Positions 1-64,000 of a stretch of DNA of 64,000 nt are shown piece by piece. The number at the start of each line of letters is the position of its first letter. The first letter of the stretch is position 1. The translations under genes were made by a program, and so were the position numbers. Below the pieces are notes generated by a model. The model was not told the DNA's origin and made no database searches. It saw only the letters and a list, made by a program, of their open reading frames with translations. Source of the stretch: a virus; the IMG/VR virus record IMGVR_UViG_3300045988_179268, positions 160,001 to 224,000 of that record; one strand, written 5' to 3'.

Positions 1-139
1 ACTAGGCTTATCCTCCTTTGAGGGATTGGTTGATTACTGTTGGGATTCCCCTGGCGACCTGTTGCGTGGCGTTAAATCATATTTAGCACGATGGGTTGCC
101 AGGGGTTTCCTGCACTCTAGACAGAAAGAATAATCCACT

Positions 140-961
140 ATGGAAACTTTGCATACTTTGGCAGGCAGTATGCCACTGGCATACATTACGGCAACACTTG
201 ATACAGTAACTCCACCCGAATCTCTTATCACTCTATTTGATGAGTACTTTCAGTATTTCGCGCGTAAGGGTCATGTTGAACCGTCGGACGCTGAGCAAGT
301 ACGCCCCATTCTAGACCTCATCAACTATGATTACTCACTGCCGAGTGGTGATAATGGGTTGCCAGGCGCAAACAATAATGTATCTCTGCTGGATAGCATT
401 GCTGGGTTGCCGCCTGTAGCAACTCTAGCCGCCCGATACAGGTTCATGCAGGAAGTTTACGGCAATAATCCACAGAAAGATGGAATCCCGGCGGCATTGA
501 CGGGCGAAATGCTTACCAGCGAGGCAGTGGCAGAAGCTCTAGAAGTTACTGAACGACACTTAGCGGAACGCCTTGACGTAAATGAAGGCGGCGGTGTCCT
601 TAGCGTAGACACTCCGGGCGGCGTTCGGTATCCAGCAAAGCAGTTTAATGCTGATGGCTCGGTGAATAGGCTTGTGGCGACGCTGATTCGATGGCTACCA
701 CGCAGGCTTATCGAGGGGCAGGAATGGGTAAAGCTTTTCATCCCCCATGTCGCCCTTGGGTACGTATCCCCGGTGGAGTATGCGAAGATTAGTGATGACC
801 ATAGGGAATCTCTTGCTTTTGCGTATTCGCGCTGTGAGGAATGGGTAGATGACGCGGCTCACATGGAAGCATACATGAGTGGCGATTTTGAAAATAGCCC
901 CTATTGGGATGACTATGCCGATAGATTGGAGGAGTGGGTTGTTGAAGATGGTTTAGCGTGA
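140..961 (+). CDS. hypothetical protein, 273 aa; possible HTH-like segment (LTSEAVAEALEVTERHLAERL)
   Basis: Long ORF with balanced composition; overlapping antisense ORFs are S/R/P-rich; no family recognised. Confidence 0.6.
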   Translation: METLHTLAGSMPLAYITATLDTVTPPESLITLFDEYFQYFARKGHVEPSDAEQVRPILDLINYDYSLPSGDNGLPGANNNVSLLDSIAGLPPVATLAARYRFMQEVYGNNPQKDGIPAALTGEMLTSEAVAEALEVTERHLAERLDVNEGGGVLSVDTPGGVRYPAKQFNADGSVNRLVATLIRWLPRRLIEGQEWVKLFIPHVALGYVSPVEYAKISDDHRESLAFAYSRCEEWVDDAAHMEAYMSGDFENSPYWDDYADRLEEWVVEDGLA

Positions 962-1061
962 GTATTGCGCGTGAAGCCCCTTGGGAAAAACTCTTCAAAA
1001 ATCGTCCCCACTAAGTTGCATACGGTTTCAAGGCATTCCTGCCCCGCAGACAGTTAAAAGA

Positions 1062-1072
1062 TATGATACAAT
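1062..1072 (+). promoter_or_regulatory. extended -10 promoter motif (TATGATACAAT)
   Basis: Member of the recurring TGNGNTAYANT motif; 8 nt upstream of RNA module A. Confidence 0.55.
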
Positions 1073-1079
1073 CCAAGTA

Positions 1080-1290
1080 TCACCTCGCCTGTGAGAGACG
1101 GGAGAGGTACCTAAAATAAACGGACATTACCAACCCCAATAGCAATTGGGTGAAGATGGTGTCAAGACCAGGAAGGCTGGCGATAGCCAGCTGGAGGGTT
1201 ACCGTCAGGGCTAAGCCTTGACCCGCCTAACCGCGTAGAGGTATTTCCTTATGCGCGGGGGTGGCTCTAAGAGATGGCACATTGCAAAAT
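1080..1290 (+). ncRNA. structured RNA module, copy A (5' leader of ORF 1353 or independent ncRNA)
   Basis: Begins about 8 nt after the -10. Hairpin CACCTC-N17-GAGGT 1081-1109. Conserved blocks GTCAAGACCAGGAAGG and CTGGAGGGTTACCGTCAGGGC are shared with 42808-42978. Hairpin arms covary between copies. Confidence 0.6.
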
Positions 1291-1352
1291 GAGCACCCTA
1301 ACCTCAGGTGTAAACAGGTATAACTCATCCAGTAATTAAGAGAGAGGCACCC

Positions 1353-1835
1353 ATGTCATCCGAGAAGCACCCCTACGTACAGCGCGAGAACTTCGACTCT
1401 GGAGAACTCTACAAGTTCTTTAAGGATAACCTTATCGGTCGCAAAATCACCAAGATTACCCATGAAAGCATCAAGCTTGATAACGGTTATGTTGTCAAGA
1501 TTCACCCTAACTATGGTTGCGACTGTGGCAAGGGCAACTCATTTATTGACTTCCCCTCTGCCAAGGGCGCCTTAGATGCCGCCATCATGAACATTGAGTA
1601 TGAGGAGACGGAGTATGACGAGAAGTTCGGTGAGCCTGGCTTCAAAATCTTCATCCTCATGAAAAACAACAAGATTTGCTTCGAAGGCAACGACGCATCC
1701 GATGGTGAGCCTTACTATGGCTCCGGCTTCTGGGTGGACGCGACCATGCCCGCAGACCGCGAACGCGAAGCCGAGGAAGCTAAGCGTAGGGAAGAGGCGC
1801 GCCGCGCCCGCAATGGCGGTATCCTCTGGTGGTAA
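1353..1835 (+). CDS. hypothetical protein, 160 aa, charged R/E-rich C-terminus
   Basis: ATG preceded by GAGAGAGG; clean ORF. Confidence 0.7.
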   Translation: MSSEKHPYVQRENFDSGELYKFFKDNLIGRKITKITHESIKLDNGYVVKIHPNYGCDCGKGNSFIDFPSAKGALDAAIMNIEYEETEYDEKFGEPGFKIFILMKNNKICFEGNDASDGEPYYGSGFWVDATMPADREREAEEAKRREEARRARNGGILWW

Positions 1836-2250
1836 GCAGTCTCATAGACGGTCATAACGAAAGAGGAATTACTAATACTTACTCCGCCAGAGCCACATGC
1901 AACGCATAAGTAATGCCTGTGTGTGGCTCAAGGATTACCTACTGCAAGGCACTCAAGCTATGCACCCTGGAACCCCAAACACTTGAGGTCAAAGCGGAAT
2001 GTCTGCCATAGGGAGGGGTGGCTTTCCGTTGGTTACCATTGGGCTTACACCCCTTGAGTGTTTGATGCTGACCGTTGGGTCGTGCAGGGCTGGCATCTCG
2101 TTACATAACACCCCGCGCTAGGTAAATTCATGCTGTGGTGTGCGGTTGTAGTATGAGCTGTATAAGGCTTCCGCATAAGAGTGTCTAGAAGTATCTGGAG
2201 CGCCCCTCTGGAGGCTTTTGGGCACCCTTGGGTAAAAACTGTATACGGGG

Positions 2251-2298
2251 ACACAGTTCACCCCCTCTCAGGGCTTTCTGGGAGGGGGTGAACTGTGT
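2251..2298. terminator. 17-bp perfect hairpin terminator
   Basis: ACACAGTTCACCCCCTC / GAGGGGGTGAACTGTGT just downstream of the minus-strand gene 2318-3493. Confidence 0.7.
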
Positions 2299-2317
2299 GT
2301 TATGTGTGTTTGTCAGC

Positions 2318-3493
2318 TTACAGTCCGTATGCCCTGTTGGTGAGGCGTTCAGCTTCCAGGAGGAAGTCGCTCTTGCACTGTTCTAGTTCACGCTGGGTCT
2401 TCTGTGCGCTGTTTACGAAGTCCTGAATGTGGGCGATGTTGTCGGACAGGACATAGGTGGAGGGCGGGCGGCGGCGGGCGATGTTTGCGAAGTCGGTTAC
2501 GCGGGAGCAGTCAGCTTCCTCAATCATGCTCTGCATCTTGCGGTAGTGTTCTTCCATGATTTCCTGTACCTCGTCGGTGAGCTTGTCGAGCTTGACCATT
2601 TCGGCGGGGGTGGAAGCCGGGTAGGTTACGTATTCCCACTTGTTGCGGCGGCGCTTATCTTCGGTGGGTGCGTTCTTGATGGTGACCTTTATGCCGTCAG
2701 TTTTGCTGGAGCTAATGTATCCGGCTTCTTCTCCGTTGATGTCGGTAATGTATGCGCGGGTAGTAGATACGCGGGTGATGGTGTACGGCTCACCTTCACG
2801 CATGATGGAGGTTCCGACGCGGAAAGTGCGGGGCGTGCAGTAGGGCGCTTCGGTGGTGAGGGTCACCACTTCGGGGCTGTACACATACTTGATGTCAGCT
2901 TCCTGTACCAGTTCCATAATCTGAGAGTAGACCTTGCTAGACTCTTCGCGGATAGATTCAAGGAGAGTGGCTTCCTTAGCTGACTCCTTGTCGTACATGT
3001 CGCGTACACCTTCTAGTATTTCACGCATCATGTTGTAGCCTGCGGCAACGTTTGATACATAGCTATTGATGTCCTTGTCGATAGCGTAAGCTTTTGCGTA
3101 GAACTTTTCGATGAACTGGTCTACAGGGCGAGGAGTTAGGGTGTCGAGGCGGGTGGATAGGTGTCGTCCCAGCAGGCGCTCAGCCTGGATTCGTTCACTC
3201 ATGCGCTTTTCACTGGCTTCTGCATGTGACATCTGGAATACCTCACAAGTGGTTGCAGTGGCATTGCCAGACATGGGGGCGATGGTGGTCTGACCGTCTG
3301 CGGAAGTGGTGAGTAGGTTTGCTGTGCCGTTACTAGTGTCAGCAAGTACAGCGGTCAGGTTCTCAGTATCTACAGACTGAACAACATAGAGGCTGGTAGA
3401 CATACCCAGGTCACCAATATTGCGCCACTTCGTCTTAGGTACGGTCAGTACAATGTCGCCAATGTTCAGGGTTTCAAAGTTGAGGGACTGCAT
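2318..3493 (-). CDS. two-barrel (GD-motif) paralog family member, 391 aa
   Basis: N-terminal LNIGDIVLTV motif and second barrel-like segment, as in 9504, 49878 and 59311-63971; SD GAAAGGA. Confidence 0.8.
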   Translation of the reverse strand: MQSLNFETLNIGDIVLTVPKTKWRNIGDLGMSTSLYVVQSVDTENLTAVLADTSNGTANLLTTSADGQTTIAPMSGNATATTCEVFQMSHAEASEKRMSERIQAERLLGRHLSTRLDTLTPRPVDQFIEKFYAKAYAIDKDINSYVSNVAAGYNMMREILEGVRDMYDKESAKEATLLESIREESSKVYSQIMELVQEADIKYVYSPEVVTLTTEAPYCTPRTFRVGTSIMREGEPYTITRVSTTRAYITDINGEEAGYISSSKTDGIKVTIKNAPTEDKRRRNKWEYVTYPASTPAEMVKLDKLTDEVQEIMEEHYRKMQSMIEEADCSRVTDFANIARRRPPSTYVLSDNIAHIQDFVNSAQKTQRELEQCKSDFLLEAERLTNRAYGL

Positions 3494-3556
3494 GGGGTAA
3501 GTTCCTTTCAGGGGATGATTTGATGGTGTTTGCGGGGTTTACCCACCTATAAGATA

Positions 3557-3567
3557 AGTGTACCACA
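3557..3567 (-). promoter_or_regulatory. extended -10 promoter motif (TGTGGTACACT)
   Basis: Reverse complement AAAATCTGTGGTACACTTATC upstream of 2318-3493(-); divergent with 3641-3651. Confidence 0.7.
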
Positions 3568-3640
3568 GATTTTATGAGCAATGCAACCACCTGTTTTAAA
3601 GGGTGGCAATATGGCTACCTCTTGTGCCGCCCGGCAAATA

Positions 3641-3651
3641 TGTGATACAAT
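3641..3651 (+). promoter_or_regulatory. extended -10 promoter motif (TGTGATACAATGG)
   Basis: Upstream of ORF 3726. Confidence 0.7.
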
Positions 3652-3725
3652 GGATATGTAAGCGGTCGGGTAGATACCCCACCTTGTAAAAATAACAAAC
3701 ACTCAACCTTTGGAGGGTAATCATC

Positions 3726-4757
3726 ATGTCACGCACTCTCACTACTGAAAAGCGCGTATTTACTACCGAGGACGCGGAACGATTCAAGGCACAGCGCCGA
3801 AAGATGAATACCCGAGCAAATGAAGGTGACATCTCCTCTGTAGAGTTTTTCTGCAATGAAATGGACGCTCTTGCGGAAGCAGGCGTAGAACTATTCTTTA
3901 TCACCCGCCCCGACAGCAATAACCCCACCATTGTCACTGAATCCCTTGCCGCTATCCCTGGCATCAATGCGGATAACCCTGACAAGACCCGCCTCCCTGC
4001 CGGTTCAAGCGAGATTTTCACCGAGGGTTCAACCACCTTCATCATGGGTAACGCTGTGCTGGATATGCGACCTTTCCGCCCTCGCAAGGGTGTGGGTACC
4101 CGCCTGAGCAACCTCAACTTTTTCAAGGGTACCGGCAATACCTCCGTGGTCTTCTCAGGTTCGTTTAATAGTACCGTTATTAAGACGGACAGCCCTCTCA
4201 ATAACGGCATCTTTGACGATGTTATTATTGACGTTACTGCATCAAGCTTTGACGGTGTAACCGCGATGTTTGCCACCCTAATTAGCGGCACCTTTAAGAG
4301 TGCCGGTAAGTTCGCTCTTGCGCGCATCGGTCTGGTTGGCGACATTACTATGGACGTAGATGAAGAGATGGGCGGCGCTCCCTTTGTGGAAAATCGTAGC
4401 GGCTTCATCACCTCTGCTGGTGCGGACTGGGTGAGCACTGCGGAAAAGGCAACTGGCGAGGGCGGCATGGAAGGCTGGTCGCTAGATATGCAGGAAATTA
4501 TGCGCGCAAACGTCGAAGCTGGCGACCTTCCGCGTTTCAATAATTTCTGCGTCAGCCCCGCTACCGATGTTATTGACTGTGACTGTGCAACCTGGCTATT
4601 TTTCCGCGATACCAATAAGAAGAAGAAGCGCCGCGTATGGGTTTGGCGTAATTTTGAGCTGGGCAACCCGGTAGACCCCGAGGAACTTCGCGGCATCAAC
4701 ATTGGTGCTGTTAAGCGTGCCTGGCAGAAGAATGTCGCTAAGACCTGTGTCGAATAA
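3726..4757 (+). CDS. hypothetical protein, 343 aa, central beta-strand repeat-like region
   Basis: SD GGAGGG and own promoter; the longer antisense ORF 3596-4837 is S/L/R-rich and lacks signals. Confidence 0.75.
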   Translation: MSRTLTTEKRVFTTEDAERFKAQRRKMNTRANEGDISSVEFFCNEMDALAEAGVELFFITRPDSNNPTIVTESLAAIPGINADNPDKTRLPAGSSEIFTEGSTTFIMGNAVLDMRPFRPRKGVGTRLSNLNFFKGTGNTSVVFSGSFNSTVIKTDSPLNNGIFDDVIIDVTASSFDGVTAMFATLISGTFKSAGKFALARIGLVGDITMDVDEEMGGAPFVENRSGFITSAGADWVSTAEKATGEGGMEGWSLDMQEIMRANVEAGDLPRFNNFCVSPATDVIDCDCATWLFFRDTNKKKKRRVWVWRNFELGNPVDPEELRGINIGAVKRAWQKNVAKTCVE

Positions 4758-4764
4758 TTAGTAG

Positions 4765-4800
4765 TAAGCCGGGTGTCCCGTAAGAGGGGTGCCCGGCTTA
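4765..4800 (+). terminator. hairpin terminator
   Basis: TAAGCCGGG / CCCGGCTTA after the stop of 3726-4757. Confidence 0.6.
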
Positions 4801-4849
4801 CTATATTTAAGATGCAAATGAACGTCGAGACTTCCACTCATGAAGAATA

Positions 4850-4860
4850 TGTGGTACACT
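4850..4860 (+). promoter_or_regulatory. extended -10 promoter motif (TGTGGTACACT)
   Basis: Upstream of ORF 4905. Confidence 0.7.
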
Positions 4861-4904
4861 ATTATTACTAGTTGAAGAACCAGCCCTGAAAGGATGATTG
4901 ACGC

Positions 4905-5390
4905 ATGTACACGCGCAAATATTACACCCCCGGTAGCTATGAGTGGATGCCGCATGGCGATGAAGACGAAATCTGGGAACTTTCCCGCCTCATGCACCTA
5001 GAGTACTGGCATGTCTGCAACATGCTAGGCGAACTTGAAGCGGGGCTAATCGACCGTATGCAGGATGTTCGTTACCATATCCAGCGCAAGGACTGGGATA
5101 CTAAAGCAAGTCGCGAATACCTTGAAGCTATTGAAGGTGCCATTGGCAACCTCTCTCAGGGTACGCTCAACTTGTTCTTCATGGACGGCGCATACTACGG
5201 AACCGAACTTTACGGCGGTCGCGCATGGGTCGTGCCCAATGAGAAGATTCAAGCCACTGAATCGGCACTGAAAGAAGTGGACGATTACATTGTCACGGCT
5301 ATCGACACCTACAACGAGTACCACGAAGAAGCTAAGGAACTGCTTGCACGGGAAAAGGCTCCGCGCCGCCGCACCTGGGTTAAGCCCTAG
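4905..5390 (+). CDS. hypothetical protein, 161 aa
   Basis: SD GAAAGGA, promoter 45 nt upstream. Confidence 0.75.
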   Translation: MYTRKYYTPGSYEWMPHGDEDEIWELSRLMHLEYWHVCNMLGELEAGLIDRMQDVRYHIQRKDWDTKASREYLEAIEGAIGNLSQGTLNLFFMDGAYYGTELYGGRAWVVPNEKIQATESALKEVDDYIVTAIDTYNEYHEEAKELLAREKAPRRRTWVKP

Positions 5391-5558
5391 CAAGATTTTG
5401 TAGTCCAACCCACCAATAGGAATAATAATGAGTAGTAATCGAAACGATAACCCTGACCGAAACATCACTATCGGGTTGTGCGCTATGGCGTTTTTCATTG
5501 TCCTTGGAGCAATCTCCACAATGCTACCGTTCTAGACGTTCCCGCAATAGATTGAAGC

Positions 5559-5569
5559 CGTGCTAGAAT
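5559..5569 (+). promoter_or_regulatory. weaker extended -10-like motif (CGTGCTAGAAT)
   Basis: Fits TGNTANNNT; upstream of ORF 5614. Confidence 0.4.
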
Positions 5570-5613
5570 AGGCACACATATAGAGTTATTTTTAGATACG
5601 GAAGATAGACCAA

Positions 5614-6606
5614 ATGAGCGTAGATATTCGCGTAAGGCGCTTCGCGCAGAGCGACGCAGAACGCACCCTAATGCACACCACTGATGAACGAAACCGCGCA
5701 CCCCTCACGGACGCTCTAAACAAATACTACAAGAAGCTTAAAGCTGACGAAAAGAGCGTCACCAAGGAAGACCTCGAAGAATTGCTCCGTGTCGCCTTCT
5801 ATGTGAGTACGCGACAGTCCAATCGCAACCTAGACATCATCGACCAGTACAAGGCATTTAAAGGAAAGCACCTGTATAACATGCGTGAAACCCACCCCAA
5901 TACCGCAACCCTCAAGCATCTACATGCCCAAGCGCGACAGGAATTAGGCGAAGTCGCGGAGCCTCACGGTAACCTCCAGAACCTACTGGCAAGCTACCAG
6001 AGTGAGTATGACACGCTAACCCGTCAAATTGACAACTACGGTGGCGAACTGGATGACCCGGAAGTTATCGAAAAGGCGGCGCGTCATACCTTCCTCGAAG
6101 GCTCCATTGAGCACATTAAGAAGAGCCTCAGCGACATCAAGGGGCACATGCAGGCGCTTGATGCGAACATTACCCCCGCAACCGCAGAACAGGTAGCAGA
6201 AAACTTCCGACACGCTTACGCAGAGTGCAAACAGTACGCAGACTACACCAAGGTGCTCAAGGATAAGTTCGAACAACACCTCAACGACAAGCTGGAAGCC
6301 AGCTTGCCTAATGCGGCATTTATTGACAAGGCGGCAAAGCGTAAGCGTGAGGTGGATGTAACCAAGTCTCGCGTACACTCTGAGTTGAACACCAAGCGAA
6401 ATGAACTGCTATTCATCGCTAAGTACGGCGAACGACTGAACCGACTCTACGAAGCAATGACTAAAACCCTTATTGATGAAGGTCTGTGCATCACCCGCCT
6501 AGAAGAAGCTCACGTTAAGGCACTCCAGCTCAAGCTAAACGAATATCGCAAGGAATACGAAGACCTCAAGCGAGCAATCGGCGTAAACTGCGACGATAAG
6601 AAGTAG
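5614..6606 (+). CDS. hypothetical coiled-coil-rich protein, 330 aa
   Basis: Long K/E/L-rich ORF; antisense ORF is implausible. Confidence 0.7.
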   Translation: MSVDIRVRRFAQSDAERTLMHTTDERNRAPLTDALNKYYKKLKADEKSVTKEDLEELLRVAFYVSTRQSNRNLDIIDQYKAFKGKHLYNMRETHPNTATLKHLHAQARQELGEVAEPHGNLQNLLASYQSEYDTLTRQIDNYGGELDDPEVIEKAARHTFLEGSIEHIKKSLSDIKGHMQALDANITPATAEQVAENFRHAYAECKQYADYTKVLKDKFEQHLNDKLEASLPNAAFIDKAAKRKREVDVTKSRVHSELNTKRNELLFIAKYGERLNRLYEAMTKTLIDEGLCITRLEEAHVKALQLKLNEYRKEYEDLKRAIGVNCDDKK

Positions 6607-6616
6607 CCCACCCCCA

Positions 6617-6643
6617 CCCCCTAGCTAAGAACCAAGCTAGGGG
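6617..6643 (+). terminator. hairpin (CCCCTAGCT / AGCTAGGGG)
   Basis: Directly after the stop of 5614-6606; no T-run. Confidence 0.45.
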
Positions 6644-6875
6644 TGAAGTAGTGAGCTATTGAACACACCATAAGTTAGCAGAAACCACTGCCCACCCTGA
6701 AACTTGTCTATAATTAGAGAGTAAAGGCACCCTGTAGGCAACATGTGTCCACTCATAAAGAGGTGGGAAAAATGCGAAAAACAAGTAGGTAGCCAGCTTT
6801 AACTGTCACCAAGCCAAGATACCAAACTCTGTAAAGAAATCACCCCCGACCCCTTCTATGTAAGATTGACCCCCA

Positions 6876-7757
6876 ATGCTCGAAATAACACTTGATAGAA
6901 TTAACAACCCAAGCTACGGTACGCCAACCCTCAGCGGCAGGAAACTGCAACGATACATCACCCCTGAAATTGGGTGGTTACTAACCCGCATGGATAACCG
7001 GGCGGAAATACTCAAAATGACAGCAAATAGTGAGCACTTCCTCATCAAGGAAGTACTCACTATTCAGGGGCGTGTTATCGGAACTATTGCCCAAAAGGGA
7101 AATGCCGCCCGCGCCCTGCGCCGCCAAAAGAAGCGAGAATACTACGACGAACTTGCAAACCTTGCCGTCAATCTAGAAATTCTAGGCGACGTACCTCAAA
7201 GCAAGAACGTCATCAATGCTGACATAAAACCCCGCGAGAAAAGGATTGAACAAGTGCGTGAAGACCGTAAACTCAACAAGACATTAGCTGAAACCCGCAA
7301 AGCAAACGGCATCAACATTGCGCTACTTTGGCAAGCAGAAAATTCTCTCGCCGTCAGCCGTAATGACCTGCAAACGCTTACAGCATCAATTCGCCGCGAC
7401 CATGCGGAAGGTAAGCCCGTCAAGCCCGAAGCAATTAGAGCCGCGAACACTCTAGAAAACCGCACCATCAAAGCACAGGAAGATGTCGTGAAGCACCTAC
7501 AGGAACTCGTTCGAACTGGTAAGGATGCAGAGAGTAAGCTTATTGATAAGCTACAGAACGAACGCCTAGCCAAAGCAACTAAGGCAATGCTTAACAACGT
7601 GAAACAGGTTAAGTCAATTGCTGACATTGACGGGGCAGAAAGTTCCCTTAGCCTCGAAACACTTAAAGCATACAACCATGAGGTAGACCCCCATAGCCAG
7701 ATGCAGGAGATTGACGACGAAATCTATCTTAAGAAGCTACTCAACAAGAACTACTAA
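6876..7757 (+). CDS. hypothetical coiled-coil protein, 293 aa; paralog of 52033-52998
   Basis: Shared N-terminal motif (ITPEIGWLLTRM vs ATPELGYLLNIM) and same downstream gene order. Confidence 0.75.
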   Translation: MLEITLDRINNPSYGTPTLSGRKLQRYITPEIGWLLTRMDNRAEILKMTANSEHFLIKEVLTIQGRVIGTIAQKGNAARALRRQKKREYYDELANLAVNLEILGDVPQSKNVINADIKPREKRIEQVREDRKLNKTLAETRKANGINIALLWQAENSLAVSRNDLQTLTASIRRDHAEGKPVKPEAIRAANTLENRTIKAQEDVVKHLQELVRTGKDAESKLIDKLQNERLAKATKAMLNNVKQVKSIADIDGAESSLSLETLKAYNHEVDPHSQMQEIDDEIYLKKLLNKNY

Positions 7758-7788
7758 AAACATACCAAGAAAGGAGGCGGTAAACCTC

Positions 7789-8337
7789 ATGAAACTAACC
7801 GACCATGAGCTTCTAGAAGCCGCCATTATCGAGAGAAATAAAGACCTTTATCTGAATCAGTACAGCACGCTGTTGGCAACCCCTAATGCCACCTCCAGGG
7901 AACCCATCTACTATGAATGGGGTGGCGAGGCAGATTCCGCTATCAAATCAGATGCTGAACTAGCATTATTGCCTGTCGCCTCACCTATTGGGTATATTAT
8001 TGCCTCCACTGCGGTATATGCGACCGGGCGACTGACTGGGTACTGCAATGGGCGGTCTGCAATAACTGACGAAGAGCGTCCCCATTTCGCATATGCTGAG
8101 GTGTTATACTTTATAGTTTTTACACTTTTACATATTGTCATTACGGGATTTGTAACAGTTCTTTTGATGGCTTTTATGAATGGCACTTTTAACTTTACTC
8201 TAGCGTTTCATTATTTTTGCGATGTTTCATTATTATTAAACGTTGTCGCGGGAGTTTGGCTACTTACACGCGAGGTAATTAGCCTTGTGAGGATGTTTAA
8301 GTATTTGAAATCGCACGACTCAGAGATGATTCACTAA
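7789..8337 (+). CDS. membrane protein, about 182 aa; counterpart of 53001-53597
   Basis: Start moved to ATG 7789 behind SD AAGGAGG; hydrophobic C-terminal half. Confidence 0.7.
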   Translation: MKLTDHELLEAAIIERNKDLYLNQYSTLLATPNATSREPIYYEWGGEADSAIKSDAELALLPVASPIGYIIASTAVYATGRLTGYCNGRSAITDEERPHFAYAEVLYFIVFTLLHIVITGFVTVLLMAFMNGTFNFTLAFHYFCDVSLLLNVVAGVWLLTREVISLVRMFKYLKSHDSEMIH

Positions 8338-8356
8338 GGGAGGGGTAAGTAAAGCT

Positions 8357-8863
8357 ATGGATACGACCATTCAGGATGCCTCTATGCGCACATGCGACTT
8401 TTTTGGTGATAAAAGGCATTCTTCGCTTTCGCTTATTGGGTTGCTGTGCTTGGTTTTCTTTGCGCCGGTGGGCGTACTTACTATCGCTGGATTGGTTAAT
8501 TTGGCACGTATTTTAGGATGGAAGGGTGGACACAGGTCTACCTTGGTGGCATGTAAAGATAATAACGTCCTTTCTCGGGAATCTATGTTGCAGTGGGTAA
8601 CCTTTGTTGGCATTGGCACAGTTCTTAATGTTATGTTGGCGGCTATTGTGCCGCTCTTGTTTATCCCAAGCCCTAGCTATATTCCGGCTAGTGGATTACT
8701 GACAGTTGATGAGATTTTTGGCTTTAAAGTTGCTTTCTTTTGGGGTGTAAACGCCACTGGCGGCTTGTTGCTACTGATTTTCGAGTTGGTTAGCGCCCGT
8801 AAAGCGCAAGCTACCTTGCAAGCACAGTATGAAAAGGGCAGTATGTGGCGAGTTTCTAAGTAG
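8357..8863 (+). CDS. multi-pass membrane protein, 168 aa
   Basis: SD GGAGGGG; several hydrophobic helices. Confidence 0.7.
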   Translation: MDTTIQDASMRTCDFFGDKRHSSLSLIGLLCLVFFAPVGVLTIAGLVNLARILGWKGGHRSTLVACKDNNVLSRESMLQWVTFVGIGTVLNVMLAAIVPLLFIPSPSYIPASGLLTVDEIFGFKVAFFWGVNATGGLLLLIFELVSARKAQATLQAQYEKGSMWRVSK

Positions 8864-8867
8864 AGAC

Positions 8868-8904
8868 GGGGTGGAGTGTTTTGGTATGTGAAGCACTTCA
8901 CCCC
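8868..8904 (+). terminator. hairpin terminator
   Basis: GGGGTGGAGTG / CACTTCACCCC after the stop of 8357-8863. Confidence 0.55.
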
Positions 8905-8931
8905 CTACTGGGTTGCATAGCCTTCAAAATC

Positions 8932-8942
8932 TGTGGTAGACT
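8932..8942 (+). promoter_or_regulatory. extended -10 promoter motif (TGTGGTAGACT)
   Basis: CAAAATCTGTGGTAGACTATAGG upstream of ORF 9001. Confidence 0.7.
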
Positions 8943-9000
8943 ATAGGTGTAACGAGGTGAACACCTCAAGATTCTAGTTTTCTACCGAAAGGTTCTCATC

Positions 9001-9414
9001 ATGGCTATCCGCGTTGGCTTCATTGACAAGAAGGCTTACGACTTCATTGGCAAGTCCACTGCAATCGACGCTAAGCATGTCATCCTGAGCGGCTACTTCC
9101 TGGAAATGCTCAACAAGGCAAAGAAGACCAATAAGGTAGCGCCTGAGCACTTCCTCTTTGAAGGCTACACCTGGCATGAAGCGCTCAAAGACCTCACCAA
9201 GACCCACAACCTCGAAGAAGCAAACCTCTTCGCAAAGGAAGTCAGCCGAACCCGAACCTACGCCCGCGTAGCAGTCTTCCTGGACGAAGAATGCACTCAG
9301 GAAGCCGAATTTGAGTTCCGAATCAAGCGGAAATACTCATTCAAGGGCATCAAGCGCGTGGCAACCATTACTGCACACCAGTCAGCCATTTCCTTTATCG
9401 TCCAGGACATCTAG
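9001..9414 (+). CDS. hypothetical protein, 137 aa
   Basis: SD GAAAGG; first gene after a consensus promoter. Confidence 0.75.
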   Translation: MAIRVGFIDKKAYDFIGKSTAIDAKHVILSGYFLEMLNKAKKTNKVAPEHFLFEGYTWHEALKDLTKTHNLEEANLFAKEVSRTRTYARVAVFLDEECTQEAEFEFRIKRKYSFKGIKRVATITAHQSAISFIVQDI

Positions 9415-9503
9415 TTCTTATCATCAATATCCCCGGCAAGAATCCCCCTTGTCGGGGATACCCGCACCCCACCACTTAACCCACTACAGAAGGAAACAAT
9501 CTC

Positions 9504-10724
9504 ATGCTCGCTGTAACCCCCGGCGACGCAATCGTCACCCAGACCACCCAGCACGCCGAATCTCATAAGGTTTACAACTACGCCCCATACATCATTACTG
9601 GAATGTCCGGCGACATGGCAATCCTCAACAATGGCACCCATGCCCTGATGCCCGCCACTGGCAAGGATGGCGCATACACCATTCAGAAGCTCATCACCAG
9701 TTTCAAACAGCGCATTGAAATAACCGCACCTTATATGGCTGACGTTACCACCTGGCAGGTGGACATTATTAAAACCTTCACTGGTAACACTGCAAAAGCT
9801 GATGCACACAACTATTCAAAGCTACTCAATAAGGCACGCAATCTACTCAAAGGTGTAGCGGACGCATCAGACCTACAATGCGCACCTCACGCCATCACCA
9901 GCGACATGGTAGAAGATGTGGTGGGACTTGCGGGTAAGCATATCCAGCGGGGCGTTAATTCCACTCTGGAAGTCCTAACGTTTATCCGTGACGAAATGGA
10001 TAAGCTCGCCTCAGCTGATGCGAAAATGCGCGCCAAGTATAACGCCACTACCACCAGCGGCAAGCTACACATTCTCGCCAACAAGGATGGTGAGCTAACC
10101 AGCTATGGCTTCCTGGAGGGAGTCATCATTGAAATTGAGAGTCGTTACAACATCTCCACCTTGCAGGTAAGCGGCGGCGATAACACCACTATCCACCTAA
10201 CCAATGATATTGGCAAGGCGGCAGGAATCATCACCCTACAGCGAGAACACCTGGAACACGCCGGAGGCATGGCTATCCGCGACCTATACGGCGACTATGA
10301 GGAAGATGAGGTGTGCCACCAGTGCGACGACCCGGAATGGCAAGTTGATGTACCAATGTTCACCGCCACCGGCGGCAAGCCCGAACCTATTGAGGAATAC
10401 TCTATCAATGGCAATCTGAGCTTTGAACAAGAATCAGCTTACCGAGAGCTACAGGCATGGCAGGAATCAGCGCTACGCAACCTCTACGACATCGCCAATG
10501 AAGTTATCAACGAATACCTACAGTACGGCTTCTACGCCGCCCACGATACCGCAGAACACATCTACGACCTGATGGTAGACCGTAGCGACATTGCCCGCAT
10601 TCAGCGCCGTAGCACTGCACTAAAAGATGCTCTAGATAAGGCTGTTCTGGACACCGAATATGTCGGCAAAGAATACGTTGCAAAGGTCAAGAAGACCCTG
10701 GAAGACCTAACCACTGCCCACTAG
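9504..10724 (+). CDS. two-barrel (GD-motif) paralog family member, 406 aa
   Basis: N-terminal VTPGDAIVTQ and mid-protein barrel-like segment; SD AAGGAAA. Confidence 0.8.
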   Translation: MLAVTPGDAIVTQTTQHAESHKVYNYAPYIITGMSGDMAILNNGTHALMPATGKDGAYTIQKLITSFKQRIEITAPYMADVTTWQVDIIKTFTGNTAKADAHNYSKLLNKARNLLKGVADASDLQCAPHAITSDMVEDVVGLAGKHIQRGVNSTLEVLTFIRDEMDKLASADAKMRAKYNATTTSGKLHILANKDGELTSYGFLEGVIIEIESRYNISTLQVSGGDNTTIHLTNDIGKAAGIITLQREHLEHAGGMAIRDLYGDYEEDEVCHQCDDPEWQVDVPMFTATGGKPEPIEEYSINGNLSFEQESAYRELQAWQESALRNLYDIANEVINEYLQYGFYAAHDTAEHIYDLMVDRSDIARIQRRSTALKDALDKAVLDTEYVGKEYVAKVKKTLEDLTTAH

Positions 10725-10756
10725 ATTAAAAGGTACAGCAAGCAGGAGCCACCAAT

Positions 10757-10801
10757 AAAGAAGCCCCTAACCTCAAAATTACTGAGGTTAGGGGCTTCTT
10801 T
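10757..10801. terminator. bidirectional 19-bp hairpin terminator
   Basis: AAAGAAGCCCCTAACCTCA / TGAGGTTAGGGGCTTCTTT between convergent genes. Confidence 0.8.
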
Positions 10802-10812
10802 ATTCCGTTTAA

Positions 10813-11250
10813 CTAGTGGTTCGCAGTGAACAGTGCAAGGTGACGTTGAAACTCAACCCAGCCGACAGCCAGCCCTGAGATAGTTTCAATTGCCAAGGAT
10901 TCCAAGGCGCGCGCTTCCTTCATCACGCTACTTTCGGATTCAAAAGCGTTCAGAGACAACCCGCCAACAGCAAGAACAGCAAGGCGGAGGCGAATCTCAG
11001 ATTCCGCCACGTAAGCGTCATTAGCCAACTCAGATGATTTCTGTAGCAGAGTGAACATCTTCGCATTCATGGGCTTGGAGGCAATATCGCCGCCCTCGAT
11101 AGCATCAATACTCTGATACAGGTCACAGGACTGCTTATTGATAAACGCCTGCGACTGAGCGCGAATAAACGCAATGGTATTCAGGTGACTCTTTGCGCAC
11201 TCCAGAATGATGGGGAGGTCGTCGTGCTTATAGGGGGTAACCGTAGCCAT
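10813..11250 (-). CDS. hypothetical protein, 145 aa
   Basis: SD GAAAGGA; helical-looking sequence. Confidence 0.7.
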   Translation of the reverse strand: MATVTPYKHDDLPIILECAKSHLNTIAFIRAQSQAFINKQSCDLYQSIDAIEGGDIASKPMNAKMFTLLQKSSELANDAYVAESEIRLRLAVLAVGGLSLNAFESESSVMKEARALESLAIETISGLAVGWVEFQRHLALFTANH

Positions 11251-11436
11251 GTGGCGTATTCCTTTCGGTGTGGGTGTTCGGCTTCACTAGATACGCGCTG
11301 TATCAGGTTGCCGTTTGTCGGGTACGTAACCATACTCTCACCGAATCGGCGCTACCGCATCTCATTTGGTCATTCACGAGTAGTCAATAACGCGGAGCAA
11401 TAAAACTAGGTAATGATTTGAGGGCGCGCCGTAAAA

Positions 11437-11447
11437 TGTGGTACACT
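11437..11447 (+). promoter_or_regulatory. extended -10 promoter motif (TGTGGTACACT)
   Basis: Lies inside the ORF-track N-terminus of 11418-12062, so the true start is downstream. Confidence 0.7.
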
Positions 11448-11498
11448 TTATGTAGTTGTAAATTTTACCCCAAGAGAAAGACAGGGAACGGAATCATC

Positions 11499-12062
11499 AT
11501 GTATAAAACTAAGCCCATCATGGATGCCCTAAATGCACTACCCGAAGATGACGAAAAGCTTCAAGAAGCATTTAAGTACCTGCGCACACAAGACGTTGAG
11601 ACGCAAGTATATGTGCTGGAGTCATTTACTCGCACGCCCAATAAAGCGGGAGGCTATAGCGACCGATACACTCATGTTTTCCATCACCTCGCACTGTATT
11701 GGATTGCGCCCGATGGCGAAGTACTGGATGCCGCGCTAGTGATGAATAAATACCTTGAAGGTGAGGAGGTTGATGCGCAACTACTGGACGCTTTTAATGC
11801 GGCACATGAAGCAGGTATCTTTGCTATCTCTGTTGAACATGAAATTCCTGAACAATATGAACATGAGCGGGAGTTTGCGAACGCCTACCTCGACAAGGCG
11901 ATTTCGTTCCTGTTGCGCCGCTGGACTGCTAAGCTTATGCGTTTCCCTCTGACCTACAGTGATGCCAAGTTCATCTATCAACACATGAGTGAAGGGGGCG
12001 GAGCTGTTATTAGTTATTGGCATACGTCGGAAGATGACTTCAAAAGCGTGCACGGTAGCTAG
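11499..12062 (+). CDS. hypothetical protein, about 187 aa
   Basis: First ATG after the promoter (MYKTKPIMDAL). Confidence 0.7.
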   Translation: MYKTKPIMDALNALPEDDEKLQEAFKYLRTQDVETQVYVLESFTRTPNKAGGYSDRYTHVFHHLALYWIAPDGEVLDAALVMNKYLEGEEVDAQLLDAFNAAHEAGIFAISVEHEIPEQYEHEREFANAYLDKAISFLLRRWTAKLMRFPLTYSDAKFIYQHMSEGGGAVISYWHTSEDDFKSVHGS

Positions 12063-12160
12063 ATGTCATCATGACACCAGCCCTACCCTTCTCGTCTAGC
12101 GAGCATCTAAAGAGGTGTATACAGTCACTCACCTGTTTCCCTGTAAATCTACCGCCGGTT

Positions 12161-12171
12161 TGTGGTATAGT
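12161..12171 (+). promoter_or_regulatory. extended -10 promoter motif (TGTGGTATAGT)
   Basis: Upstream of ORF 12215. Confidence 0.6.
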
Positions 12172-12214
12172 TACAGGGAAATATTGTTTTAAATTGTTAT
12201 AGGTGCGATAAGTA

Positions 12215-12661
12215 ATGGCGCAGGCACTCAATGTTATACTTTTCTGGGTAGCTTACATTGTGGCATTTATTGTTCAATGTAAGTGGTACCGAAACCTTGA
12301 GCTGATTGATGAGATTAAGTCGTCAGATGGCAGGGAATACGCGGAATGGTATAGACGCGCATTACCTTGGCTTATTGGTAGCTGGGCATTAATTGCGACA
12401 GAAATGCTTTTCTTTGCACCTTCTCCATTAGGTGCATACGATGGTGTTATTACCGCCGGTGCCACCGCAATGTCCTTCATGTGGAATATCTACACATGGG
12501 GTTCTGATATGTCGGGCGACGCATCACAGTCACCTAGTGCTCATGCTTCACGTTTCTGTAGCAATCTCATGTTTGCAAGCGTTGGGGTCATGGTCATTTT
12601 TGGTGTTATATGTGCTTTGCGACTCTGTGGTTTATTAACATTTAACATCCCTACTATGTAA
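12215..12661 (+). CDS. multi-pass membrane protein, 148 aa
   Basis: Hydrophobic helices throughout. Confidence 0.65.
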   Translation: MAQALNVILFWVAYIVAFIVQCKWYRNLELIDEIKSSDGREYAEWYRRALPWLIGSWALIATEMLFFAPSPLGAYDGVITAGATAMSFMWNIYTWGSDMSGDASQSPSAHASRFCSNLMFASVGVMVIFGVICALRLCGLLTFNIPTM

Positions 12662-12740
12662 TTCAAATAAGAGGCGGCACACATAGCTTCCACAGCAACC
12701 CCTTGTGCGTCACGAAAAGCGTTGCACAAGGGGCTGTTTT

Positions 12741-12751
12741 TGTGCTACACT
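12741..12751 (+). promoter_or_regulatory. extended -10 promoter motif (TGTGCTACACT)
   Basis: Inside the ORF-track N-terminus of 12703-13404; the true start is downstream. Confidence 0.65.
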
Positions 12752-12825
12752 ATAAATGTAGTCGGGTGAGAACCTTGCATACCGCTACAGACAAAACACT
12801 CTACACTACCGAAAGGTTTGCCACA

Positions 12826-13404
12826 ATGTTTATTGCCAAGTCTTCCCGCCGTACCGCAGTAGCCACCGCACTGCTGGTTGCCGCATCCCTCACCGCTTGC
12901 GCCACCTCACGCACCGCCCCTGCAAACGCAGAAACCCCCACCCAGACGGTTACCGTGACCACAACCCCGACCGCAAGCCCGACCCCCACGGTAACCGCAA
13001 CCCCCAAGGTGGAACAGTACGTTGTTATCAGTGCATCCATGAGCAACCGCGCCTACACTGACGCAACCCTGCACCCCTACCGCTTTCAGCCCGGCGACAC
13101 CATGCAGGAATACGATAACGGTCGAGTCATTGAGCACTACCACGGGCTTGTAACCTCCGAAGGCGAAGCTCACACCCGCTACGACGTAACTGTCACCTAC
13201 ACTCTGCGTGGCGTTGATGGTGAAATTATCACCAAGACCGTACCGCGTGACAAGATTCGAGTCGTCACCGTAGATAAGGACTACACCCTCGCATTTGGTA
13301 CTAAGGAACAGGTAGCTAATGGTGAAGTTACCTTTGAGGTTCCCCTTAATGCTGTAAGCAACAAGGATGGCAACGCCGTAAACCTGCGAGAAGTAGCGGG
13401 ATAA
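12826..13404 (+). CDS. secreted lipoprotein with T/P-rich linker, about 192 aa
   Basis: Signal peptide ending in lipobox LTAC (MFIAKSSRRTAVATALLVAASLTAC), then a TPT-rich linker. Confidence 0.75.
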   Translation: MFIAKSSRRTAVATALLVAASLTACATSRTAPANAETPTQTVTVTTTPTASPTPTVTATPKVEQYVVISASMSNRAYTDATLHPYRFQPGDTMQEYDNGRVIEHYHGLVTSEGEAHTRYDVTVTYTLRGVDGEIITKTVPRDKIRVVTVDKDYTLAFGTKEQVANGEVTFEVPLNAVSNKDGNAVNLREVAG

Positions 13405-13445
13405 GTAAACAAACTCCAACCCCCTCTGATTGAGATAACTCAGCT

Positions 13446-13548
13446 AGAGGGGGTAAATCAGCAGTTTCAGATAATGTAGAAAAACAATGAAATTAACCTG
13501 GGAATAGCGAGTATCGTTTCGCGATTTTTGTTATTCCCAGTTACGGTT
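13446..13548 (+). mobile_element. 103-bp mini-copy (MITE-like internal deletion derivative) of the TnpB element at 48094-49794
   Basis: 13446-13495 is the reverse complement of 49745-49794. 13491-13548 is the reverse complement of 48094-48151 with 1 mismatch. The junction falls in the shared TAATTT. It retains the hairpin CTGGGAATA/TATTCCCAG. Confidence 0.75.
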
Positions 13549-13673
13549 GAAGTTTATGCATGTGGATAGATGTTTGAAGCCTGCGACACAGAATAAAAGA
13601 AAATGGTTGTCACTTCTTGGTATTATTTTGCTATTATTTATAGATAATATTTTGTCGTAGGAAGGATTTTTAG

Positions 13674-14396
13674 GTGAGTGCACGTAACCCCTATCTGAAT
13701 GGTCGCATGAAGGACATTCAGGGCTTGAGTGGTGCTATCACTGAGCCACTAACCACTAGTAGTGTTATCTCCAAGACGGGCTTCTCGTTTGCGGTCTTAC
13801 TTCTTGGCGGCATTGTTGGCTGGCACACGCCCATGCTTGCTTTACCGGCGGCGCTTATTGCGTTTGTGCTTGGTCTTGTGCTTGCTTTCAAGAGTGGCGG
13901 CAACATTCCTGCCTGGGCTGTGCTGTTATACGCTGGCATTGAAGGTGTAGCTCTTGGTGCTGTGACTATGTGGGCGCAGACCCAGTATCCCGGCATCGCT
14001 GTGACGGCTGTGCTAGGAACGCTTATTGCGTTTATGACGGTGTTTGCGGCATACATGTTCGGTGCTAGGTCGAATCCGAAGCTAACGCGCATCGTCCTTA
14101 TTGGCATGGTCGCATACATTATCTATCTGTTTGCTTCTATTGTGATACAGGCGTTCACTGGTTTCAGTATCGGTAGTACCGTCGTTTTCGGTCTGCCTCT
14201 TGGCGCTATTCTTGGTGTGCTTGCCGTCGGCATGGGTGTCTACTGCCTCCTTATGGACTTTACTGAAATTGGTGAGGCTGTAGATGCTGGTGTGCCAGAT
14301 GCTTTTGGTTGGACTCTAGCGTTCGGGTTGATGCTGTCTATCATTTGGGTGTACCTAGAGATTCTGAGACTTCTAGAGTACGTCTATAAGAGGTAA
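13674..14396 (+). CDS. BI-1/YccA-family-like integral membrane protein, 240 aa
   Basis: GTG start behind GGAAGGA. N-terminal NPYL motif followed by about 7 TM helices, resembling actinobacterial Bax-inhibitor-1 family proteins (recognised by eye only). Confidence 0.6.
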   Translation: MSARNPYLNGRMKDIQGLSGAITEPLTTSSVISKTGFSFAVLLLGGIVGWHTPMLALPAALIAFVLGLVLAFKSGGNIPAWAVLLYAGIEGVALGAVTMWAQTQYPGIAVTAVLGTLIAFMTVFAAYMFGARSNPKLTRIVLIGMVAYIIYLFASIVIQAFTGFSIGSTVVFGLPLGAILGVLAVGMGVYCLLMDFTEIGEAVDAGVPDAFGWTLAFGLMLSIIWVYLEILRLLEYVYKR

Positions 14397-14435
14397 CGCA
14401 AGATAACCCTAACCCTATAGGTTCTCAGTAAGCAA

Positions 14436-14480
14436 AAAGCCGTCCCACCTACCTTTTAACACGGTAGGTGGGACGGCTTT
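14436..14480. terminator. bidirectional 18-bp hairpin terminator
   Basis: AAAGCCGTCCCACCTACC / GGTAGGTGGGACGGCTTT between convergent genes. Confidence 0.8.
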
Positions 14481-14502
14481 CATCATGCCTTACAGGTCTG
14501 TT

Positions 14503-14988
14503 TTATCCCGCGAAGCAGGCGATTACAGCACACAGCGCACCGAAGAACACAAGCATGAAGGATAACGTCAGCGCCGCTACAACAGCAGGTATCTGATGGA
14601 GCTTGCCGCCGCCAGGGAACTTAGGCATAGTACCATCAGGTTTCGGTACAGCACCTAACGAACAAACACCCATGACCTTAATCTCTTCTTCGTCATCAGA
14701 GACATTTACCGGCATATAGTACCCCAAGGCAACATATGAGAGTAGCATCCATAGCGCCATTGCCGCCACAGCAAATGAACCATTCAGTACCGCCGCTACA
14801 GCCGCAACCAGAAGCGCCGCCGCCCCAAGCTTATGAGCCACCGAATAGAGGTTATAATAATCATTACCCTCTGGCTGTTCACCCCTGCGAATCAGATAAT
14901 ACCTGGCAATAAAAGAAAACCCAATAACAATGAACACGCCTGCAAAAATTGAGGTGAGCATGGGCGTGGAAAACATGGGGGTAACCAT
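14503..14988 (-). CDS. multi-pass membrane protein, 161 aa
   Basis: SD AAGGAG; hydrophobic. Confidence 0.7.
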   Translation of the reverse strand: MVTPMFSTPMLTSIFAGVFIVIGFSFIARYYLIRRGEQPEGNDYYNLYSVAHKLGAAALLVAAVAAVLNGSFAVAAMALWMLLSYVALGYYMPVNVSDDEEEIKVMGVCSLGAVPKPDGTMPKFPGGGKLHQIPAVVAALTLSFMLVFFGALCAVIACFAG

Positions 14989-15133
14989 TAAATCTCCTTG
15001 TATGGTTTAGGAATAACTAACGTAACCATTATATCCATGCAAGGCAATAAAATCTATGCGGTCACAGTCGTCTACACATTATGCCAGGTAAACCATGTAG
15101 GCAACCTGGCATAATGTGGTAATTGTTCTATGC

Positions 15134-15517
15134 TTAGAAAGCAAATTCACCTTCAAAGAAACGCTCACCGTTTACGCAATCAACGTAAAGCTCGATACCG
15201 TGAAGCCTGTTGTAGGCAAGGGAGCCTTCCACGTACTCTGCCTGCTCAGCGGTGATAGGCTCGGTTGCGGTGAAGGTTGCGGTTCGAAGGGTTGCACCCT
15301 CTACGGGGTTCTCCCACTCGTCAAGGTCGTGGGTCTGAGTTTCGATAATGGTTACGGTCATGCGCTTCATGCCGTTACCTGCATCCTCAGCCTTGTAGGA
15401 GTCAATGTAGAACTCATCGTTATCATCCCAGATGGTAGTTTCTTCGCCGCGTGCGTCAGCCTTAGTGTCGGTGACGGCAATGAGGTCGAACTTGAGGTTG
15501 AGGGTGGTGAACCCCAT
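15134..15517 (-). CDS. hypothetical acidic protein, 127 aa
   Basis: SD AGGAAG and minus-strand promoter at 15556-15566; the + strand ORF 15116-15562 lacks signals. Confidence 0.7.
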   Translation of the reverse strand: MGFTTLNLKFDLIAVTDTKADARGEETTIWDDNDEFYIDSYKAEDAGNGMKRMTVTIIETQTHDLDEWENPVEGATLRTATFTATEPITAEQAEYVEGSLAYNRLHGIELYVDCVNGERFFEGEFAF

Positions 15518-15555
15518 GATTACACTTCCTATCTAGAAGAACTTTCTATACATAT

Positions 15556-15566
15556 AGTGTAGCACA
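15556..15566 (-). promoter_or_regulatory. extended -10 promoter motif (TGTGCTACACT)
   Basis: Reverse complement AAAAATCTGTGCTACACTATATG. Confidence 0.7.
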
Positions 15567-15606
15567 GATTTTTCATATATGCAACACTGAGTTTTGAGGC
15601 AAAGAG

Positions 15607-15649
15607 AATGTGCCTGCAAGTCACCATTTCAGTAACTCACAGGCACATT
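15607..15649 (-). terminator. hairpin terminator
   Basis: AATGTGCCTG / CAGGCACATT downstream of 15660-15983(-). Confidence 0.6.
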
Positions 15650-15659
15650 TGAAGCTCCC

Positions 15660-15983
15660 TTAGTCCCTATTTAGGCTGGCGCTAAAGCCGCCACCAATAA
15701 CAAGGGCAACATATGAAGCCAGGATTAGGTACTGGTCGGTATAACCCCACAAACCAAGCCACCAAGGGTAGTTGAAGAACAGAACAATAGTTCCAGCAAT
15801 GCAACCCACAGGGATAATGATGCTACTCAAAAAGTCAGACATCCAATCCCAATCCAAAGCATTGCCAATCAGATACAGAATGAATGAAGCTAAAAATGAA
15901 GCGCCAATCACAATAAGCCCCGGCAAAAACAATCCAAGGAACAGCCACTTAATAACCTCAATGGCATCAAAAACATTAATCAT
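15660..15983 (-). CDS. small membrane protein, about 107 aa
   Basis: The ORF-track start overlaps the promoter; start moved to MINVFD behind AGGAAG. Confidence 0.6.
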   Translation of the reverse strand: MINVFDAIEVIKWLFLGLFLPGLIVIGASFLASFILYLIGNALDWDWMSDFLSSIIIPVGCIAGTIVLFFNYPWWLGLWGYTDQYLILASYVALVIGGGFSASLNRD

Positions 15984-16022
15984 CGCAAACTTCCTAAACA
16001 TTAAAGGGAAACTGACATCTAT

Positions 16023-16033
16023 AGTGTACCACA
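16023..16033 (-). promoter_or_regulatory. extended -10 promoter motif (TGTGGTACACT)
   Basis: Reverse complement CTTGTGGTACACTATAG. Confidence 0.65.
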
Positions 16034-16117
16034 AGATAGTTTAAGCAGGGTGCTTCGCCATAGGTTCTGTCTAACGCAGGCAATTAGAACCCACCTACCT
16101 CATCCCACGTAAAGTGG

Positions 16118-17167
16118 TTATGACTGATTCAGAATCCACTGATTATAAGAACCTCGCGGGATATGCATAACAGCTTCATCCCCCTTACTCCAGGCGTTAC
16201 GGTCAGAACAAAGCGCAGTCGAAAAGTCAGACGTGCTACGCCCAGTACAAACCTCACTGTCAGCATACCCATTCAACACATTAAACGTATGATAATGAAT
16301 AACATAAGGAGCTTCACCCTCACCCAGGTCATCCATGAAACGAACCTGCTTAGCCGTATCGCTCTGATGGTAGGAGTCATAGGTGCGCTTCACGTTATTC
16401 GAATCAACCTCCGCCCAAGAATAATTAACATCATCCAAACCTCGTTTAGACACCGTACCATCCAGCCGCATCTTAGCCGGTTCACCAACACCATATGTGC
16501 CATCTGCCTGCTTCGCAAGTTTCACGGTGTGGGTCTGCGCAACCCAGCCCGGCGGCGGGTTAGTGGTAGCCGCCGCAGATACGGGAATCAGTATCGCGGC
16601 AACTATGGCGGCGACGGCAATATTTGCGGGGATATGCCACAGCCACGTAGGTCCGTATTCAGAATCACTATCAAAAATGAAGAAGCCTGTCGCAAATAAG
16701 AATGCGAAGAAAGCAAGAATAGCCACACCCCATAGCCCCGCCACCATCAGCATCAGCAGTAGAAGAGCCACCAAAATGAAACCAGTCATAAAATACATGT
16801 TGTGAATAAACGACAGGTTCTCATACTTGCGGGTTTCAGCGGCGGACAGCTCATCCCCTATATACTTTGTAGGGTTAGCTTCATAGTCATCCCACATCTG
16901 CACGTTCTTATCCCAGATAGCTTGCTTATCTGGGTAATCCGCATCAAGGTACTCCTTATGGTACTTATGGCTACGTGTCCAAAGGCGACTCTCAGCCTTA
17001 TCCCTAGCCTCGCGAACGCGGTCAAGGGCGGCTTCAATTTCCTTAGCGTCACCACGATAACGCACCCAAAAATACAGCGACGAAACAAGCGCCACAGCAC
17101 TCAAAACCAAGAACACAATAATCGGGTACGTGTACACCCCATCAGCCACAGTCATCATCAAGACCAT
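16118..17167 (-). CDS. membrane protein, tandem paralog 3 of 3, 349 aa
   Basis: TM N-terminal part plus C-terminal domain with GEAPYVIHYHTF, a Cys pair and HIPRGSYNQW. Confidence 0.75.
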   Translation of the reverse strand: MVLMMTVADGVYTYPIIVFLVLSAVALVSSLYFWVRYRGDAKEIEAALDRVREARDKAESRLWTRSHKYHKEYLDADYPDKQAIWDKNVQMWDDYEANPTKYIGDELSAAETRKYENLSFIHNMYFMTGFILVALLLLMLMVAGLWGVAILAFFAFLFATGFFIFDSDSEYGPTWLWHIPANIAVAAIVAAILIPVSAAATTNPPPGWVAQTHTVKLAKQADGTYGVGEPAKMRLDGTVSKRGLDDVNYSWAEVDSNNVKRTYDSYHQSDTAKQVRFMDDLGEGEAPYVIHYHTFNVLNGYADSEVCTGRSTSDFSTALCSDRNAWSKGDEAVMHIPRGSYNQWILNQS

Positions 17168-17179
17168 ACCGACTACCTC

Positions 17180-18103
17180 CTAAGAAGAAACTTTCACATA
17201 TTCGTTATAGGAACCCTCCGGGATATGGATAGTTGCTTTTGACCCAGCACCCTTGGCGTTCACAGAACAATTACTCCGGTCAGAATGATACCTAGTACAT
17301 ATTGGAGCGTTACCATCATATGATTTGGGTACCTCGAAACTAATATGATGCACCACATACGGTGCCTCACCAGGCTTCAAATCATAAACCACTTCAACAT
17401 CACCCACCCGAGTATTAACCGGGGTTTCATCCGTACTATCTAACAGGAGGTACGCCCCAAAATCAGACCTGGGCTTCCTGTACATAGTGCGAACCTCACC
17501 ATCACCAGTTCGCTCAACCCACTCATAAGCAGGGTCGCTCGCCTTCGCATATCTGCCGGAGGTCTCCACATTCACAGTACCAACTAGCGGATTCTTCACC
17601 TCACTCTCTAGCGGACTATACCCGTCACCGCGATAAAAGGTGACCACTTTAGTGCCGTCAGCACTATAGAAGAAGACCTTCGGCAAAGATGGCGCAAACA
17701 TCGTTAAGAAAACACCCAGCAGGACGGCGTTCACCGATAGAAAGATAGCCCAAGCACGTAGATTGGCGAACCCTTGAAGTTCATCACTATCATCCTTAGA
17801 TGGGGCACCATCCGCATAGATAACAGCCGCAAAGATGGCGGCAAAGGTGATACCGATAGCCGTAAGGGGAATGAGTAAGCTGTTCGACAAAATGACCGTA
17901 ACAATCATAGAAGCAAGCCCGCCAGCCAAGAAATACAGCATGGAGATAATACCGAAAAGGTCAGCTTTACCACTTGCCGCATCCACGTCCTCAATCCGCT
18001 TCACATGGAAAGACATAACCAATGCAACAACAGCACATACAGTCAGCCCAGCAATATACAATATGACGGGCCATGTAGTATCAAAATTAGGAATCATTAA
18101 CAT
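17180..18103 (-). CDS. membrane protein, tandem paralog 2 of 3, 307 aa (alternative start 18097)
   Basis: GEAPYVVHHISFEV, a Cys pair, IHIPEGSYNEYV. Confidence 0.75.
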   Translation of the reverse strand: MLMIPNFDTTWPVILYIAGLTVCAVVALVMSFHVKRIEDVDAASGKADLFGIISMLYFLAGGLASMIVTVILSNSLLIPLTAIGITFAAIFAAVIYADGAPSKDDSDELQGFANLRAWAIFLSVNAVLLGVFLTMFAPSLPKVFFYSADGTKVVTFYRGDGYSPLESEVKNPLVGTVNVETSGRYAKASDPAYEWVERTGDGEVRTMYRKPRSDFGAYLLLDSTDETPVNTRVGDVEVVYDLKPGEAPYVVHHISFEVPKSYDGNAPICTRYHSDRSNCSVNAKGAGSKATIHIPEGSYNEYVKVSS

Positions 18104-18121
18104 CCTCTACTTCACTAAACC

Positions 18122-19024
18122 TTAACTACCCACTGGGTTAGAAATGACATACTTATCACGTTCACCAGATGGAACATGAATGATGCTGACAGCACTAGCT
18201 TTACCTGCATCAAGCTCATCATGGCTACGGCTACAAAACAATGTATTCACGTTGTCCTGAACAGGGCAAAGAGTAGTACGGGCGGAAACGCCTAAATGCT
18301 CGCCCACATCAATTTTACGAACAACATACGGAGCTTCACCAGGACTCAAATCCTCAACAACCTCAACACGCCTCAACGCATCTACAGTATCGCCAGCATT
18401 AGGCATCACAATATTACCACCCTGAGTATTCTGCTCACCCCACTGATATTCAACCACCCCATCATCCTTACGGCTCTCAATAACCTTACCCACAAGAAGG
18501 TTGCGCTGAACAGAGTCATGGTAGCCGCCAGAAGCATCTTGATAATAGGTAGTTGCAGGAATCGGCTGGTTCATGAAATATGCATCCACGCCAACAGGGA
18601 CAGCAACAGAACCGAGGATGATAGCTGATAGTAAATAGTTACACTTGTCGGAACGCGACAAAAGCCCATCTTTACTTTTTGATAAGAAGAACTTAACTAC
18701 TGGGAGCAAAATAAGCACCGCAGGCATAGATAAGAGCCACATCAAAGACCCACTAAAGGCACCCAGAATATTAACCAAGAAAAGCACCGTAAAAGCCAAC
18801 GTAAACGCGACCTCAGAGTCGGCAAGCTCTCCCTTAAACTCACCCCACCAGCCAGCACCACCTTCAGCATTAGCATTGTCAGCGTTTTCAGGTGAACGTC
18901 CCTGCTGACGCTTGAGTAGGCAATATGGTGCCACCGTAGCAACTCCAGCCACCACCACAAGAAACGTAATGACAGCATAATAAATATTCATCAGTCCAAC
19001 AGGTAATAACGGATAATGGAACAT
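18122..19024 (-). CDS. membrane protein, tandem paralog 1 of 3, 300 aa
   Basis: GEAPYVVRKIDV, a Cys pair, IHVPSGERDKYV. Confidence 0.75.
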   Translation of the reverse strand: MFHYPLLPVGLMNIYYAVITFLVVVAGVATVAPYCLLKRQQGRSPENADNANAEGGAGWWGEFKGELADSEVAFTLAFTVLFLVNILGAFSGSLMWLLSMPAVLILLPVVKFFLSKSKDGLLSRSDKCNYLLSAIILGSVAVPVGVDAYFMNQPIPATTYYQDASGGYHDSVQRNLLVGKVIESRKDDGVVEYQWGEQNTQGGNIVMPNAGDTVDALRRVEVVEDLSPGEAPYVVRKIDVGEHLGVSARTTLCPVQDNVNTLFCSRSHDELDAGKASAVSIIHVPSGERDKYVISNPVGS

Positions 19025-19173
19025 GGTGGTACTTTCTTGAGATATATTACATCACCTATCAGGATACCATTATCGGCATCTCGCGCCCCTTCTAAATCTG
19101 TAGAGCCTATGAAATGTGGTGAGTGTAACAGTATGACCAGCGCCCCCAGAACTCGCCCCATAAGCCGCAAATC

Positions 19174-19184
19174 TGTGCTACACT
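19174..19184 (+). promoter_or_regulatory. extended -10 promoter motif (TGTGCTACACT)
   Basis: GCAAATCTGTGCTACACTTTAG; inside the ORF-track N-terminus of 19016-19507. Confidence 0.7.
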
Positions 19185-19234
19185 TTAGCTATAAAGTACT
19201 TACAACATCCCACAAGAAAGGTGGGCATCATACC

Positions 19235-19507
19235 ATGTCCAATCGTGACGGCAAATACAACCACTGGCATTGGAAAGGTGGCAAGCGGTACACCTTAGAG
19301 GAAAACGAGAAACGCAAGGTGTATTACCCGTGGCGCAACGGCGAAGACCTTGCCAATATCGCTAAGGCATACAATACGACTGGCGCAGTTGATGAGGACT
19401 ATGAAGACCGCGCATCACGCCGCCACCGCCGCCCCCACCCAGAAGGGTGCGAATCCAAGTCATGCGACTCTTGCTGGGTTATCGTAATGGATAAACACCT
19501 CCTCTAA
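19235..19507 (+). CDS. small basic protein, 90 aa
   Basis: First ATG after the promoter (MSNRDGKYNHW), SD AAAGGTGGG. Confidence 0.6.
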   Translation: MSNRDGKYNHWHWKGGKRYTLEENEKRKVYYPWRNGEDLANIAKAYNTTGAVDEDYEDRASRRHRRPHPEGCESKSCDSCWVIVMDKHLL

Positions 19508-19534
19508 CATTGAGAGAGAGGGGCTGGATGCACC

Positions 19535-19582
19535 AAGGGCACTGAGTGAAAGTTACAGGTTCACCCAGTGCCCTTTTCTTGT
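19535..19582 (+). terminator. rho-independent terminator
   Basis: AAGGGCACTG / CAGTGCCCTT followed by TTTCTT. Confidence 0.7.
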
Positions 19583-19702
19583 GCCTACTTGTGAATGGCT
19601 TACGAGCATCGCCGCTACAGCCACTCACGGTATAATTAACCTTTAATCCAATTTGTGTAAAATTGTAGTTTCCTGTAGCCCATTGTTGATGCATACTCAC
19701 CT

Positions 19703-19713
19703 TGTGGTACAAT
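19703..19713 (+). promoter_or_regulatory. extended -10 promoter motif (TGTGGTACAAT)
   Basis: Overlaps the ORF-track ATG at 19712, so the tnpB start is 19739. Confidence 0.65.
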
Positions 19714-19738
19714 GAGCATAAATGAAAGGAGGAACCTG

Positions 19739-21010
19739 ATGCAACTGACGGAGAGGCACCTTGTTAAGCCGAACCATGAGCTTTATGCGACCCTGGATGA
19801 CTTAACGTTCAAGGCTAAGAACCTTTACAATCATGGGCTATATCTGTACCGTCAGTCGTATTTTGAACACAAAAAGAGCCCTGATGCGCCGGTCTTAACC
19901 TGGGTGGATATTGATAAGAGCCTGCGTAAACAGGGGCACGATGATATTCGTGCTTTGCCGTCTAAAGTCGCTAATGCTGTGCTAAAAAACTTAGGCGAAA
20001 ACATCACGTCGTTTTGGAAATTAGTGCGCCTAAAAAATAGTGGTAAGCTGGCACAAAAGCCTAAGCTCCCTCATTATCTTCATAAGACTGATGGGCGTTA
20101 CGCTGTGTCTTTTAATTATCAGACTTTTGGCAATAAACGTGGCGCTAACGGGGAGCTATTCTTATGCCCAAAGGGTATTAATCTCCCCATTCCTACTAAG
20201 ATTGCTAATCCTAAGCAGGTTCGTATTGTTCCCAACCTCAATAATTTTATTATTGAGGTTATTTATGACGCGGAAGAAAGTGCGCCTAAAAGCACGTCTA
20301 AATATGCTGGTATTGATTTAGGAGTAGATAATTTTGCTACCATCACATTCTCCACCCAAAACCAACCCCTCATTATTAAGGGTCTTGAATTAAAGTCCAT
20401 CAATCAGGGCTATAACCGTCTTATCGCCAAGGCACAGTCTTTGCTTCCAGGTTCCCAGAAGACAAGTCAGTCCATCCACCGTCTTTGGTCACGTCGCTCG
20501 TGGATTCTTCGCACGAAAATCCATCAGATGACAGCGTTCCTAGCTACTCTTTTTGACGAGATGCAGATTGAAAAAGTCTTCATTGGGAAAAATACTGGCT
20601 GGAAGCAGAACCTGCCTTTCGGCAAGAAGGTTAAACAGCGATTCGCATTTCTACCTTATGAAACTTTTATTGAGCAATTGCAGTATAAATGCCAATTGCG
20701 AGGAATTACTGTCATTACCCAGGAAGAATCCTACACATCTAAGGCGAGCTTCCTAGATAATGATGATATTCCTGTTTACGGTGAGACAGAGAATCCAAAG
20801 TTTTCTGGACGCAGGATTAAGCGAGGACTTTACAAAACCAGTGATGGGCGACTAATCAATGCTGACGTTAATGGGTCATATAACATTATGCGAAAAGGAC
20901 TGATGAACAATAATCAGTCCTTACGTGTGGACAACCCATTAATTCATCCCCTTGTCGTCAAGGGAATTGGGCAGGAATCTAACGATAAGTTGGTTCAACT
21001 ATACATGTAA
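19739..21010 (+). CDS. tnpB: TnpB-like protein (IS200/IS605 OrfB family), subclass without zinc ribbon, about 423 aa
   Basis: GIDLGVDNFATI (RuvC-I Asp), IGKNTGWKQ, EESYTSKASF, NADVNGSYNIMRKG (RuvC-III Asp); SD AAAGGAGG. Confidence 0.85.
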   Translation: MQLTERHLVKPNHELYATLDDLTFKAKNLYNHGLYLYRQSYFEHKKSPDAPVLTWVDIDKSLRKQGHDDIRALPSKVANAVLKNLGENITSFWKLVRLKNSGKLAQKPKLPHYLHKTDGRYAVSFNYQTFGNKRGANGELFLCPKGINLPIPTKIANPKQVRIVPNLNNFIIEVIYDAEESAPKSTSKYAGIDLGVDNFATITFSTQNQPLIIKGLELKSINQGYNRLIAKAQSLLPGSQKTSQSIHRLWSRRSWILRTKIHQMTAFLATLFDEMQIEKVFIGKNTGWKQNLPFGKKVKQRFAFLPYETFIEQLQYKCQLRGITVITQEESYTSKASFLDNDDIPVYGETENPKFSGRRIKRGLYKTSDGRLINADVNGSYNIMRKGLMNNNQSLRVDNPLIHPLVVKGIGQESNDKLVQLYM

Positions 21011-21073
21011 CCCTAAACATTTTTTTGTGAGGGGGTAGAGGTGCTGTAGGGTGCCTATAACAGGCTCTACCTG

Positions 21074-21451
21074 TTATGAATTAAATGTAAACAGATTGTT
21101 GTTTTTGCAACGCTTCGATACACCATTTAAACCTATCTGTTCGGGTGTTGCGCCTAGTTGCTGGGCACCCGGCGTAGCTTGAATAGCTTCAACTATTTCA
21201 TCAACCTCAACGGTAGACACATTCAGCATGGGGTTATTCTTACCAATATCGTCAATAACCTCATGTACCGCTTCTGCGTTCATGTAGTCCACATTGAAAA
21301 AGGGTAAGGTGTTCCACATGTCTTTCCCTAGTGTGGGTTCACAGCTTACGGTGAGCGCTACAATGACGTCGCGCATGAACGCATCTAGCATGACGTTGCG
21401 CTGTACCTTCTCAGGGTTGCGGTTTCTGAACCACCCTAGCGGATTAAACAT
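21074..21451 (-). CDS. hypothetical protein, 125 aa
   Basis: SD GGAAGGA. Confidence 0.65.
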   Translation of the reverse strand: MFNPLGWFRNRNPEKVQRNVMLDAFMRDVIVALTVSCEPTLGKDMWNTLPFFNVDYMNAEAVHEVIDDIGKNNPMLNVSTVEVDEIVEAIQATPGAQQLGATPEQIGLNGVSKRCKNNNLFTFNS

Positions 21452-21547
21452 CTAAAAAGTTCCTTCCAGCAGTAGTTAGGTGATGTTACGAAATATTCTA
21501 CAGCATCAATGCCGCTAAACAGCTATCTGTACATAAAACAGGCAATA

Positions 21548-21558
21548 TGTGGTACAAT
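21548..21558 (+). promoter_or_regulatory. extended -10 promoter motif (TGTGGTACAAT)
   Basis: Upstream of ORF 21599. Confidence 0.7.
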
Positions 21559-21598
21559 ACTTCCTGTAAGGAACTTTATTAACTAGGAGAAAATCATC

Positions 21599-22021
21599 AT
21601 GACCACGACTGACGTATTTACTCGTAAGTACACTTCGGAAGAGGCACGCGCCATCAAGGAAGTGGGCTATGGGCTTCACTCCACTACACCGGAAACCGCG
21701 AAGAAGTACCTCAACACAGGAGGTATCCTCGCCCTCCAGTGGAACCACAGCAACAGCATGTACTACTCAGAGCATGACGAAACCTACGTACCCGTCTGTG
21801 TACTAAAGCTTGTAGCCTTCAACATTGAAGACGACACAGTAACCCGTGAATATGACCTACGCGATGAGAGGGATACCCTCGAAATTGACACAGACGTACT
21901 GCTACTCAGCTCAGCTATTAACGCCGAAGACCCTGAACCGTACAAGTCACTAGAAGATGTCATGCTAAAGGTTGCTGGGCTGACCCGCAACGACCTCGTA
22001 GGCATCATCAACTATCTTTAA
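21599..22021 (+). CDS. hypothetical protein, 140 aa
   Basis: SD AGGAGA. Confidence 0.7.
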   Translation: MTTTDVFTRKYTSEEARAIKEVGYGLHSTTPETAKKYLNTGGILALQWNHSNSMYYSEHDETYVPVCVLKLVAFNIEDDTVTREYDLRDERDTLEIDTDVLLLSSAINAEDPEPYKSLEDVMLKVAGLTRNDLVGIINYL

Positions 22022-22058
22022 CAATACCTCTATCCAACCCCGCCGAAAGGAACCACAG

Positions 22059-22724
22059 ATGAACAACGTTAGCGACTACCGCGAAAAGCACGCAGAAACC
22101 GCTGAGAAATGCCTCAACGCCATCCAGAAAGAAGTTACCGATGCAACCACGCTACATGCCACTAGCATCAATAAGGTAAATAACGCAGGTGAGGCACACC
22201 ACATCGCCCGCGACATGTTCCGCCATGCACAGCGCCTCCGCCGCCTGGCAGACACCCTCACCCTAATCTCTGTACACCAGATGAGCATGAATCACCTAGT
22301 GCTGGCTGGCGAGCCTCAGGAAAATATTGAGGCAATTGACCGTAAATATTACTGGGAACTACATGGCGACATTGAGCCGCCTCTGCTTAACTACGACGCT
22401 CCCGCATCCCGCATCCAGATTGAAATGCTTATCAAGCTGTCCGACTCTGACGCGGTAAAGATTTTCGACACGCCCCGCCACCTTGTAGATGTCACCTTCC
22501 GACAGGCGAGCACTGGTGCATTCTATGTTGATTTCAAGTGTGGTGCTGAGGACGTTATTACCGCATCATCGGCTTTGGGGATGGATTCTCTAACCCGTGA
22601 GATTGTTGCTAATGCGGCTTTGAACCATTTGCGCGGCTTGGCGTGGGCTGTAACCCCTGTCGATAACTCAGGCACCTACAAGCTTAACGCTACGATTGAG
22701 GTTGCCGTCGCACCCGCGCTGTAA
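22059..22724 (+). CDS. hypothetical protein, 221 aa
   Basis: SD GAAAGGA; probably co-transcribed with 21599. Confidence 0.7.
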   Translation: MNNVSDYREKHAETAEKCLNAIQKEVTDATTLHATSINKVNNAGEAHHIARDMFRHAQRLRRLADTLTLISVHQMSMNHLVLAGEPQENIEAIDRKYYWELHGDIEPPLLNYDAPASRIQIEMLIKLSDSDAVKIFDTPRHLVDVTFRQASTGAFYVDFKCGAEDVITASSALGMDSLTREIVANAALNHLRGLAWAVTPVDNSGTYKLNATIEVAVAPAL

Positions 22725-22742
22725 GACTCCATAGAGTAATAA

Positions 22743-22779
22743 ACGCAAGGGGGCGAGGAAATACCTTGCTCCCTTGCGT
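22743..22779 (+). terminator. hairpin terminator
   Basis: ACGCAAGGG / CCCTTGCGT. Confidence 0.55.
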
Positions 22780-22833
22780 ACTTGCAGGCAGACCAGCTTC
22801 AAAGACATCTACATATATGAGAAGAGATATTCT

Positions 22834-23493
22834 ATGTTCAACATTCCTCCGCTAATTGTTGTTGAGAACCCTTGGTGGTTTGTCCTTATTGCGCCAGCCT
22901 TTGCTGGAGTCCTTATCGGCATCATCTTGTGGATTATCAACACCTTAGACAGGCTGTCCGCCACCCAAGGATGGTTTGGGGTGGAGAAAATCACGGCAGA
23001 GGAATACAGTAAGCGTTGGAAAGCCAGTAGGGAAAATCTGGTAGCTGAGGTTGAATCTGGCAAGCCGCTTCACGAGATTGACGTAGCAGAAATTAGCCCT
23101 CAGACCCTAATCCTGAGGCGACTGCATATGGTTAGCTACATCCCCGTCCTATTGATTATTTGGAACGCCGCCCATAATGCACATGTTGGTGACTGGCAGA
23201 TTATTGGTATGACCCTAGCCGCTGTTGTATCACATGTGCTCATTGGTCTAGGCATCGCATACCTGACCCTCCAGATACTTAACATCCTAACCTACATCAT
23301 CATGACACCTGTTGTCTTCATCAAGGTTGCCATCAATTTTGATGAGTATTCTGAGAAGTACCATGAGGAGAAGAAACGTGCATCTGCTACAGAGGAAGCT
23401 AATGCCACTGATGTGAATAAAGATGATGAATTATACTCTAAGAAGCTGTCTAAGCGCCGACACCGAAACAATTCAGAGGAAAGGTTTGAGTAG
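22834..23493 (+). CDS. membrane protein with K/E-rich tail, about 219 aa
   Basis: Start moved to MFNIPPLIVV; TM helices. Confidence 0.6.
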   Translation: MFNIPPLIVVENPWWFVLIAPAFAGVLIGIILWIINTLDRLSATQGWFGVEKITAEEYSKRWKASRENLVAEVESGKPLHEIDVAEISPQTLILRRLHMVSYIPVLLIIWNAAHNAHVGDWQIIGMTLAAVVSHVLIGLGIAYLTLQILNILTYIIMTPVVFIKVAINFDEYSEKYHEEKKRASATEEANATDVNKDDELYSKKLSKRRHRNNSEERFE

Positions 23494-24038
23494 TGCATTC
23501 TCTCATTCATGATTACCCCGCACTATTCCCCATTTTAGGAGGAGTATTCTTCGCTGTTGGCTTTGGCGTAATGCTGGGGCTGATAGTGGTGCAAGATGAG
23601 TCCAACAATCTCTTACGAAACACTGCTCTGGAATATAAGAGCATCTTCTATTTCATTGGTTCAGTACTTGCGGTAGGAACAATTCTTCATGCAGGTATTA
23701 CCGCCCCAACTGGAGGCTTCACGGACTCGCTTACCAATGCGGGCGGCACAGCGGTAGGCATCGCTGTCTACTTCCTGCTGGCACCTATCATCATGGCGGT
23801 AGTTAGCGGCATAGTTCAGCTACTTGTTATCACACCTGTCTGCTGGCTGTATCGGGTCTGCAAAGAAGCCGTACAGGACGAAAAGAGGGTGAAGCCTCTT
23901 GCAGGTAAGCTTACAGAACCACGGAAGCCCCTAATGGAGACACGGGTCGGAAACATTGTGCGGGGTGTGTTGAAAGCCGTTTCTGCGTTTTGTAGTTTCA
24001 CTTACAAATGCATGACATTCAATATTAACCGCCGATAA
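23493..24038 (+). CDS. membrane protein, 181 aa
   Basis: GTG start 8 nt after GAAAGG; overlaps the preceding stop. Confidence 0.6.
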   Translation: MHSLIHDYPALFPILGGVFFAVGFGVMLGLIVVQDESNNLLRNTALEYKSIFYFIGSVLAVGTILHAGITAPTGGFTDSLTNAGGTAVGIAVYFLLAPIIMAVVSGIVQLLVITPVCWLYRVCKEAVQDEKRVKPLAGKLTEPRKPLMETRVGNIVRGVLKAVSAFCSFTYKCMTFNINRR

Positions 24039-24049
24039 TAGTTGAACCC

Positions 24050-24059
24050 ATGTTACAAT
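24050..24059 (+). promoter_or_regulatory. extended -10-like motif (ATGTTACAAT)
   Basis: TGNTACAAT; abuts the terminator hairpin 24061-24100. Confidence 0.4.
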
Positions 24060-24060
24060 T

Positions 24061-24112
24061 GGGGTGAATGAAGAACTGACCAATGTCCTCCATTCACCCC
24101 AATTATTTTTTC
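24061..24112 (+). terminator. rho-independent terminator
   Basis: GGGGTGAATG / CATTCACCCC followed by AATTATTTTTT. Confidence 0.7.
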
Positions 24113-24131
24113 ACTTTAAGGAGCAAAACCT

Positions 24132-24602
24132 ATGGGAAATATCCCCAATATTGGTGAAAGCTACACCAGCCGCGCAGACGCTTGCGCAAAATACATTGAA
24201 AAGAAGCTCAGGTCACACGGAAACACCCGCAACGACCTTAAAGAGTACCTTAGCAAAGATGGCTGGACTCACGACATCGAAGTAGCGAACAATGTGTACC
24301 GTCACCCGCAAGCGCACGCAGAGTTTGACGGCAACGAAACTCTTGCCGCCGCACACAAAGCTTTTGAAACCACCGACATTATCGGCAAACTTGACGAGTA
24401 CCTTGCCCGCAATAACGACACGCTAAGCGAGAATAGTTTGGCGATACTTGCAACCCATTTCGCGTACTCCATTGTTGGTGCTATTGACCGGGTAGACAAT
24501 AAGCGGTACGGGGCACTGTTTAACGGCGCACCTAATAATGACAACAATCAGCATATAAGGAAGCCAGGCAAAGGATTCTTCTCCCGCATTTTCGGGTTTT
24601 AA
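24132..24602 (+). CDS. hypothetical protein, 156 aa
   Basis: SD AAGGAG. Confidence 0.7.
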   Translation: MGNIPNIGESYTSRADACAKYIEKKLRSHGNTRNDLKEYLSKDGWTHDIEVANNVYRHPQAHAEFDGNETLAAAHKAFETTDIIGKLDEYLARNNDTLSENSLAILATHFAYSIVGAIDRVDNKRYGALFNGAPNNDNNQHIRKPGKGFFSRIFGF

Positions 24603-24678
24603 TGGAGATGGTCGGCATGTATCTATCAGCATCATGTAGAGGTGGTGTTAAACTTGTAGAACATAAAGGAGAAATAAG

Positions 24679-25242
24679 ATGCTTAAATCTGAGAATTATG
24701 ATGAGCTACAGATAATTTTAGAGAACCACGGGCTAGACAATCTTTTCGTTCGTATCAAAGATGGTGTAGATGATTCACCGCCAACCTTAATCTTTAATGT
24801 GCCCTCATCCATTACTGTAAGCTATTTTGAGCGACTTTTGAAGCACTATCTACCTGACAACACTATTCAAGTTATTTCCGGGTTTAACGCCGTAGAATCG
24901 GTTCAAACGTTTACCCGGCGCGAGAAGCAGAAATGGCGTGATGTTCTGTGTGCCGTACTTCCTGACGGTGATAAATGCTTCTTCGGCATTCACAGCCAAA
25001 ACACATCCGGTAGACGCAACCTGAGTATATTCCGGGATGAATCTTGCAATCCGAAGATACCTACTGGTCTTCACTACAGCTCAAGCGGCTATGCCGTTGC
25101 GTTTCTTGAGAGCGATATAGGGCACGGAATCCTCAATGCCATATCTGCCGCCGAAGATATTATCGACGTACCTAACGCACCTCGTTCACTTGAACAAGTT
25201 TGGGATGCCGCTATCAATGATTGGCTCAACATCCAGCATTAA
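24679..25242 (+). CDS. hypothetical protein, 187 aa
   Basis: SD AAAGGAG. Confidence 0.7.
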   Translation: MLKSENYDELQIILENHGLDNLFVRIKDGVDDSPPTLIFNVPSSITVSYFERLLKHYLPDNTIQVISGFNAVESVQTFTRREKQKWRDVLCAVLPDGDKCFFGIHSQNTSGRRNLSIFRDESCNPKIPTGLHYSSSGYAVAFLESDIGHGILNAISAAEDIIDVPNAPRSLEQVWDAAINDWLNIQH

Positions 25243-25297
25243 TTCCACCAACATTTCCCAATAAAGACCAGGCACATCCTTAAGGAGAGCTACTTAC

Positions 25298-26257
25298 ATG
25301 AAAAACTATGAAGAGTTTACGCCAACTTACATTTTTATCCCGAAAGAAGAGGGGGATGAGTCAGGGGTTTTCGGTATTGGTCTAAATCCCAGCCCCGTTG
25401 AACCTGAGGAAGATGGCGGTAACTCGAAAGACGAAGAATCTTTTACTGAACTCATTAAAAGCTGTTTGAAGAAGGTATCGTTTTGGAAGAAAGAAGAGAG
25501 TGACATAGCGGAGCCTCAGCATAACGAAGATACCGGGAAAATCACTGTTCTTAATAAGAGCGGTGATAACATTACGGCTATCTATGTGCACACTTCCAAT
25601 CCCCCGAAAAATTCAGATGTAATGAATGCGCCACTAACACCAATGGCGCTCCTCATGGGCACTGGAGCAAGCAAATACCACCCTACCCCACTGGTAGATT
25701 TAACACCGCCTATCTCGGATGAGGAACGGGCGGCTATCGAGGCTGAGAAGCAGGAGAAGGCGCGTCTACACGAAGACTCTGCCAAGCTATCTGGTATCCC
25801 TATCACGGAAGAAGAAGCCGAGGCGTATATTCAGAGGCGATGGAACCCAGACCTTGTAAGAAGCTTTGACCACGGAGGCGGCAAAGGCAAAGAGTACTAT
25901 GTCTCCGTATGGGTCCATTGCCACCCGAGTAAGCGTTTCGGCAAGAAAGGTTTCACGAGGGCACTTGAAGCACTCAACCCTGACCTGTTCCACGAAATCA
26001 TTATTGATGACGAAGATGGTTATTGGGGTTGGGATGATACCCGCATCTACTTTAAGGGCGCATCTGGTACACTCTTTGAAGTAACCTGCTATAAGGTTAG
26101 GCGCGGCGACTTCTACATAGACATGGGAGCCGGATTACACGGCGGTGAAACCCCTATTACGGCAGAAAACTTTGCAGAACTAGAAGCTGTGATTGAAGTA
26201 TTCAAATATTTCAATTCGTTGCCGCCAACCCTACTTAGCGATGATGATGACGAATAG
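25298..26257 (+). CDS. hypothetical acidic protein, 319 aa
   Basis: SD AAGGAG. Confidence 0.7.
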   Translation: MKNYEEFTPTYIFIPKEEGDESGVFGIGLNPSPVEPEEDGGNSKDEESFTELIKSCLKKVSFWKKEESDIAEPQHNEDTGKITVLNKSGDNITAIYVHTSNPPKNSDVMNAPLTPMALLMGTGASKYHPTPLVDLTPPISDEERAAIEAEKQEKARLHEDSAKLSGIPITEEEAEAYIQRRWNPDLVRSFDHGGGKGKEYYVSVWVHCHPSKRFGKKGFTRALEALNPDLFHEIIIDDEDGYWGWDDTRIYFKGASGTLFEVTCYKVRRGDFYIDMGAGLHGGETPITAENFAELEAVIEVFKYFNSLPPTLLSDDDDE

Positions 26258-26310
26258 TTGTGCGACCGGCTACTCGACATACAGGTAGCAGGTCACTGGC
26301 AAAACTTTTT

Positions 26311-26356
26311 ATAATCCCCCTATATGTCCACTAGTTGTGACACATAGGGGGATTAT
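26311..26356 (+). terminator. 13-bp perfect hairpin
   Basis: ATAATCCCCCTAT / ATAGGGGGATTAT. Confidence 0.6.
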
Positions 26357-26427
26357 GCGGTATGATTAACCTTGACATGCTATGTCACATAACATTTCAC
26401 AGCCAACAAACCATAAGGAAATCACAC

Positions 26428-27720
26428 ATGAACCCTGCCCCCTCACCCCATAATGACCTCTCAGAGGTTCAGGAAGCCGCACAGAACGCACTAGACACAT
26501 GGAACGACCAATCAGCAACCATTGACAAGAACCCACACCCTAACAGGCTTCTAAAGGCTATTGCTACTGCTGGTGCTGGCGCATTGATTATCTCTGGCTG
26601 TAGCGTACCCGAGGCTAATACTCAGCCTACCCCTAGTGAGACACCTTTCAGTACCCAGGGTATTGAGTATGTTCGTGTGTGCCAGAAGGTTGAAGATGGC
26701 ACCCGCGCTGAGGATACTAGCTGTGAAGCTACCGAGTCAGCTTCGCCTTCCCCGTCGCCTTCTACGTCTGAGTCTGCAACCGCGAGTGCATCACCCAGTG
26801 AGTCTACTAGCGCAAGCCCCTCACCCTCACCTACTGGTAGCCCCACCAATAATGGTGGTGGTACGAATATCAACATCAATAATGGTGGCAATAGTGGCGG
26901 CGGTAGTGGTGATACCCATAGTGGTAACAGTGGGACTAATATGTTCATCTGGTATTACATCGGGTACATGATGGGTCAGAACGGCTCCGGTGGTACTACC
27001 TACATCAATAATGGCAATAATGGTAACGTGCCCGCTGTAGGTGCGCCCCTGCATGGTGGTAGCACTAGCACGCCCAGTAAGGGTACTGTCTATCAGGGTT
27101 TGCCTTCTAGTGGTGGTTCTTTTGCTGACTCGTACCGTGCCGCTAAAGCTAAGGCTGGCATGAAGGACGGTAAAGTTGCAACCATTGAGCGCTACAACTA
27201 TAAGTCGAACTCTAGTAATGGCAGTAAGTCGAATACTACTACCGGCAATAGTAGTAGCTCAAACTCTAGCAACGGCAATAGTGGTTCCACCGCTAACAAC
27301 AATAGTGGCGGCAACTCAGCGGCGGCGGCTGGTGCAGGTGCGGCGGCGGGAGCGGCGGCTGGTGCTGTAGCCGCCAACAAGAGTGGGTCTACCGGCAACA
27401 CTGGCAACAGCAACTCCAAGGACTCTAATACTTCCAAGAATGGCTCTAATGGCGATTCTAGCAACTCTAAGTCCAATGGTGGCAATACTTCCTCTAATAG
27501 TGGTAACACTAACGGAAATAACAGTAACTCCAGTAGCTCTAACAGTGGAAACAAGTCCAGCAACTCCGGCAATAGTAGCGGCGGCAACTCTAGCTCCAAG
27601 TCTGGGGGTAATAGCGGCGGTTCTTCCGGTGGGTCTAAGTCCGGTGGTTCATCGTCATCTGGCGGCTCCAAAGGTGGCTTTGGCGGCGGCTCCAAGTCTG
27701 GTGGTTCTTCCGGTGGGTAG
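26428..27720 (+). CDS. lipoprotein with extreme S/G/N-rich low-complexity region, about 430 aa
   Basis: Start moved to MNPAPS behind AAGGAA; lipobox IISGC; more than 250 aa of S/G/N/T repeats. Confidence 0.7.
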   Translation: MNPAPSPHNDLSEVQEAAQNALDTWNDQSATIDKNPHPNRLLKAIATAGAGALIISGCSVPEANTQPTPSETPFSTQGIEYVRVCQKVEDGTRAEDTSCEATESASPSPSPSTSESATASASPSESTSASPSPSPTGSPTNNGGGTNININNGGNSGGGSGDTHSGNSGTNMFIWYYIGYMMGQNGSGGTTYINNGNNGNVPAVGAPLHGGSTSTPSKGTVYQGLPSSGGSFADSYRAAKAKAGMKDGKVATIERYNYKSNSSNGSKSNTTTGNSSSSNSSNGNSGSTANNNSGGNSAAAAGAGAAAGAAAGAVAANKSGSTGNTGNSNSKDSNTSKNGSNGDSSNSKSNGGNTSSNSGNTNGNNSNSSSSNSGNKSSNSGNSSGGNSSSKSGGNSGGSSGGSKSGGSSSSGGSKGGFGGGSKSGGSSGG

Positions 27721-27890
27721 TGGGCAGGAAGCGCTGATACTCACTGCATAGTAAATAAAATATCCCTACATCTTCTTCATGCGTCTTGATGGGCATTGAA
27801 GAGAATGGTGGGGGTATTTTATTATGGCTAAGGCGTGCTTAACCCCCTTTATTGATTGGCGCTAGTTAGTAACTATGCCTGAGTAAAAGT

Positions 27891-27945
27891 AGTACCAATG
27901 TGTGAAAAATCCCCTGTGATATATCCAAAATTGGTACTATTTTCT
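27891..27945 (+). terminator. hairpin plus T-rich tail
   Basis: AGTACCAAT / ATTGGTACT followed by ATTTTCTTCT. Confidence 0.5.
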
Positions 27946-28039
27946 TCTAAAATTTAATAATTGCCACCCGGTACCGCCGTAAACGTATTGCAGGCGTGTC
28001 GCTCAATGCGCCTACTTCACTTGCGTATGGATTAAAACC

Positions 28040-28050
28040 TGTGGTAGACT
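28040..28050 (+). promoter_or_regulatory. extended -10 promoter motif (TGTGGTAGACT)
   Basis: AAAACCTGTGGTAGACTATAG upstream of ORF 28121. Confidence 0.7.
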
Positions 28051-28120
28051 ATAGATATACCCGAGGGGTTGAGCAACTTCTCAGGCGCACTCCAACCGCA
28101 TAGTGAAAGGTAAAACCTTA

Positions 28121-28492
28121 ATGGCACGCTTCGACGCAATCCTCATTGGCCCCGACTGCAACGCACCGGAAAACGCCGACAAGCCCGCAAGCGAAATCTT
28201 CAACAAAGTCTACCTTGAAAAGTATGAAGCGGCAACTGGTCACAATAACTGGAAACCCCGCGTACTTGTAAACATCATCAGTGAGAACTCCACCAACCTC
28301 TACTGGGAGGGACAGATTCAGTTCGGTTGGGAAGACCAAGACCCCTACGAGGGTTTTAAGATGGCAGGTCACGTACCCGCCGACAGTGCAGAGGCGAAGT
28401 TCCTCAAGAAGAAGAACGACTACAGCATCACCCCATCCGGCATTAACGGTGACACCGTGAGCCGCGCAATGCACTTCACCATCAACATCTAG
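28121..28492 (+). CDS. hypothetical protein, about 123 aa
   Basis: ATG (MARFDAIL) behind GAAAGG. Confidence 0.7.
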   Translation: MARFDAILIGPDCNAPENADKPASEIFNKVYLEKYEAATGHNNWKPRVLVNIISENSTNLYWEGQIQFGWEDQDPYEGFKMAGHVPADSAEAKFLKKKNDYSITPSGINGDTVSRAMHFTINI

Positions 28493-28497
28493 CAAAC

Positions 28498-28537
28498 AAA
28501 GCCCCTACCACCCAACACTCCGGGAGGCAGGGGCTTT
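28498..28537 (+). terminator. hairpin terminator
   Basis: AAAGCCCCT / AGGGGCTTT. Confidence 0.6.
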
Positions 28538-28554
28538 GCCATGCACCGAAATCA

Positions 28555-28565
28555 TATGCTACACT
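28555..28565 (+). promoter_or_regulatory. extended -10 promoter motif (TATGCTACACT)
   Basis: GAAATCATATGCTACACTAGG. Confidence 0.55.
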
Positions 28566-28566
28566 A

Positions 28567-28701
28567 GGGGTGTGTTACGCGGGTAATGCCGCACACTCTC
28601 CCCATGAGGGGTGGAGGGAGAATAAAGTCCCGTGACTATAAAAGGTTGCGGGGACTACGACGTGTGACTTGCGCCTACATAATGGTGCGGCATGTCACCC
28701 C
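28567..28701 (+). ncRNA. structured 5' leader or small RNA upstream of ORF 28743
   Basis: Long-range pairs GGGGTG 28567-72 / CACCCC 28696-701 and ATGCCGCAC 28586-94 / GTGCGGCAT 28685-93 enclose internal hairpins. Confidence 0.4.
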
Positions 28702-28742
28702 TCACTGGCGGATTTGTCTGCTAGATATTTGAAAGGTTAATA

Positions 28743-30107
28743 TTGGTGGTTACGTCAAAGAAAAAGGGCAAGTCTGAGACTGGCTTGTCACTACCTGGAG
28801 ATGGTTCGCTGTACGACGCGCTAACTAAGCCGCTCATGAAGCCTGCACCTAGTAGGGGTATGTGGTTCCTTGCAGGGCTGGCATGTCTGCTTATTGGTTC
28901 TGGCATGGCGCTTATCTTGTTCACCACGTTTAAGCCGCATGGTGGCTTGGATTATACTCTCAGCCTGTTTCTCCTGGCTTACGCGATGTATACTTTCTTG
29001 CGCGGCATCACTAGTGTAGCAAAGGGATTCTTCAAGGGTGCTAATGAGCCAACACTGCATTACGGTAAGAGGTTCGATGAGGAGTACGAACTTATTCCTC
29101 AGCCTGACACACGTGAAGATGCGCCATATGCGGAACGCTACTTTAAGCGCGACGGCAACACCCTTTATGTACGCATCAAGGGTGACGCTGGCGGGTTTTA
29201 TGACCTCCCCATCTCTTGCTTCTTCGCCAAGGAGCCACTGGATAAGGCAGACAGTATTCGCACTGTCTACGATGGTCTAGATGGGTTCCCGCCGCACATT
29301 AGAATCACTTCTAGCAAGTGGTTTGCTGACAGGCGCTTCCTGCATTACGAGCTTCATGCCCCGAAGTCTGAGAAGCCCGACATTAAGAAACTCATCCACG
29401 AGGTTAATAGTGCCACCTACGGCGAACTTTACACTGAGGCGGCAAGCTCTTTCGATGAGAGTGCTGTAGCTAAGCTGATTGATGAGCCTGTGCGATACCC
29501 TGGCGTGGGTAATCTAGTGGAGGCAATCGACAACATCCTTGAGGATGATGACGACAATGAGGCTGTAGAGGCAACTGTTGAGGAAGCGTACAGTTTTGCG
29601 GCACGCAGTGTGGGTCTGTTCTTCTTGCATCTAGTCACATTTGTGCTTCTTGCGGTTGTAAACTGGCAGATGCACTTTGGTGGCGGCATACAGGCAGTGC
29701 CCCCGGCATTAGTGTCAGTGACACTGTTCCTTGTAGCGCTATCAGCGGTTTCTTCGGTTGCATCCGCAAGGAGCCTAGCTAAGGCTGAAAATAAGTTTGT
29801 TGAGGTTTGGGAGTACGACGACCTACAGTTCGATATGCTCCCCTTCACAAGCACTAATCATGCTGGCGCTAAGGCGGAGGATTACTTCGCTGAGCATAAC
29901 GGTGAGAAGTATGTGCTGTTGCGTGAAGTTGAATACGGAATTATCGGCACCTACAAGATTCCGGCTAACGCGAGGGTTCACTATTCGCTTGATGATGATG
30001 AAACCCCCGGCTGTAACATTGTCGGAAAGGAAGGTGTTCTCAAGGAATTTGTTATTCTGTTCCCGAAGAAGCTTTCCCCATCAGCTACCCCGGCAAGTGA
30101 AGAGTAA
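28743..30107 (+). CDS. membrane protein with internal duplication (TM pair plus soluble domain, twice), 454 aa
   Basis: TTG start 6 nt after GAAAGG; the two halves share an EYELIP/YDDLQFDMLP...YF..GN.YV pattern. Confidence 0.6.
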   Translation: MVVTSKKKGKSETGLSLPGDGSLYDALTKPLMKPAPSRGMWFLAGLACLLIGSGMALILFTTFKPHGGLDYTLSLFLLAYAMYTFLRGITSVAKGFFKGANEPTLHYGKRFDEEYELIPQPDTREDAPYAERYFKRDGNTLYVRIKGDAGGFYDLPISCFFAKEPLDKADSIRTVYDGLDGFPPHIRITSSKWFADRRFLHYELHAPKSEKPDIKKLIHEVNSATYGELYTEAASSFDESAVAKLIDEPVRYPGVGNLVEAIDNILEDDDDNEAVEATVEEAYSFAARSVGLFFLHLVTFVLLAVVNWQMHFGGGIQAVPPALVSVTLFLVALSAVSSVASARSLAKAENKFVEVWEYDDLQFDMLPFTSTNHAGAKAEDYFAEHNGEKYVLLREVEYGIIGTYKIPANARVHYSLDDDETPGCNIVGKEGVLKEFVILFPKKLSPSATPASEE

Positions 30108-30143
30108 ACACTAGCCCGCTATCACAGCGGCTAACCTTGCAGT

Positions 30144-30185
30144 AAATGCCTCACACCTAGATTAACGTCTAGGTGTGAGGCATTT
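30144..30185 (+). terminator. 17-bp perfect hairpin terminator
   Basis: AAATGCCTCACACCTAG / CTAGGTGTGAGGCATTT. Confidence 0.75.
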
Positions 30186-30206
30186 ACCATACCTGGCACA
30201 GGTTTG

Positions 30207-30217
30207 CGTGCTACAAT
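30207..30217 (+). promoter_or_regulatory. extended -10 promoter motif (CGTGCTACAATGG)
   Basis: Upstream of ORF 30262. Confidence 0.6.
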
Positions 30218-30261
30218 GGAATAACTTTGACGAATCTAAATAAACACAATGGAGGGGCGAT

Positions 30262-31017
30262 ATGGCAATCCATATCCATAACAAAACCACATCAGACACC
30301 ACACCCAAGAAAAGAGGGCGTTCCTCACAGAAACAGGCAACAGCTGTTAGTTCGTGGCGCACACAAGAACTAACAGTCCATCCTCTCGCGTTGAACCACC
30401 CAAAACAGACACATACCCCATGTGAGAACGAAATTCAGGTCGATACCTGCAACCACCTCAAAGAAATGTCTCATAGTGAGTCGCCATTTATTGCAGAGTG
30501 GCTGGCAAACAACAGGATTGCCAAAGCCCTGCGGAAGAATAAGCGGTCACGGTCAAAAAAGTGGGAAACCATCAACCTTCTCTACGACCACTCCTTCAAC
30601 TTCATTGCAATGGACGAGATATATCACCACCCGAATGACAGGCTCCCACGCCTACAAGAGTACGCCGACCCCATGCATGAGCACCTTGAAGAAGCAGACG
30701 AATGGTTCACTAACCGAAGGGAGCTTGGCGATGATAACGGACTAATTGACGTAGAGTTTGATTCAGTAACCGAGTTATTGTCAGAGCTTACTCTAATGAT
30801 GGGGCGAAACCTCTACTTTTGGGATGCTGAATCTGTAGCACATGCTGAGAGTGAGCGACGTAAAGCAGAGGGGGTGAGCCTACTAGGAGGGATACACCTT
30901 CTTAAGAAAGGTGTCAGTGTTGATGACTTTATGATGGTATTACGCCCAGTTGCCGGAGTCATCATGCATTGGGTAGAGAGCGACGGGAACTGGGAGGCAG
31001 AATGCACTGATGTGTGA
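30262..31017 (+). CDS. hypothetical protein, 251 aa
   Basis: SD GGAGGGG. Confidence 0.65.
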   Translation: MAIHIHNKTTSDTTPKKRGRSSQKQATAVSSWRTQELTVHPLALNHPKQTHTPCENEIQVDTCNHLKEMSHSESPFIAEWLANNRIAKALRKNKRSRSKKWETINLLYDHSFNFIAMDEIYHHPNDRLPRLQEYADPMHEHLEEADEWFTNRRELGDDNGLIDVEFDSVTELLSELTLMMGRNLYFWDAESVAHAESERRKAEGVSLLGGIHLLKKGVSVDDFMMVLRPVAGVIMHWVESDGNWEAECTDV

Positions 31018-31062
31018 CGCATCTTCACCCCCGCTTTCTAAATCATTTAGGAGAACAATAAA

Positions 31063-31626
31063 GTGACTACAATTCAGGCGACGTGGCGTAATGAACGCCC
31101 ATCAGTGTATCTCTACAACTACCAGGAAGCTGGTAGCGACAATGCTGTTGTGACCCGCAATGCGATTTACCCCAAACGCAAGCGACAGGAGCGCACTATA
31201 ACATCAGCAGACGTGGAGAAATATTACCACAGTGGCGATGAGGCATACTCGATTATTAAAAAACAGGTTATTCAAGGGCTGGCGAAGACCTATAGTGGTA
31301 GGCGCAACCTGAGAGATGTTATTGGTTTAGCAACAAGTGACCTTTTGGATAAGAACCCGTTATGCATTCCTTATGATAAGTTGGAAGAGTTCTTGGGTGA
31401 GCTAGACGCATTGCAGAAACCTTTGCGTCTAGATGGGTACCGCCACATTTTCTTAGGTATCCCCGACAGGGCGGTTTGGCATAAAGCTCTTTATGCAGAG
31501 GATACCTATAATCAGCGCCTCTCCAATATCTGCAAGAAGCTAAGTAATGGGCGCGTGTACTTTTGCACGATTGACGGCGGGCGCTTTGGGGAGCCGAATT
31601 TCAAAGCGACAACCCGAGATGTGTAA
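31063..31626 (+). CDS. hypothetical protein, 187 aa
   Basis: GTG start behind AGGAGA. Confidence 0.65.
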   Translation: MTTIQATWRNERPSVYLYNYQEAGSDNAVVTRNAIYPKRKRQERTITSADVEKYYHSGDEAYSIIKKQVIQGLAKTYSGRRNLRDVIGLATSDLLDKNPLCIPYDKLEEFLGELDALQKPLRLDGYRHIFLGIPDRAVWHKALYAEDTYNQRLSNICKKLSNGRVYFCTIDGGRFGEPNFKATTRDV

Positions 31627-31639
31627 TTATACCTAAATC

Positions 31640-31650
31640 TGTGGTACACT
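31640..31650 (+). promoter_or_regulatory. extended -10 promoter motif (TGTGGTACACT)
   Basis: CTAAATCTGTGGTACACTTTAG. Confidence 0.7.
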
Positions 31651-31689
31651 TTAGATAAGTAATTGTCTTCCCCTAAGGAGTGCCCAACC

Positions 31690-31983
31690 ATGCAGAGCAA
31701 CAACCACAAGAACGACGAAATCATCAAGCGCCACATTGAGAACATCCTCAGTAAGAAGCATTCCTGGGAATATGGCGGCGAAGACTTCGGGAAGCCTGGC
31801 GATGTTATCATTGAATCTCTGACATACAACTCCAAAGGTGAGCCTGTGGTAGAAGCTATTCTCTCCTACGACAATAATCGCGGCTCCGCCTGGCAGACCG
31901 TCTGGGCGGTAACCATGCACAGCGCCACCGAATACACAGCAATTGAGGACGAATATTCCCGTGAAGAGTTCAGCTATCTATAA
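31690..31983 (+). CDS. hypothetical protein, about 97 aa
   Basis: ATG behind TAAGGAG. Confidence 0.65.
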   Translation: MQSNNHKNDEIIKRHIENILSKKHSWEYGGEDFGKPGDVIIESLTYNSKGEPVVEAILSYDNNRGSAWQTVWAVTMHSATEYTAIEDEYSREEFSYL

Positions 31984-32500
31984 GTCCCTGGCTAATGTAA
32001 ACGCATCGGCTCACAACGAGTATGCCAAGCGCCACCTGACGCATTGCGCCGTGGAAGCCATTAAGCGCGGCGAATACACGCTTTCACCACATCCCAGTGA
32101 AGAGATTCACCTTACAAGCGCAGAGCCTCTAAGCATTACCTGGCCCCCTGAGACGCTAGAACCGACACTCACACTAGAAACAACATGGGAAGGGTATTGG
32201 TGGGTAAGCGACACGATGAGAGCAATCGGCGCAGTTGTCACCACCCTCAATGTTACGATGCATTCACTTTCCGACTGTAGCCCCATAGAGGATGTAAGTC
32301 AGCGTACTTACATTGTGGGAAGGTATGACTCTATCGCCATGTCAGGAGAGATTCGAAGTAACTTTATGGACAGAGTGTACCGGGGCGCGTCGAAGGCTCC
32401 ATCAGGGGAAAGTTTTCAGCGTTCCCAATGTTCAAAAAATGAGCCACGCATAGGCGAGAGCATCCTCACGTTTAAACCTATGGAAATTGAAATTTCATAA
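31943..32500 (+). CDS. hypothetical protein, up to 185 aa (start uncertain: TTG 31943 or GTG 31961)
   Basis: Clean ORF overlapping the preceding gene's end; no clear SD. Confidence 0.5.
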   Translation: MRTNIPVKSSAIYKSLANVNASAHNEYAKRHLTHCAVEAIKRGEYTLSPHPSEEIHLTSAEPLSITWPPETLEPTLTLETTWEGYWWVSDTMRAIGAVVTTLNVTMHSLSDCSPIEDVSQRTYIVGRYDSIAMSGEIRSNFMDRVYRGASKAPSGESFQRSQCSKNEPRIGESILTFKPMEIEIS

Positions 32501-32507
32501 TCATACC

Positions 32508-32518
32508 TGTGCTAACAT
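32508..32518 (+). promoter_or_regulatory. extended -10 promoter motif (TGTGCTAACATGG)
   Basis: Upstream of pseudogene 32576. Confidence 0.55.
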
Positions 32519-32575
32519 GGTAATACCCCCATGTGCATGGGGCGCATTGCTCTAACCTGAAAGGAGAATTTAGTT

Positions 32576-32843
32576 ATGCCTATTCTCAGCATCTTCATCT
32601 CTGGAATATGCTGAGCCACACTCATTTTTATTAGTGTACAGTTCTTCCGCCTCGGCGGTTCGCTTAATCCCATGAGGAATGATGCGACGCAGAATTATGT
32701 GCTAATAGCCATGATTAACCTATGCGTTTCGTATCCTGACGCTATTCCTAAACCCAATTGTTATGCTCATCATTTACGCCGTATCAATTATGGTTTCGGT
32801 GGGTGTGATTATCGCTTCCCTGGTTGCCACTAACCGCCTATAA
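32576..32843 (+). pseudogene. disrupted paralog of the small SLNP(R/M)(K/R)N membrane-protein family
   Basis: ATG behind AAAGGAG. In-frame TGA at 32612. FRLGGSLNPMRND aligns to FKLGASLNPRKNN of 32951-33280. The hydrophobic C-terminus continues in the +1 frame from about 32733 to the stop at 32841. Confidence 0.6.
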
Positions 32844-32950
32844 GCACCCCTACGCACTGTAATTGTCATTGATATTAAACAGCATCACTAGCCAACTTTT
32901 GAAGCGTTCAATATGGCGCTTCAACTATTTCATTGAAGGACTTTTTAATC

Positions 32951-33280
32951 ATGTCCACTAACGCGATATTCGCTTCTGGTTTTGCCTTTATTATTGTTAT
33001 CCTCGCGACTGTTTTTCTGTTTAAGTTGGGTGCTTCGCTAAACCCCCGAAAGAACAACGCACTGATTAACATTTTTGAGTTTGGTACAGTAAACCTTTTT
33101 ATTTGTGCTTTGCTCCCTATCGTGTCTCTCTGCTTTGGCAATGCTGTTGCGGCGGCTGTTCAGGTTGCAACTCTTATTGGCTCCGCTGTACTTCTTGCGT
33201 CTCTGCTGGTGTGGTGGAAACGTACCGAGCCTGAGATGGGCTTGCTTGCGGCAATGGATAAGCACCTATACGGCAACTAA
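32951..33280 (+). CDS. small membrane protein (SLNPRKNN family), about 109 aa
   Basis: ATG (MSTNAIF) behind GAAGGA; 3 TM segments. Confidence 0.65.
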   Translation: MSTNAIFASGFAFIIVILATVFLFKLGASLNPRKNNALINIFEFGTVNLFICALLPIVSLCFGNAVAAAVQVATLIGSAVLLASLLVWWKRTEPEMGLLAAMDKHLYGN

Positions 33281-33314
33281 ACACTATTTTCGTTCTACCT
33301 GGAGGTTTTTAATA

Positions 33315-33752
33315 ATGACTGACACTTTACCACCCGTCTTGACCCCGTTTGAAGCTGGCTTTTCTGTAGCCCTGCTGGTTATTTCCTTGGGTTGCTTTAT
33401 CGCGTTAAAAGGCTCATTGAACCCGCGTAAAAATAACTTCAGACTCAACGTTCTTCTACTGGCTGTTGTAACTAACGGTTTTACCCTAGCGAAGCCTTGG
33501 ATAGCTGACACTTTTGGCATGGACACGTATGGGGTTGTTTCGGGCGCGGTGACTGTTGTTGCCATTATTGGTCTTATGCTGATTATCTTTCATCTTGCAG
33601 GGTTTGCGGTTGGCTCTAATGATGGCGACTGTATTGCGGAGTGTGATAGCCATCATGTATGCATGGCGAGCGGCAGGTGTGCCCATGCCACGAAGGATTC
33701 TGGGACCAACAAGGGTGCTGTTATCCAGCCTGATAAGGATGCGGGGGTATAG
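33315..33752 (+). CDS. small membrane protein (SLNPRKNN family), about 145 aa
   Basis: ATG (MTDTLPP) behind GGAGG; motif GSLNPRKNNF. Confidence 0.65.
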   Translation: MTDTLPPVLTPFEAGFSVALLVISLGCFIALKGSLNPRKNNFRLNVLLLAVVTNGFTLAKPWIADTFGMDTYGVVSGAVTVVAIIGLMLIIFHLAGFAVGSNDGDCIAECDSHHVCMASGRCAHATKDSGTNKGAVIQPDKDAGV

Positions 33753-33754
33753 GC

Positions 33755-34120
33755 GTGGAGGCTCAGAATGTCTCTCAAGCTATTAGTATTATCCTCCCGA
33801 CAGCTCTTCTAGCGCTTTATGTTTTTGCTATTGGGTTGCCCCGTAAGAAGGCTGGGTTTTATCGTAAGCAAGCTGGTGTTTCTGGACGTGCGCGGCGCGG
33901 TAGGATTCTGAATTTTTGGGGTTTCTTTGCGTTAGGTGCAATTGTGTTGGCTAGTAATATCGTGTTTATGACCGGCTTACTTGCATCTGACGTGATTGCC
34001 GTGTATTCTGTAGCCATTGGCAGTTTCTTACTACTGGTCATGCTCGGTCACGCTATCTATGTGTGGCTGGCTGATGGTAAAGAGACTACGAGTGTAGACG
34101 ACTGTTGCCAACTTTATTGA
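33755..34120 (+). CDS. small membrane protein, 121 aa, similar architecture
   Basis: GTG start; TM - basic loop (PRKKAGFYRK) - TM. Confidence 0.55.
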   Translation: MEAQNVSQAISIILPTALLALYVFAIGLPRKKAGFYRKQAGVSGRARRGRILNFWGFFALGAIVLASNIVFMTGLLASDVIAVYSVAIGSFLLLVMLGHAIYVWLADGKETTSVDDCCQLY

Positions 34121-34193
34121 TATTGCGTTCATGGGCTAATATTGATAGCATTAGATACATTAGCCGTAGTCCAAGGATACCAGATGGGAGGGT

Positions 34194-35750
34194 GTGTTGG
34201 CGAAAAATCAGACGTACAGAGCTTTTACCGTGCGCCCGATGCATATTCTAGACCTGAACGGCGAACTAATGGACAGTGCATCTGTCATGTCCCAGCTTGC
34301 CGCTGAGGTTCGAGACATTTCAGCGTATGCCACTTACGTGGTTCGTAATGACACGAAGCTTGCGGCTGACCTGGCTCAGGTTACTGCTGTTCAGCCAGCG
34401 GTTGCGGGTCGTCGGGCGGGTGTGACCATGCCTAACTTCCTTGCGACAGGCAAGTCGGGTAGGTCGCGTAAAGAGTTTCTGGTTCAGCATAACGTAGTTA
34501 CAGCTTTCCGGTCATGGCAGGAACGCATTAAAGCCATCGAGGGCACCTCTTCCAAGTACGTTTCCCAGGGGTGGAGGCGTACTGTGGATACATCTGCACC
34601 CACGTATGGGGATGCTGATTTCATCAACTTGGGCGCTGTAGATAAGCAGTATGCGGTCATCGAGAATAACCCTGTCGCGGATGGCAAAATTGTCCTCAGG
34701 ATGGTAATTTGCGGTCAGTGGTATCGTCTGATTTTCCCCTTTGATAACTCACGGTTCCCTGAGGGTAAAGTAACTCTACCTGTCATTAAAGTTGAAAATA
34801 ATCAACCTGTTTTCATCTTCACGGTCGTTACTGATAACCCTATCATTCAGTTTTCGGGTGACTACACTATCGGTGTAGACGTTGGCATCAATGACTATGC
34901 TACTGTCGTTGTTCGCAACAGTGCTACAGGGCAGATAACCCGGAAAACCACGCTCTCTCAGCGTGTTCATTCGCTCTGGAACAGTGTTCGTGCGTCTGAA
35001 CGGCAGGTTCGCGCGCTTAATAATAAAGCAGATAAGCTTATCTATGACCGTCAGGCTCACATGTCTGCGTTTGATGAGGCTCAGTTTCATCGCGAGGCGG
35101 CTTCTCGTAAGAAACGTGAGTTGGCGATTCTTGTGGCGCAGGAAATTGCCTACCTATCTCACCGTTGGAATAACGCTGTTGTGGTGGTTGAAGACTTGGG
35201 GTGGATTCGCAATACCATGAGTAACGGCAGGTGGAATCGCGGTGCTTTCGTACAGTGGCTCACTCACTATGTCACCCAGAATGGTGGCTGGGTTGTCGCC
35301 GTGAATGCGTCTAATACATCCCAGGTATGCCATGTGTGCGGTGAAAAGGTCACCCATCCTGAGTACAAGGTTTCCATCTGCCCCGAGCACGGTGACATGG
35401 ATAGGGACGTTAATGCCGCCGCAAATATTGCCTCTAGAGCTGTCCCGAAGGTGGATAAAGCTCGTAAGACTCGCGCTAAGAACCGCAAGCTACAGCCACA
35501 GGCGGCTCTTAAGACTCCGCCTGCCCGCGAAACTCTAAAGTATCCCGGCAGGGATAGGACTAAAAATGTTCCTACTCCGAAGAGGAAGAACCGCATTTCT
35601 GAGGAGGTGAATCTCCCCTTTAGCCCCGCTAGGGTGAATATGACTACGGTACTAGCGGACTGCGACACATACGGTGCCGTGGAGACCTCTAAGGCGGCTA
35701 TCAATCAGGGTAATGTAACTCGCGAATATGGGTTATGTAGCCTAAATTGA
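34194..35750 (+). CDS. tnpB: large TnpB-like RuvC nuclease with zinc ribbon and K/R-rich C-terminal extension, 518 aa (start GTG 34194 or TTG 34197)
   Basis: IGVDVGINDYATVV (Asp), VVVVEDLGWIRN (Glu), TSQVCHVCG...CPEHG (zinc ribbon), DRDVNAAANIASRA (Asp). Confidence 0.85.
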   Translation: MLAKNQTYRAFTVRPMHILDLNGELMDSASVMSQLAAEVRDISAYATYVVRNDTKLAADLAQVTAVQPAVAGRRAGVTMPNFLATGKSGRSRKEFLVQHNVVTAFRSWQERIKAIEGTSSKYVSQGWRRTVDTSAPTYGDADFINLGAVDKQYAVIENNPVADGKIVLRMVICGQWYRLIFPFDNSRFPEGKVTLPVIKVENNQPVFIFTVVTDNPIIQFSGDYTIGVDVGINDYATVVVRNSATGQITRKTTLSQRVHSLWNSVRASERQVRALNNKADKLIYDRQAHMSAFDEAQFHREAASRKKRELAILVAQEIAYLSHRWNNAVVVVEDLGWIRNTMSNGRWNRGAFVQWLTHYVTQNGGWVVAVNASNTSQVCHVCGEKVTHPEYKVSICPEHGDMDRDVNAAANIASRAVPKVDKARKTRAKNRKLQPQAALKTPPARETLKYPGRDRTKNVPTPKRKNRISEEVNLPFSPARVNMTTVLADCDTYGAVETSKAAINQGNVTREYGLCSLN

Positions 35751-35836
35751 TACTGTAATTGTTGCTGAGCTTGACCGATTGAGGGCCGAGCAGGCGACCT
35801 GGAAACAGGATGCAAAAGATTTGGAAGGAAACTCTG

Positions 35837-36256
35837 ATGTTTAACTTTATTACCCATGATATTTACGGCTACGGATTCGCGTTTATTGGTTTTTCTGCAA
35901 TGTTCGTTGGCTTTGTCCTTAAGTATATTGTTGGAATGTTGGATAAGCGCAAGGGAACCGATATTGCCAACATGAAGGAAGCAACCTTTTTGTCGCCTAG
36001 TTGGTTCACGTACTGGAGTCTGGCTATCGCCTTTGGTGTGACTGCTGTAGGTGCTTTCCTTGGCGGTAATGGTCTACTTGATGATACCGCCAAGCAGACG
36101 CTTGTCATTATCACGTTCTTCGTTATGGTGACTGGAATCATCTCTGTGCTGGTAGACATCTTTAAGTCATGGGGTAAGAAGGATGACGATGGCGATAAGG
36201 GTGCGGATGCTAAGCGTGAGATTGAGGCATCTGTGGATAAGGTCGCTGGTAAGTAA
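35837..36256 (+). CDS. membrane protein, about 139 aa
   Basis: ATG (MFNFITHD) behind GGAAGGAA. Confidence 0.7.
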   Translation: MFNFITHDIYGYGFAFIGFSAMFVGFVLKYIVGMLDKRKGTDIANMKEATFLSPSWFTYWSLAIAFGVTAVGAFLGGNGLLDDTAKQTLVIITFFVMVTGIISVLVDIFKSWGKKDDDGDKGADAKREIEASVDKVAGK

Positions 36257-36372
36257 AAGGTACCTCTCGCAGGGGGTTTGGTCTATGTGGTGTATAGACC
36301 AAACCCCTTTTTTTGTACCCCTGGACTTGTGTCACACCTCACCACCATTAGACTTGCATGATATTTTAAATC

Positions 36373-36383
36373 TGTGATACGAT
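36373..36383 (+). promoter_or_regulatory. extended -10 promoter motif (TGTGATACGAT)
   Basis: TTTAAATCTGTGATACGATAGG. Confidence 0.65.
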
Positions 36384-36457
36384 AGGTTTATCAGCAAGAG
36401 GTGAGACGAAATGCTCACCCATACAACAAAACATCCCTCGATTGAAAGGTGACCAAC

Positions 36458-36829
36458 ATGGCACATCTCGACCCGACCCTCTACGCAGTAGCAACCGGCG
36501 AACACCTCGACGGTGTAACCCCTTACGCAACCGCCGGTCAGCGCCTAGATGTGGACTCCTTCGACCTTCACGAAGAACTCGACCCCCTGGAAGAGCTAGA
36601 AGTTCGCGTTGCAGACGAAGAAGAAGGCGGCGTTTACACCCTCCAGCTCTTCGCATATGGCGAACCCCTGGTGGGCTATACCCCCGAAGGCGCGCAGTAT
36701 CACGTCTACGCAACCGTGTACACCCTCCAGTCGGATGTGCGCCTTGTACACGCTTTCCAGTCCCACGTAGGCACGGACGCACTTCTCGCAACGACCTACG
36801 TAGACTCTGAACTGTACTTCCAGTCCTAA
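36458..36829 (+). CDS. small acidic protein, about 123 aa
   Basis: ATG (MAHLDPT) behind GAAAGG; overlapping R-rich ORFs rejected. Confidence 0.7.
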   Translation: MAHLDPTLYAVATGEHLDGVTPYATAGQRLDVDSFDLHEELDPLEELEVRVADEEEGGVYTLQLFAYGEPLVGYTPEGAQYHVYATVYTLQSDVRLVHAFQSHVGTDALLATTYVDSELYFQS

Positions 36830-36867
36830 ACCCAATCGTTTAACCACTTTAAGGAGAGCATCTAACT

Positions 36868-37398
36868 ATGCAGACCCGTATTACTGTTACCCCGGAAACC
36901 CTGGTCAAGGCTCACGAACAGGCACGCAAGATTATGGAACTGACCGGCGGGAAGGCTAATGCAACTTTCACCACCCGCTTGGGCGCACGCATTAAGCCTG
37001 ATGCCCTTAACGAAGTCCTGGGTGCCCTCGTGGAAACCCTGGCAGACGGCAACGCCACCTCCATCTCCATCTACCGAACCGAAGTTTCCCCCATCGAAGC
37101 GGCACAGATGCTTGGTACCGACCGCCCGACCATTATGGCACTCATTCGCGGCGGTGACCTCAACGCTGTATCGAGTGGAAAGTACTACTCCATCAAGGTT
37201 ACCGACCTTGAGAAGGTTGCAGGTAAGGTCGAGTCCATGCGACAGCAGAAGGCTTCGCCTGTAGTGGTCAAGGTTGAGGAACCTCAGGCGGCTAATGAGT
37301 CGATTCAGAAGATTAAGAACGCTGTTTCTGTAATCCGAACCAGTGAAACTTTTGAAAAGGTTCAGCGCGCCACCCTCAAGCACTTCTTCCACGTGTAA
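36868..37398 (+). CDS. DNA-binding protein with excisionase/MerR-type HTH, 176 aa
   Basis: SPIEAAQMLGTDRPTIMALIRGGDLNAVSSGKYYSIKVTDLEKV resembles excisionase-family HTH; SD AAGGAG. Confidence 0.65.
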   Translation: MQTRITVTPETLVKAHEQARKIMELTGGKANATFTTRLGARIKPDALNEVLGALVETLADGNATSISIYRTEVSPIEAAQMLGTDRPTIMALIRGGDLNAVSSGKYYSIKVTDLEKVAGKVESMRQQKASPVVVKVEEPQAANESIQKIKNAVSVIRTSETFEKVQRATLKHFFHV

Positions 37399-37412
37399 AG
37401 TTGCAGTGCATT

Positions 37413-37465
37413 AAACCCCCTAGATATTCATCTTCTCGTGAGTATCTAGGGGGTTTGTTTGTTTT
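37413..37465 (+). terminator. rho-independent terminator
   Basis: AAACCCCCTAGATA / TATCTAGGGGGTTT followed by GTTTGTTTT. Confidence 0.8.
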
Positions 37466-37524
37466 CTATTATGCGACACGGCGTGAGTAGCCGCCCTTGG
37501 AGTCGCTATCTAATCGCGCCTGAG

Positions 37525-37558
37525 TAAAAAAGAAGCCTGGTAGGAGGGAAAGGGCTTC
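37525..37558 (-). terminator. rho-independent terminator (minus strand)
   Basis: GAAGCC / GGCTTC hairpin with a T-run on the minus strand, after the stop of 37568-38995. Confidence 0.55.
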
Positions 37559-37567
37559 CTGAGGCGG

Positions 37568-38995
37568 TTAGTAGGCGTACATCATAGCCAACGAGCCTCG
37601 ATGCGACATATAGAACCTCAAGGTGACCAATGTATTATCACTCACACCAGTCACGGCGTTCATCCTCTGAGGGTGGTACGACCCCCACGCCCATGCGGAA
37701 TCATAATTCATGCCCGCAACACGAATGTTTGGGTTATCGAGAGTTGGCTCGCTCATTCCATGAGGCGCGTCAATAGTTAGCTTCTCACGAGTGCCACTAA
37801 CGCCATTATAGACAACGCAATTCTTACCAACTGTGATGCGGTTCTTAACGGTTGTAATGATGCCGCCAGCCACCTGCGCCCCATCGCCAAGCTCAAGGGT
37901 AGCTCCGCCCCTCAGCGCAATCCGACCATCCACAAAAGAATTAGCAGGGATAACGAGCCGCTTATGGGCAGGCACCTCAATATCTCCAACCACAAAAGAA
38001 TCCCTCCATAGCTGGACAGTCTTATTGCGGTGAAGCAGGTAGCCAACATTCCTACCATAGTAAGGCTGGACATAGTAGTGCCCCTTATCGGCAGGGTCAT
38101 TTGAGAGGTAAGAACCTCCATTGGGCATACAACGGCTCTTCTGATACCCATCATTAACAGGTACGTAGTCAAATTTATTATCCCATGCCTTTGTCCAGGC
38201 TTCGTTGGATTTACGCCAATCTCGACGCTGACCACCCTGCAAATAGTAACGCTCACCAAACATGCTAGGCGTATCGCCAGACTCTCCAGCAGTGAAGCGC
38301 GCCCCTAGCGGAGAATAGGGGACGACACGACCCAAAAGGCTGTGAGCATCCAGGTAAGTTAAACCGTGAGGAGGTAGCCCGGTGCCTTTATCGTAAACCT
38401 GACCGTAAACCTTAGCACCCTCAGAAACCTTCACGCTTCCATCAAGCGAAATAATGCTACCAAAGATATGCGCATCCTCTGCGATAGTGATGTCACCCTT
38501 GGCTAGAATCGCCACCGAACACCACAATGGTAACGGTAACTTGTCATAGTCTACGCGGTTCGGGTTGCCCACAAATGCGTTGGAACCCACTAGTACGCCG
38601 CCACCGGCGCTAACACCACCCATAACCAGAGCGCCAGACTTAACGGCTGTAGTCGCGCTTGATAGCATTGAGCCAGTAACTACGCTGTTTACGCCTGCTT
38701 CTAGTCGCCCGTTTGCGGAGTGCATATCGCCTATGACAAAAAGGTTCTCTGGCAGAGCGAAGCTTCGCGGCGTATTGATTGAAGAAAATCCGTAAAGGTC
38801 ATTATTGAGGTAGAGTCGAGCGGCATTATCACAGGTACTTTCCAGGGCGGCATACTCTTTGCGGCTCAACATAGGGGTGACATTCTCACCCTCCCATCGA
38901 ATATTGGAGGGCACAACGTTTTTAGGGGCGTGACTTGTTGCGAATCGCCACCCGCCCAGAGTAGTCTCAGTAGTGACGTTGCCTTTCAGTGGCAT
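37568..38995 (-). CDS. beta-helix-repeat-like protein (bactofilin/hexapeptide-like segments), about 475 aa
   Basis: Start moved to ATG (MPLKGNV) 7 nt after GAAAGG. Repeats such as GSIISLDGSVKVSEGAKVYGQVY and FVDGRIALRGGATLELGDGAQVAGGII. Confidence 0.65.
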   Translation of the reverse strand: MPLKGNVTTETTLGGWRFATSHAPKNVVPSNIRWEGENVTPMLSRKEYAALESTCDNAARLYLNNDLYGFSSINTPRSFALPENLFVIGDMHSANGRLEAGVNSVVTGSMLSSATTAVKSGALVMGGVSAGGGVLVGSNAFVGNPNRVDYDKLPLPLWCSVAILAKGDITIAEDAHIFGSIISLDGSVKVSEGAKVYGQVYDKGTGLPPHGLTYLDAHSLLGRVVPYSPLGARFTAGESGDTPSMFGERYYLQGGQRRDWRKSNEAWTKAWDNKFDYVPVNDGYQKSRCMPNGGSYLSNDPADKGHYYVQPYYGRNVGYLLHRNKTVQLWRDSFVVGDIEVPAHKRLVIPANSFVDGRIALRGGATLELGDGAQVAGGIITTVKNRITVGKNCVVYNGVSGTREKLTIDAPHGMSEPTLDNPNIRVAGMNYDSAWAWGSYHPQRMNAVTGVSDNTLVTLRFYMSHRGSLAMMYAY

Positions 38996-39043
38996 AAACA
39001 AACCTTTCCGTAGTGAGTAACTAGCATTAAGTGATTATCTATT

Positions 39044-39054
39044 AGTATACCACA
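39044..39054 (-). promoter_or_regulatory. extended -10 promoter motif (TGTGGTATACT)
   Basis: Reverse complement TTTATTTGTGGTATACTAAT; divergent with 39094-39104. Confidence 0.65.
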
Positions 39055-39093
39055 AATAAAAAATCACCCAAGAGTTGCACACTCTCAAATATC

Positions 39094-39104
39094 TGTGGTA
39101 GACT
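39094..39104 (+). promoter_or_regulatory. extended -10 promoter motif (TGTGGTAGACT)
   Basis: Overlaps the ORF-track start at 39095. Confidence 0.7.
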
Positions 39105-39145
39105 ATTTATATAAGTTAAGTTTTCCCTACGGAAAGGCATCAGCC

Positions 39146-39475
39146 TTGTACATCACCGCAAACCACGCAATCAACACCACCGCGAACATCACCGCACAGC
39201 AGGTCTTCGACACCCTCACCGAAAACACCGCTAACCTTGGTATCACCAAGATTACCACCCTCGATGTAGACCCCAACACTGCATACCTCGTAGAAAGCAT
39301 TAACGGCGCATACATGGTCACCTATGCCCCCGGCGAAAACGCTACTATCTACATCAGCCCCGTAAGCGGCATGGAAGACCTCGACCCCAACACTCCTGAG
39401 GGCGAACTGGCAGACGGCTTCGAAGGCTCCACCACCCACAAGGGCATCATCAGCCTCCTCGAAAACCTCGCCTAA
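39146..39475 (+). CDS. small acidic protein, about 109 aa, TTG start
   Basis: Only start candidate after the promoter: TTG 8 nt after GAAAGG. Confidence 0.55.
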   Translation: MYITANHAINTTANITAQQVFDTLTENTANLGITKITTLDVDPNTAYLVESINGAYMVTYAPGENATIYISPVSGMEDLDPNTPEGELADGFEGSTTHKGIISLLENLA

Positions 39476-39526
39476 CCTCAAAGCTTCCCCACAACCAACC
39501 ATCAACCAACAAAAGGAGACATCCTA

Positions 39527-39856
39527 ATGATGAAGATTAAGATTACCGACATGAACTTCCACATCGAAGGCGACACCCTCAACAATATCAACACCTCCAA
39601 CTATGCAGAAACGGGTGAAGGAATCACCATCCCTGACGCACGATTCGAAGTGAACCCCAGCTACGGCGAAAGCTACGAGGTCGAATATCTCGACGGAACC
39701 GTAACCGTCGGAGATTCAACCCACAACATCACTATCGACCCTGGACATGAAATGGGTATGCTTGTCTTCGACATCGCCAACGAAAACGACATGAAGCTCC
39801 TCTATCGAAACGGCAAGTTCTACATCCACATTGACGAACTCAACACCCGCATCTAA
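39527..39856 (+). CDS. small acidic protein, 109 aa
   Basis: SD AAAGGAG. Confidence 0.7.
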   Translation: MMKIKITDMNFHIEGDTLNNINTSNYAETGEGITIPDARFEVNPSYGESYEVEYLDGTVTVGDSTHNITIDPGHEMGMLVFDIANENDMKLLYRNGKFYIHIDELNTRI

Positions 39857-39874
39857 CACAAGAAAGGCGCACTC

Positions 39875-40255
39875 ATGGATGACATGTTCTACAACAACAT
39901 CCCCGCATCAGCGGTACCACTCCACACCTATAATGACTTCACCGTCCCCCTGCAAGTAACACCCTTCAACGGTTGCTCCATCGAGGAAACTGTAGAGTTT
40001 TTCAAGCGAACCATCTTCGATGCAATCCTCACCATCGACACCACCAACAAGCGCTACCTCATTGAGTTTTACCAAGGCAACACCAAGCTAGGGGAAACCG
40101 CCTACAGCCTCCCCAACCCACCCCACTACCACCACCTCGCACTAACAGAAGAACTCTTCGGAGAAATCACCATCCCATACCCCACCCTAGAAGCAGGCTC
40201 AGAAACAGAAGGGGCTAACGCAGAACTTAAAATTCACGCCATCGACATTAGCTAA
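39875..40255 (+). CDS. hypothetical protein, 126 aa
   Basis: SD GAAAGG. Confidence 0.7.
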   Translation: MDDMFYNNIPASAVPLHTYNDFTVPLQVTPFNGCSIEETVEFFKRTIFDAILTIDTTNKRYLIEFYQGNTKLGETAYSLPNPPHYHHLALTEELFGEITIPYPTLEAGSETEGANAELKIHAIDIS

Positions 40256-40289
40256 ATCACAGGCTTACGGCAACAGCTGACGCGAATCT

Positions 40290-40300
40290 TGTGATACTAT
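40290..40300 (+). promoter_or_regulatory. extended -10 promoter motif (TGTGATACTAT)
   Basis: The promoter plus downstream hairpin are homologous to 42790-42838. Confidence 0.65.
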
Positions 40301-40306
40301 ATTCAC

Positions 40307-40420
40307 AGCACCTCATCTGCAAAAACAGGAGGGGTGCCGTGAAACAAACTGTCGAGGAAACCCCCGACCCGCCCTGCACGTGGACGACTCTAACTCATCC
40401 CGGCATATTATTTAGGAGAA
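40307..40420 (+). ncRNA. structured RNA module, minimal copy C (5' leader of the 40430-41707 operon)
   Basis: CACCTC-N16-GGGGTG 40309-40336, then GTCGAGG-AAA-CCCCCGAC-CCGCC 40351-40373. These match the first hairpin and the GTCAGGGC..GAC-CCGCC hairpin of copy A. Confidence 0.5.
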
Positions 40421-40429
40421 ATCATAACC

Positions 40430-40987
40430 ATGCCCCTTTCTACTACTGCAACTTCCATTACTGGTAAGCTTTCTACCACTTTCACCGAACTTCTTGCATC
40501 CAAGGCTTCCTCCCCTGCCTCCCGAAAGGCGAAGATGGATACCGCGACCCGCAATTTTGTCGATACTCTCTTGGACGCTGGCGAGAAGGGTCGCACTCTT
40601 TCACGCCTCGCCTACGATGAAGGCATGTCTGATTCTAAGTGGCTGAGCGAGATGCTGGAGGCTAAGCGCCAGCGTATCGGTAAGCCGGACGAACCGCTCA
40701 CCGGGGTCGAGAACGCCCGCACTAAAGCCATTCTCGCAATCAACACTAAGAAGCGTCGCAAGGCTCTAGGTATCGTCTTCGCCGCCAATTCAATCATGGC
40801 GGCATCCCTGGAAGACGACTTCATCGCCCTGCTTGAGATTGAGGACGACTCCACCTGGATTGAATACGCCCTCACTCGCGGCACTCTTTCACTAATGACG
40901 AACCTTGCTAAGTTTGGCAACTATCTGGCTGACAAGAATATCGCCAAGCTAAAGCGTGAACAGGCAGAACGCGGCGGCAGTCTGTAG
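40430..40987 (+). CDS. hypothetical protein, 185 aa
   Basis: SD AGGAGA; immediately upstream of the recombinase. Confidence 0.7.
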   Translation: MPLSTTATSITGKLSTTFTELLASKASSPASRKAKMDTATRNFVDTLLDAGEKGRTLSRLAYDEGMSDSKWLSEMLEAKRQRIGKPDEPLTGVENARTKAILAINTKKRRKALGIVFAANSIMAASLEDDFIALLEIEDDSTWIEYALTRGTLSLMTNLAKFGNYLADKNIAKLKREQAERGGSL

Positions 40988-40999
40988 GGAACAGTCAAT

Positions 41000-41707
41000 A
41001 TGACCACTCGAAAGCTATTGCCTACTAAACGCATTTATGGGTATGTTCGTGTCAGTACCGCCGGGCAGAATCCTGACCGGCAGGTGTACAACATTCACGA
41101 ATGGGTCAAGGAGAACTATGGTGAAGACGTTTACCACAGCTTAACTCTTGACGGCGCAGATTTTGTCACGGCTGATAAGGTTAGTGGCGCTACCTCAGCT
41201 AATGAGCGTGACGGGCTATCCTATATCCTCGACAATATCCAGCCGCACGATGTGCTTATCACACCTACGGTTGAGAGGTTGGGGCGTGACTCAAAGCATG
41301 TCACAGAGGTGAGGGATATGCTTGAGAAGCGTAAGGTCATCGTTATTTATAGTGACGAGTTGCCGCTTCTTAGCACCCTTGCTACGGAGTCCGGTGAGTA
41401 TCCGCCGGAAAGCTCACTTGAAGCTAACCTTACGCATAAGCTTATCTCGGGTGTAATTTTCGATATTCTGGCGCGTGTTGCCGCATACGAGTACGAAAAC
41501 AGCCGCAAAAGACAGCGCCAAGGCATCGAACGAGCTAAGGCGCGCGGCGCGTACAAGAAACCTAAGTCTCTTACTAACGACAAGCTAGAGGATGCGCGCC
41601 GCAAGATTGACATGGGTATCCCAAAGGCTGAGGTAGCACGTCAGCTTAAGATTAGCCGCGCCACTTTGCGCCGCTACCTTGATGGAATCAGCGTTCCCGA
41701 CGAATAA
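41000..41707 (+). CDS. small serine recombinase (resolvase/invertase family) with C-terminal HTH, 235 aa
   Basis: IYGYVRVSTAGQNPDRQ catalytic-Ser motif, VERLGRD, C-terminal HTH KAEVARQLKISRATLRRYL. Confidence 0.9.
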   Translation: MTTRKLLPTKRIYGYVRVSTAGQNPDRQVYNIHEWVKENYGEDVYHSLTLDGADFVTADKVSGATSANERDGLSYILDNIQPHDVLITPTVERLGRDSKHVTEVRDMLEKRKVIVIYSDELPLLSTLATESGEYPPESSLEANLTHKLISGVIFDILARVAAYEYENSRKRQRQGIERAKARGAYKKPKSLTNDKLEDARRKIDMGIPKAEVARQLKISRATLRRYLDGISVPDE

Positions 41708-41709
41708 TT

Positions 41710-41758
41710 ACAATTCACCCCTCTATGACTAAGCTTCATAGAGGGGTGAATTGTTTCC
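41710..41758 (+). terminator. 19-bp hairpin terminator
   Basis: ACAATTCACCCCTCTATGA / TCATAGAGGGGTGAATTGT followed by TTCC. Confidence 0.8.
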
Positions 41759-41773
41759 ATACACTCGCTAATC

Positions 41774-41784
41774 TGTGGTACAAT
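41774..41784 (+). promoter_or_regulatory. extended -10 promoter motif (TGTGGTACAAT)
   Basis: GCTAATCTGTGGTACAATTATT. Confidence 0.7.
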
Positions 41785-41824
41785 TATTTCTGTAAGGAAT
41801 TTTAGGCAACAGAAAGGCATAGTC

Positions 41825-42763
41825 ATGGAACTTTCCCACGAGGAAATCGCAGACGCTATGCACGACCACTACCGTGAACTCACGCGACTTGAGTATAGTC
41901 TCGTCAGCGTAAGCCTTGAAGCAAGTAAGGCACTCAAGCACTACACGGCAATTATTACCAAATCCATCAACCTCATGGGGTCAGGTCAGTGGTACCCCTG
42001 GCAGGAAGACCGCCACCTACGCATGGTCTGGGCAGTAGTGAAGCAAACTCTCTACAAGACCGACCACTACATCCACCACCTACACAACGACATGAGTGAA
42101 ATGCTCACTAACTGGCATGAAAACTCCAACTGCGTTGAAACGTGCCAGCTTCTACTAGAAGAAGCTGAACAGTATGCGACCACTCGCTTCATTAAAAACG
42201 CTAAGCAGGTCATCCACCGCTGGAAAAACGTTTCACCCATCATTGACGAGATTCTATCCCAGGAGCGTGTACAGCCAGCCGAATACCCACTAGAGGTTCA
42301 CTGCGACGACTACATCACAATGATTAAGGGGTACCTGGAAGCAATGGATGCGGCTACCGACGGAATGATTCAAGCCATGAACATTGTCCGGCGCACAAAG
42401 ACCGTGTACGACCTATGGGATGCTGAGACAATCAACATGAGCACCGGGAAGCCATACCGCAACCGGCAGTACATCCACGACTTCCTCAAGCTTTTCAATT
42501 ATGCGGCAAATGATTCATACCATGAGTACCTGAACGCCCACCATGAGATTCTTTTCTGTTCCGAGACATACAGTCTAGGCGGTGGCTGGGCTGACAACCC
42601 GGAAGGGTTCGCCGGTCGCCTGGAACGCATCACTAAATGGCAGAACGAAAGCCCTGCCATCACTGTAGAAAGTGCAACTAAGGACTTGCGACGCTACAAG
42701 GAATGGTACCCTGACATGCTTAATCTGGTGAATGAAATCGCGGAGAATAATGGGTTTTATTAG
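41825..42763 (+). CDS. hypothetical protein, 312 aa
   Basis: SD GAAAGG. Confidence 0.75.
   Translation: MELSHEEIADAMHDHYRELTRLEYSLVSVSLEASKALKHYTAIITKSINLMGSGQWYPWQEDRHLRMVWAVVKQTLYKTDHYIHHLHNDMSEMLTNWHENSNCVETCQLLLEEAEQYATTRFIKNAKQVIHRWKNVSPIIDEILSQERVQPAEYPLEVHCDDYITMIKGYLEAMDAATDGMIQAMNIVRRTKTVYDLWDAETINMSTGKPYRNRQYIHDFLKLFNYAANDSYHEYLNAHHEILFCSETYSLGGGWADNPEGFAGRLERITKWQNESPAITVESATKDLRRYKEWYPDMLNLVNEIAENNGFY
42705..42759 (+). repeat. direct repeat copy 1 (functional 3' end of 41825-42763)
   Basis: 44 of 55 nt identical to 42981-43035. Confidence 0.8.
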
Positions 42764-42789
42764 GGAAATAAACTAAAACCATTAAAATC

Positions 42790-42800
42790 TGTGATATTAT
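42790..42800 (+). promoter_or_regulatory. extended -10 promoter motif (TGTGATATTAT)
   Basis: TAAAATCTGTGATATTATATT, 9 nt upstream of RNA module B. Confidence 0.6.
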
Positions 42801-42807
42801 ATTCGAT

Positions 42808-42978
42808 AACACCTCGCCCGTGAGAGACAGGAGAGGTGGATAATCTAAACGGGTAGGTAGCTTCGGTTGCCTGTCAAGACCAGGAAAGTTAGCCCTCTTG
42901 GGTTAGCTGGAGGGTCACCGTCAGGGCGAAGCCCTGGCTCATCCCCTGGGTGGCTCTCCCTTACACACGGGGATGACT
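42808..42978 (+). ncRNA. structured RNA module, copy B (no ORF downstream)
   Basis: CACCTC-N17-GAGGTG 42810-38; GGTAGC-TTCG-GTTGCC 42856-71; GTCAAGACCAGGAAAG; GTTAGCCC-TCTT-GGGTTAGC 42888-907; CTGGAGGGTCACC; GTCAGGGC-GAA-GCCCTGGC 42920-38; TCATCCCC/GGGGATGA 42939-76. Confidence 0.6.
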
Positions 42979-42980
42979 CA

Positions 42981-43035
42981 GGTATGCCGACTTGCTAAAT
43001 CTAGTGAATGAAATAGCCGAAAATAACGGGCTTTA
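42981..43035 (+). repeat. direct repeat copy 2: orphan, diverged copy of the last 17 codons of 41825-42763
   Basis: Would encode YADLLNLVNEIAENNGL* versus YPDMLNLVNEIAENNGFY*; a TGA lies immediately upstream in frame. Confidence 0.8.
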
Positions 43036-43070
43036 ATCACCCGACCATATACTACACTCTCCGGCAGTGC

Positions 43071-43125
43071 ATAATAAATGGGAAAACCAATCAATGTAAT
43101 TTTGATTGGTTTTCCCATTTATTAT
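43071..43125. terminator. bidirectional 24-bp perfect hairpin terminator
   Basis: ATAATAAATGGGAAAACCAATCAA / TTGATTGGTTTTCCCATTTATTAT. Confidence 0.8.
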
Positions 43126-43141
43126 AGGCTAGTCGCCTACT

Positions 43142-43612
43142 CTAGAAAAGAGTGGGTTCATAGTCATTAATGAGGTTTCCTAGTGCTGGGCGTTTACGCA
43201 CACCCATGTACTCATCGTGGGTCACGCCTTCTAGTAGACCTAGTTCATAGTATTTAGCTTCGGTTGCAATAATTGCTGATACCATTAGCCTGATGCGTGA
43301 TACGCTGGCGCGCAACATTGAGTCGGATTTGTGGAAGCGAACATATTTAGGGTGTTCCATGCATTCTTCATGTATCCGTGCGTCCGTGTAGGCGTATCCC
43401 TCTGCGTCGCTACTGAGAGGAGATAGTCTTAAATCACCGACAGGGGGTAGGAGTACGCCTTGCCGGGCGGCTTTTAGGTACGACTCAGTGGCATATCTGC
43501 GATTGGTTGTGGCGCATTTTTCCAACGCCATCGCTAATTTAGTATCATTTGACACCCGGAGGGCACCCCCTTCAACATTAGGACTGTGGCTTATCCACCT
43601 GGGCGAAAGCAT
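43142..43612 (-). CDS. hypothetical protein, up to 156 aa (start uncertain)
   Basis: ORF overlaps the upstream gene by 35 nt; an internal GTG or ATG start is possible. Confidence 0.5.
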   Translation of the reverse strand: MLSPRWISHSPNVEGGALRVSNDTKLAMALEKCATTNRRYATESYLKAARQGVLLPPVGDLRLSPLSSDAEGYAYTDARIHEECMEHPKYVRFHKSDSMLRASVSRIRLMVSAIIATEAKYYELGLLEGVTHDEYMGVRKRPALGNLINDYEPTLF

Positions 43613-43958
43613 CAGCGTCTACACGTAGGCGAGTTAGATGCTTGTATGGCTGGCAGTAAATGTTTGTGGCGTGGATATTGTTCGCCTTCATGACATCTAG
43701 TGCTTCGAGTACGTCCGGGTCGGTGGATACAACTTCGCCTGTGACATAAGGGGTTTTAATCTTGCGGTGAACCAAGGGTTTGCCGTCACTGTCATAGAAT
43801 CGAACAATATACTTTTCAGGGTTGTGTGGGTCACGTTCTGCACCGAAACTCTTGGCGTTGGCGCAGATGAACTCCATGAGGGAGCGTCGCTCAAGCGTAG
43901 TGTCTAGCTCTAGGTGAACTTCCAGAGGGTCATCGGCGGTATAAATCTTACTGGTCAT
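43578..43958 (-). CDS. hypothetical protein, 126 aa
   Basis: Clean ORF; weak SD. Confidence 0.6.
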   Translation of the reverse strand: MTSKIYTADDPLEVHLELDTTLERRSLMEFICANAKSFGAERDPHNPEKYIVRFYDSDGKPLVHRKIKTPYVTGEVVSTDPDVLEALDVMKANNIHATNIYCQPYKHLTRLRVDADAFAQVDKPQS

Positions 43959-44084
43959 GAGGTGTTTCTTCTCTGAGTTGTTTATTGTGCATGTAGTCCC
44001 AGCCTATTGGCTGATGGCTTTATGTATATTATTTTAGCATAGGAGGTTTACCTAAAAACTTTATTCATGCACTAACAGGAAAAA

Positions 44085-44945
44085 GTGCCACAAAACACAT
44101 CATTTAGGAACAACAGATTTGACTGGAATGAAGCTATACTAATGGGGTTACAGCCCCTACAGTACGTAAAGGTAAACGGGTACATGTCAGTTAAATATAT
44201 GCAGAGCATCAAAGGCACCTCCGAAGAGAACGAAGATGCTGTCGGCTATCAGGGCAACTATTATTGGGTTATTGATGGCGCAACCGCCCTATTCGAAAAC
44301 CCTATCTACCCACCCTTCACAGTAGCAGACATTGCGAACGACCTGAATGACACGCTACCAGAAAGCATTGACGACAATAAGTCACTAACCGAAATCCTGC
44401 ATGATGCGATTCAGACGGTCGCCCGATACCGCCTCTACACATCAGAGAACACGACCAGCCGCGAACAGTACGCAAAGTTACCGACGTTCGCCATTATGCT
44501 TATCAGAGTTGTGGGCGACACGCTGGAATACCTCTCGCTAGGCGACTGCTACCTTTCTGTCAATGGGAAAACGTTTACAGATAAACGCATTGAACCATTC
44601 GTTGCGAAGAATCGCGCCCTAATCCAGCAACTCATTAACGAAAACGGCTCCATTACGACAGAGCAACGCACACATATCTTCCAGGAGACACGACTCAAAG
44701 CTAACGCACCTAATGGATACCCCATCGGTAGTCTTGACCCGCACAGCGCATACGGTGCAAAAACGGGCACCATCAGCCTCCACAATATGAACGCCACCAT
44801 TATTCTATACTCAGACGGCTTTATGCCTTGCTATAATCCAGAGGAGCCTATCGAGAGTTCCCTAAAGAGCCTCGCATACTCAAATTGCACAGATAAAATT
44901 TATGGAAAGCGCGACGACGCTTCCGTCCTAGTAGTAGAGGTATAA
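44085..44945 (+). CDS. PP2C-like (PPM/SpoIIE-type) protein phosphatase, 286 aa
   Basis: NEDAVGYQGNYYWVIDGATA near the N-terminus, YSDGF, and a terminal DDASVLVVEV typical of PP2C_2-type phosphatases (recognised by eye). Confidence 0.6.
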   Translation: MPQNTSFRNNRFDWNEAILMGLQPLQYVKVNGYMSVKYMQSIKGTSEENEDAVGYQGNYYWVIDGATALFENPIYPPFTVADIANDLNDTLPESIDDNKSLTEILHDAIQTVARYRLYTSENTTSREQYAKLPTFAIMLIRVVGDTLEYLSLGDCYLSVNGKTFTDKRIEPFVAKNRALIQQLINENGSITTEQRTHIFQETRLKANAPNGYPIGSLDPHSAYGAKTGTISLHNMNATIILYSDGFMPCYNPEEPIESSLKSLAYSNCTDKIYGKRDDASVLVVEV

Positions 44946-44950
44946 ACCCT

Positions 44951-45733
44951 ATGACTCAGTATGTTCCCCTTGACGGCTACACTGTAACTGCAACCACCGC
45001 CACCTCCAGGCTGAATATGCCATTCACCTCTGATGAGGTAGCTGAGCTTGCCCGCGTTGTCGGTGGCGAGAATGTGGTTAATGCGCCGGTTGCTCGACTG
45101 GAGGAGTTGCGTTTAGACGATGAGGCGAAGGTTGCTGAATTAGCGCTTTCTGAGTCTGACTTCTATAGCTTCCTGGCAACGAACATCCTCTATGGCGCGC
45201 CGGTTACTGTAGTCTCTCAGATTGAAGATGAGGCTCTGCGTGAGAAGGCGCTACTATTTAAGGACACTATGGTACCTGTGGGTGTTGTGACGACTCACGA
45301 TGTTCGCCTCGCTAACGCCCTGGCAACTAGCCTCATTATTGAGGATTCTGACAGCAATATTGTTCTGACTGAGCGTGTGGCTGGTCTGCCTGTGGGTGCT
45401 GGGCTGTATGGTGTCTCTGCAACAAGCGGTGTCAGCATTGATGATGTCCTTGATGGGGCACCTGTTGTGGGCGCAGTCGCACGTGAGGCACGCAAGAGCC
45501 TTGGCGTAGACATTGATGCAGGCGATATTGTTATTCAGGGTATCGGTTTCGGTAAGACGAAGCATCAGCCTGCTATTCTCTGCCATGTGAAGCTGTCTCA
45601 CCCTCTGTCTGTCGAGGATATTCAGGTGGGCGACAAGAATAAGCGTGCTCTTCTTGTGGCGAAGGATGACCAGGAGTTCTTCGATAGTGTGCAGATGAGT
45701 GAAATTGCGCGCCTGCACTTAAGCAAGATTTAA
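44951..45733 (+). CDS. hypothetical protein, 260 aa, probably co-transcribed with the PP2C gene
   Basis: 5-nt gap to the upstream gene. Confidence 0.65.
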   Translation: MTQYVPLDGYTVTATTATSRLNMPFTSDEVAELARVVGGENVVNAPVARLEELRLDDEAKVAELALSESDFYSFLATNILYGAPVTVVSQIEDEALREKALLFKDTMVPVGVVTTHDVRLANALATSLIIEDSDSNIVLTERVAGLPVGAGLYGVSATSGVSIDDVLDGAPVVGAVAREARKSLGVDIDAGDIVIQGIGFGKTKHQPAILCHVKLSHPLSVEDIQVGDKNKRALLVAKDDQEFFDSVQMSEIARLHLSKI

Positions 45734-45748
45734 GTAACAGTATAGAGA

Positions 45749-45796
45749 TGATGCCCCTTCCAGGATGGTGAAAACCTAAATCTGGGAGGGGCATCA
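45749..45796 (+). terminator. hairpin terminator
   Basis: TGATGCCCCTTCC / GGGAGGGGCATCA. Confidence 0.65.
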
Positions 45797-45828
45797 CTAT
45801 GCCGCAAACACGCCATTCATCAAGTATT

Positions 45829-45839
45829 TGTGGTACACT
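45829..45839 (+). promoter_or_regulatory. extended -10 promoter motif (TGTGGTACACT)
   Basis: Upstream of ORF 45891. Confidence 0.7.
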
Positions 45840-45890
45840 ATTCATGTAAATTAATTATTTCCAATTCCTCTCAACTCAAGGAGTGAACAC

Positions 45891-46736
45891 ATGACCGCTT
45901 ACGCAGACATCGACCTTGCCGTCAAGGAAGAAGTCATGAAGCGTCTTCGCAAGCAGAACAAGACCCTTCACCAGGACGCTTGCGAAGCATTTAAGACCCG
46001 CCGCCTCGACATGACCAGCATTATTGCGCAGACATTCGACTTCTCTGAGGGGCTATGCTCATATATCCCCAAGAACATTAGCGATAGCGAATTTGAGAAC
46101 ATCATCTCTCGAAGCATTGTAGACGCAGATAACGCTGAACCTGTCGCTCGACTGTACTATGACCCCATTGAAGAGGATGTTAAGCGTTCCGAACTTACCC
46201 TGTATCGAGACGTTCTGCCTGAGTGGGAGAAGGACGAAGACCTTATCCGAGTACTGACTATGGACATCAGTATCCCCGACTGTAAGTATGATTGCACTTT
46301 CAACGTTGAGGAAGCCGCCCACATCAACCCCACTATGGAGGCACTGCTTCGCGTTGCCATTCTTGGCGACGAAGCACCTTCCCGCACTAAGATTTACGTG
46401 CTTATTTGGGGTTGCTATGCCTCTATCCGCGTCGCTCAGCTTCTCATCAACAAGTATCGTGGTTCTAGTGAGTCACCCGCATCGGATTGGGGCAAGCCTG
46501 ATTGGGAGGAGTTGTGTGATACTCACGCTCTAGCGTATTGCCTTGATACCGTTGATGACGCAGATATTGACCTTGATGCCTTGTATGCTATTGAGGATGA
46601 GGGTGAGAAGGAGCAGTTTGTGCGTGACTGGATTACTCATGAGTGGGCGGAGGCATATGCGGACTATGCGGAGTCCTTCTTGAGTGATTGGGCGAAGGAA
46701 GTTCAGGTTGAGATTGTGGACTACTCCCAAATGTAG
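45891..46736 (+). CDS. hypothetical acidic protein, 281 aa
   Basis: SD AAGGAG. Confidence 0.7.
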   Translation: MTAYADIDLAVKEEVMKRLRKQNKTLHQDACEAFKTRRLDMTSIIAQTFDFSEGLCSYIPKNISDSEFENIISRSIVDADNAEPVARLYYDPIEEDVKRSELTLYRDVLPEWEKDEDLIRVLTMDISIPDCKYDCTFNVEEAAHINPTMEALLRVAILGDEAPSRTKIYVLIWGCYASIRVAQLLINKYRGSSESPASDWGKPDWEELCDTHALAYCLDTVDDADIDLDALYAIEDEGEKEQFVRDWITHEWAEAYADYAESFLSDWAKEVQVEIVDYSQM

Positions 46737-46754
46737 GTGCTTTGTCACTGAATT

Positions 46755-46809
46755 AGCATATTGCCCCCATGCGACCGTTACTTATGATGTCGCATGGGGG
46801 TAATATGCT
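46755..46809 (+). terminator. 21-bp hairpin terminator
   Basis: AGCATATTGCCCCCATGCGAC / GTCGCATGGGGGTAATATGCT. Confidence 0.75.
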
Positions 46810-46837
46810 ATAGGTTCCAATTGCATATTTCTGAATT

Positions 46838-46848
46838 TGTGGTACACT
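46838..46848 (+). promoter_or_regulatory. extended -10 promoter motif (TGTGGTACACT)
   Basis: Upstream of ORF 46893. Confidence 0.7.
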
Positions 46849-46892
46849 GATTTGTAGTTAGAAATTTTCCTACATCTAAGGAGCGACATTCA

Positions 46893-47300
46893 ATGTCCAC
46901 CCCTAAGCACCTCACCGAGGCAACCCTCATTACCTTCAAGCCGACCTGCACGAATCAGGCACCCTCTGCTATCGACCTTGCTCGCATTGCGGCGACTGCC
47001 GCCGGTTACGGCGTAAATAAGGATAAGAAGACCGGCTATTGGCGAGTTTCCCTCATCACCAACAACGGCTCTAACCTGATGGGACCCGGCAAGGTAGGCA
47101 TGATTCAGGGCGAGGTTACGTCGGTAACCGTCGGTCAGAACACCACCAAGGAAGAAGTGCTCGAATATCTCGACAATGAGATGATGTTCGCAGTCCTCAC
47201 CCCCGGCGACACCACCACCAACATTAACTACGACACCGGCGAAGTCACCTTTGCGTTCAAGGGTACCGAGGAAGACTTCAATATCTTCCTGATTGACTAG
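46893..47300 (+). CDS. hypothetical protein, 135 aa
   Basis: SD AAGGAG; antisense ORF 46890-47315 rejected. Confidence 0.7.
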   Translation: MSTPKHLTEATLITFKPTCTNQAPSAIDLARIAATAAGYGVNKDKKTGYWRVSLITNNGSNLMGPGKVGMIQGEVTSVTVGQNTTKEEVLEYLDNEMMFAVLTPGDTTTNINYDTGEVTFAFKGTEEDFNIFLID

Positions 47301-47315
47301 GCGGATATAGCCCAC

Positions 47316-47738
47316 ATGATGAAGAAGGAAACTGAAAAGATTGAGTTCTATCTAGAGGGCATCTGTGAGCTACCAGCATACCAGCGCCAGCTAGTGAACG
47401 ATGTAGTTAATCATGCAGACACTATCACTCTCCAGCCAGGGCGATACTTACCGTCAATACTGGAAGTCCTTGTGGGGCGCGCAGTATTCAGCAATAGCGC
47501 TACGGGTGAAACCATTATGCACCCAGAATCAGAGATTTACCACGCCGCCCCACAACCAGCAGTCTTCCCATACCTAGAGAAAGTGCTGGAACCTGGCATT
47601 GATTGGGGTGAGGATGAACACCCTCAGCCCAAGACTTTTCGCATCAAGAAGATTGAGCTACCCACCTTTAACAAGCAAACAAAACTGCATGACTATCTCA
47701 CAGTAACTCTTTTCACCACCCCTATTACCTCAAACTAA
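47316..47738 (+). CDS. hypothetical protein, 140 aa
   Basis: Operon position; weak SD. Confidence 0.6.
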   Translation: MMKKETEKIEFYLEGICELPAYQRQLVNDVVNHADTITLQPGRYLPSILEVLVGRAVFSNSATGETIMHPESEIYHAAPQPAVFPYLEKVLEPGIDWGEDEHPQPKTFRIKKIELPTFNKQTKLHDYLTVTLFTTPITSN

Positions 47739-47756
47739 AAGGATAAGCTACCAATA

Positions 47757-48095
47757 ATGAGTAACACCACCTTTGAACTTCGATATGCCCGGATGCACAC
47801 CCGCAAGTACCTCAAGGGAAAAATGTCGCCCGCCTACGACAATAGGGACGTACACGATGCCTCCCTCAACACGAAGTACGACATGACCGTCACTATGAGC
47901 ATGGTTGAGCGCGACAGCTGGCGCTTACACAATGTGACTGTCCCTAGAGAGAATGTCACTGTTATTGGCGACCTTCGGAACGGGGAGCCTTACGTCATTG
48001 CTGATGATGATTTCAAGCGCTTTGAGGTGCATATTGACATGACCTTTGTTCACGGTGACATGATTAATTTTGTAGTCCCTGAGGTTAATTTCTAA
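47757..48095 (+). CDS. hypothetical protein, 112 aa
   Basis: SD AAAGGA; the stop codon overlaps the end of the TnpB element. Confidence 0.65.
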   Translation: MSNTTFELRYARMHTRKYLKGKMSPAYDNRDVHDASLNTKYDMTVTMSMVERDSWRLHNVTVPRENVTVIGDLRNGEPYVIADDDFKRFEVHIDMTFVHGDMINFVVPEVNF

Positions 48096-48153
48096 CCGTA
48101 ACTGGGAATAACGAAAATCGCGAAACGATACTCGCTATTCCCAGGTTAATTTT

Positions 48154-48327
48154 AGGGTTTTTCAACCCAAGGTCTTACGGCTAACCTACTCCACATAAGC
48201 TCACCTGGTTTCAACTAAAGAGCCACACAACCAGACTTATCACTTACGCTTCTAAGGAGAACACTACCTTAAAGGGAGATGCGCCACTGCCTTGCGTGGC
48301 TACATCTGTATAAGGCTGTATGTAAGT
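48154..48327 (-). ncRNA. candidate omega-RNA scaffold region of the TnpB element
   Basis: Non-coding stretch between the tnpB stop and the terminal hairpin, which is where omega RNAs are encoded in characterised TnpB loci. No transcript evidence. Confidence 0.3.
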
Positions 48328-49644
48328 TTATTTTACGCTATCTTTGTAGCCTTGTCCACGTCGCGCGATAACGTATGCGGCACCAACATGTGTGTTTAGT
48401 TTCATTGTTGGGCAGTAGAGTTGTTTCGCTAACCATGATGTCCACGCGGGGTTTACACGCCTCACAGATATAGCGCTCCTGTAGGCGCGTCGCTCGATTT
48501 TGTCTATAAACTGCCGATACGCAAGTGAGTGTAGCATCTCGTTGTACTTCCGCCCCTGTTTACGTAGGGTGCTTGCTTTTGCAGTCTTGAAGTTAAGGTC
48601 CTCAACGCAGATGTCCTTTCCTGTCGTTAGCGCGCGTTCCACAACCTTTGTCGCAATCAACTCTAAATCTGTGGACGTTCTATTTCCTGCCTTGAAACGA
48701 TAGGGTAGGAGTTGCGTGTCGGTTAGGTGTCCATACTGGTTCGTTTCCGCTAGGGTCACGAAGCCCTTGTTGAAGTCTAAGCCAATGGTTCCATGCGTGG
48801 AACGTGTCTGAAAGTCGCTCTTGTCCATCTGAATTTCAAAGGTGCAGTACAGGTAGAAACGTCCACGCTTTTTAATAATTTTGAAGCTCAAAGGGGTGTT
48901 GCGCTGGCGGAGCGCCTCTTTAATCCACCTTTTATGGTGGTTAAAATACACGCGACCGTAAACATACTTATCCTTAGCGTTCTTAAACCCGCCAATATCC
49001 TTGCGCAACCTCAGTTCAAACTGATTGTTCTTCGAGTTAAACCACAAATGCAAGATTTGGTTACCTGATGCTTCACTCTTCGAGCCAATAAACGACATAT
49101 GGGCGTCGCGTCTATCTATAAAAGCTTGGTAATCGGTTTGTAAGAGCCGCTTGCTACCAAAGCAGATTTCGTGCCGCCCAGATTCTATCTGGTAGCTCAA
49201 GTTTGCTGATTTTTGCTTCAGCTTATTGAGCTTACTTTTCTGAGCGACAAGCTTCCGTTTAAGGTTTCGGTACTTACCTAGACAGACAGGCAAACCTGTC
49301 TTTAGCGCGGACTTTCCAACCTCTAGGGCGTGGATATTGGCTTCTAGGACTTTGATTTTGTGGGCTAGTTGCTTTTGCTCATGAGCTTTCAGCTCTTTTA
49401 GTGCGTTGAGCTGACCTTGCGCATCGGCAATGATGGAGTTCGCTGTTCGTTTCAGAATTCCGTAAGTTTTTTGAAGATGGGTGTTGTAGCTAGATTTGTT
49501 AAAATCTGGACTGTTTCTGATAGCGTAGAAAGTTTTTCGCTGAGCCTGCGCGTAAGTCCCGCGAGCGCTCTCGAAATAATCGATAATGTCTTGGTTATTC
49601 TTTTCATGAAGCTGTGTCACAGTAGTGAACTTACGCTTAATCAC
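48328..49644 (-). CDS. tnpB: TnpB-like protein, divergent: no zinc ribbon, His where the RuvC-III Asp is expected, 438 aa
   Basis: GTG start behind AGGGGAG. IGLDFNKGFVTLAE (Asp), ICVEDLNFKT (Glu), RVNPAWTSW, NTHVGAAYVIARRG. Confidence 0.8.
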   Translation of the reverse strand: MIKRKFTTVTQLHEKNNQDIIDYFESARGTYAQAQRKTFYAIRNSPDFNKSSYNTHLQKTYGILKRTANSIIADAQGQLNALKELKAHEQKQLAHKIKVLEANIHALEVGKSALKTGLPVCLGKYRNLKRKLVAQKSKLNKLKQKSANLSYQIESGRHEICFGSKRLLQTDYQAFIDRRDAHMSFIGSKSEASGNQILHLWFNSKNNQFELRLRKDIGGFKNAKDKYVYGRVYFNHHKRWIKEALRQRNTPLSFKIIKKRGRFYLYCTFEIQMDKSDFQTRSTHGTIGLDFNKGFVTLAETNQYGHLTDTQLLPYRFKAGNRTSTDLELIATKVVERALTTGKDICVEDLNFKTAKASTLRKQGRKYNEMLHSLAYRQFIDKIERRAYRSAISVRRVNPAWTSWLAKQLYCPTMKLNTHVGAAYVIARRGQGYKDSVK

Positions 49645-49699
49645 GCTTCTCCCCTTACATCTTGTAACTTAAACCCATTAGCAAGTTCCTCAGTACTCA

Positions 49700-49711
49700 C
49701 ATAATACCATA
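49700..49711 (-). promoter_or_regulatory. extended -10-like motif (TATGGTATTATG) upstream of tnpB
   Basis: Fits TGNTANNNT on the minus strand. Confidence 0.4.
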
Positions 49712-49831
49712 CACCCAATGAATACAAAGCACGAAAAATAGGAATAATTTCATTGTTTTTCTACATTATCTGAAACTGCTGATTTACCCCCTCTCCTATT
49801 TCTACCCAAGCATTGTCGAAGCCCTTAAATA

Positions 49832-49842
49832 TGTGGTACAAT
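49832..49842 (+). promoter_or_regulatory. extended -10 promoter motif (TGTGGTACAAT)
   Basis: TTAAATATGTGGTACAATTTAAC. Confidence 0.7.
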
Positions 49843-49877
49843 TTAACTAAGTATTTTTCTAAATAGAAGGAACTATT

Positions 49878-51059
49878 ATGCACATCTATGATAAGCATGG
49901 AAACACCCTGCATTCCCTCAAGGCAGGCGAAGAAGTCATCATCTTCAAGAAGGGAATTATTGCACCCAGGGCAGAACACACCTTTGGCAACCCCAATGTA
50001 ATTTTGGGCAACATCCTTGCCGCAACCAACACATCCGCCCTATTTATGCAGTGGAACACATCAGCCCCTACCCACCGCATCCCTGTAGGTAACGCTAAGA
50101 CTAACGCTCGAACCCTTCTCTACCCCCTCACTGACCAGGAACGACCTTACGGTATTGAAAGTATCCAGACTTGCGGTAAGAACCACCGCTACCGCGACAT
50201 TATGGAAGCTTACGCCTGGGCTAAGCACTACCTCACCACAAGCCCTGTTTACAGTTCCGCGCAGATGCAGAAGAAGCTGTCTGACGGCGCATACAAGAGC
50301 GACCTCAACTTCTCCGCCGAAGAACAGTTGAAAGAAAGCCTCTGCAACACGCTAGCGTCAGTCATTACGCTCACCACCTCCCTATTCCAGGCGGCGAAGT
50401 CCGAAGCGCTAGAAGCTAACGCTAAGGCGCTGAACGCGGTCAATAACCGCTACACCGTCGCCATGCACAACTTCACTGCGCTAGAGGCTGACACGGAGCG
50501 ACACTTCCTGCACGAACGTCTCCTAGTGGCAACTGGTGACATCCTGCGCCTCCATCTGCCCGGCGGAATTGTCCACTACGCGCAGGTGACAGGATTCACG
50601 AAGAAGGGCGATGGCGTGTACCAGGTTCATCTAATGTATGGCAACGGTAATGCTGGTAGCGTCATGCATACTCGCGACCGTGTAATGAATGGTTACATTT
50701 TGGAGGGTGTAGATGCGGCTATCACCGCTGAGAGCATTGACGTTCTCCCTCTTAAATCTATTCAGCAGGCGGAAAGTTGGGCAAGTAAAGCAGAATGGCG
50801 TAAGGTAGGCGAGAATAGCCGCGAAAGCATTATTGCCGCATACGAGAACAATGCCGCAACCCCTGAGGTATTTAAAGCTCCCCTGCGAGAAATTCACCTG
50901 TACCCCAACCCCTATGAAGTAGACCGTCACTATGACATGGAGGACATGCTTGAAGAAGTTCTACTTGAAAACTTCTACACCGAAGGTGAAGGCTACCAGG
51001 CATACCGCAAGGCAGTAGAAGCCCTCACTAATATTATTGCTCACATCAAAACCTGCTAA
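49878..51059 (+). CDS. two-barrel (GD-motif) paralog family member, 393 aa
   Basis: LKAGEEVIIFKKG N-terminus and VATGDILRLHLPGGIVHYAQVTG second barrel. Confidence 0.8.
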   Translation: MHIYDKHGNTLHSLKAGEEVIIFKKGIIAPRAEHTFGNPNVILGNILAATNTSALFMQWNTSAPTHRIPVGNAKTNARTLLYPLTDQERPYGIESIQTCGKNHRYRDIMEAYAWAKHYLTTSPVYSSAQMQKKLSDGAYKSDLNFSAEEQLKESLCNTLASVITLTTSLFQAAKSEALEANAKALNAVNNRYTVAMHNFTALEADTERHFLHERLLVATGDILRLHLPGGIVHYAQVTGFTKKGDGVYQVHLMYGNGNAGSVMHTRDRVMNGYILEGVDAAITAESIDVLPLKSIQQAESWASKAEWRKVGENSRESIIAAYENNAATPEVFKAPLREIHLYPNPYEVDRHYDMEDMLEEVLLENFYTEGEGYQAYRKAVEALTNIIAHIKTC

Positions 51060-51076
51060 AAGGAGTTTAACCTCAT

Positions 51077-51829
51077 ATGATTAAGACTGATAGTCGAGAG
51101 TTAATGACTGACCAGCAGAGGTGGGTTATGGACAATCTGCTAGGCGAAACGGTAACTAGCACCCAATATGAGGTAGCTAACCTTCCCGCCTATGGTATCC
51201 GTGGTTCACGAAGCTACCAGCCATACATCATTGCGACGAACCAGCTGGGCATGAAAATCTACGAGCCTGTTTCTAGGCTTATCAATAAGTCGTCTATCGA
51301 CAGCCAGGGGTATCTCACAGCCCTTCTAAAGCAGGTGGGCGAGGATGATGACGCTACCTTGCGTCTCATTGAACATTTCTGTGTACTATCCACTAATGTT
51401 GATAGTGGTTCGCACTGGGTGCCAGTGAAGCGTGACCGCAAGGCGGGACATGTGGGTAAGTCCTACCGCCTTATGCCCATTGGAAGGGACTATGTGGTGC
51501 TTCGCCTATGGAACCAGACAGCGGAATTGGCGAACGTGGGTGAGTTCCTGCCGTTTTCCGCATGGCAGACCATCAGTTCCTCGGAGTGGGCGGAGATTGC
51601 GCCACGTCAGCGAGGGGTTATCCCTCATGCCTCCCTGGGTAATGGTGACGACAAGTCGGCTCTTGCCTTGGTTGCGCAGTGGAAGAGCGGTTCTGTAGCG
51701 ATTAGCGATGTGGAGGTGAATCCAGGTAGGGTTTCCCTCGACTTCACTGCCGCAACATACGCTTTCACAGCAGATTCTCATAACATTAAATATGCCGACT
51801 TCATTATCCCCCTAGAGGAGCTTGCGTAA
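51077..51829 (+). CDS. hypothetical protein, 250 aa
   Basis: SD AAAGGAG. Confidence 0.7.
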   Translation: MIKTDSRELMTDQQRWVMDNLLGETVTSTQYEVANLPAYGIRGSRSYQPYIIATNQLGMKIYEPVSRLINKSSIDSQGYLTALLKQVGEDDDATLRLIEHFCVLSTNVDSGSHWVPVKRDRKAGHVGKSYRLMPIGRDYVVLRLWNQTAELANVGEFLPFSAWQTISSSEWAEIAPRQRGVIPHASLGNGDDKSALALVAQWKSGSVAISDVEVNPGRVSLDFTAATYAFTADSHNIKYADFIIPLEELA

Positions 51830-51842
51830 TCTGGAGGTCGTT

Positions 51843-51888
51843 TACCGTTGCTGGTGGTAAAATTATTTCTGTGCCACTCGCAACGGTA
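51843..51888 (+). terminator. hairpin (TACCGTTGC / GCAACGGTA)
   Basis: After the stop of 51077-51829. Confidence 0.5.
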
Positions 51889-51908
51889 GTTGCGCAACCT
51901 TCAAAATA

Positions 51909-51919
51909 TGTGGTATAGT
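51909..51919 (+). promoter_or_regulatory. extended -10 promoter motif (TGTGGTATAGT)
   Basis: Followed by an approximately 110-nt leader before ORF 52033. Confidence 0.65.
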
Positions 51920-52032
51920 TTAGGTAGATTGAAATTTGAGGTGGCTACAGGGAGGAAACCTGAAAGCACCTACAAACCAACCACAGCTCAAAGAATACCT
52001 GTGGCGACCGCTACCCCCTAAGGAGAGACGCA

Positions 52033-52998
52033 ATGACTTCAAGTAACCCACAAGTCAAGAACGCAATCAACATCATCAACAACACCCTAGAGAGCATGAA
52101 GAAGCCATCCCAGTATGGCACGGAACTCACTAAGGACAAGCTGGATAAAATTGCAACCCCTGAACTGGGGTATCTGCTGAACATTATGCATCAGCAGTGG
52201 GAAATCATTAAGACCGTAGGTGTCACTACCAACAGTGGTGAAAAGCGACGCAATTACGAGCGTGCAACCAATATCCTGCGCGAAACGCTCATCACCATCC
52301 TGGACGAAGGTCATAAGACCAACTCCCGCAAGCAGGAAGTCCGCAAGGAATACTACACTAAGCTTGCACGTCACGCCGGTAAGCTCAACGCAATCTGGCA
52401 CAGCATCACCCCTATCGGAACCCCTCGAAAGACCCCTAACGCACCCTACACGGAGGAATACATGGAACGCCGCAACACTCTTAACGCCGACAAGGAACTG
52501 AACACCCTGCGCGGAATCAACGCCGCAAACATCATCACCCTCTGGGAAGCTGAACTGCGTAAGTCCGTAGCGAAGGCTAACAAGAACGCCCTCGATGAAA
52601 GCATCCGAACCATCTACGCAAGTGGCAGTAAGGACACTGAGGCGAAGGGTGTAGCAAGCCGCGCGGCAACCGGCGCTAACTACATCAAGAACACCGTTAT
52701 GCGTAACCTTGACTCCGCAATGGAACAGCTTAACACCATCATCGACTCCACTAGCGACCTCATTATCAAGCGTGAGAACCAGCTGACCAGTGAAGCACTT
52801 AGTGACAGTGGTGAAAACATCCTGCACCTCATCAAGACCCCTAAGAAGGGTTCTGCTGACGGCAAGGAAGTGAAGCGTAAGGCTGAACAGGTTAGCCAGC
52901 ACCTCAAGGCGTACAGTGAAATCACCAGCGAAGATAAGAAGTTTGAAGATATTGACGCTGACATGTACATTGACCAGTTGCTCAAGGACGGTGAATAG
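52033..52998 (+). CDS. hypothetical coiled-coil protein, 321 aa; paralog of 6876-7757
   Basis: SD TAAGGAG; antisense ORF 52087-52902 rejected. Confidence 0.75.
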   Translation: MTSSNPQVKNAINIINNTLESMKKPSQYGTELTKDKLDKIATPELGYLLNIMHQQWEIIKTVGVTTNSGEKRRNYERATNILRETLITILDEGHKTNSRKQEVRKEYYTKLARHAGKLNAIWHSITPIGTPRKTPNAPYTEEYMERRNTLNADKELNTLRGINAANIITLWEAELRKSVAKANKNALDESIRTIYASGSKDTEAKGVASRAATGANYIKNTVMRNLDSAMEQLNTIIDSTSDLIIKRENQLTSEALSDSGENILHLIKTPKKGSADGKEVKRKAEQVSQHLKAYSEITSEDKKFEDIDADMYIDQLLKDGE

Positions 52999-53000
52999 CC

Positions 53001-53597
53001 ATGCGTGCAGACAAGACGCTCACCCGCATCAATGAACTGGAAGCCGCCCTCTGGGATGAAATCACCAGCGAGTCCACTTTGTGCGACCAGTACGGTCTTA
53101 TCCCTAATCCCACCCGCGTCGAACAGCTGAACAGCACCGCTAAGGTAAGCCGTGAAGTGGCACAGGCGCAAGGATTCGACGTATTGGGTGAAAATGTGGC
53201 AGGCGTGCTACTCTGGTTCCTCGGCAGTATCATTGCCCCCATTGCAACCCTACTACTTATCCTCGTGTCACCCTATTCGCTCATCCCGGTAGTTCTTATT
53301 CATGTTTGGGCGCGATATGTCCACAAGGTAGTGAACGCAAGCTCACTCATGGGCGCTATCCTGTTCGTGCGCGGCACCACCGAAGAAGATAAAGACATCG
53401 ACAAGATGTTTATCGGCGGCATTTGCGCCGCATTTGCCCTCCACGTCGTCACGGCGCTTTTCTTCATTGGCTGGAGTCCGGTAATCAGTACCGCACATAT
53501 GCTCCTGTGGTTGTCTGTGCCGCTACTGGTACTGGAAATCATTGGTTTGATTGGTGCTAAGGTAATGGCTGTTCGTGACCGTAAGGCAACCGACTAG
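53001..53597 (+). CDS. membrane protein, 198 aa; counterpart of 7789-8337
   Basis: N-terminal helix plus 4 or more TM segments. Confidence 0.7.
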   Translation: MRADKTLTRINELEAALWDEITSESTLCDQYGLIPNPTRVEQLNSTAKVSREVAQAQGFDVLGENVAGVLLWFLGSIIAPIATLLLILVSPYSLIPVVLIHVWARYVHKVVNASSLMGAILFVRGTTEEDKDIDKMFIGGICAAFALHVVTALFFIGWSPVISTAHMLLWLSVPLLVLEIIGLIGAKVMAVRDRKATD

Positions 53598-53620
53598 TCA
53601 CGTAGTGACATGCCCTTAAC

Positions 53621-53694
53621 AAAAAGTTAGGTTGAAAGTGTTCCTCTTCCGATATGGGAGAAATAACACTTTCAACCTAACTTTTTTCTTTTAT
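53621..53694 (+). terminator. 22-bp hairpin plus T-run terminator
   Basis: AAAAAGTTAGGTTGAAAGTGTT / AACACTTTCAACCTAACTTTTT followed by TCTTTT. Confidence 0.85.
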
Positions 53695-53704
53695 TGAGGG
53701 GCAT

Positions 53705-54278
53705 ATGGGCGCTACTGACGTTATTGTTCAGATTCTAGGTCTTGGCGTAAGCGTTGGGCTTTGCTTCATGGGGTATGTTGGCAGGGGGGGGGGTGAGGTA
53801 TATTTCTGTCTATACGGCGACCCTTACTGCTATCCAGTCAATTCTTCTAAATCAGCCCGCCGTACTAGCAATGAACCTTGTGAATTTGCTCTACTACACG
53901 GCTACTCTCTTTGAAGGTAAATTCCCTTTTCTTGAAAAGGCGGGTTACCGGGTTGCCGCAATTTCAATATCTTTAGGAACGGCGGCATACGTCCAGTATG
54001 TTGTTTTGGGGTGGGGCTTCTTCTCACCTGGTACTTTAGCGATTCTTGGGGGCGCTACGGGGTTGTTGATGGTTATCGCGCATAGTTTCGCCGCACTTAA
54101 GACATATACGGTTCTGAATGTTATCTGCTGGTCGTCATACTGTATTGTTGTTGGTAGTTTTGGGAATCTGGTAGGCAACGCATTTGTCCTTATTGGAGTA
54201 GCTATTTCGGTTTGGAAACACGTTAAAGCGAGACGTTGCGCCACAGAATCGAGAACCAGCATGTCAGAACAGCTTTAA
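53705..54278 (+). pseudogene. membrane-protein gene split by a frameshift at a G10 tract (phase-variable, pseudogene, or homopolymer sequencing error)
   Basis: The ATG 53705 frame (MGATDVIVQILGLGVSVGLCFMGYVGRGG) stops at 53914. The +1 frame continues the TM protein from the tract to 54278. G9 would fuse the two. Confidence 0.6.
53784..53793 (+). repeat. G10 homopolymer tract
   Basis: Counted directly: GCA GGGGGGGGGG TGAGG. Confidence 0.95.
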
Positions 54279-54281
54279 ACC

Positions 54282-54292
54282 TGTGGTATAAT
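54282..54292 (+). promoter_or_regulatory. extended -10 promoter motif (TGTGGTATAAT)
   Basis: TTAAACCTGTGGTATAATATT. Confidence 0.7.
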
Positions 54293-54330
54293 ATTCATAT
54301 ATATTGACAATCAACTTTGGAGGATGCCTC

Positions 54331-54657
54331 ATGGCAACTATTGATATTGATTCACTATTCGGAGTGGTAGACATTGACAATGTGGCTATCCGGGTTTTTG
54401 AAGAACCTGCCCAGGAGCCTGAGATGTGGGGTAAGCAGACCTTGCATCACTACCACATCGAAGTTATTAACAACGCTACTGGAGAGCCTATTGGTGGTGA
54501 AATCTCTACCGTAATGCCGCTGACAGCTTCTCTAGCGACCTGTTCTGATGATACTGTACGCTGGCTCGTCGGTGAGCAGATTAGCCTCCTAGAGGGCGGT
54601 CTGACGGATGACAGCATCGACGCTCTTGTTGGCGGACTCGACGTAGTTCGAGAATAA
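54331..54657 (+). CDS. small acidic protein, about 108 aa
   Basis: ATG (MATIDIDS) behind GGAGGA. Confidence 0.7.
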   Translation: MATIDIDSLFGVVDIDNVAIRVFEEPAQEPEMWGKQTLHHYHIEVINNATGEPIGGEISTVMPLTASLATCSDDTVRWLVGEQISLLEGGLTDDSIDALVGGLDVVRE

Positions 54658-54663
54658 AACATT

Positions 54664-54706
54664 AAGTGAGTCACAATATAAATAATATTGCGGCTCACTT
54701 TTTCTT
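54664..54706 (+). terminator. rho-independent terminator
   Basis: AAGTGAG / CTCACTT followed by TTTCTTT. Confidence 0.6.
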
Positions 54707-54740
54707 TACGTTCAACACAACAAAACGGAGTTTTTAGAAA

Positions 54741-55271
54741 ATGCACCCAGAGGAACTACAAAGTCGCATCTCAACCCCAACTCTCGCTATCGGAGACGGA
54801 TTACTCCTCTTCCTACACGTATCAAGAAACACCCTAAAACCGCAACTATACAGAATCAGTGAAATAACAACGGGCGACAGATTCAAAGCAACGGCGGCAG
54901 ATAATAGCGACACTACTATTACTGGAACTTTGAGAAATGGCGACATAAAAGACATTGCAGGAGACGTAGACCCCTTATCTGTCCAGTATGCGCTGAATGT
55001 TGGCGGCAAGGTCAGCCAAACAGCCCTAGAGCCATACACTCCAGATGGAGAAGAGACGGTTCTACACCTATACCGACTGGGCGACACCTACACCCCACCT
55101 GACGGCAAACCCACAAGGATTAAAGCAATTTACGACTATGGACTTATCGCCTTAGATGACGGGGAGTTAGTTATGGATGAAGAACTACGCGAAGACGTAG
55201 AACACGACATTAACCTAAATACTATTGCCCCGCAAGAAATTTTAATGCCCCGATTGGCTGGGAACATATAA
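54741..55271 (+). CDS. hypothetical protein, 176 aa, GDGLL N-terminal motif
   Basis: LAIGDGLLLFLHV resembles the start of 55340-56278 and of the GD family. Confidence 0.65.
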   Translation: MHPEELQSRISTPTLAIGDGLLLFLHVSRNTLKPQLYRISEITTGDRFKATAADNSDTTITGTLRNGDIKDIAGDVDPLSVQYALNVGGKVSQTALEPYTPDGEETVLHLYRLGDTYTPPDGKPTRIKAIYDYGLIALDDGELVMDEELREDVEHDINLNTIAPQEILMPRLAGNI

Positions 55272-55274
55272 ACA

Positions 55275-55285
55275 CATGGTACTAT
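55275..55285 (+). promoter_or_regulatory. extended -10-like motif (CATGGTACTAT)
   Basis: TGGTACTAT upstream of ORF 55340. Confidence 0.45.
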
Positions 55286-55339
55286 AGAAGTGACAGCGCA
55301 GAAACACTGCGACATACAACTAAAAGGAAAATAAATCCG

Positions 55340-56278
55340 ATGACTATTCAGCCTGGCGACGGACTGCTCGCCATCTACGAACTCGATAAGAGTGACCAGC
55401 CTGATACTCCTACTATCGACGGCGACCTTGTAGATTTGCAAGAGGTGCTTGACCGCCTCGAAACTCACAAAGCAACACTTCTTAAGGTTACCGACGTTCA
55501 TAAAGAGGGTTGGGGAGCAAAGACCATTGCTGTAAGCGACAATGATAAAATTGTCACCTATGCCTACAATAATGGTGAGAACAAGCTTGTTGCAGTGGAC
55601 GGCGAACCAGCGCTAGAAGGCACCGTTGGTGAACCTGTTACCCTAATCCATTTAGGTCCCCCACTCCCTTTCCACACCCCACTCTCTGAGGAGCTGTACC
55701 TGCCTGAGGTGCTTGTGCGTTGGTGGAGTCCCGACGCTAAGCCTGGTAACACTCAGACTGCGCCCATCACCAATGCTTATAAGGATGTTTGCACTGTCTC
55801 CGGCGTGCCGGGGATTCTTGCCTCTGGTCCGCTTCGCGAGTTTATTTACGGAATTATTGGCAATGACACTCATGTTGTGAATCTGAATGCGCGAAGCCGA
55901 TATATCCCTATTCCTGGAAGTTCAGCTGTGGCTCTTGATGCGGTGGAACAGGCGGATGGATGGCGTGACCTACTTAATCTAGTCATGGATGTGCGCGACA
56001 TCTCCTATGAGGATGATTACTCTTTCCTGTTAGATGACTTCTATGCGGCTCACAGCAATGTGGAAGGCGCACCTTATGGCAGGCTTGAGGCAGAAATCGT
56101 TGCAGGATACCTTGACAATGTTCGCGTATCCCTTGAGGCACTATCAGAGAAATTGCCCCAACTTGTTTCTGTAATCAATGAGCAGGTTAAGTATCTCGAA
56201 CACACCCATAAGTTCAACCTTAATGATGACTCTGTAGAGGTTGAGGGAAATGAAGATGCCGAAGAGGTCAGTCGGTAA
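55340..56278 (+). CDS. hypothetical protein, 312 aa, GDGLL N-terminal motif
   Basis: SD AAAGGAA; MTIQPGDGLLAIYEL. Confidence 0.7.
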   Translation: MTIQPGDGLLAIYELDKSDQPDTPTIDGDLVDLQEVLDRLETHKATLLKVTDVHKEGWGAKTIAVSDNDKIVTYAYNNGENKLVAVDGEPALEGTVGEPVTLIHLGPPLPFHTPLSEELYLPEVLVRWWSPDAKPGNTQTAPITNAYKDVCTVSGVPGILASGPLREFIYGIIGNDTHVVNLNARSRYIPIPGSSAVALDAVEQADGWRDLLNLVMDVRDISYEDDYSFLLDDFYAAHSNVEGAPYGRLEAEIVAGYLDNVRVSLEALSEKLPQLVSVINEQVKYLEHTHKFNLNDDSVEVEGNEDAEEVSR

Positions 56279-56296
56279 TTAAATTAAGCGTTCGAT

Positions 56297-56338
56297 GTGG
56301 CGGTTTGTTATGAATGTGGTTTCATGACAAACCGCCAC
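56297..56338 (+). terminator. 12-bp hairpin terminator
   Basis: GTGGCGGTTTGT / ACAAACCGCCAC. Confidence 0.65.
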
Positions 56339-56366
56339 TGTCTTGTATTATGCGATGCTTTAAAAA

Positions 56367-56377
56367 TGTGGTACAAT
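56367..56377 (+). promoter_or_regulatory. extended -10 promoter motif (TGTGGTACAAT)
   Basis: TTAAAAATGTGGTACAATTTATT. Confidence 0.7.
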
Positions 56378-56412
56378 TTATTAGTTAAGATTTTCCTATT
56401 GAAAGGCAAGAC

Positions 56413-57981
56413 ATGCGACACATGTACTTCCTCACAGGGGCACCTGGTTCTGGTAAGAGTACTTACGTCAAGAATGTAATTAAGCGACACAAACTGGGTC
56501 GCGTCATCTCCTGGGATGACTACCGCAATCGTTTCCGTGACCCTCACAATGATGAAACCTACGACATCCCCGTATATGCCGAAGAAGACGGGGTTGCTGT
56601 AGAAACCAGTGTGAAGCCACTCACCAAGGCGCAAGAAAAGATGGCAATCGACATCTCCTATATGGAAACTGAAATGCATGTACGCAACGGTGAAACCATC
56701 TTCATTGATAACACCAACACCAAGGTTCGCAATATGCGCGGCTTCCTCGACCTTGCGGAACGGTACGCCTACAAGGTATGGTTCATCGACATTCAGGGCG
56801 ACCAGACCCTAGAGCAGATTCTTGAACAGAACGCTTACCGCACCGGATACAAGCGAGTCTCTGATGAAATTGTGTCCAACATGCACGCACAGAACATTGA
56901 GCTACGTGCGAACTGGCGCAACATCTTCCAGGACAAGGATAACGTCAAGGGGTATATTGCCCCTGATGCCCTCATTGATAATCTCAAATCCTACGTGAAC
57001 TTCCAGAAGCCTGTTCGTTCACTCACTATGGGCACAGACTTTGGCAGGCAATACGAGCGAGTATGCATCTTTGGCGACGTTCAGGGAATGGGCGACACTC
57101 TAGAAGCCGCAATCCATAGCCTTTCACCTGACAAGGGGCTACACGACATGAGCACCCTTTGGATTTTCATTGGCGACCTGTTCGACCGAGGCAACAACCC
57201 CGTCAAGGTGGCAGAACTTGTACTACCTCACCTGCTTAACAACGCCCGCAACGTGAAGCTCATCAACGGCAACCACGAGTCGCAGGTACTTAACGCATAC
57301 GCAGGCGCTAACACCAATAAAGACACCCTGGACACTATTCGGGCACTTAGGGCGGCTGGGTATGGAGATGCCTGGGTCAAGACGGCTTTAACTGAGGCAC
57401 TACCCGCCGCCGAGCTTCGCCTCGACAGTGTAGATGAAGACGGTAGTATCTACAGCAAGTACCTGTACCTAACCCACGCGGGCGCACACCCGAAACTACA
57501 CGTCGATTCACTACACATCAAGGAGAATGGTTCCGGTAGGGGCAACCCCTACGGTAGCATCTACCGCTTACCTCTCAAGTATTGGGAAACCGGCTATAGT
57601 GACATTGAAGACTTCCGATACGGGTACAGCACCTACAAAGGTTGGGCTGAACCCCTCAACGACCTCTATGCTAAGGCGACCCGCCTGCACGTAGAGAACG
57701 GTGGGCACCCCAAGAGTGAACTTGTCGCAGTGTGTGGGCACCGTGGCGGATACGGCGACCCTGCACAGTACTCGAACCTTATTCCCCTGGAGTCCGAGGT
57801 AGAGTACGAGGGTGGCTCCCTTAGCGTTGCGGTATTTACCGCCCGCAAGGTGAAGCCTGTCACCTTTGGCTATCGGAAGACTTTTAAGCATGTTTGGGAT
57901 TATGAGCGACGCGAATACCCAGGCAATAGTGATGCTGAAAGGTTCTGGGTTTCCACTTCGGAGAAGCGCCAGAGCAAATAG
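56413..57981 (+). CDS. bifunctional P-loop (polynucleotide-)kinase / calcineurin-like metallophosphatase fusion (Pnkp-like), 522 aa
   Basis: Walker A FLTGAPGSGKST at the N-terminus. Metallophosphoesterase motifs IFGDVQGMGD, GDLFDRGN, NGNHE, LTHAG, CGHRG in the C-terminal half. Confidence 0.8.
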   Translation: MRHMYFLTGAPGSGKSTYVKNVIKRHKLGRVISWDDYRNRFRDPHNDETYDIPVYAEEDGVAVETSVKPLTKAQEKMAIDISYMETEMHVRNGETIFIDNTNTKVRNMRGFLDLAERYAYKVWFIDIQGDQTLEQILEQNAYRTGYKRVSDEIVSNMHAQNIELRANWRNIFQDKDNVKGYIAPDALIDNLKSYVNFQKPVRSLTMGTDFGRQYERVCIFGDVQGMGDTLEAAIHSLSPDKGLHDMSTLWIFIGDLFDRGNNPVKVAELVLPHLLNNARNVKLINGNHESQVLNAYAGANTNKDTLDTIRALRAAGYGDAWVKTALTEALPAAELRLDSVDEDGSIYSKYLYLTHAGAHPKLHVDSLHIKENGSGRGNPYGSIYRLPLKYWETGYSDIEDFRYGYSTYKGWAEPLNDLYAKATRLHVENGGHPKSELVAVCGHRGGYGDPAQYSNLIPLESEVEYEGGSLSVAVFTARKVKPVTFGYRKTFKHVWDYERREYPGNSDAERFWVSTSEKRQSK

Positions 57982-58064
57982 GTGTATGTGCGGTGCTTGC
58001 CGCCTCGAAATGTTGTGCTAATCACAATATGGTAAGCACCCGCATTACACCATCAGCACTTAGA

Positions 58065-58075
58065 TGTGATACACT
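58065..58075 (+). promoter_or_regulatory. extended -10 promoter motif (TGTGATACACT)
   Basis: Inside the ORF-track N-terminus of 57993-59183. Confidence 0.6.
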
Positions 58076-58112
58076 TGATAATGACCAGCCAGCACTACGA
58101 AAGGAAACCCCT

Positions 58113-59183
58113 TTGGCTACTGTAAAGACTTATGAACTGACCGTCCAGCACGAGCGTGTCGATGGCAACCCTAAGGCAAATCACACCTTCACCTATGAGG
58201 GTACCCTCCAGCAGATTGCAGACCAGATTCGTGAAGACGTGAACCGCGTCTCCAGCGTAGACGATGTACCCGCTATTACCGAACCGCTGGATAAGACCGA
58301 CAATATCCACATGACCAACAACTACATCAACCTGGAAACTCAGGTTGTGGCGCATAACAGCGAACTACATGTCTGGTTTACCGATGTTGCGGACATTAAT
58401 CCTGACCTGCTGACCTCCAAGACTCGAACCCTTATGGAGAAGATTCCTTCCAGCATCTTCCAGCCTTACGATATTTGGAACCTTATTGATTCTGAGCGTC
58501 GTGGCGATTCCAAGGTTCCCGGCGAGTCCATTCGCAAGATGGCAGAAGTTGTCGCCGCCGCCGCAACCGTTGTTACACATGCTGAGGCGATGCCGCTGAC
58601 CCCGAAGAACCTTGTTAGCTACGCTCAGGTGATGTATGATGAGTACTTCTTTGACGCGGCAGGGCGCGGTATCACGACTGCATCTATCGAGTTCCTGGGT
58701 AAGGAAAAGGTGAAGAAGGAAGCGTCTAATGATGCTGAGGAAGAAGCTCCTTCTCACGATATTGCAGATGAGATGCTTGAAGACTTCCTACTTGGCTCTC
58801 TGGGCAACCTCTTCTCTTCCTTGCTGGACGACAAGGACTCCGAGGAAGGTGACTCTGAATGCGGCGATTGCGACTGTGGCGAGGTGCCGGACTTCATTTT
58901 CTCCAAGATTGCAGAATTTGCTAAGCAGTTCGGTGGTTCTGTTGATGGTGAAGACTGTGACTGTGAGTCCGAGGAAGACTGCCGCCCGGACGTGAAGTCT
59001 TTCCTGGACGCAATGTTTGCTACTGAGGAAGACGAGGAGCCTTGTAACGAGTGCCCTGCCAAGGAGTCAGGTTGCGAAAAGGGCTCTGAGGATACTGAGC
59101 ACCGCTATGTTGTGGTTGGCTCCTGCGACTCCCTTAAGAACTTGGACAACCTGGCAGATGCCCTGGATAAGCTTGACATCTAG
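58113..59183 (+). CDS. acidic protein with Cys/Asp/Glu-rich C-terminal region, about 356 aa, TTG start
   Basis: TTG 8 nt after GAAAGG, downstream of the promoter. C-terminus has DSECGDCDCGE, GEDCDCESEEDC, EPCNECPAKESGC. Confidence 0.55.
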   Translation: MATVKTYELTVQHERVDGNPKANHTFTYEGTLQQIADQIREDVNRVSSVDDVPAITEPLDKTDNIHMTNNYINLETQVVAHNSELHVWFTDVADINPDLLTSKTRTLMEKIPSSIFQPYDIWNLIDSERRGDSKVPGESIRKMAEVVAAAATVVTHAEAMPLTPKNLVSYAQVMYDEYFFDAAGRGITTASIEFLGKEKVKKEASNDAEEEAPSHDIADEMLEDFLLGSLGNLFSSLLDDKDSEEGDSECGDCDCGEVPDFIFSKIAEFAKQFGGSVDGEDCDCESEEDCRPDVKSFLDAMFATEEDEEPCNECPAKESGCEKGSEDTEHRYVVVGSCDSLKNLDNLADALDKLDI

Positions 59184-59198
59184 AGTTGAGTCGTAGCG

Positions 59199-59242
59199 AA
59201 GGCGCTGTAGCGAGTAACATCTTCGCTACAGCGCCTTTCTTT
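59199..59242 (+). terminator. 15-bp hairpin plus T-run terminator
   Basis: AAGGCGCTGTAGCGA / TCGCTACAGCGCCTT followed by TCTTT. Confidence 0.8.
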
Positions 59243-59254
59243 ACCCCTCAAATA

Positions 59255-59265
59255 TGTGGTACACT
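59255..59265 (+). promoter_or_regulatory. extended -10 promoter motif (TGTGGTACACT)
   Basis: CAAATATGTGGTACACTATT. Confidence 0.7.
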
Positions 59266-59310
59266 ATTTACAGATAATTGTTAGTTTGCCTCAACCTGAA
59301 GGAGTAAGCC

Positions 59311-60438
59311 ATGAACGCATGGTCAGCAGAAGACATTAAGGCTGGCGACGTAATCCTCGCCATCAGGAACCACGATGTATACATTCACGGTGGCGGCGTA
59401 AGCAACACGCTACTCATGGCTGAAAAATTCAACAGCGAGAAGGGTGCAATCGACTGCCTCAAAGGTAGCTGGGCACTCACCAAACGCGAATGCCTCAACG
59501 ACCTCAAATCCTATGAATATGTAGGCAACGGCGATAACGTGTACGCAGAATACGTAGAACGCATTGAGCTGGCTAAGAAACTGGACAAGCTGTCCGTATG
59601 GAGCCACACCCACTATGGACGCTACTTCACCTACGCTGACCGCTCCCTCAACATTACCGACAAAGCACAGGCGGAAGCACTCAAGGCGCACCTGGCAAAA
59701 ATCAAGACCGAACTTAAAAAGGTTCGCAACTACATCCAGGAACACTACTACGCCCTCTATGTCGGAACCCTACGCGAGTGGAAGCACATAAACATTCTGG
59801 ACACTACCGGCTTCACTGGACGCATCTACGCAAGTGGTAACGCCTTCACTGAGGCAGGTATCACCGCCGGAACCATCCTAAACATCTACACCAGTAATGG
59901 TCAGTTTGAGGAGCACTTCAATATTGTTGCCCGCGTCAAATCTGCAACCAAGAAGATGCTGACCCTCACCTTTGCAAACGGATTGACCGGCACCCTCAAG
60001 GCAGGAAAGAACCTAGAGCTCACTATCGACGGTAGCCGAATGCACTTTGCCCGTGTCTACGTTGCCGGATGCGGCACCGAAAAGCAGATGCAACAGTATA
60101 TTGACGCTCTTGCCGCCGACAAGGATAATGCACTCAACGCAATCAGCCTGTATCAGAACTTCTTCCTCAGCAAGGACACCTTTATGCAGAGGTGCGTTTT
60201 TGACTATGTTGCCAGGAGCACTAAGATTAACCATGACCACAGGTGGTTGCTTGGCTTGAGTGAATACTGGCGAAAGGGTAATCTATGGGATGACTACAAC
60301 GTCGCCCACATCAACGAAATCCTAGCTGTCACCCAGGAAGTCATGGATGATGCCATGTCTAACCTAGACCGCCTAAATGCCTCCGTAAGCGAAGGATACA
60401 AGCTAATCAATAAAGTGTACGCCTTGGAGGAAAACTAA
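59311..60438 (+). CDS. two-barrel (GD-motif) family, tandem copy 1, 375 aa
   Basis: IKAGDVILAIRNHD; second barrel ITAGTILNIYTSNGQFEEHFNIVARV. Confidence 0.8.
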   Translation: MNAWSAEDIKAGDVILAIRNHDVYIHGGGVSNTLLMAEKFNSEKGAIDCLKGSWALTKRECLNDLKSYEYVGNGDNVYAEYVERIELAKKLDKLSVWSHTHYGRYFTYADRSLNITDKAQAEALKAHLAKIKTELKKVRNYIQEHYYALYVGTLREWKHINILDTTGFTGRIYASGNAFTEAGITAGTILNIYTSNGQFEEHFNIVARVKSATKKMLTLTFANGLTGTLKAGKNLELTIDGSRMHFARVYVAGCGTEKQMQQYIDALAADKDNALNAISLYQNFFLSKDTFMQRCVFDYVARSTKINHDHRWLLGLSEYWRKGNLWDDYNVAHINEILAVTQEVMDDAMSNLDRLNASVSEGYKLINKVYALEEN

Positions 60439-60453
60439 CGTCACAGTGGCGTG

Positions 60454-60493
60454 TAGGGGTGATTGAGTGGCATAAAACCTGCAATCACCCCTA
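60454..60493 (+). terminator. inter-paralog hairpin
   Basis: TAGGGGTGATTG / CAATCACCCCTA. Confidence 0.5.
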
Positions 60494-60537
60494 TGCGCAG
60501 AAACACACCTGCATATTCCACGGAAGAAGGCTCACAT

Positions 60538-61671
60538 ATGACCACCAAAGACATCCGAAACGTTACCACTGGTGACGTAATCCTCGCCACCAACAAGCTT
60601 CACGGAATGTGGTGGAACCCAGACGACGAAGTGTACTATGTTCTACGTCCCGAAGAACCCCACGACACCCGCTACAAAGGAGGTGTCACTGTAAGTGGTG
60701 AAACCGCCTACCTCTCAAACTTACCCCTCGTCAAGCTTGACGCTTGCGACGCAGAAATTGTTGGTCATGGGTATAAGGACTACGCGCATAAAGCGTTAGA
60801 GCTAAATCTGCACGAACTGCAAAAGAGCATGAACTACTCACCTAGCAACTACACTTACCCTGTGAGTAGCGTCAGAACGGAAGCTGACGTGGATAACATT
60901 GTGAACACAATGCGGAGCGACCTGAAAACCCTAGAGGGAACCCGTCAGTATCTCAACGAGAAAATGTACCCCTTCATTGAAAAGGTGGAAGCAAGTCAAG
61001 TCACATACCCTAAGCATCATGAGTTGATGAGTCTAGCCATTACACGTCTTACCGACCTAGCGGCAGAGGTGTACGAGGGCGATGTAATCATCCTCTCTGA
61101 GAAGAACCAGGAAGTTAGCCCCTACCACTCAGTAATTGTTCGCGTAGAAAGCAAGACTAATAGAACCTTTAAAGTAGCCACCCCTGACGGTATCGAAGGA
61201 ACCATTAGAAAGGGAACGGTGAACACTGTTAATGGCAGACTTCTAGATGTGACTATTGACGGCGTTACCATGCCCTGCAACTATGCGGTAATCGTCCGAC
61301 TCATCAAGCCCACTACCGAAAAAATGCAGGCGTACATTGACGCTAAGCATCAAGAGCACGCCAACATTCAGAAGCTTATCGCCGCATACCGAGACATCTT
61401 CTTCCACGAAGACACGCCTCAGTTCATTAAAGACACTTTCCAGGAATACGCCCAAGATAAGTATAGTTACACCTCGCACCAATGGACTGTAAGCCCTACT
61501 CTTAACTACCGAGCATGGGACCTTGCGGACACAAACCCCATGTTTGACATCCTCAACAGTGCGCTAAAGATTTGGGCTACCATCCTTACAGCAATCACAA
61601 ACACGGCGAGACGAATCGAATCAGCTACGGACTTTCTAAGTTATGAAGGTCAGCGGCTAATCTCCGAATAA
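60538..61671 (+). CDS. two-barrel (GD-motif) family, tandem copy 2, about 377 aa
   Basis: Start moved to MTTKDIRNVTTGDVILATNK behind GGAAGAAGG. Confidence 0.8.
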   Translation: MTTKDIRNVTTGDVILATNKLHGMWWNPDDEVYYVLRPEEPHDTRYKGGVTVSGETAYLSNLPLVKLDACDAEIVGHGYKDYAHKALELNLHELQKSMNYSPSNYTYPVSSVRTEADVDNIVNTMRSDLKTLEGTRQYLNEKMYPFIEKVEASQVTYPKHHELMSLAITRLTDLAAEVYEGDVIILSEKNQEVSPYHSVIVRVESKTNRTFKVATPDGIEGTIRKGTVNTVNGRLLDVTIDGVTMPCNYAVIVRLIKPTTEKMQAYIDAKHQEHANIQKLIAAYRDIFFHEDTPQFIKDTFQEYAQDKYSYTSHQWTVSPTLNYRAWDLADTNPMFDILNSALKIWATILTAITNTARRIESATDFLSYEGQRLISE

Positions 61672-61677
61672 ACCCCT

Positions 61678-61726
61678 GTATGGTGGCGCTAACCCTAAAT
61701 CTAGGTAAGAGTTAGTGCCACCATAC
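61678..61726 (+). terminator. inter-paralog 16-bp hairpin
   Basis: GTATGGTGGCGCTAAC / GTTAGTGCCACCATAC. Confidence 0.55.
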
Positions 61727-61746
61727 GCGACACACCAAAGGAAACC

Positions 61747-62832
61747 ATGAGCCACATCAGCAACATTGCTAACCTCAAGGCAGGTGACGTACTCTATGCG
61801 CCTAACCTCACCTATCCAACCTTCGTAAATGGCTCCATCAAGCGTAACGTCATGATGGTAGAGGCGACAGACCCAGAAAGTGACAGTATCAACCTCATTC
61901 GCGCCGATGGGGTGGTCATTAGTGCAAACCTAGCCGACAGTGAGCTACACGCCGCTGGTCATGGCTACCAGAGGTTTGCAGAACTTATCTATGCCCACTA
62001 TCAGCCAGACGGTTCTATCCGCCCATTAGGAACCGGGCTTGGCATCATGCGCCTTAGGGGGCAAATATCGGATGACACGCTGGAATGCCTATGGGACAAA
62101 GCTACCGACGCAATGAAGATGGCAGAGGATATGATGCAGAATGTTGCTCTCTGGAAGGGGATTCTCCCCTCAGAAATTAGCACCCTCGCTTCCACTGGCT
62201 ACCCTTTTATGGATAGGTCTTCACCCCATCTTCACCTCTATCCGGTAGCGGCTTTTCAGCGCCATTTTTCGGAAGGAGCGACGTTCGTCATATCTACAAG
62301 TAGTGCCGCTTCGCCGGAAACGTCTTTCATTGTGACTGTCACCAGCCGTAAGGGTAAAGTAGCGCAAATTGCCACCATTCAGGGTGCGACAGGAACGGCG
62401 ACTTATTCCCCTATGTCCTCAAAAGAACTACGTGTAGTCATTGACGGAATTAAGGTACCTGTCACTTCCATCTATCAGGTAACCCTTAAAGATGGAAGTC
62501 AGCTAGAGGAGTATGTGGAAGCATATAACCTGGAGCACGACAGGAAGCGTCAGGCGATGCAACTATGCCAAAGCGTATTCGGGGAGGAAATTAATCTTGA
62601 ACCCCTATTTAAAGGTACAAGGGGCTGGTACAATAGCAACTGGGAGACAGGTACACGCACTTATGACTACATCCAACCACACATGGGCAACCGAAGTATA
62701 ATTCCGCACATTCTTTCCATCTCAATGATGCTTCTCAAAACTGCAATCGACTACGCCGAAAGGACAATCAGCGAAGCACATGAAACTCTAACCCTTCTCC
62801 AACAAGAACACCCAGACCTATTCCAATACTAG
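61747..62832 (+). CDS. two-barrel (GD-motif) family, tandem copy 3, 361 aa
   Basis: LKAGDVLYAPN; FSEGATFVISTSS...FIVTVTSRKGK. Confidence 0.8.
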   Translation: MSHISNIANLKAGDVLYAPNLTYPTFVNGSIKRNVMMVEATDPESDSINLIRADGVVISANLADSELHAAGHGYQRFAELIYAHYQPDGSIRPLGTGLGIMRLRGQISDDTLECLWDKATDAMKMAEDMMQNVALWKGILPSEISTLASTGYPFMDRSSPHLHLYPVAAFQRHFSEGATFVISTSSAASPETSFIVTVTSRKGKVAQIATIQGATGTATYSPMSSKELRVVIDGIKVPVTSIYQVTLKDGSQLEEYVEAYNLEHDRKRQAMQLCQSVFGEEINLEPLFKGTRGWYNSNWETGTRTYDYIQPHMGNRSIIPHILSISMMLLKTAIDYAERTISEAHETLTLLQQEHPDLFQY

Positions 62833-62858
62833 CCCCCATACGAAAGGCATCCATTGCA

Positions 62859-63971
62859 ATGTTTGACGCAAAGACCAATAGTATCTACGGTAGTCACATC
62901 AAGTACACCCCCAAAGAAGACCTTAAGCCCGGTGACGTATTCTACCTGCCTGGCAGGGATTGCCCAGAGTATGTAGAAGACCTTACCACTCTCAAGGAGG
63001 ACTTCGGAGTCTTTGTCGGTACTTCGGGACATTACGGCTGTAGCGAACTAGCGAATGTAGATAAGGTTGAAGTGGCTGGCAACGGGCTTGAGGTGTTGGC
63101 TAATAAATGGGTTAAGTATCGCCTCGATAATTGGTATCGTTGCGTGTGCCCCACTGTGCCGCCAACAGATATTGCGGAACAGCTAGAAAATGCTCGAAAG
63201 CAGTACCTAGAACTTAAAGCCGTCATGAAAAAGGCTGACAACCTTAAGAAGCATGTCAAGGGCAACCTGTCTGCATTTGCGCAACAGGCAGAGCTACTTA
63301 AACCGAATTACCCCGCAGGGTCTTTGCGTCACCACAGACCTATCAGGCACTTTCACTACCTAAACAGTGTTGCTGTGGGAGAGATGCTTGTTATGAACTC
63401 TACACCAGCTAATGAAGAGGGGCTTGAATCAGCACGTAATGTTGCCATCATGGTTACTAAGAAGCGCAAGCGGAGCGTCGAGTTTATGACACTCACGGGT
63501 GTTAAGGGGTTGCATGGGGAAATTAAGCATACGCAGAAGACTGAGAAGCACGGAGTTTTGAAAGTAACCCTTGATAATGTGAGTATGTTTTGCAGGAGCA
63601 TCTACACTACGGGTATTGTGAATCGCCATGCCATCAAAGAGTACATCGACATCCTCTTGAATGAAGAAGAGCGGACTCAAAACATGCTGGATGCATACTG
63701 GAGCATGTTCCTTGATGATTCCATGCGTGACCTTGCGGCTGAGTTTATTCAGTACTGCGAGGAGAAAGAAGTTGATAACCCCTGGAAGTATCGCGAGGGT
63801 GCTAGTTTCCGACTTGCACCTGACTTTGTTGATGATGAAGAGGTCGTTTTCCATATCCTGCATGGCGCATGTGAGATGGCGACTGACATTTTCGACTGGG
63901 CATCAAAAATGCACAGAGGCGCGGAATATGCCATTGAGCGACTATTTATCCACTATCCCTCTTTGAAGTAA
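62859..63971 (+). CDS. two-barrel (GD-motif) family, tandem copy 4, 370 aa
   Basis: LKPGDVFYLPGRD; VAVGEMLVMNSTP...VAIMVTKKRKR. Confidence 0.8.
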   Translation: MFDAKTNSIYGSHIKYTPKEDLKPGDVFYLPGRDCPEYVEDLTTLKEDFGVFVGTSGHYGCSELANVDKVEVAGNGLEVLANKWVKYRLDNWYRCVCPTVPPTDIAEQLENARKQYLELKAVMKKADNLKKHVKGNLSAFAQQAELLKPNYPAGSLRHHRPIRHFHYLNSVAVGEMLVMNSTPANEEGLESARNVAIMVTKKRKRSVEFMTLTGVKGLHGEIKHTQKTEKHGVLKVTLDNVSMFCRSIYTTGIVNRHAIKEYIDILLNEEERTQNMLDAYWSMFLDDSMRDLAAEFIQYCEEKEVDNPWKYREGASFRLAPDFVDDEEVVFHILHGACEMATDIFDWASKMHRGAEYAIERLFIHYPSLK

Positions 63972-64000
63972 GCCGTATAAGCAAAGAGCTTTACAGTGTA

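What the first reader, a model, noticed from the sequence alone, without database searches (positions are those of the whole stretch)
1073..1352. Structured RNA module copy A starts at a consensus promoter and forms a 270-nt leader of ORF 1353
The 390-nt gap between ORFs 140-961 and 1353 holds a promoter at 1062-1072. About 8 nt later, a series of helices begins:
- CACCTC-N17-GAGGT (1081-1109)
- a bulged hairpin (1129-1160)
- the block GTCAAGACCAGGAAGG
- GCTGGC-GATA-GCCAGC (1176-1191)
- the block CTGGAGGGTTACC
- GTCAGGGC-TAA-GCCTTGAC (1204-1222)

Copy B at 42808-42978 keeps the unpaired blocks almost identical. Its hairpins have different sequences that still pair: GGTAGC-TTCG-GTTGCC, GTTAGCCC-TCTT-GGGTTAGC and GTCAGGGC-GAA-GCCCTGGC, with G-U wobbles. 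This is the pattern expected for a functional RNA, not a protein-binding DNA repeat.

I cannot assign it to an RNA family I know.
Basis: seen in the sequence. Interest (0 to 1): 0.7.

Follow-up and report, generated by a model that had tools for sequence, protein, structure and literature searches.

The report
New jumbo-phage RNA interleaved with tRNAs
The flagged sequence is one copy of a previously undescribed, tightly folded small RNA gene that a lineage of giant bacteriophages carries in a dozen or more copies per genome where that could be counted, mostly alternating with their tRNA genes, and whose function is still unknown.

Summary
Copy A (1081-1267) and copy B (42810-42979) are two members of one structured RNA family, and 40309-40390 holds a decayed third copy. 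Each sits 8-9 nt behind an extended -10 promoter.

A covariance model found 131 matches in 36 sequence sources, from about 25 metagenome contigs and two 300-360 kb viral genomes. No bacterial genome matched, and no Rfam 15 family matched.

Five helices are supported by covariation: 94% of cells pair and 21 of 32 pairs show double changes. The junction nucleotides are nearly invariant, and UUCG loops point to selection at the RNA level.

In related phages the module alternates with tRNA genes on the tRNA strand, 19-32 nt (mode 27) after a tRNA 3' end in 67 of 69 cases. Elsewhere it starts at a promoter.

It is not a dedicated leader of ORF 1353. Orthologous loci lack it, and homology resumes exactly at its last base.

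Best reading: an autonomous, high-dosage stable RNA gene cassette, released from tRNA-operon transcripts or made from its own promoter, that acts through its invariant core. Its partner and function are unknown. Ribozyme, cis-element and selfish-element readings remain open.

The parts
1064..1072 (+). Extended -10 promoter of copy A (TGaTACAAT). It ends 8 nt before the module.
   Evidence: Sequence. It belongs to the same promoter class as the repeated phage promoters of the window.
1081..1267 (+). Module copy A, 187 nt, in the intermediate-length form (its P5 carries a short inner hairpin). P1 1081-1109; A-rich J1/2 1110-1122; P2 1123-1163; P3 outer 1166-1169 with 1197-1200; P3 inner 1175-1181 with 1186-1192; P4 1204-1211 with 1215-1222; P5 1223-1228 with 1259-1264, with inner hairpin 1231-1258; 3' tail CUC 1265-1267.
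   Evidence: CM hit of 150.5 bits, E 2e-41. Fold. Consensus structure and covariation. The 3' boundary is fixed by comparison with empty sites.
1268..1352 (+). Native 5' leader of ORF 1353. It is not part of the module and is conserved in relatives that lack the module.
   Evidence: Alignment with L068 and L069 and with L031.
42792..42800 (+). Extended -10 promoter of copy B (TGaTATTAT). It ends 9 nt before the module.
42810..42979 (+). Module copy B, 170 nt, a stand-alone RNA gene. It has a first P5-like closure at 42956 and a second 3' motif ending in GGGGATGACTC at 42979.
   Evidence: CM hit of 131.3 bits, E 7e-36. Fold. Orthologous copies in L024, L026 and L040 are 91-92% identical, with compensatory changes in P2.
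42982..43036 (+). Relic copy of the 3' end of ORF 41825-42763 (..YADLLNLVNEIAENNGL*). It is a recombination scar directly after module B.
   Evidence: Reading. The upstream gene ends ..YPDMLNLVNEIAENNGFY*.
43070..43128 (.). Long inverted repeat, a likely bidirectional terminator, that ends the copy B transcription unit.
   Evidence: Sequence. The same arrangement occurs in L024 and L026.
40292..40300 (+). Extended -10 promoter of copy C (TGaTACTAT). It ends 8 nt before the element.
40309..40390 (+). Copy C, a decayed or internally deleted module (P1, J1/2, P4, poor P5, ..GACTC). It now serves as the 5' UTR of ORF 40430-40987.
   Evidence: CM E = 0.04. Sequence. The orthologue in L026 has further non-compensated changes.

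Best explanation
The element is one copy of an autonomous small RNA gene, a 'module' of 134-275 nt. It is specific to one lineage of uncultivated jumbo phages of roughly 300-360 kb.

Shown:
- It folds into five helices in series. P1 is a 5' hairpin, P2 and P3 each have variable tips, P3 carries a conserved AGGA/GAG internal loop, and P4 and P5 are adjacent. Near-invariant purine-rich junctions join them.
- It has sharp ends, (Y)ACCUC... at the 5' side and ...GGCUC at the 3' side.
- It occurs many times where copies could be counted (at least 14 in one genome).
- In tRNA arrays it takes the place of 'the next tRNA', 19-32 nt after a tRNA 3' end on the same strand. It usually closes a run of one to four tRNAs.
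- Outside arrays it begins 8-12 nt after a phage promoter.
- It moves between loci as a cassette with exact boundaries.

Inferred:
- The RNA is released as a discrete stable species. Release would come from transcription initiation or from the tRNA-processing nucleases that cut the upstream tRNA. RNase P might also recognise P1, whose stack and U..A loop resemble an acceptor/T-arm minihelix.
- It accumulates to high dosage together with the phage tRNAs.
- It acts in trans through its invariant core, by binding a protein or RNA partner of the translation or tRNA apparatus, or by self-assembly. This would resemble the other phage RNAs that sit in tRNA islands (ROOL, GOLLD, T4 RNA C and D).

In the window, copy A has been recombined in front of ORF 1353, so it doubles as the 5' part of that mRNA. 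Copy B is the solitary remnant at the position where relatives carry the tRNA array. The partner and the biochemical activity are not known.
For: Family and structure:
- 131 CM matches in 36 sources, plus 9 more in further loci of one viral genome.
- Covariation: 94.4% of cells paired, 21 of 32 pairs with double changes, 262 compensatory cells against 10-46 in slid controls.
- G-U pairs are frequent and strand-specific, and UUCG tetraloops occur in P2 and P3.

A discrete unit:
- Similarity among close copies starts about 3 nt before CACCTC and stops at CTC.
- An empty-site comparison puts the 3' edge at 1267|1268.

Position:
- 67 of 69 tRNA-to-module gaps are 19-32 nt, which is the modal tRNA-to-tRNA spacing. 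Module-to-next-tRNA gaps are 56-434 nt.
- In L073 tRNAs and modules alternate strictly.
- 18 of 46 non-array copies have a strict extended -10 ending 8-12 nt upstream, against 0 of 46 array copies. The background expectation is 1.3%.

Independence from any neighbouring gene:
- Downstream genes are heterogeneous.
- Copy B and its three orthologues are promoter-module-terminator units. They are 91-92% identical, as conserved as the flanking coding gene (90.5%), with changes confined to stems (compensated) and loops.

Precedent:
- ROOL and GOLLD are phage RNAs 'often near tRNA islands' with unknown function (PMC12286853).
- T4 RNAC and RNAD are 'RNAs of yet unknown functions' (PMC9697503).
Against: - No transcript data exist, so the accumulation of a discrete RNA and its ends are inferred only.
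- A purely trans-acting RNA would not obviously need many separately conserved copies. That pattern fits a local (cis) role or selfish spread at least as well.
- Copies A and C are physically part of mRNA leaders.
- No partner protein is consistently adjacent.
- The minihelix/RNase P idea rests on geometry alone.
Confidence: 0.4

Rival explanations
1. The module is a self-cleaving or otherwise catalytic RNA that processes tRNA-operon transcripts. It would cut at or near its own boundary and so separate itself and the flanking tRNA precursor. This would be functionally analogous to the HDV-like theta ribozymes that sit at the 3' end of phage tRNAs.
For: - It lies at a fixed short distance downstream of tRNAs on the tRNA strand.
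- Its invariant unpaired nucleotides are framed by covarying helices with variable tips, which is typical ribozyme or aptamer architecture.
- Both ends are sharp and conserved.
- The window encodes an RNA ligase/kinase-phosphatase that could handle 2',3'-cyclic phosphate and 5'-OH ends.
Against: - No match to any ribozyme family in Rfam, even at E <= 10, on 15 copies.
- The fold is five hairpins in series and lacks the P2 needed for an HDV-like nested pseudoknot.
- Theta ribozymes abut the tRNA within 1 nt, whereas this module is 27 nt away behind a spacer hairpin.
- Half of the copies have no tRNA upstream and start at a promoter.
Confidence: 0.18
2. The module is primarily a selfish repeat, a mobile or recombination-prone cassette. 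Its RNA fold would be required for its own propagation, for example as an RNA intermediate copied back into DNA, or as a recognition structure for a phage-encoded enzyme. It would have no function for the phage.
For: - It is restricted to one phage lineage yet massively amplified.
- One subfamily with no more than 12% divergence sits at six or more unrelated loci.
- Presence/absence polymorphism has exact boundaries, and there is a duplication scar at copy B.
- Short solo copies of the 3' motif lie in tandem behind full modules, like 5'-truncated copies.
- Decayed copies exist (C; 40-57-bit hits).
- Modules mediate deletion or insertion of tRNA units between arrays.
Against: - There are no terminal inverted repeats, no target-site duplication and no conserved flanking target motif.
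- No reverse transcriptase or HUH transposase was found among 77 window ORFs.
- Orthologous copies retained in different phages stay structurally intact with compensated changes, which indicates selection after insertion.
- The placement relative to tRNAs and promoters is too regular for random insertion.
Confidence: 0.2
3. The module is a cis-acting, promoter-proximal transcription or stability element. It could be a put-like processive antiterminator or a 5'-terminal protective structure, serving whatever lies downstream (tRNAs or ORFs).
For: - It is always at or near an RNA 5' end, either a transcription start site or a tRNA 3'-processing site.
- Copies A and C sit in mRNA leaders.
- tRNA arrays are rich in terminator-like hairpins: 16 found against 6.6 +/- 2.7 expected.
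- Many individually conserved copies are what a local function predicts.
Against: - Copy B and its orthologues have nothing downstream except a terminator.
- In arrays the module closes a run of tRNAs, and promoter-like TATAAT boxes precede the next tRNA.
- At 134-275 nt with five helices it is far more elaborate than known elements of this kind.
Confidence: 0.12
4. One reading: a dedicated regulatory leader (riboswitch or attenuator) of ORF 1353.
For: The module lies between the promoter and ORF 1353. Its architecture looks like a riboswitch aptamer.
Against: - Orthologues of ORF 1353 lack it.
- There is no terminator or SD-sequestering platform between the module and the ATG.
- Downstream genes across copies are unrelated.
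- Most copies precede no ORF.
Confidence: 0.05
5. The module is the guide-RNA scaffold (omega RNA) or a miniature derivative (PATE) of the IS200/IS605-type elements whose TnpB-like genes are present in the window.
For: - The window has three TnpB-like ORFs and one IS605-orfB-I RNA.
- The 3' boundary is exact and followed by variable sequence, as with a guide.
Against: - No module lies next to any TnpB ORF, and the CM finds only A, B and C in the window.
- There is no similarity to IS605-orfB-I or HEARO.
- No conserved TAM-like motif sits at the left flank.
- Modules have their own promoters or follow tRNAs.
Confidence: 0.03

Closest known systems
ROOL and GOLLD RNAs (ornate phage/prophage RNAs near tRNA islands)
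   Same: Both are phage-encoded, strongly structured non-coding RNAs of unknown function located in or next to tRNA gene clusters. No protein partner has been identified (PMC12286853).
   Different: - ROOL and GOLLD are about 600-800 nt, with multiple pseudoknots.
- The module is 134-275 nt and has five simple helices.
- It is present in at least 14 copies in one genome, at a fixed 27-nt spacing after tRNAs.
- There is no sequence or structure match (Rfam).
Theta (minimal HDV-like) ribozymes adjacent to phage tRNAs
   Same: Both are small structured RNAs repeated at phage tRNA genes, downstream and on the same strand, so a role in tRNA transcript processing is plausible (PMC10879173).
   Different: - Theta ribozymes are about 50-60 nt nested pseudoknots whose cleavage site abuts the tRNA 3' end within 1 nt.
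- The module is 3-5 times larger, has a different fold and lies 27 nt away.
- The module also occurs without tRNAs.
- Catalysis has not been tested.
T4 RNA C and RNA D (stable RNAs of the T4 tRNA cluster)
   Same: Both are small stable phage RNAs of unknown function (PMC9697503). From my own knowledge, the T4 RNAs are encoded in the tRNA gene cluster and co-transcribed with tRNAs.
   Different: - The T4 RNAs are single-copy and have no detectable similarity to the module.
- They are not interleaved with each tRNA.
PeSL-type mobile regulatory cassettes of T4-like phages (own knowledge: Arbiol, Comeau and Krisch 2010)
   Same: Both are short repeated promoter-associated cassettes that mark the borders of shuffled gene modules in large phage genomes. 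Here, modules mark junctions of swapped genes and of tRNA unit indels.
   Different: PeSLs are about 60-nt stem-loop-plus-promoter DNA motifs without a conserved RNA tertiary core. The module is a covarying five-helix RNA.

Membership tests
Any Rfam 15 family (4227 models) | A covariance-model score at or near the family threshold | tested here: not met
   - Whole window at gathering threshold: only IS605-orfB-I elsewhere.
- Window 1000-1400 at E <= 10: only a 10-bit antisense lncRNA artefact.
- L029, with 13 modules, at E <= 10: only tRNAs and tRNA-overlapping noise.
Riboswitch / cis-regulatory leader | Consistent association with a functionally related downstream gene, plus an expression platform | tested here: not met
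   - Downstream ORFs are unrelated or absent.
- Orthologues of ORF 1353 lack the module.
- No terminator lies between the module and the ATG.
HDV-like / theta ribozyme | A nested double pseudoknot (P1, P1.1, P2, P3, P4) with the cleavage site at the 5' end, abutting the tRNA 3' end | tested here: not met
   - The consensus fold is five serial hairpins.
- Only 1 nt is available for a P2 strand inside P1.
- The distance to the tRNA is 19-32 nt.
- No HDV-family hit.
HDV-like / theta ribozyme | Self-cleavage activity | not testable with these tools
   This needs in vitro transcription and a cleavage assay.
TnpB omega RNA / IS200-IS605 PATE | Location at the 3' end of a tnpB gene or between IS ends, with a conserved target/TAM motif at the left flank | tested here: not met
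   No module lies next to the three TnpB-like ORFs. The left flanks are heterogeneous.
tRNA / tmRNA | A cloverleaf or tRNA-like domain with a tag ORF | tested here: not met
   ARAGORN finds nothing in the window. In the related loci it calls tRNA genes only, none at a module position.
Group I intron | A P3-P7 pseudoknot core, with exon continuity restored on removal | tested here: not met
   - No Intron_gpI hit at E <= 10.
- The flanks of A are not continuous with the empty site on the 5' side.
- B is flanked by a duplicated gene end, not by split exons.
ROOL / GOLLD-like tRNA-island RNAs (a loose 'kind', not a homology family) | A phage-encoded, covariation-supported ncRNA located in or next to tRNA clusters | tested here: met
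   There is no homology to ROOL or GOLLD themselves.
ROOL / GOLLD-like tRNA-island RNAs | Homo-oligomeric RNA-only assembly | not testable with these tools
   This needs native gels, SEC-MALS or cryo-EM of in vitro transcripts.
Integron-like attC recombination site | A structure needed only in single-stranded DNA, next to the recombinase, with conserved R/L boxes at the cassette ends | tested here: inconclusive
   - A serine recombinase gene sits at the head of the arrays, and modules bound shuffled units.
- Against this, resolvase-type enzymes act on duplex sites, the UUCG tetraloops point to RNA, and there are no R/L-type inverted core sites.

The most novel reading that the evidence does not exclude
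The module is a new functional class of RNA dedicated to phage tRNA operons. One form would be a new self-cleaving or processing ribozyme. Another would be a self-assembling or tRNA/ribosome-binding RNA made in stoichiometric excess with the phage tRNAs. Its P1 would mimic an acceptor/T-arm minihelix, so that the host tRNA-processing machinery excises it like a tRNA.
Probability: 0.25. Interest if true: 0.9.

Novelty: new variant of a known kind. Interest (0 to 1): 0.72.

Why it matters
- If the RNA is functional, it is an unusually well supported new bacterial-virus RNA class: over 100 copies, strong covariation and an invariant core, with no match in Rfam 15 or in the paper library searched.
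- I know of no other RNA with this genomic arrangement, alternating one-for-one with tRNA genes at tRNA-like spacing.
- It joins ROOL, GOLLD, theta ribozymes and T4 RNA C/D as evidence that phage tRNA islands are hot spots for RNAs whose roles are unsolved.
- Its small size (134-190 nt for the short form) makes it far easier to test biochemically and structurally than the giant RNAs.
- It shows that tRNA arrays of jumbo phages are built from repeated tRNA-plus-module units that recombine.
- It also gives a marker for recognising this uncultivated phage lineage.

Tried and rejected
- **Rfam searches.** At gathering threshold and at E <= 10, on the window, the locus and a 13-copy array, nothing relevant turned up.
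- **blastn against phages.** Both copies against 50,697 deposited phage genomes gave no match.
- **Bacterial and archaeal genomes.** A pattern scan of 185,579 genomes gave only chance hits in high-GC coding DNA.
- **Paper library.** A full-text search for the conserved words found none.
- **DGR template repeat.** I considered this for the duplicated gene end after copy B. Only 5 of 10 differences fall at template adenines and no reverse transcriptase is nearby, so I rejected it (read by eye).
- **Homology between the two upstream ORFs** (140-961 and 41825-42763). None was found.
- **Extra pseudoknots.** A mutual-information scan gave high values only from subfamily structure. The candidate ACGG/CCGU pairing is compatible but not compensated (alignment).
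- **K-turn, T-box, RNase P, SRP and cobalamin-box resemblances.** These were recalled from memory. None is supported by Rfam scoring, so I did not pursue them.
- **Sigma-70 scan of the array.** No enrichment of full -35/-10 promoters: 5 found against 6.3 expected.
- **Empty sites for copies B and C in viral contigs.** No relatives were found.
- **Reverse transcriptase or Y1 transposase among 77 window ORFs.** None was found, and only 9 Pfam families hit at all.

Full report
**1. The observation**

The sequence is as described.

In copy A an extended -10 box (TGaTACAAT, 1064-1072) is followed 8 nt later by these elements:
- CACCTC-N17-GAGGT
- a long bulged hairpin
- the block GTCAAGACCAGGAAGG
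- the hairpin GCTGGC-GATA-GCCAGC
- the block CTGGAGGGTTACC
- the hairpin GTCAGGGC-TAA-GCCTTGAC

Copy B (from 42810) has the same unpaired blocks and different stems that still pair. The long blocks occur only at A and B in the window, and never in shuffles. Single-sequence folds give the same helices, with z-scores of -4.0 and -3.2.

It keeps only P1, the A-rich linker, P4 and a poor P5, and it is decaying in a relative.

**2. Homologues**

- Nothing matched in 50,697 deposited phage genomes.
- A gapped pattern taken from the two invariant blocks found copies in two IMG/VR genomes of 307 and 361 kb.
- The same kind of pattern found copies in about 25 metagenome contigs of up to 358 kb.
- In 185,579 bacterial and archaeal genomes it gave only chance hits in high-GC coding DNA.
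- The window itself is positions 160,001-224,000 of a 319-kb JGI contig.
- Only 9 Pfam families hit its 77 ORFs.
- Its genes are 90-95% identical to those of the two IMG/VR genomes.

The element therefore belongs to one lineage of uncultivated jumbo phages.

**3. Structure**

I aligned 31 distinct copies. RNAalifold gave five helices:
- P1, a 5' hairpin
- P2, with a conserved GACA/UGUC base and a variable tip
- P3, with an outer GACC/GGUY helix, an internal loop with invariant AGGA and GAG, and a variable hairpin
- P4, GUCAGGG/CCCUGAC
- P5, read from the sequences, in which CCAYC pairs with GRUGG and is followed by the tail CUC

P5 shows compensated variants: CCACC/GGUGG, CCGCC/GGCGG, CCAUC/GAUGG, and CUCAUC/GAUGAC in the B type.

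A covariance model found 131 matches in 36 sources. On the 96 distinct sequences:
- 94.4% of cells pair.
- 21 of 32 pairs have changes on both sides.
- 262 cells are compensatory.
- Slid controls give 31-51% pairing and 10-46 compensatory cells.
- No shuffle out of 500 reaches the observed values.

G-U pairs are common, and UUCG tetraloops cap P2 and P3 in many copies. The selected structure is therefore on the transcribed strand and at the RNA level.

Module length is bimodal: about 134-149 nt, or about 206-243 nt. The long form carries a second conserved domain inside P5. That domain ends in a highly conserved UUUUCCCCGUACACGYGGGGAUGGCUC.

A mutual-information scan gave no convincing extra pseudoknot.

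**4. Not a known family**

Rfam 15 gives nothing for copy A at E <= 10. It gives nothing for 13 copies in L029. In the whole window it gives only an unrelated IS605-orfB-I RNA. The conserved words are absent from the paper library.

**5. Genomic arrangement**

This is the most informative result. In relatives the module lies inside large tRNA arrays, on the tRNA strand.
- L029 has 13 modules among 22 tRNAs in 8 kb.
- L073 shows strict alternation tRNA-module-tRNA-module.
- Of 69 cases where a tRNA is followed by a module, 67 have a gap of 19-32 nt, with a mode of 27.
- That spacing is also the modal spacing between adjacent tRNAs.
- The spacer is a small, non-conserved hairpin.
- The distance from the module core to the next tRNA varies from 56 to 434 nt.
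- That stretch often holds extra solo copies of the 3' motif and a TATAAT-like box.
- A module typically closes a run of one to four tRNAs.

Of the 46 distinct copies with no tRNA called upstream, 18 have a strict TGnTAnnnT ending 8-12 nt before the module, where 1.3% is expected. None of the 46 array copies has one. Others have near-consensus boxes or a second recurrent motif (CCCACTnTC..GAAGGCTTCTATGCTCAG).

The RNA's 5' end is therefore always close to a transcription start or a tRNA 3'-processing site.

**6. It is a cassette, not the leader of ORF 1353**

- Orthologues of ORF 1353 in L068 and L069 (94% and 91% identity) have no module within 3 kb.
- They have an ordinary promoter (TGTGGTAAACT).
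- Their similarity to the window begins exactly at 1268, one base after ...GGTGGCTC.
- In L031 and L028 a module of another subtype lies about 1 kb upstream, in front of a different ORF.
- Close relatives of copy A (L030, L032, L043, L046) lose all similarity about 3 nt before CACCTC and right after CTC. The exception is L032, which shares A's promoter.
- Downstream genes are unrelated across copies.
- One subfamily with no more than 12% divergence occupies at least six different contexts.
- Differences between orthologous arrays look like recombination between modules that removed or added a tRNA unit.

**7. Copy B**

The genes upstream of B are ORF 40430, a serine recombinase and ORF 41825. 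In relatives these same genes sit at the head of the tRNA array. The window has no tRNA at all.

B is followed by a 55-nt relic of the 3' end of ORF 41825 and by a strong inverted-repeat terminator.

The same promoter-module-terminator unit is kept in L024 and L026, and in L040 with the P5 insert. In L024 and L026 it is 91-92% identical, the flanking gene being 90.5% identical at the DNA level. Changes are confined to compensated stem positions and loops.

B is therefore a maintained stand-alone RNA gene. This argues that the RNA does something on its own.

**8. Mechanism**

What is shown:
- a discrete, conserved, structured RNA unit
- high copy number
- placement like a tRNA in tRNA operons, or directly at promoters
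- cassette-like shuffling

What I infer as most likely (confidence 0.4):
- It is released as a stable RNA. Release would come from initiation or from the nucleases that process the upstream tRNA.
- It accumulates with the phage tRNAs.
- It acts through its invariant purine-rich core on a partner that is not yet known.

This would put it with the other enigmatic RNAs of phage tRNA islands (ROOL and GOLLD; T4 RNA C and D).

One speculative detail concerns P1. It has 6 bp, a G-A (or G-C) layer, and 4-5 bp with a U-GAGAG-A loop. That gives it the stack length and a T-loop-like U..A of an acceptor/T-arm minihelix. RNase P might therefore cut at its 5' edge. This is geometry only.

Rivals:
- A processing ribozyme (0.18). 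Its prior is raised by the theta ribozymes at phage tRNAs. It is not supported by fold or spacing.
- A selfish repeat whose fold serves its own spread (0.20). Points in favour are the narrow distribution, the recent multi-locus subfamily, the truncated 3' pieces and the exact boundaries. Points against are the absence of a transposition signature, of an RT or of a transposase, together with post-insertion conservation.
- A cis-acting promoter-proximal element (0.12). Copy B and the operon-terminal position argue against it.
- A dedicated leader of ORF 1353 (0.05).
- A TnpB omega RNA (0.03).

These readings are not all exclusive. A useful RNA can also spread as a cassette.

**9. Novelty and score**

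The RNA family is new to Rfam 15 and to the literature I could search. The general kind, a structured phage RNA in tRNA islands with unknown function, is known. The small size, the copy number and the one-for-one interleaving with tRNAs at fixed spacing are new.

I rate it a new variant of a known kind, with interest 0.72. I give 0.25 probability that it is a genuinely new functional class, either catalytic or self-assembling.

Noticed in passing
window 48092-48316 (-) and ORF 48328-49644 (-): A full-length IS605-orfB-I RNA (RF03065, 195.9 bits) lies directly 3' of a 438-aa ORF. That ORF has no Pfam TnpB domain and only marginal similarity to the other TnpB-like ORFs. It may be a divergent RNA-guided nuclease with its omega RNA inside a jumbo phage.
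   Followed up: partly
window 19712-21010 (+) and 34194-35750 (+): Two further TnpB-like ORFs (phrog_506; PF07282 and PF01385). That makes three IS200/IS605-type genes in 64 kb of a phage genome. Their RNAs were not examined.
   Followed up: no
window 8913, 19155, 28021, 31621, 39075, 51890, 54263 (+), also 4834 and 45813: A repeated promoter family, TTGC-N-AAATCTGTGGTAGACTATAG (extended -10), sits in front of many genes. The modules use the same promoter class.
   Followed up: partly
window 40430-42763 (+); L037, L053, L055, L057: ORF 40430, a resolvase-type serine recombinase (41000-41707) and ORF 41825 form a conserved block. In relatives this block sits at the head of the tRNA array, and the window lineage has no tRNAs there. 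The recombinase may be involved in gain or loss of the array.
   Followed up: partly
window 42982-43036 (+): A 55-nt relic encodes an alternative C-terminus (YADLLNLVNEIAENNGL*) of ORF 41825-42763. It is a scar of the recombination that placed module B.
   Followed up: yes
window 56413-57981 (+): A fused kinase (AAA_33), phosphoesterase and RNA ligase-like ORF, of the RNA-repair (Pnkp/Rnl) type. Its closest phage relatives are only about 27% identical.
   Followed up: partly
L004 2940-3260 and 3810-4300; L029 array: The tRNA arrays of relatives contain T-arm-like fragments (GGTTCGAGTCC and similar) and other 200-500 nt gaps that hold neither a called tRNA nor a module. These may be unusual or split tRNAs, or further RNA genes.
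   Followed up: no
L029 700-3200 (-), L004 4860-4970 (+), L050 7420-7540 (+): Solo copies of the module's 3' motif (UUUCCCCGUACACGCGGGGAUGGCUC) are repeated one to three times in tandem behind full modules, and only on the tRNA strand.
   Followed up: partly
L028, L031, L039, L054 (about 30 nt upstream of the modules): A second recurrent upstream motif, CCCACTnTCnGnGAAGGCTTCTATGCTCAG, replaces the extended -10 box at some modules. It may be a promoter of another temporal class.
   Followed up: no

Follow-up and report, generated by a model that had tools for sequence, protein, structure and literature searches.

We have analyzed a short repeat in a 64-kb stretch of DNA from an uncultured jumbo phage. 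It is genuine but ordinary, the fossil of a transposon that in its full-length form moves between related phages. This stretch, 64,000 nucleotides analysed as a whole, is referred to here as the window. The short copy (the mini-element, 93 bp) is probably an internally deleted, non-autonomous remnant of an element of 1,691 bp that is present in full elsewhere in the window, with the interior lost in place. The features on which this account is based are listed in Table 1. A slash in a sequence marks an element boundary or, in an empty site, the point of insertion.

Table 1. Features of the mini-element, the full-length element and their target sites (positions in the window)
Feature	Coordinates	Strand	Remarks
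5' arm of terminator-like hairpin upstream of mini-element	13420..13427	+	CCCCCTCT; from DNA fold and sequence
G-run target motif (flank) of mini-element	13446..13453	+	AGAGGGGG; also 3' arm of the stem-loop after ORF 12703-13404, pairing with CCCCCTCT
Mini-element	13454..13546	+	93 bp, TAAATCAG...GTTACGG; 92/93 against the concatenated ends of the full copy; boundaries from 14 insertion sites
Left-end (LE) part of mini-element	13454..13495	+	42 nt including the junction; identical to 49786->49745
Deletion junction	13490..13495	+	AAATTA; last LE-specific base G13489, first RE-specific base A13496
Right-end (RE) part of mini-element	13496..13546	+	51 nt; 50/51 against 48146->48096; sole change T13529
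Unoccupied target	28063..28068	+	GAGGGG/TTGAGC; the site that holds the element in L001 and L002
Omega (guide) RNA scaffold	48092..48316	-	RF03065 IS605-orfB-I, 195.9 bits (gathering score 94.2), model positions 1-214/214
Full-length element	48096..49786	-	1,691 bp; IS607-like, without tnpA; TnpB-like gene and omega RNA; ends from the junction table
Inner RE copy of 20-nt imperfect direct repeat	48147..48166	-	GTTGAAAAACCCTAAAATTA; inside an omega RNA hairpin
TnpB-like ORF	48328..49644	-	438 aa; RuvC-type Asp290 and Glu348; His419 at the expected third Asp
Inner LE copy of 20-nt imperfect direct repeat	49745..49764	-	GTAGAAAAACAATGAAATTA; 80% identity between the copies
Target motif (flank) by left end of full copy	49787..49794	-	AGAGGGGG; from sequence and junction table

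The mini-element and its locus

A sequence-only reading of the window had described a miniature copy of 103 bp, in which the ends of the 1.7-kb TnpB element meet at a TAATTT microhomology, roughly 1.6 kb of internal sequence having been removed. Alignment of the two copies bears out this composition. Positions 13446-13495 are identical to the reverse complement of 49745-49794 over all 50 nucleotides, and positions 13491-13548 match the reverse complement of 48094-48151 with a single mismatch (T13529 versus C48113). The missing interior measures 1,598 bp, and the breakpoint is the proposed one, the 6-nt junction sequence AAATTA reading TAATTT on the other strand. The extent of 103 bp is accurate for what is shared by the two copies as two joined ends, but not for the element itself: the outer 8 nt on the left (AGAGGGGG) and the 2 nt that follow GTTACGG on the right (TT) are flank, as judged from the comparison of junctions at 14 sites and from related phages. 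The mini-element proper agrees at 92 of its 93 positions with a full copy from which 1,598 bp have been taken out. It is present once in the window. The 21-nt left-end word AATCAGCAGTTTCAGATAATG occurs there twice and in none of 100 shuffles. The junction word of the mini-element is CAATGAAATTAACCTGGG; a full copy at this locus would show CAGCTAGAGGGGGTAAATCAG followed by the full left end.

The right-end part of the mini-element contains the last stem-loop of the omega RNA (arms at 13498-13506 and 13532-13540) and GTTACGG, the 3' half of the closing stem of that RNA. Together these represent approximately the last quarter of RF03065 (about positions 160-214 of 214, as taken from the alignment of the full copy). 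The hairpin had been placed correctly in the earlier reading, where it was called terminal; it is indeed present, but as an omega RNA stem-loop it is no evidence of an IS200/IS605 (Y1) end. Folded as RNA, the 93 nt have a free energy of -27.5 kcal/mol (z = -5.2), and no T-run follows the hairpin. The mini-element alone scores only 12.1 bits on RF03065, against a gathering score of 94.2, and is thus not a guide RNA; it also contains no ORF. Judged by its sequence, it is neither guide RNA nor gene, encoding nothing and unable to guide TnpB.

The G-run to the left of the mini-element doubles as one arm of a stem-loop behind ORF 12703-13404 (Table 1). An equivalent hairpin, with different arm sequences and without the mini-element, is found at the homologous intergenic place in the related phage L008; this phage has diverged at the mini-element site and does not give the exact pre-insertion sequence. 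The JGI contig L018 is identical to the window and carries the mini-element. The mini-element with the T variant is also present at the same locus in L020, an independent assembly (DRR784696). Contigs from a third sample (ERR589699) are interrupted within the shared end sequences, the behaviour expected of a true repeat. When positions 12500-15200 of the window are compared with L020, a mosaic patch of ~2.7 kb with 99-100% identity surrounds the mini-element, whereas identity is 75-87% on both sides. The occurrence of the L020 mini-element at the same locus inside a near-identical patch points to inheritance or recombination, not transposition. The gene just 3' of the mini-element (13674-14396, + strand) encodes a Bax-inhibitor-1-like membrane protein (BaxI_1, 2.5e-48).

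The full-length element and its family

The region of the full copy that had been put forward as a putative omega RNA is a full-length Rfam IS605-orfB-I RNA (RF03065), which is the only Rfam match in the window. This RNA lies directly downstream of the TnpB-like ORF and runs to the element boundary, and the same RNA is found in 13 relatives. Its scaffold ends at G48096; the guide would be the flank starting at 48095.

The ends of the element and its target were determined from 14 independent insertion sites in metagenome and IMG/VR loci. The conserved left end begins TAAATCAG, the variants being TT, CT or CA followed by AATCAG, and the right end stops in (A/G)CGG in all copies. Before the left end there is a G at -1 in 13 of the 14 sites, at -2 in 13, at -3 in 11 and at -4 in 9; GAGGG(G) is a frequent form of the motif within the close subfamily. 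Six occurrences of AGAGGGGG are found on the two strands of the window, two of which are occupied. In L028-31 the element splits a perfect terminator, CAAGGGG/element/CATATGCCCCTTGTTTTTTT, with no duplicated bases, and this fixes both boundaries. Target-site duplications were likewise absent when the occupied site of L001 was compared with the empty site of the window, and from the flanks of both window copies. No terminal inverted repeats link the termini; left and right ends are instead joined by the direct repeats D4 (16/20) and D9. The two nucleotides after the G-run were considered as a crossover dinucleotide and rejected, as the left and right junctions carry different dinucleotides. A second left-end variant was seen in L005/L012, L010, L014, L015 and L022, in which an inverted duplication at positions of about 22-50 replaces GTAGAAAAACAATGAAATT; it forms a long hairpin (GAATACAAAGCACGAAA...TTTCGTGCTTTGTATTC) and is without the left-end repeat used in the deletion in the window.

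By these sequence characters the element is IS607-like and not IS605-like, an assignment based on the GG target, the CGG right end, the lack of duplication and of inverted repeats, and a tnpA-bearing relative. IS607 elements insert at GG without duplication and have directly repeated end motifs but no inverted repeats (PMC6188088). A target-adjacent motif (TAM) of TGGG and an omega RNA scaffold ending in UCGG have been reported for IS607 (PMC10690162), and TAMs of AGGAG or GAGGG for IS607 TnpBs (PMC11061315). The element resembles members of the IS607 family, such as IS607, IS1535 and the Clostridium botulinum IStron, in its insertion at GG or a G-run and in both of the absences noted above. 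It also shares with this family the CGG in which its right end and scaffold end, the short direct repeats in both ends, and a member (in L043, described below) with a helix-turn-helix (HTH)-first serine TnpA directly upstream of tnpB. Its GAGGG(G), which resembles TGGG, AGGAG and GAGGG, would be the TAM. The element differs from these systems in that neither the window copy nor ~20 close relatives have a tnpA, and in its residence in a jumbo phage, not a bacterial chromosome. It also differs in having a guide RNA of the Rfam IS605-orfB-I type, not RAGATH-18, and a protein without zinc ribbon and with His at the third catalytic position.

The sequence-only reading had seen no TnpA in the window, and we agree: among the 76 window ORFs there is neither a Y1_Tnp domain nor an IS607-type TnpA, and no TnpA of any kind adjoins the element in the window or at ~20 close loci. 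The window copy and these relatives are thus non-autonomous. The serine TnpA that characterizes IS607 elements, in which an N-terminal HTH precedes the C-terminal catalytic domain, is missing from the window copy, which is at best a non-autonomous IS607 member. A profile search of IMG/VR gave 41 relatives; two HUH-motif ORFs near these have no Pfam match. The 284-kb phage contig L043 has an ORF with a MerR HTH (residues 30-65) followed by a resolvase domain (residues 93-190; YARVSS...DKLAQVGFHYLE), which is separated by 42 nt from the downstream gene of a TnpB homologue (61% identity) accompanied by the same RNA. The architecture of this ORF, as read from its sequence, is that of an IS607 TnpA. 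A serine recombinase encoded in the window (41000-41707, + strand, 235 aa) was examined as a candidate transposase and rejected, as its domain order is that of a resolvase or invertase and not of an IS607 TnpA: the resolvase domain comes first (6.7e-23) and HTH_7 last, and its best PHROG is 'DNA invertase'.

The 438-aa protein matches TIGR01766 with 41.9 bits (cut-off 32); it scores 44 bits on guided_TnpB, under the cut-off of 100, and its Pfam match is only faint. It has no zinc ribbon or CxxC pair. On sequence criteria it is a divergent TnpB relative and not a canonical member, which would combine a zinc ribbon with a D-E-D triad. Across 58 members with 24-60% identity, Asp290, Glu348 and His419 do not vary, which argues for a conserved unusual active site and not a decayed one. 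A profile search of 1.84 billion cluster representatives puts the size of the clade at 1,836 clusters (50% identity) with E <= 0.001, or 181 with E <= 1e-30. All inspected members of the clade lack the zinc ribbon; their C-termini contain NPAYTS, a short linker, then (K)LN-x-H-x-x-AA-x-VIARRG, and the clade is paired with the orphan Rfam motif IS605-orfB-I. The protein has lost the zinc ribbon and replaced the third catalytic Asp, as have TldR and the Cas12m-type relatives of TnpB. It differs from these in that D290, E348 and H419 are invariant throughout the clade and in that its gene is carried by a mobile element whose ends are intact and whose omega RNA is canonical. The invariant residues and the mobile setting speak for an unusual but functional active site and against a domesticated repressor.

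Searches of PDB sequences with the protein and two profiles gave nothing beyond a weak match, by the family profile, to a Cas12m (E = 0.002), and the AlphaFold model of the protein is poor (pLDDT 55). No close relative was found in GTDB genomes with the 438-aa protein; the family profile retrieved nothing there beyond a binned 2.7-kb contig and a gene of Erysipelotrichaceae with 32% identity. Among 50,697 GenBank phages, megablast and blastn searches with the element and the RNA gave no match, and tblastn only 28%-identical TnpBs of Thermus phages.

Mobility of the full-length element and origin of the remnant

The near identity of the two copies had been taken as a sign of recent mobility or copying. 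This holds for the full element, but not for the mini-element, whose junction is known from this locus only. L001 and L002, from two other samples, encode the identical 438-aa protein at a different place, between homologues of window ORFs 26362-27720 and 28103-28492. There the element and the window copy agree at 99.35% identity, against only 83-89% for the phage DNA on either side. The corresponding site in the window is empty and reads ...CCCGAGGGG/TTGAGCAAC... (Table 1). Furthermore, in L041 and L042 there is no element between the 112-aa and 393-aa genes, the neighbouring 393-aa gene being 91-94% identical. The different site in L001 and L002 and the absence from L041 and L042 indicate that the full element has moved recently among related phages. 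Such movement would require a serine TnpA acting in trans, such as one from a relative in another jumbo-phage contig. After excision, the donor joints would be AGAGGGGG/TTAGAAATT and AGAGGGGG/TTGAAGTTT, and the circle junction GTTACGG/TAAATCAG. It had been recognized that a larger segmental duplication, containing both copies, would dispense with transposition; this was checked, and the flanks of the two copies are unrelated beyond the 8-nt target motif.

Some insertions depart from the simple pattern. At 9850-9865 of L001 and L002 the left junction is aberrant, GATGTCG/AATCAG in place of the expected ...GAGGGG/TAAATCAG; this copy lacks the G-run motif and the initial bases of its left end and might be immobilised. 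It lies just downstream, in L001, of a promoter-like motif, TTGC-N(~16)-TGTGGTAGACTATAG, in the same orientation; this motif precedes genes at 8913-8951, 28021-28059, 39075-39113, 51890-51928 and others. Where the window has 48096-49794, L041 (3844-3960) and L042 hold 58 nt with a terminator hairpin (GGAGGGGGGTATCTAGA...TCTAGATACCCCCCTTTTTTTT). The full insertion coincides with the loss or replacement of this hairpin, so that L041 and L042 do not provide a clean empty site and some insertions are not clean.

As to the mini-element, a copy of the element evidently entered this locus behind ORF 12703-13404, directly after the G-rich 3' arm of the stem-loop there, and 1,598 bp would then, most likely, have been lost in place. 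The cause may have been slippage or microhomology-mediated recombination between the imperfect 20-nt direct repeats, GTAGAAAAACAATGAAATTA (49764-49745) and GTTGAAAAACCCTAAAATTA (48166-48147), which are identical at 16 of 20 positions. The mini-element follows the left-end version up to G13489, continues through AAATTA and then has the right-end sequence, which places the crossover of the deletion in AAATTA. Template switching during the copying of the element into the site could give the same product. The remnant retains 42 nt from the left end and 51 nt from the right, without the nuclease gene and ~3/4 of the guide RNA scaffold. It now persists passively, passed among related phages by descent or homologous recombination. 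Its junction is absent from IMG/VR, and all seven metagenome contigs with the left-end word continue as a full-type left end (four with a complete element, three cut by the contig end). The restriction of the mini-element to one locus makes deletion in place the likelier origin; as no full-length copy turned up at this locus in the relatives, this is an event that we infer rather than demonstrate.

A second account, which we hold to be unlikely though it has a real chance of being right, is that the mini-element is a true MITE: the deletion would have taken place elsewhere, and a serine TnpA acting in trans would have brought the 93-bp element to the G-run at 13453/13454. Its termini are both precise, and its target, AGAGGGGG/.../TT, is canonical, as with the full copies. 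An IS607-type TnpA exists in a related phage contig. The family also includes tnpB-less derivatives: positions 2583-2863 of L004 combine the left end with an omega RNA that is complete (189 bits). The mini-element also resembles the MITE-like derivatives of IS200/IS605/IS607 elements, palindrome-associated transposable elements (PATEs) among them, in being short and non-coding, in having both ends of its parent (93 bp = 42 + 51 nt) and in needing a transposase in trans if it moves. Such derivatives occur in several copies at different sites, whereas the mini-element shows no sign of amplification: its junction is found once per genome, at a single locus, with one copy in the window, none in IMG/VR and one in L020 at the same locus within the 99-100% identical patch. 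Moreover, the L004 derivative keeps the whole omega RNA, and a laboratory mini-IS lacking tnpA and tnpB retained 581 + 221 bp (PMC10690162), while only 42 bp of the left end are left here. The TnpA of IS1535 depends on motifs between LE 20 and 59, and its end complex forms robustly only with about 84 bp (PMC6188088); if the present family behaves as this other member does, the mini-element would be a poor substrate for TnpA. The L004 derivative (IMG/VR 3300045988_173726, 264 kb) is located 28 nt upstream of a full copy, on a contig with at least six copies of the family.

The elements of this D-E-H clade may also be pictured as RNA-guided homing elements among co-infecting jumbo phages, with the mini-element as an 'immune scar' stage, a proposal to which we would give a rather small chance. 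By parting the G-run from the flank that matches the guide, the mini-element would make the site uncuttable at a cost of 93 bp, not 1.7 kb, and the 2.7-kb patch in L020 would be a co-conversion tract. As with the remnants of homing-endonuclease cycles, a selfish nuclease element has lost its nuclease gene and still interrupts its target, and it is polymorphic among phages. However, no co-conversion gradient surrounds the full copies that share a site, in three pairs. The presence of the element at different sites in close relatives further indicates transposition and not only homing, which for this clade is only predicted.

That the mini-element is kept because it is useful seems to us slightly less probable still. 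By parting the G-run motif from the downstream flank, it would shield its site from the TnpB of an element that occupies this very site in a co-infecting phage, or its hairpin would aid termination after ORF 12703-13404. The hairpin is very stable and the family often inserts at terminator stems, but no T-run follows it. The resemblance of the L020 patch (99-100% identity against 75-87% outside) to a co-conversion tract is offset by the frequency of mosaic patches in phages and by three other same-site pairs without raised identity beside the element. No phage with a full copy at the site is known, and the nuclease activity of the TnpB clade is only predicted.

It is very improbable that the element belongs to IS200/IS605, mobilized by a Y1 TnpA through peel-and-paste, the mini-element then being a PATE in which the hairpin recognised by TnpA is retained. 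The Rfam family name and the annotation of one source do say IS605 OrfB, a strong subterminal hairpin lies 6 nt from the right end, and insertion occurs 3' of a short motif without duplication. However, IS200/IS605 elements need subterminal hairpins at both ends, and the left end of the mini-element and of the full window copy has no comparable hairpin; the GG at the target and the CGG at the right end are those of IS607; and the searches for Y1_Tnp in the window and of the HUH-motif ORFs near relatives were negative (see above), the only TnpA adjoining a family member being the HTH-first serine recombinase. Finally, an assembly artefact or a segment of a larger duplication can be dismissed: repeats may mislead assemblers, and the ERR589699 contigs do break at these sequences, but a k-mer assembler could not join a 6-nt overlap, the mini-element is identical in the independent sample and assembly of L020 and in L018, and the flanks of the two copies are unrelated. 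Loss of the interior in place thus remains our preferred origin of the mini-element.

Phage context and other elements

Contigs that encode the identical 438-aa protein reach 365,699 bp, and those with homologues measure ~350-390 kb. The record of one relative is labelled as human oral metagenome. No cultured GenBank phage among the 50,697 searched resembles this one. A ROOL RNA (187 bits) is found by a family member on a 199-kb phage contig, and tRNA arrays by others (L045 208-839; L016 1878-2685; L068).

Besides the remnant, the 64-kb window harbours three different TnpB-type elements, none of which is present at the matching sites of close relatives. The second TnpB (19712-21010, + strand, 432 aa) is canonical, with matches to OrfB_IS605 (4.6e-18) and to the Cas12f1-like TNB domain (4.6e-10). 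The segment at about 19511-21134 has no counterpart in L001 and L002 and thus represents another insertion polymorphism. The third TnpB-like gene (34194-35750, + strand, 518 aa; TNB domain, 8.5e-14) lies in a 1,661-bp insertion (34097-35757) that L001 and L002 likewise lack and for which L001 has the exact empty site GAGTGTA/ATTGTTGC; the right end of this element also ends in TGTA. This is, in sequence terms, an IS605-like pattern, unlike that of the GG-targeting element. Among other window genes, ORF 56413-57981 (+ strand) combines an AAA_33 kinase domain with a metallophosphatase domain, and RNA ligase and polynucleotide kinase families are found among the PHROG matches of window ORFs that were not specified. 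If we may guess, these families and ORF 56413-57981 would suggest an RNA-repair set.

The mini-element is useful as a marker, as it defines precisely where an uncharacterised element ends and which motif it targets, but the element family and its phage setting are of more interest than the mini-element itself. If the protein is an active nuclease, it would be a compact guide-RNA enzyme with a G-rich adjacent motif, and the elements would offer a case of IS607-type elements that spread among phages without a transposase of their own.

Follow-up and report, generated by a model that had tools for sequence, protein, structure and literature searches.

A Cas12n guide-RNA gene inside a duplicated gene end of a large phage, probably a scar of guide-protospacer recombination

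A guide-RNA gene lies between two copies of one gene end

Within the window, by which we mean the whole 64-kb stretch analysed here, from a roughly 300-kb phage, positions 42764-43002 are probably a self-contained gene for a guide RNA of a type V-N (V-U4) CRISPR-Cas12n system that the phage carries and, at the same time, a scar of recombination (homing) between a guide and its protospacer. We base this reading on the identity of the RNA family, on the insertion as compared with empty alleles of the same gene, on a junction placed at a PAM/protospacer boundary, and on the occurrence of the same patch in different backgrounds. The locus is composed of the following parts.

41825-42763, plus strand: gene X, encoding a 312-aa protein (from the ORF list); its last 59 nt are a cassette-linked replacement end
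42702-42704, plus strand: AAT, a PAM-type trinucleotide (AAH) directly 5' of the upstream copy and found likewise just before the native protospacer of every empty allele
42705-42763, plus strand: upstream, functional gene X end (..YPDMLNLVNEIAENNGFY*), from repeat search, translation and allele alignment
42764-42809, plus strand: cassette promoter region with an extended -10 (TG at 42792-42793, TATTAT at 42795-42800), read from the sequence
42810-42944, plus strand: Cas12n tracrRNA-like scaffold of module B (P1 with a UGAGAGA loop, a variable P2, P3 and P4), from the covariance model
42939-42946, plus strand: anti-repeat UCAUCCCC, able to pair with GGGGAUGA of the repeat (42969-42976) as the equivalent of stem 5, likewise read from the sequence
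42952-42980, plus strand: single, slightly degenerate 29-nt CRISPR repeat GGCTCTCCCTTACACACGGGGATGACTCA, from the repeat family consensus, its 61-nt period and the Rothia array repeat
42981-43002, plus strand: GGTATGCCGACTTGCTAAATCT in the guide position, corresponding to nt 1-22 of the displaced native gene X end and identical in the independent background L027
43003-43036, plus strand: rest of the displaced native gene X end (..VNEIAENNGL*), of the local L006/L028-like allele type
43037-43130, plus strand: native 3' UTR and bidirectional terminator of gene X (stem-loop 43071-43125), orthologous to the sequence directly 3' of the intact gene in L006 and L028

The gene X protein has no match in Pfam, PHROG or NCBIfam, and a homolog search placed its homologs (P0001-P0007) on large phage-like contigs and nowhere else; IMG/VR returned no gene X relatives, and blastn of 41000-44000 against deposited phages found nothing. 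The 55-nt duplication that a sequence-only reading had reported at the 3' end of this gene is real, with 42705-42759 and 42981-43035 identical at 44 of 55 positions (80%; about 14 of 55 are expected by chance) in both a repeat search and direct reading, and the translations of the two ends, YPDMLNLVNEIAENNGFY upstream and YADLLNLVNEIAENNGL downstream, are as given there. The downstream end closes with a TAA stop codon of its own (43034-43036), and nearly all of its differences from other remnants and from native ends are synonymous. The interval between the copies, described as a consensus promoter and an RNA module, does contain both, the promoter being extended -10-like, but it also contains a 29-nt CRISPR-type repeat. 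The cassette promoter resembles the phage's recurrent TGTGGTAnAnT promoters (repeat families D1, D4, D7 and D10) and is predicted to be active, with transcription starting near 42805-42808.

Module-free relatives retain the ancestral gene end

The sequence-only reading had offered two origins for this arrangement, a promoter-RNA cassette that arrived with its own gene end or a tandem paralog deleted almost entirely, and had suggested looking in related genomes for alleles without the insertion or with a second paralog. Among the relatives compared at gene X, alleles of the former kind occur in L006-L009, L024-L026 and L028, and each consists of one gene X followed by the same UTR and terminator that follow the downstream copy in the window; a second gene X was found in none of them, which speaks against the deleted paralog. 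The downstream copy is identical to the native end of the empty alleles at 49-50 of 56 positions, compared with 44 of 56 for its own upstream copy. Its distal part (43003-43036) matches L006 and L028 at 30 of 34 positions, and the adjoining 43037-43130 matches these two alleles at 70 of 94 positions versus 52 of 94 for L027.

On these alignments, the downstream copy is the ancestral gene X end, and because the module-free relatives keep the downstream-type end in the same UTR and terminator context, the upstream copy, the promoter and the RNA constitute the insertion. The first of the two proposed origins was thus right in outline. Since the downstream copy runs on into a UTR and terminator orthologous to those of module-free relatives, TATACTACACT, earlier taken for a degenerate promoter-like element, is plain native 3' UTR, at which relatives read CATACAGCACTCTC, and the terminator hairpin at 43071-43125, previously counted with the RNA, belongs to gene X itself.

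Module B is a Cas12n scaffold fused to a CRISPR repeat

Module B belongs to a family with at least 24 distinct copies in related ~300-kb phage contigs, which reach a density of six copies in 6.6 kb of sampled phage genome and show compensatory changes at 18 of 33 helix pairs across the family. Many copies alternate with tRNAs and lead into mini-arrays built of 29-nt repeats and 32-nt spacers. We built a covariance model (R1) only from phage module copies; it scores module B at 129.6 bits (E=5.8e-32), and no Rfam family matches the module at E up to 10. The same model matches positions 5546-5702 of a Rothia mucilaginosa sequence (L055) over the full model length, with 45 bits (E=1.6e-10). This match overlaps the 3' end of the chromosomal cas12n ORF (4001-5680), which is the tracrRNA position, and an array with a sister repeat follows it; by our own count, the phage consensus repeat and the R. 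mucilaginosa repeat are alike at 24 of 29 positions.

Cas12n itself is found in related phages (L012, L035), which encode a 520-aa protein similar to Rothia dentocariosa Cas12n (PDB 9J09, E=4e-172), and there a module begins ~20 nt past the stop codon of cas12n. The gene is absent at the same spot in L013, tblastn found no cas12n in the 64-kb window, and no close Cas12n was found among deposited phages (INPHARED), where the best match has at most 30% identity. On L036, which carries a 39% Cas12n/TnpB relative with its own array, model R1 reaches only 4.5 bits, and an apparent GGU:ACC pseudoknot there is suggestive.

In the published RdCas12n structure (PMC12216341), the stem-1 loop forms a pseudoknot with the trinucleotide at positions -4 to -2 relative to the guide. 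In module B, the bases at these positions, CUC (42977-42979), are complementary to GAG of the P1 loop (42822-42824) and may form the same contact; this putative pseudoknot covaries at two positions, GAG:CUC in the phage versus GGC:GCC in Rothia, as judged by complementarity alone. The Rothia locus has the same UCAUCCCC/GGGGAUGA pair, and the repeat hairpin of module B has an internal mismatch. We conclude that the RNA of module B is a Cas12n guide scaffold, which would be transcribed and loaded into a Cas12n of the phage or its host. The earlier argument that an RNA with no ORF to regulate should act in trans is supported now that the RNA is identified as a tracrRNA-like scaffold of Cas12n type joined to a CRISPR repeat, the displaced gene end occupying the guide position.

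Several other identities were considered for the RNA and its flanking repeats, and rejected. For a tmRNA-like tagging RNA, ARAGORN reported no tRNA or tmRNA in the window and no T-arm was seen; a riboswitch or leader is at odds with the empty Rfam search and with the lack of an ORF downstream of copy B. A TnpB omega RNA of a known family was dismissed on the grounds that distant TnpB relatives have the 'Transposase-2' motif, which the module does not match, and an IS200/IS605 TnpB-omega RNA element on the grounds that there is no TnpA, no conserved left end was recognised and the Rfam omega-RNA families are unmatched. A self-splicing intron with alternative 3' exons, or a trans-splicing ribozyme, is superfluous where empty alleles and Cas12n homology explain the layout. 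As to a diversity-generating retroelement, the repeat is short, only 4 of its 11 differences coincide with adenines in the second copy, and no reverse transcriptase was noticed in the vicinity.

A phage repeat is also identical at 27 of 29 positions to the repeat beside cse1-cse2-cas7-cas5-cas6e in L017, and the repeats, with their 61-nt period, belong to the type I-E sequence class, which is marked by 29-nt repeats with a CCCCG..CGGGG hairpin and an 8-nt handle and by 32-nt spacers. One array spacer (L005:1872) matches a gene of the same phage family in L013 at 31 of 33 positions, and another (L012:6599) matches the scaffold of another module. As in virus-borne mini-CRISPR arrays, the repeats thus resemble those of the array of a presumed host and the spacers are directed against related viruses. 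The host of the ~300-kb phages is probably Rothia; this assignment stays inferential because six Rothia array spacers gave only chance 12-14-mers against all the sequences analysed here.

Junctions lie flush with Cas12n-type PAMs

The repeat of module B ends at 42980 and the gene X remnant starts at the next base, 42981. RdCas12n recognises AAC as its PAM and tolerates AAH (PMC12216341), and the AAT preceding the upstream copy lies in a ..caaggaat + GG(T/C)TA.. context common to the window, L006, L024, L027, L028 and L010. Comparable junctions were found elsewhere. In gene Y of L031, the junction is flush with AAT and leaves a 200-nt remnant, the 3' 161 nt of which differ once from the native L058 allele. 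In L012, where the PAM is AAC, the repeat is followed at once by the 3' 197 nt of the downstream gene, and for the junction in L013 the PAM reads AAA in L012 and L003 and GAA in L004; at these two sites, the intervening gene is partly or wholly missing relative to L003/L004.

Altogether, AAH was present at 6 of 6 sites (AAC, AAC, AAT, AAT, AAC, AAA; P ~0.056 per site), in agreement with the published RdCas12n PAM, the six comprising the module B junction, three other module-adjacent rearrangements and two array spacers (both AAC). The junction of module A (1081-1268 in the window) is an exception to this rule, its empty sites having GTT or GCT and no AAH, and at a second site in gene Y, in L002, the last repeat has decayed and the exact junction is lost. 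The allele sample is small and the phages are highly mosaic. A PAM-flush junction, moreover, needs just a PAM-selected spacer and homologous recombination, and so is no proof of cleavage.

Compared with the guide, the upstream copy in the window has mismatches at protospacer positions 5, 6, 8, 12 and 17 of the first 20, and both cassette-linked upstream copies are mismatched at positions 5, 6, 8 and 12, with non-synonymous change in excess. A matching target for the module B guide would read AAT-GGTATGCCGACTTGCTAAAT; the carrier's own upstream site reads AAT-GGTACCCTGACATGCTTAAT, and the DNA of the guide itself is preceded by TCA and therefore has no PAM. Because its upstream copy is mismatched PAM-proximally and its guide DNA lacks a PAM, the carrier genome should be immune. 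All known native gene X alleles have at least two mismatches to the 20-nt guide, with no perfect target among them. Neither the exact 20-nt guide nor the cassette itself was found in JGI metagenomes or IMG/VR, and since the cassette too is missing from both scans, these collections seem not to cover this lineage.

A short patch is shared by different backgrounds

A patch of ~270 nt, made up of the gene tail, the cassette and the 22-nt guide, is common to two different local backgrounds, those of the window and of L027. The two are identical at 46 of 46 promoter positions (as is L010), 133 of 142 scaffold positions, 27 of 29 repeat positions and all 22 of guide nt 1-22. The last 29 nt of the upstream copy (the FY tail) travel with the cassette, matching L027 at 26 of 29 positions versus 19-21 of 29 for the empty alleles, and the flanks on both sides of the patch are closer to the empty alleles L028 and L006 than to L027. 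Between the remnants of the window and L027 there are 11 nucleotide differences, 9 of which are synonymous, indicating that the remnants diverged while still functional and hence in separate backgrounds. By hand count, third-codon positions of these remnants differ at 0 of 7 in nt 1-22 and at 9 of 11 in nt 23-56. In L010 and L011, a deletion, of ~44 nt according to our own alignment, has removed the guide but left the cassette in place.

A model of guide-protospacer recombination and its alternatives

In the model that we favour, the guide-RNA gene would comprise its own promoter, a ~135-nt tracrRNA-like scaffold, one fused CRISPR repeat, making a natural single-guide RNA, and a guide drawn from the original 3' end of gene X, of which it comprises the first ~20-22 nt. 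A donor cassette would have stood just downstream of gene X in another phage, with a spacer directed at AAT|GGTATGCCGAC..., a PAM-adjacent stretch of gene X, and the donor's guide DNA would have recombined with its protospacer in a module-free phage. A nuclease would have taken part through cleavage and cleavage-stimulated repair, Cas12n presumably cutting the target and so stimulating the recombination. The donor's gene tail, promoter, scaffold, repeat and guide would thereby have been copied into the recipient, while the gene end native to the recipient would have come to lie behind the repeat, its link to the native UTR and terminator intact. Matching alleles encountered later would be cut and converted, giving a homing-like spread.

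The strongest competitor, which we consider unlikely although still to be reckoned with, is ordinary mosaic recombination with no role for a nuclease, in which 20-33 nt of homology between the spacer of a Cas12n guide module and its target served as a passive crossover site and copy B is now a relic or an extra source of tracrRNA. Such an account is favoured by the module A junction, which lies without a PAM at a mosaic breakpoint, by the loss of the guide and retention of the cassette in L010 and L011, by the lack of a matching target among known native alleles, IMG/VR and JGI metagenomes, by the absence of cas12n from the window, and by a decayed module at 40309-40374. It fits less well with AAH at all six junctions or protospacers, with the shortness of the patch, whose right edge at guide nt 22/23 is where that of a repair tract would be, and with the mainly PAM-proximal mismatches and non-synonymous excess in the carriers' own copies, none of these points being decisive.

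An RNA decoy (Racr-like) appears improbable. Here the promoter-driven solitary repeat and scaffold would titrate host Cas12n or Cas6e/Cascade and so shield the phage, the gene fragment being irrelevant. A solitary repeat directly 3' of a promoter, with no cas gene near, is reminiscent of viral solitary repeat units (PMC10651486), scaffold and anti-repeat closely resemble their counterparts on the Rothia chromosome, and the modules are very numerous and placed in tRNA arrays, which suggests high expression. A decoy, however, leaves the PAM-flush junctions unexplained, many modules carry genuine spacers matching related phages, and related phages have a Cas12n of their own beside modules.

We regard as marginally less probable still that the effector is a host type I-E Cascade, with the modules being classic virus-borne mini-CRISPR arrays and the scaffold a leader-like or processing element. 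The 29-nt repeats and 32-nt spacers, the similarity to the cse1-adjoining repeat, and an AAN PAM whose -1 base equals the last repeat base in 2 of 3 cases, as fits type I-E style acquisition, are consistent with this assignment. Against it stand the homology of the scaffold to the Cas12n tracrRNA region and the agreement of its pseudoknot and anti-repeat with the Cas12n structure; in addition, a lone repeat without a repeat downstream would give no canonical I-E crRNA for the sequence after it. The two uses are compatible, and I-E Cas1-Cas2 may well be a source of spacers for the guide-RNA genes.

A deleted tandem paralog, or site-specific integration by the neighbouring serine recombinase (41000-41707), is very improbable: a resolvase/invertase gene does lie directly upstream of gene X and tandem paralogs do occur beside gene Y in L002, but the resolvase is present in empty and filled alleles alike, the flanking repeats are 80% identical and unlike the near-identical cores of att sites, scars of the same kind occur at gene Y with no resolvase called in the stretches examined, and the lone gene X of every relative and the remnant's native UTR and terminator contradict both. 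The likeness once drawn to elements that target gene termini through an integrase and att sites fails for a further reason, in that the position within the gene is fixed by a PAM-adjacent protospacer instead, as is also seen from the 200-nt remnant in gene Y and from the two sites at which the repeat adjoins sequence from further downstream. Of that first interpretation, an arriving cassette and a trans-acting RNA have stood, whereas the deleted paralog and the gene-terminus element have not.

Relation to known systems

Cas12n is considered to mark the beginning of the path from TnpB to CRISPR-Cas12, and guide-protospacer recombination would resemble the omega-RNA guided homing of TnpB/IscB transposons reportedly described by Meers et al. 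in 2023, in which a cut in the empty site promotes repair that copies the element. Both combine a scaffold RNA with a 3' guide that is flanking DNA, and in both the empty site consists of a TAM or PAM and then that sequence. The locus here, by contrast, lacks both TnpA and transposon ends; on its left side, the patch replaces the end of the particular gene that is targeted, which argues for movement by homologous recombination and not by transposition. Varble et al. are said to have reported (Nat Microbiol, 2019) spacer-protospacer recombination between phages and CRISPR loci that leads to transduction. There too, a crossover between spacer and target joins CRISPR-adjacent DNA to a phage genome exactly at the protospacer, but it involves a host array and a phage, whereas here both partners would be phages and the product a heritable cassette with an immune allele. 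In T-even phages, free-standing homing endonucleases move from one co-infecting phage to another through break repair, co-converting the flanking markers, and likewise pair a selfish cassette with a cleavage-resistant allele of the adjacent gene; in the present case, specificity would come from an RNA guide and the nuclease would be encoded elsewhere in the genome or by the host.

Among CRISPR systems, the closest is type V-N (V-U4) Cas12n of Rothia and other Actinobacteria (RdCas12n, PDB 9J09/9UDI; PMC12216341), with which the phage modules share a scaffold whose homolog is the tracrRNA region found at the 3' end of cas12n, the stem-1 loop pseudoknot, the anti-repeat:repeat stem, 29-nt repeats with 32-nt spacers, the AAH PAM and, in relatives, a close 520-aa effector. 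Unlike in that system, the phage scaffold stands apart from the nuclease ORF and is covalently continuous with the first repeat, the modules are multi-copy, with their own promoters or between tRNAs, many copies consist of one repeat and one 'guide' that is adjoining DNA, and the system is phage-borne. Virus-borne mini-CRISPR arrays serve inter-viral conflict, use host effectors and have no structured tracr-like scaffold (PMC11656645). They are similarly short, without adaptation genes, with host-like repeats and with spacers that match relatives of the carrier while its own copy is mismatched; the modules described here differ in their tracr-like scaffold and PAM-flush scars. RNA anti-CRISPRs and solitary repeat units (PMC10651486) also have a lone repeat just 3' of a promoter and no adjoining cas gene, in contrast to module B with its full tracr-like scaffold and PAM-defined sequence at the guide position, and to its sister copies with real spacers. 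The literature searched yielded no description of scars of this kind, in which recombination has duplicated or deleted the target gene flush with a PAM.

The odd anatomy of an RNA gene bracketed by a diverged gene-end duplicate is thus explained by a testable junction rule, according to which the junction is the repeat handle/guide boundary on one side and the PAM/protospacer boundary on the other. It also represents an unreported layout of a known system, in which Cas12n is carried by large phages and its tracrRNA is uncoupled, repeat-fused and dispersed as promoter- or tRNA-linked guide genes. If copying is driven by cleavage, the locus would be a case of natural RNA-guided homing between competing phages and a source of small duplications and deletions that shape phage genomes, would bear on the evolution of guide acquisition, and would offer a ready set of compact natural single-guide scaffolds for Cas12n engineering.

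More tentatively, the Cas12n single-guide cassettes of these ~300-kb, probably Rothia, phages could be natural RNA-guided gene drives. A cassette beside a gene would carry a guide against rival alleles of that gene, rival genomes, once cut, would copy in the cassette together with the immune allele, and the displaced target would become the guide of the new copy. New guides would then arise by juxtaposition and recombination, as in TnpB omega RNAs, and not only via Cas1-Cas2, and the system would be a living intermediate between transposon-style and CRISPR-style guide acquisition that also drives duplications and deletions in the genomes of phages.

Two further features of the window were noted: a separate, genuine IS605-orfB-I RNA lies at 48092-48316, and a third 'copy' of the gene X end at 29494-29548 (62%) is probably due to chance.

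Empty alleles of gene X point to the downstream gene end as ancestral

The last 55 nt of gene X (312-aa ORF 41825-42763, plus strand) recur shortly downstream, with 44 of 55 positions (80%) identical between 42705-42759 and 42981-43035. This duplication, first pointed out in a sequence-only reading, was confirmed by a repeat search of the window (family D2) and by reading the sequence directly, and the translations given there for both copies are correct. The interval between the copies contains a promoter-like site with an extended -10 (TG 42792-42793, TATTAT 42795-42800) and a structured RNA (module B), and the downstream copy has its own stop codon (TAA, 43034-43036). Homologs of gene X were found on related large contigs, and an identical gene X on contigs of ~319 kb; the window seems to come from a large phage genome, and most of its ORFs have no family match.

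Alleles lacking the insertion, for which the sequence-only reading had suggested a search, do exist. In these empty alleles (L006-L009, L024-L026, L028), gene X carries no RNA module, terminates in ...WYAD(L/M)LNLVNEIAENNGF* and is followed by ~105 nt of UTR and terminator and then by a convergent gene. The downstream copy is identical to these native ends at 48-50 of 56 positions and to the upstream copy at 44 of 56, and the UTR (tcacccgacc...) and terminator 3' of it are the same as in the empty alleles; it is therefore the ancestral gene end, still in place. The upstream copy (...FY*), together with the promoter and RNA, is thus an insertion, an origin of the duplication that we consider well supported. 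The alternative, a tandem paralog deleted down to its last 17 codons, is excluded, since a native-type end, UTR and terminator stand in place exactly as in the empty alleles; a supposed promoter-like TATACTACACT likewise proved to be native UTR. Inside ORF 28743-30107, a further stretch (29494-29548) resembles the 55-mer at 62% identity, probably by chance. The serine recombinase upstream of gene X is intact in the window and the empty alleles, and fragmented in the related loci L010, L011 and L027.

The RNA module recurs and terminates in a CRISPR-type repeat

No Rfam family matched the RNA module. Pattern scans and later look-ups turned up numerous copies, on two contigs of IMG/VR (306 and 360 kb) and on other large contigs, where they occur in runs interleaved with tRNAs (13 tRNAs in contig L001 and 7 in L005), behind promoters and ahead of genes, and on either side of a 520-aa TnpB-like gene. 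An alignment of 24 copies gave four helices (P1-P4); 18 of their 33 pairs are supported by compensatory changes. Every scaffold terminates in a 29-nt CRISPR-type repeat (consensus GTTTTCCCCGTACACGYGGGGATGGCTCC), and many modules carry further repeats at a 61-nt period, giving 32-nt spacers. In the window, a covariance model built from phage modules only (R1) matched two full modules and one decayed one.

Modules in the window matched by model R1
1081-1228, plus strand: module A, full; 127.7 bits
42810-42944, plus strand: module B, full; 129.6 bits
40309-40374, plus strand: decayed module; 14.7 bits, E=0.02; P1 and P4 recognisable, P2-P3 missing

The decayed module lies 3' of a promoter-like site and 5' of ORF 40430-40987, and loci L003 and L004 have a full module at the same place, ahead of a homolog of that ORF. 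The repeat hairpin of module B has one internal mismatch. A promoter-like motif with an extended -10, TTGCAT..N17..TGTGGTA(G/C)ACT (more generally TGTGGTAnAnT; families D1, D4, D7 and D10), recurs ahead of many gene blocks (window positions 8913, 28021, 39075, 51890, 19169, 31635, 49827, 59250 and others).

The modules resemble Cas12n guide RNAs

The 520-aa phage protein matches Cas12n of Rothia dentocariosa (PDB 9J09/9UDI) with E=4e-172 over residues 16-519, and its nearest cellular relatives are chromosomal Rothia mucilaginosa proteins (54-58% identity). Model R1 matches the R. mucilaginosa locus at 5546-5702 over the full model length (45 bits, E=1.6e-10), overlapping the last 135 nt of cas12n, and the Cas12n tracrRNA is known from this part of the locus (PMC12216341). 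Behind the match stands an array in which a sister repeat, GTTTTCCCCGTATGCGCGGGGATGAGCCC, occurs 7 times with 32-nt spacers. The Cas12n cryo-EM complex contains a pseudoknot between the stem-1 loop and bases -4 to -2 before the guide (PMC12216341). The same complementarity covaries in the modules (GAG:CUC in phage, GGC:GCC in Rothia), and the anti-repeat:repeat pair of module B, UCAUCCCC:GGGGAUGA, is that of Rothia. The position of the R1 match, the pseudoknot and the anti-repeat together argue that the module is a Cas12n tracrRNA-like scaffold fused to the first repeat, and hence a predicted natural single-guide RNA gene.

A cas12n gene was not found within the 64-kb window, and the syntenic position in locus L013 lacks one too, suggesting that some phages may rely on a host enzyme. 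It is solely from the homology of nuclease, scaffold and repeat that we infer Rothia as the host; six Rothia spacers had no match in the sequence in hand.

The phage repeat also belongs to the type I-E class: in a Lactobacillus MAG, a repeat adjoining cse1-cas6e is identical to it at 27 of 29 positions. Cascade is a conceivable user of the modules, and I-E Cas1-Cas2 may be the source of the spacers. In the Lactobacillus MAG (L017, 182-5567) the type I-E array apparently starts soon after cas6e (ORF ends 4473), with neither cas1 nor cas2 between them, and its repeats barely differ from the Cas12n repeats of phage and Rothia; Cas12n and I-E arrays belong to a single repeat class.

At several module junctions, the gene-derived sequence adjoins a PAM in native alleles

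Returning to the modules as Cas12n guide RNAs, the last base of the module B repeat is 42980, and from 42981 the ancestral gene end occupies the guide position. This protospacer sequence follows AAT in all native alleles as well as in the upstream copy of the carrier itself, and the R. dentocariosa enzyme prefers an AAC PAM and accepts AAH (PMC12216341). Including the sites below, AAH was found at 6 of 6 sites, against an expectation of ~0.056 per site.

Further junctions and spacer targets with their PAMs
L031, gene Y (an unrelated gene): cassette 3' of an intact gene copy, then a 200-nt remnant; AAT
L012: the final 197 nt of the downstream gene adjoin the repeat; native PAM AAC
L013: 22-nt guide copy, with the native resolvase start immediately after it; AAA in L012 and L003, GAA in L004
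Two array spacers: one against a neighboring gene from the same family of phages, the other against the scaffold of another module type; AAC and AAC

The first base of the L031 remnant is the one that follows the PAM in native alleles, and over its 3' 161 nt the remnant has a single difference from native allele L058. The gene part in L012 matches L004 at 189 of 197 positions, and the 5' part of the gene is missing relative to L003 and L004. At L013 (2121-2170), a discrete 22-nt guide copy, GGACATAGTATGGCACTAAGGA, stands behind the module repeat, and native sequence restarts at its first base, making an out-of-register junction that a simple in-register crossover does not explain; 22 nt is also the length of the guide stretch conserved between the window and L027.

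Among the array spacers, L012 6599-6631 (GGGCACTCACGTGTCAAGACTAGGAAGGCTGAA) matches P2/P3 of a different module subtype (L001 1936-1968) adjoining a conserved UAAAC, which provides the AAC PAM; modules thus appear to target other modules. The spacer at L005 1872-1904, whose target gene belongs to the same phage family and lies ~800 nt further downstream, has an AAC PAM. It matches L013 6605-6637 at 31 of 33 positions and its own genome (L005 2664-2696) with more mismatches, an apparent repetition of the theme of a neighbor gene with a mismatched self copy.

The second gene Y insertion, in L002, again has the promoter-module-remnant layout; its last repeat has decayed and the exact junction is not placeable. 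Module A (1081-1268, plus strand) comprises a full scaffold and a degenerate repeat, with its own promoter 5' and a DUF7448 gene (1353-1835) 3'. L059 and L060 contain the same DUF7448 gene and 5' UTR without a module, and the native flank at these empty sites is GTT or GCT, not AAH. The gene upstream of module A differs from that in L059 and L060, marking this site as a mosaic breakpoint.

The cassette appears in more than one gene X background

L027 shares with the window the FY-type tail, promoter, scaffold and repeat, plus nt 1-22 of the guide; from nt 23 on, its remnant, UTR and terminator are of a different, L024-like type.

Identity of the window to L027 and to the empty alleles L028 and L006
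Gene X, last 280 nt of body: L027 246/280; L028 257/280; L006 242/280
Upstream copy, first 30 nt: L027 23/30; L028 25/30; L006 25/30
FY tail (last 29 nt of upstream copy): L027 26/29; L028 21/29; L006 19/29
Promoter: L027 46/46; L028 and L006 without comparable match
Scaffold: L027 133/142; L028 and L006 without comparable match
Repeat: L027 27/29; L028 and L006 without comparable match
Guide nt 1-22: L027 22/22; L028 20/22; L006 19/22
Remnant nt 23-56: L027 24/34; L028 30/34; L006 30/34
UTR and terminator: L027 52/94; L028 70/94; L006 70/94

As judged from these identities, the pattern implies that a patch of ~270 nt was placed into at least two backgrounds. All 11 differences between the window and L027 remnants lie beyond nt 22, with third-codon differences at 0/7 in nt 1-22 and 9/11 in nt 23-56 (hand count; one-sided Fisher test, hand-calculated, ~0.001). 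Since 9 of the 11 differences are synonymous, the remnants diverged as still-working gene ends.

The functional copies of the carriers mismatch the guide mainly at positions 5, 6, 8 and 11/12, and between the two carriers these copies show 7 nucleotide differences in non-synonymous codons and 2 in synonymous ones, small numbers in a pattern that would look like escape from targeting. Every known native allele has at least two mismatches to the guide. Exact-match scans of IMG/VR and JGI metagenomes found neither the guide target nor the cassette; as the cassette itself is absent, the lineage seemingly lies outside the coverage of these collections. L010 and L011 are derived from this arrangement by a later deletion of most of the remnant, guide included; at 4160-4172, ~44 nt of remnant with the whole guide are lost relative to L027, and the repeat handle is altered.

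A possible homing mechanism

We propose a homing mechanism that is plausible but unproven. A cassette just 3' of one phage's gene X would have included a spacer whose target, a site next to a PAM, lay near the gene X end of rival phages, and the guide DNA would have recombined with that gene X protospacer. A target 5' of the module would yield a duplication from protospacer to gene end (window, L027, L031), and a target 3' of it a deletion (L012). The crossover would drop any downstream repeat, leaving the modules as 'orphan' single-repeat units. The carrier would be protected by a guide locus without a PAM (TCA instead) and by a functional gene X copy mismatched to the guide. The PAM rule, together with the shortness of the conversion tract and its right boundary at nt 22/23, leads us to infer Cas12n cleavage as the likely trigger of repair. 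Varble et al. reportedly described, in 2019, recombination at spacers between host arrays and phages, and Meers et al., in 2023, guide-directed copying by TnpB elements (cited in PMC11656645).

Cas12n with its AAH PAM is a known component, and viral mini-arrays against related viruses (PMC11656645) and solitary repeat units (PMC10651486) have been described. In the literature searched and in deposited phage genomes (best Cas12n match there, 30% identity), we found no phage-borne Cas12n system, no tracrRNA uncoupled from its ORF, fused to repeats and scattered among tRNAs in the form of many guide genes, and no PAM-flush duplications and deletions at such modules.

Other TnpB- and Cas12n-like elements

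A full-length Rfam IS605-orfB-I RNA (195.9 bits) lies in the window at 48092-48316 (minus strand), beginning 12 nt past the 438-aa ORF 48328-49644 (minus strand). This ORF matches nothing in Pfam or PDB, and its only similarity is to the TnpB family, weakly and over residues 324-403 (NCBIfam TIGR01766, 41.9 bits); its product is apparently a divergent TnpB-like protein equipped with an omega RNA of its own, distinct from the Cas12n modules. On a high-GC viral contig (L036, 4060-4300), a TnpB/Cas12n relative of 39% identity is followed by its own array, with a 29-nt repeat (GTACGGCCCGGGCGCGCGAGGGCTGACCG) and spacers of ~32 nt; L039, L040 and other distant relatives have an Rfam Transposase-2 RNA instead.
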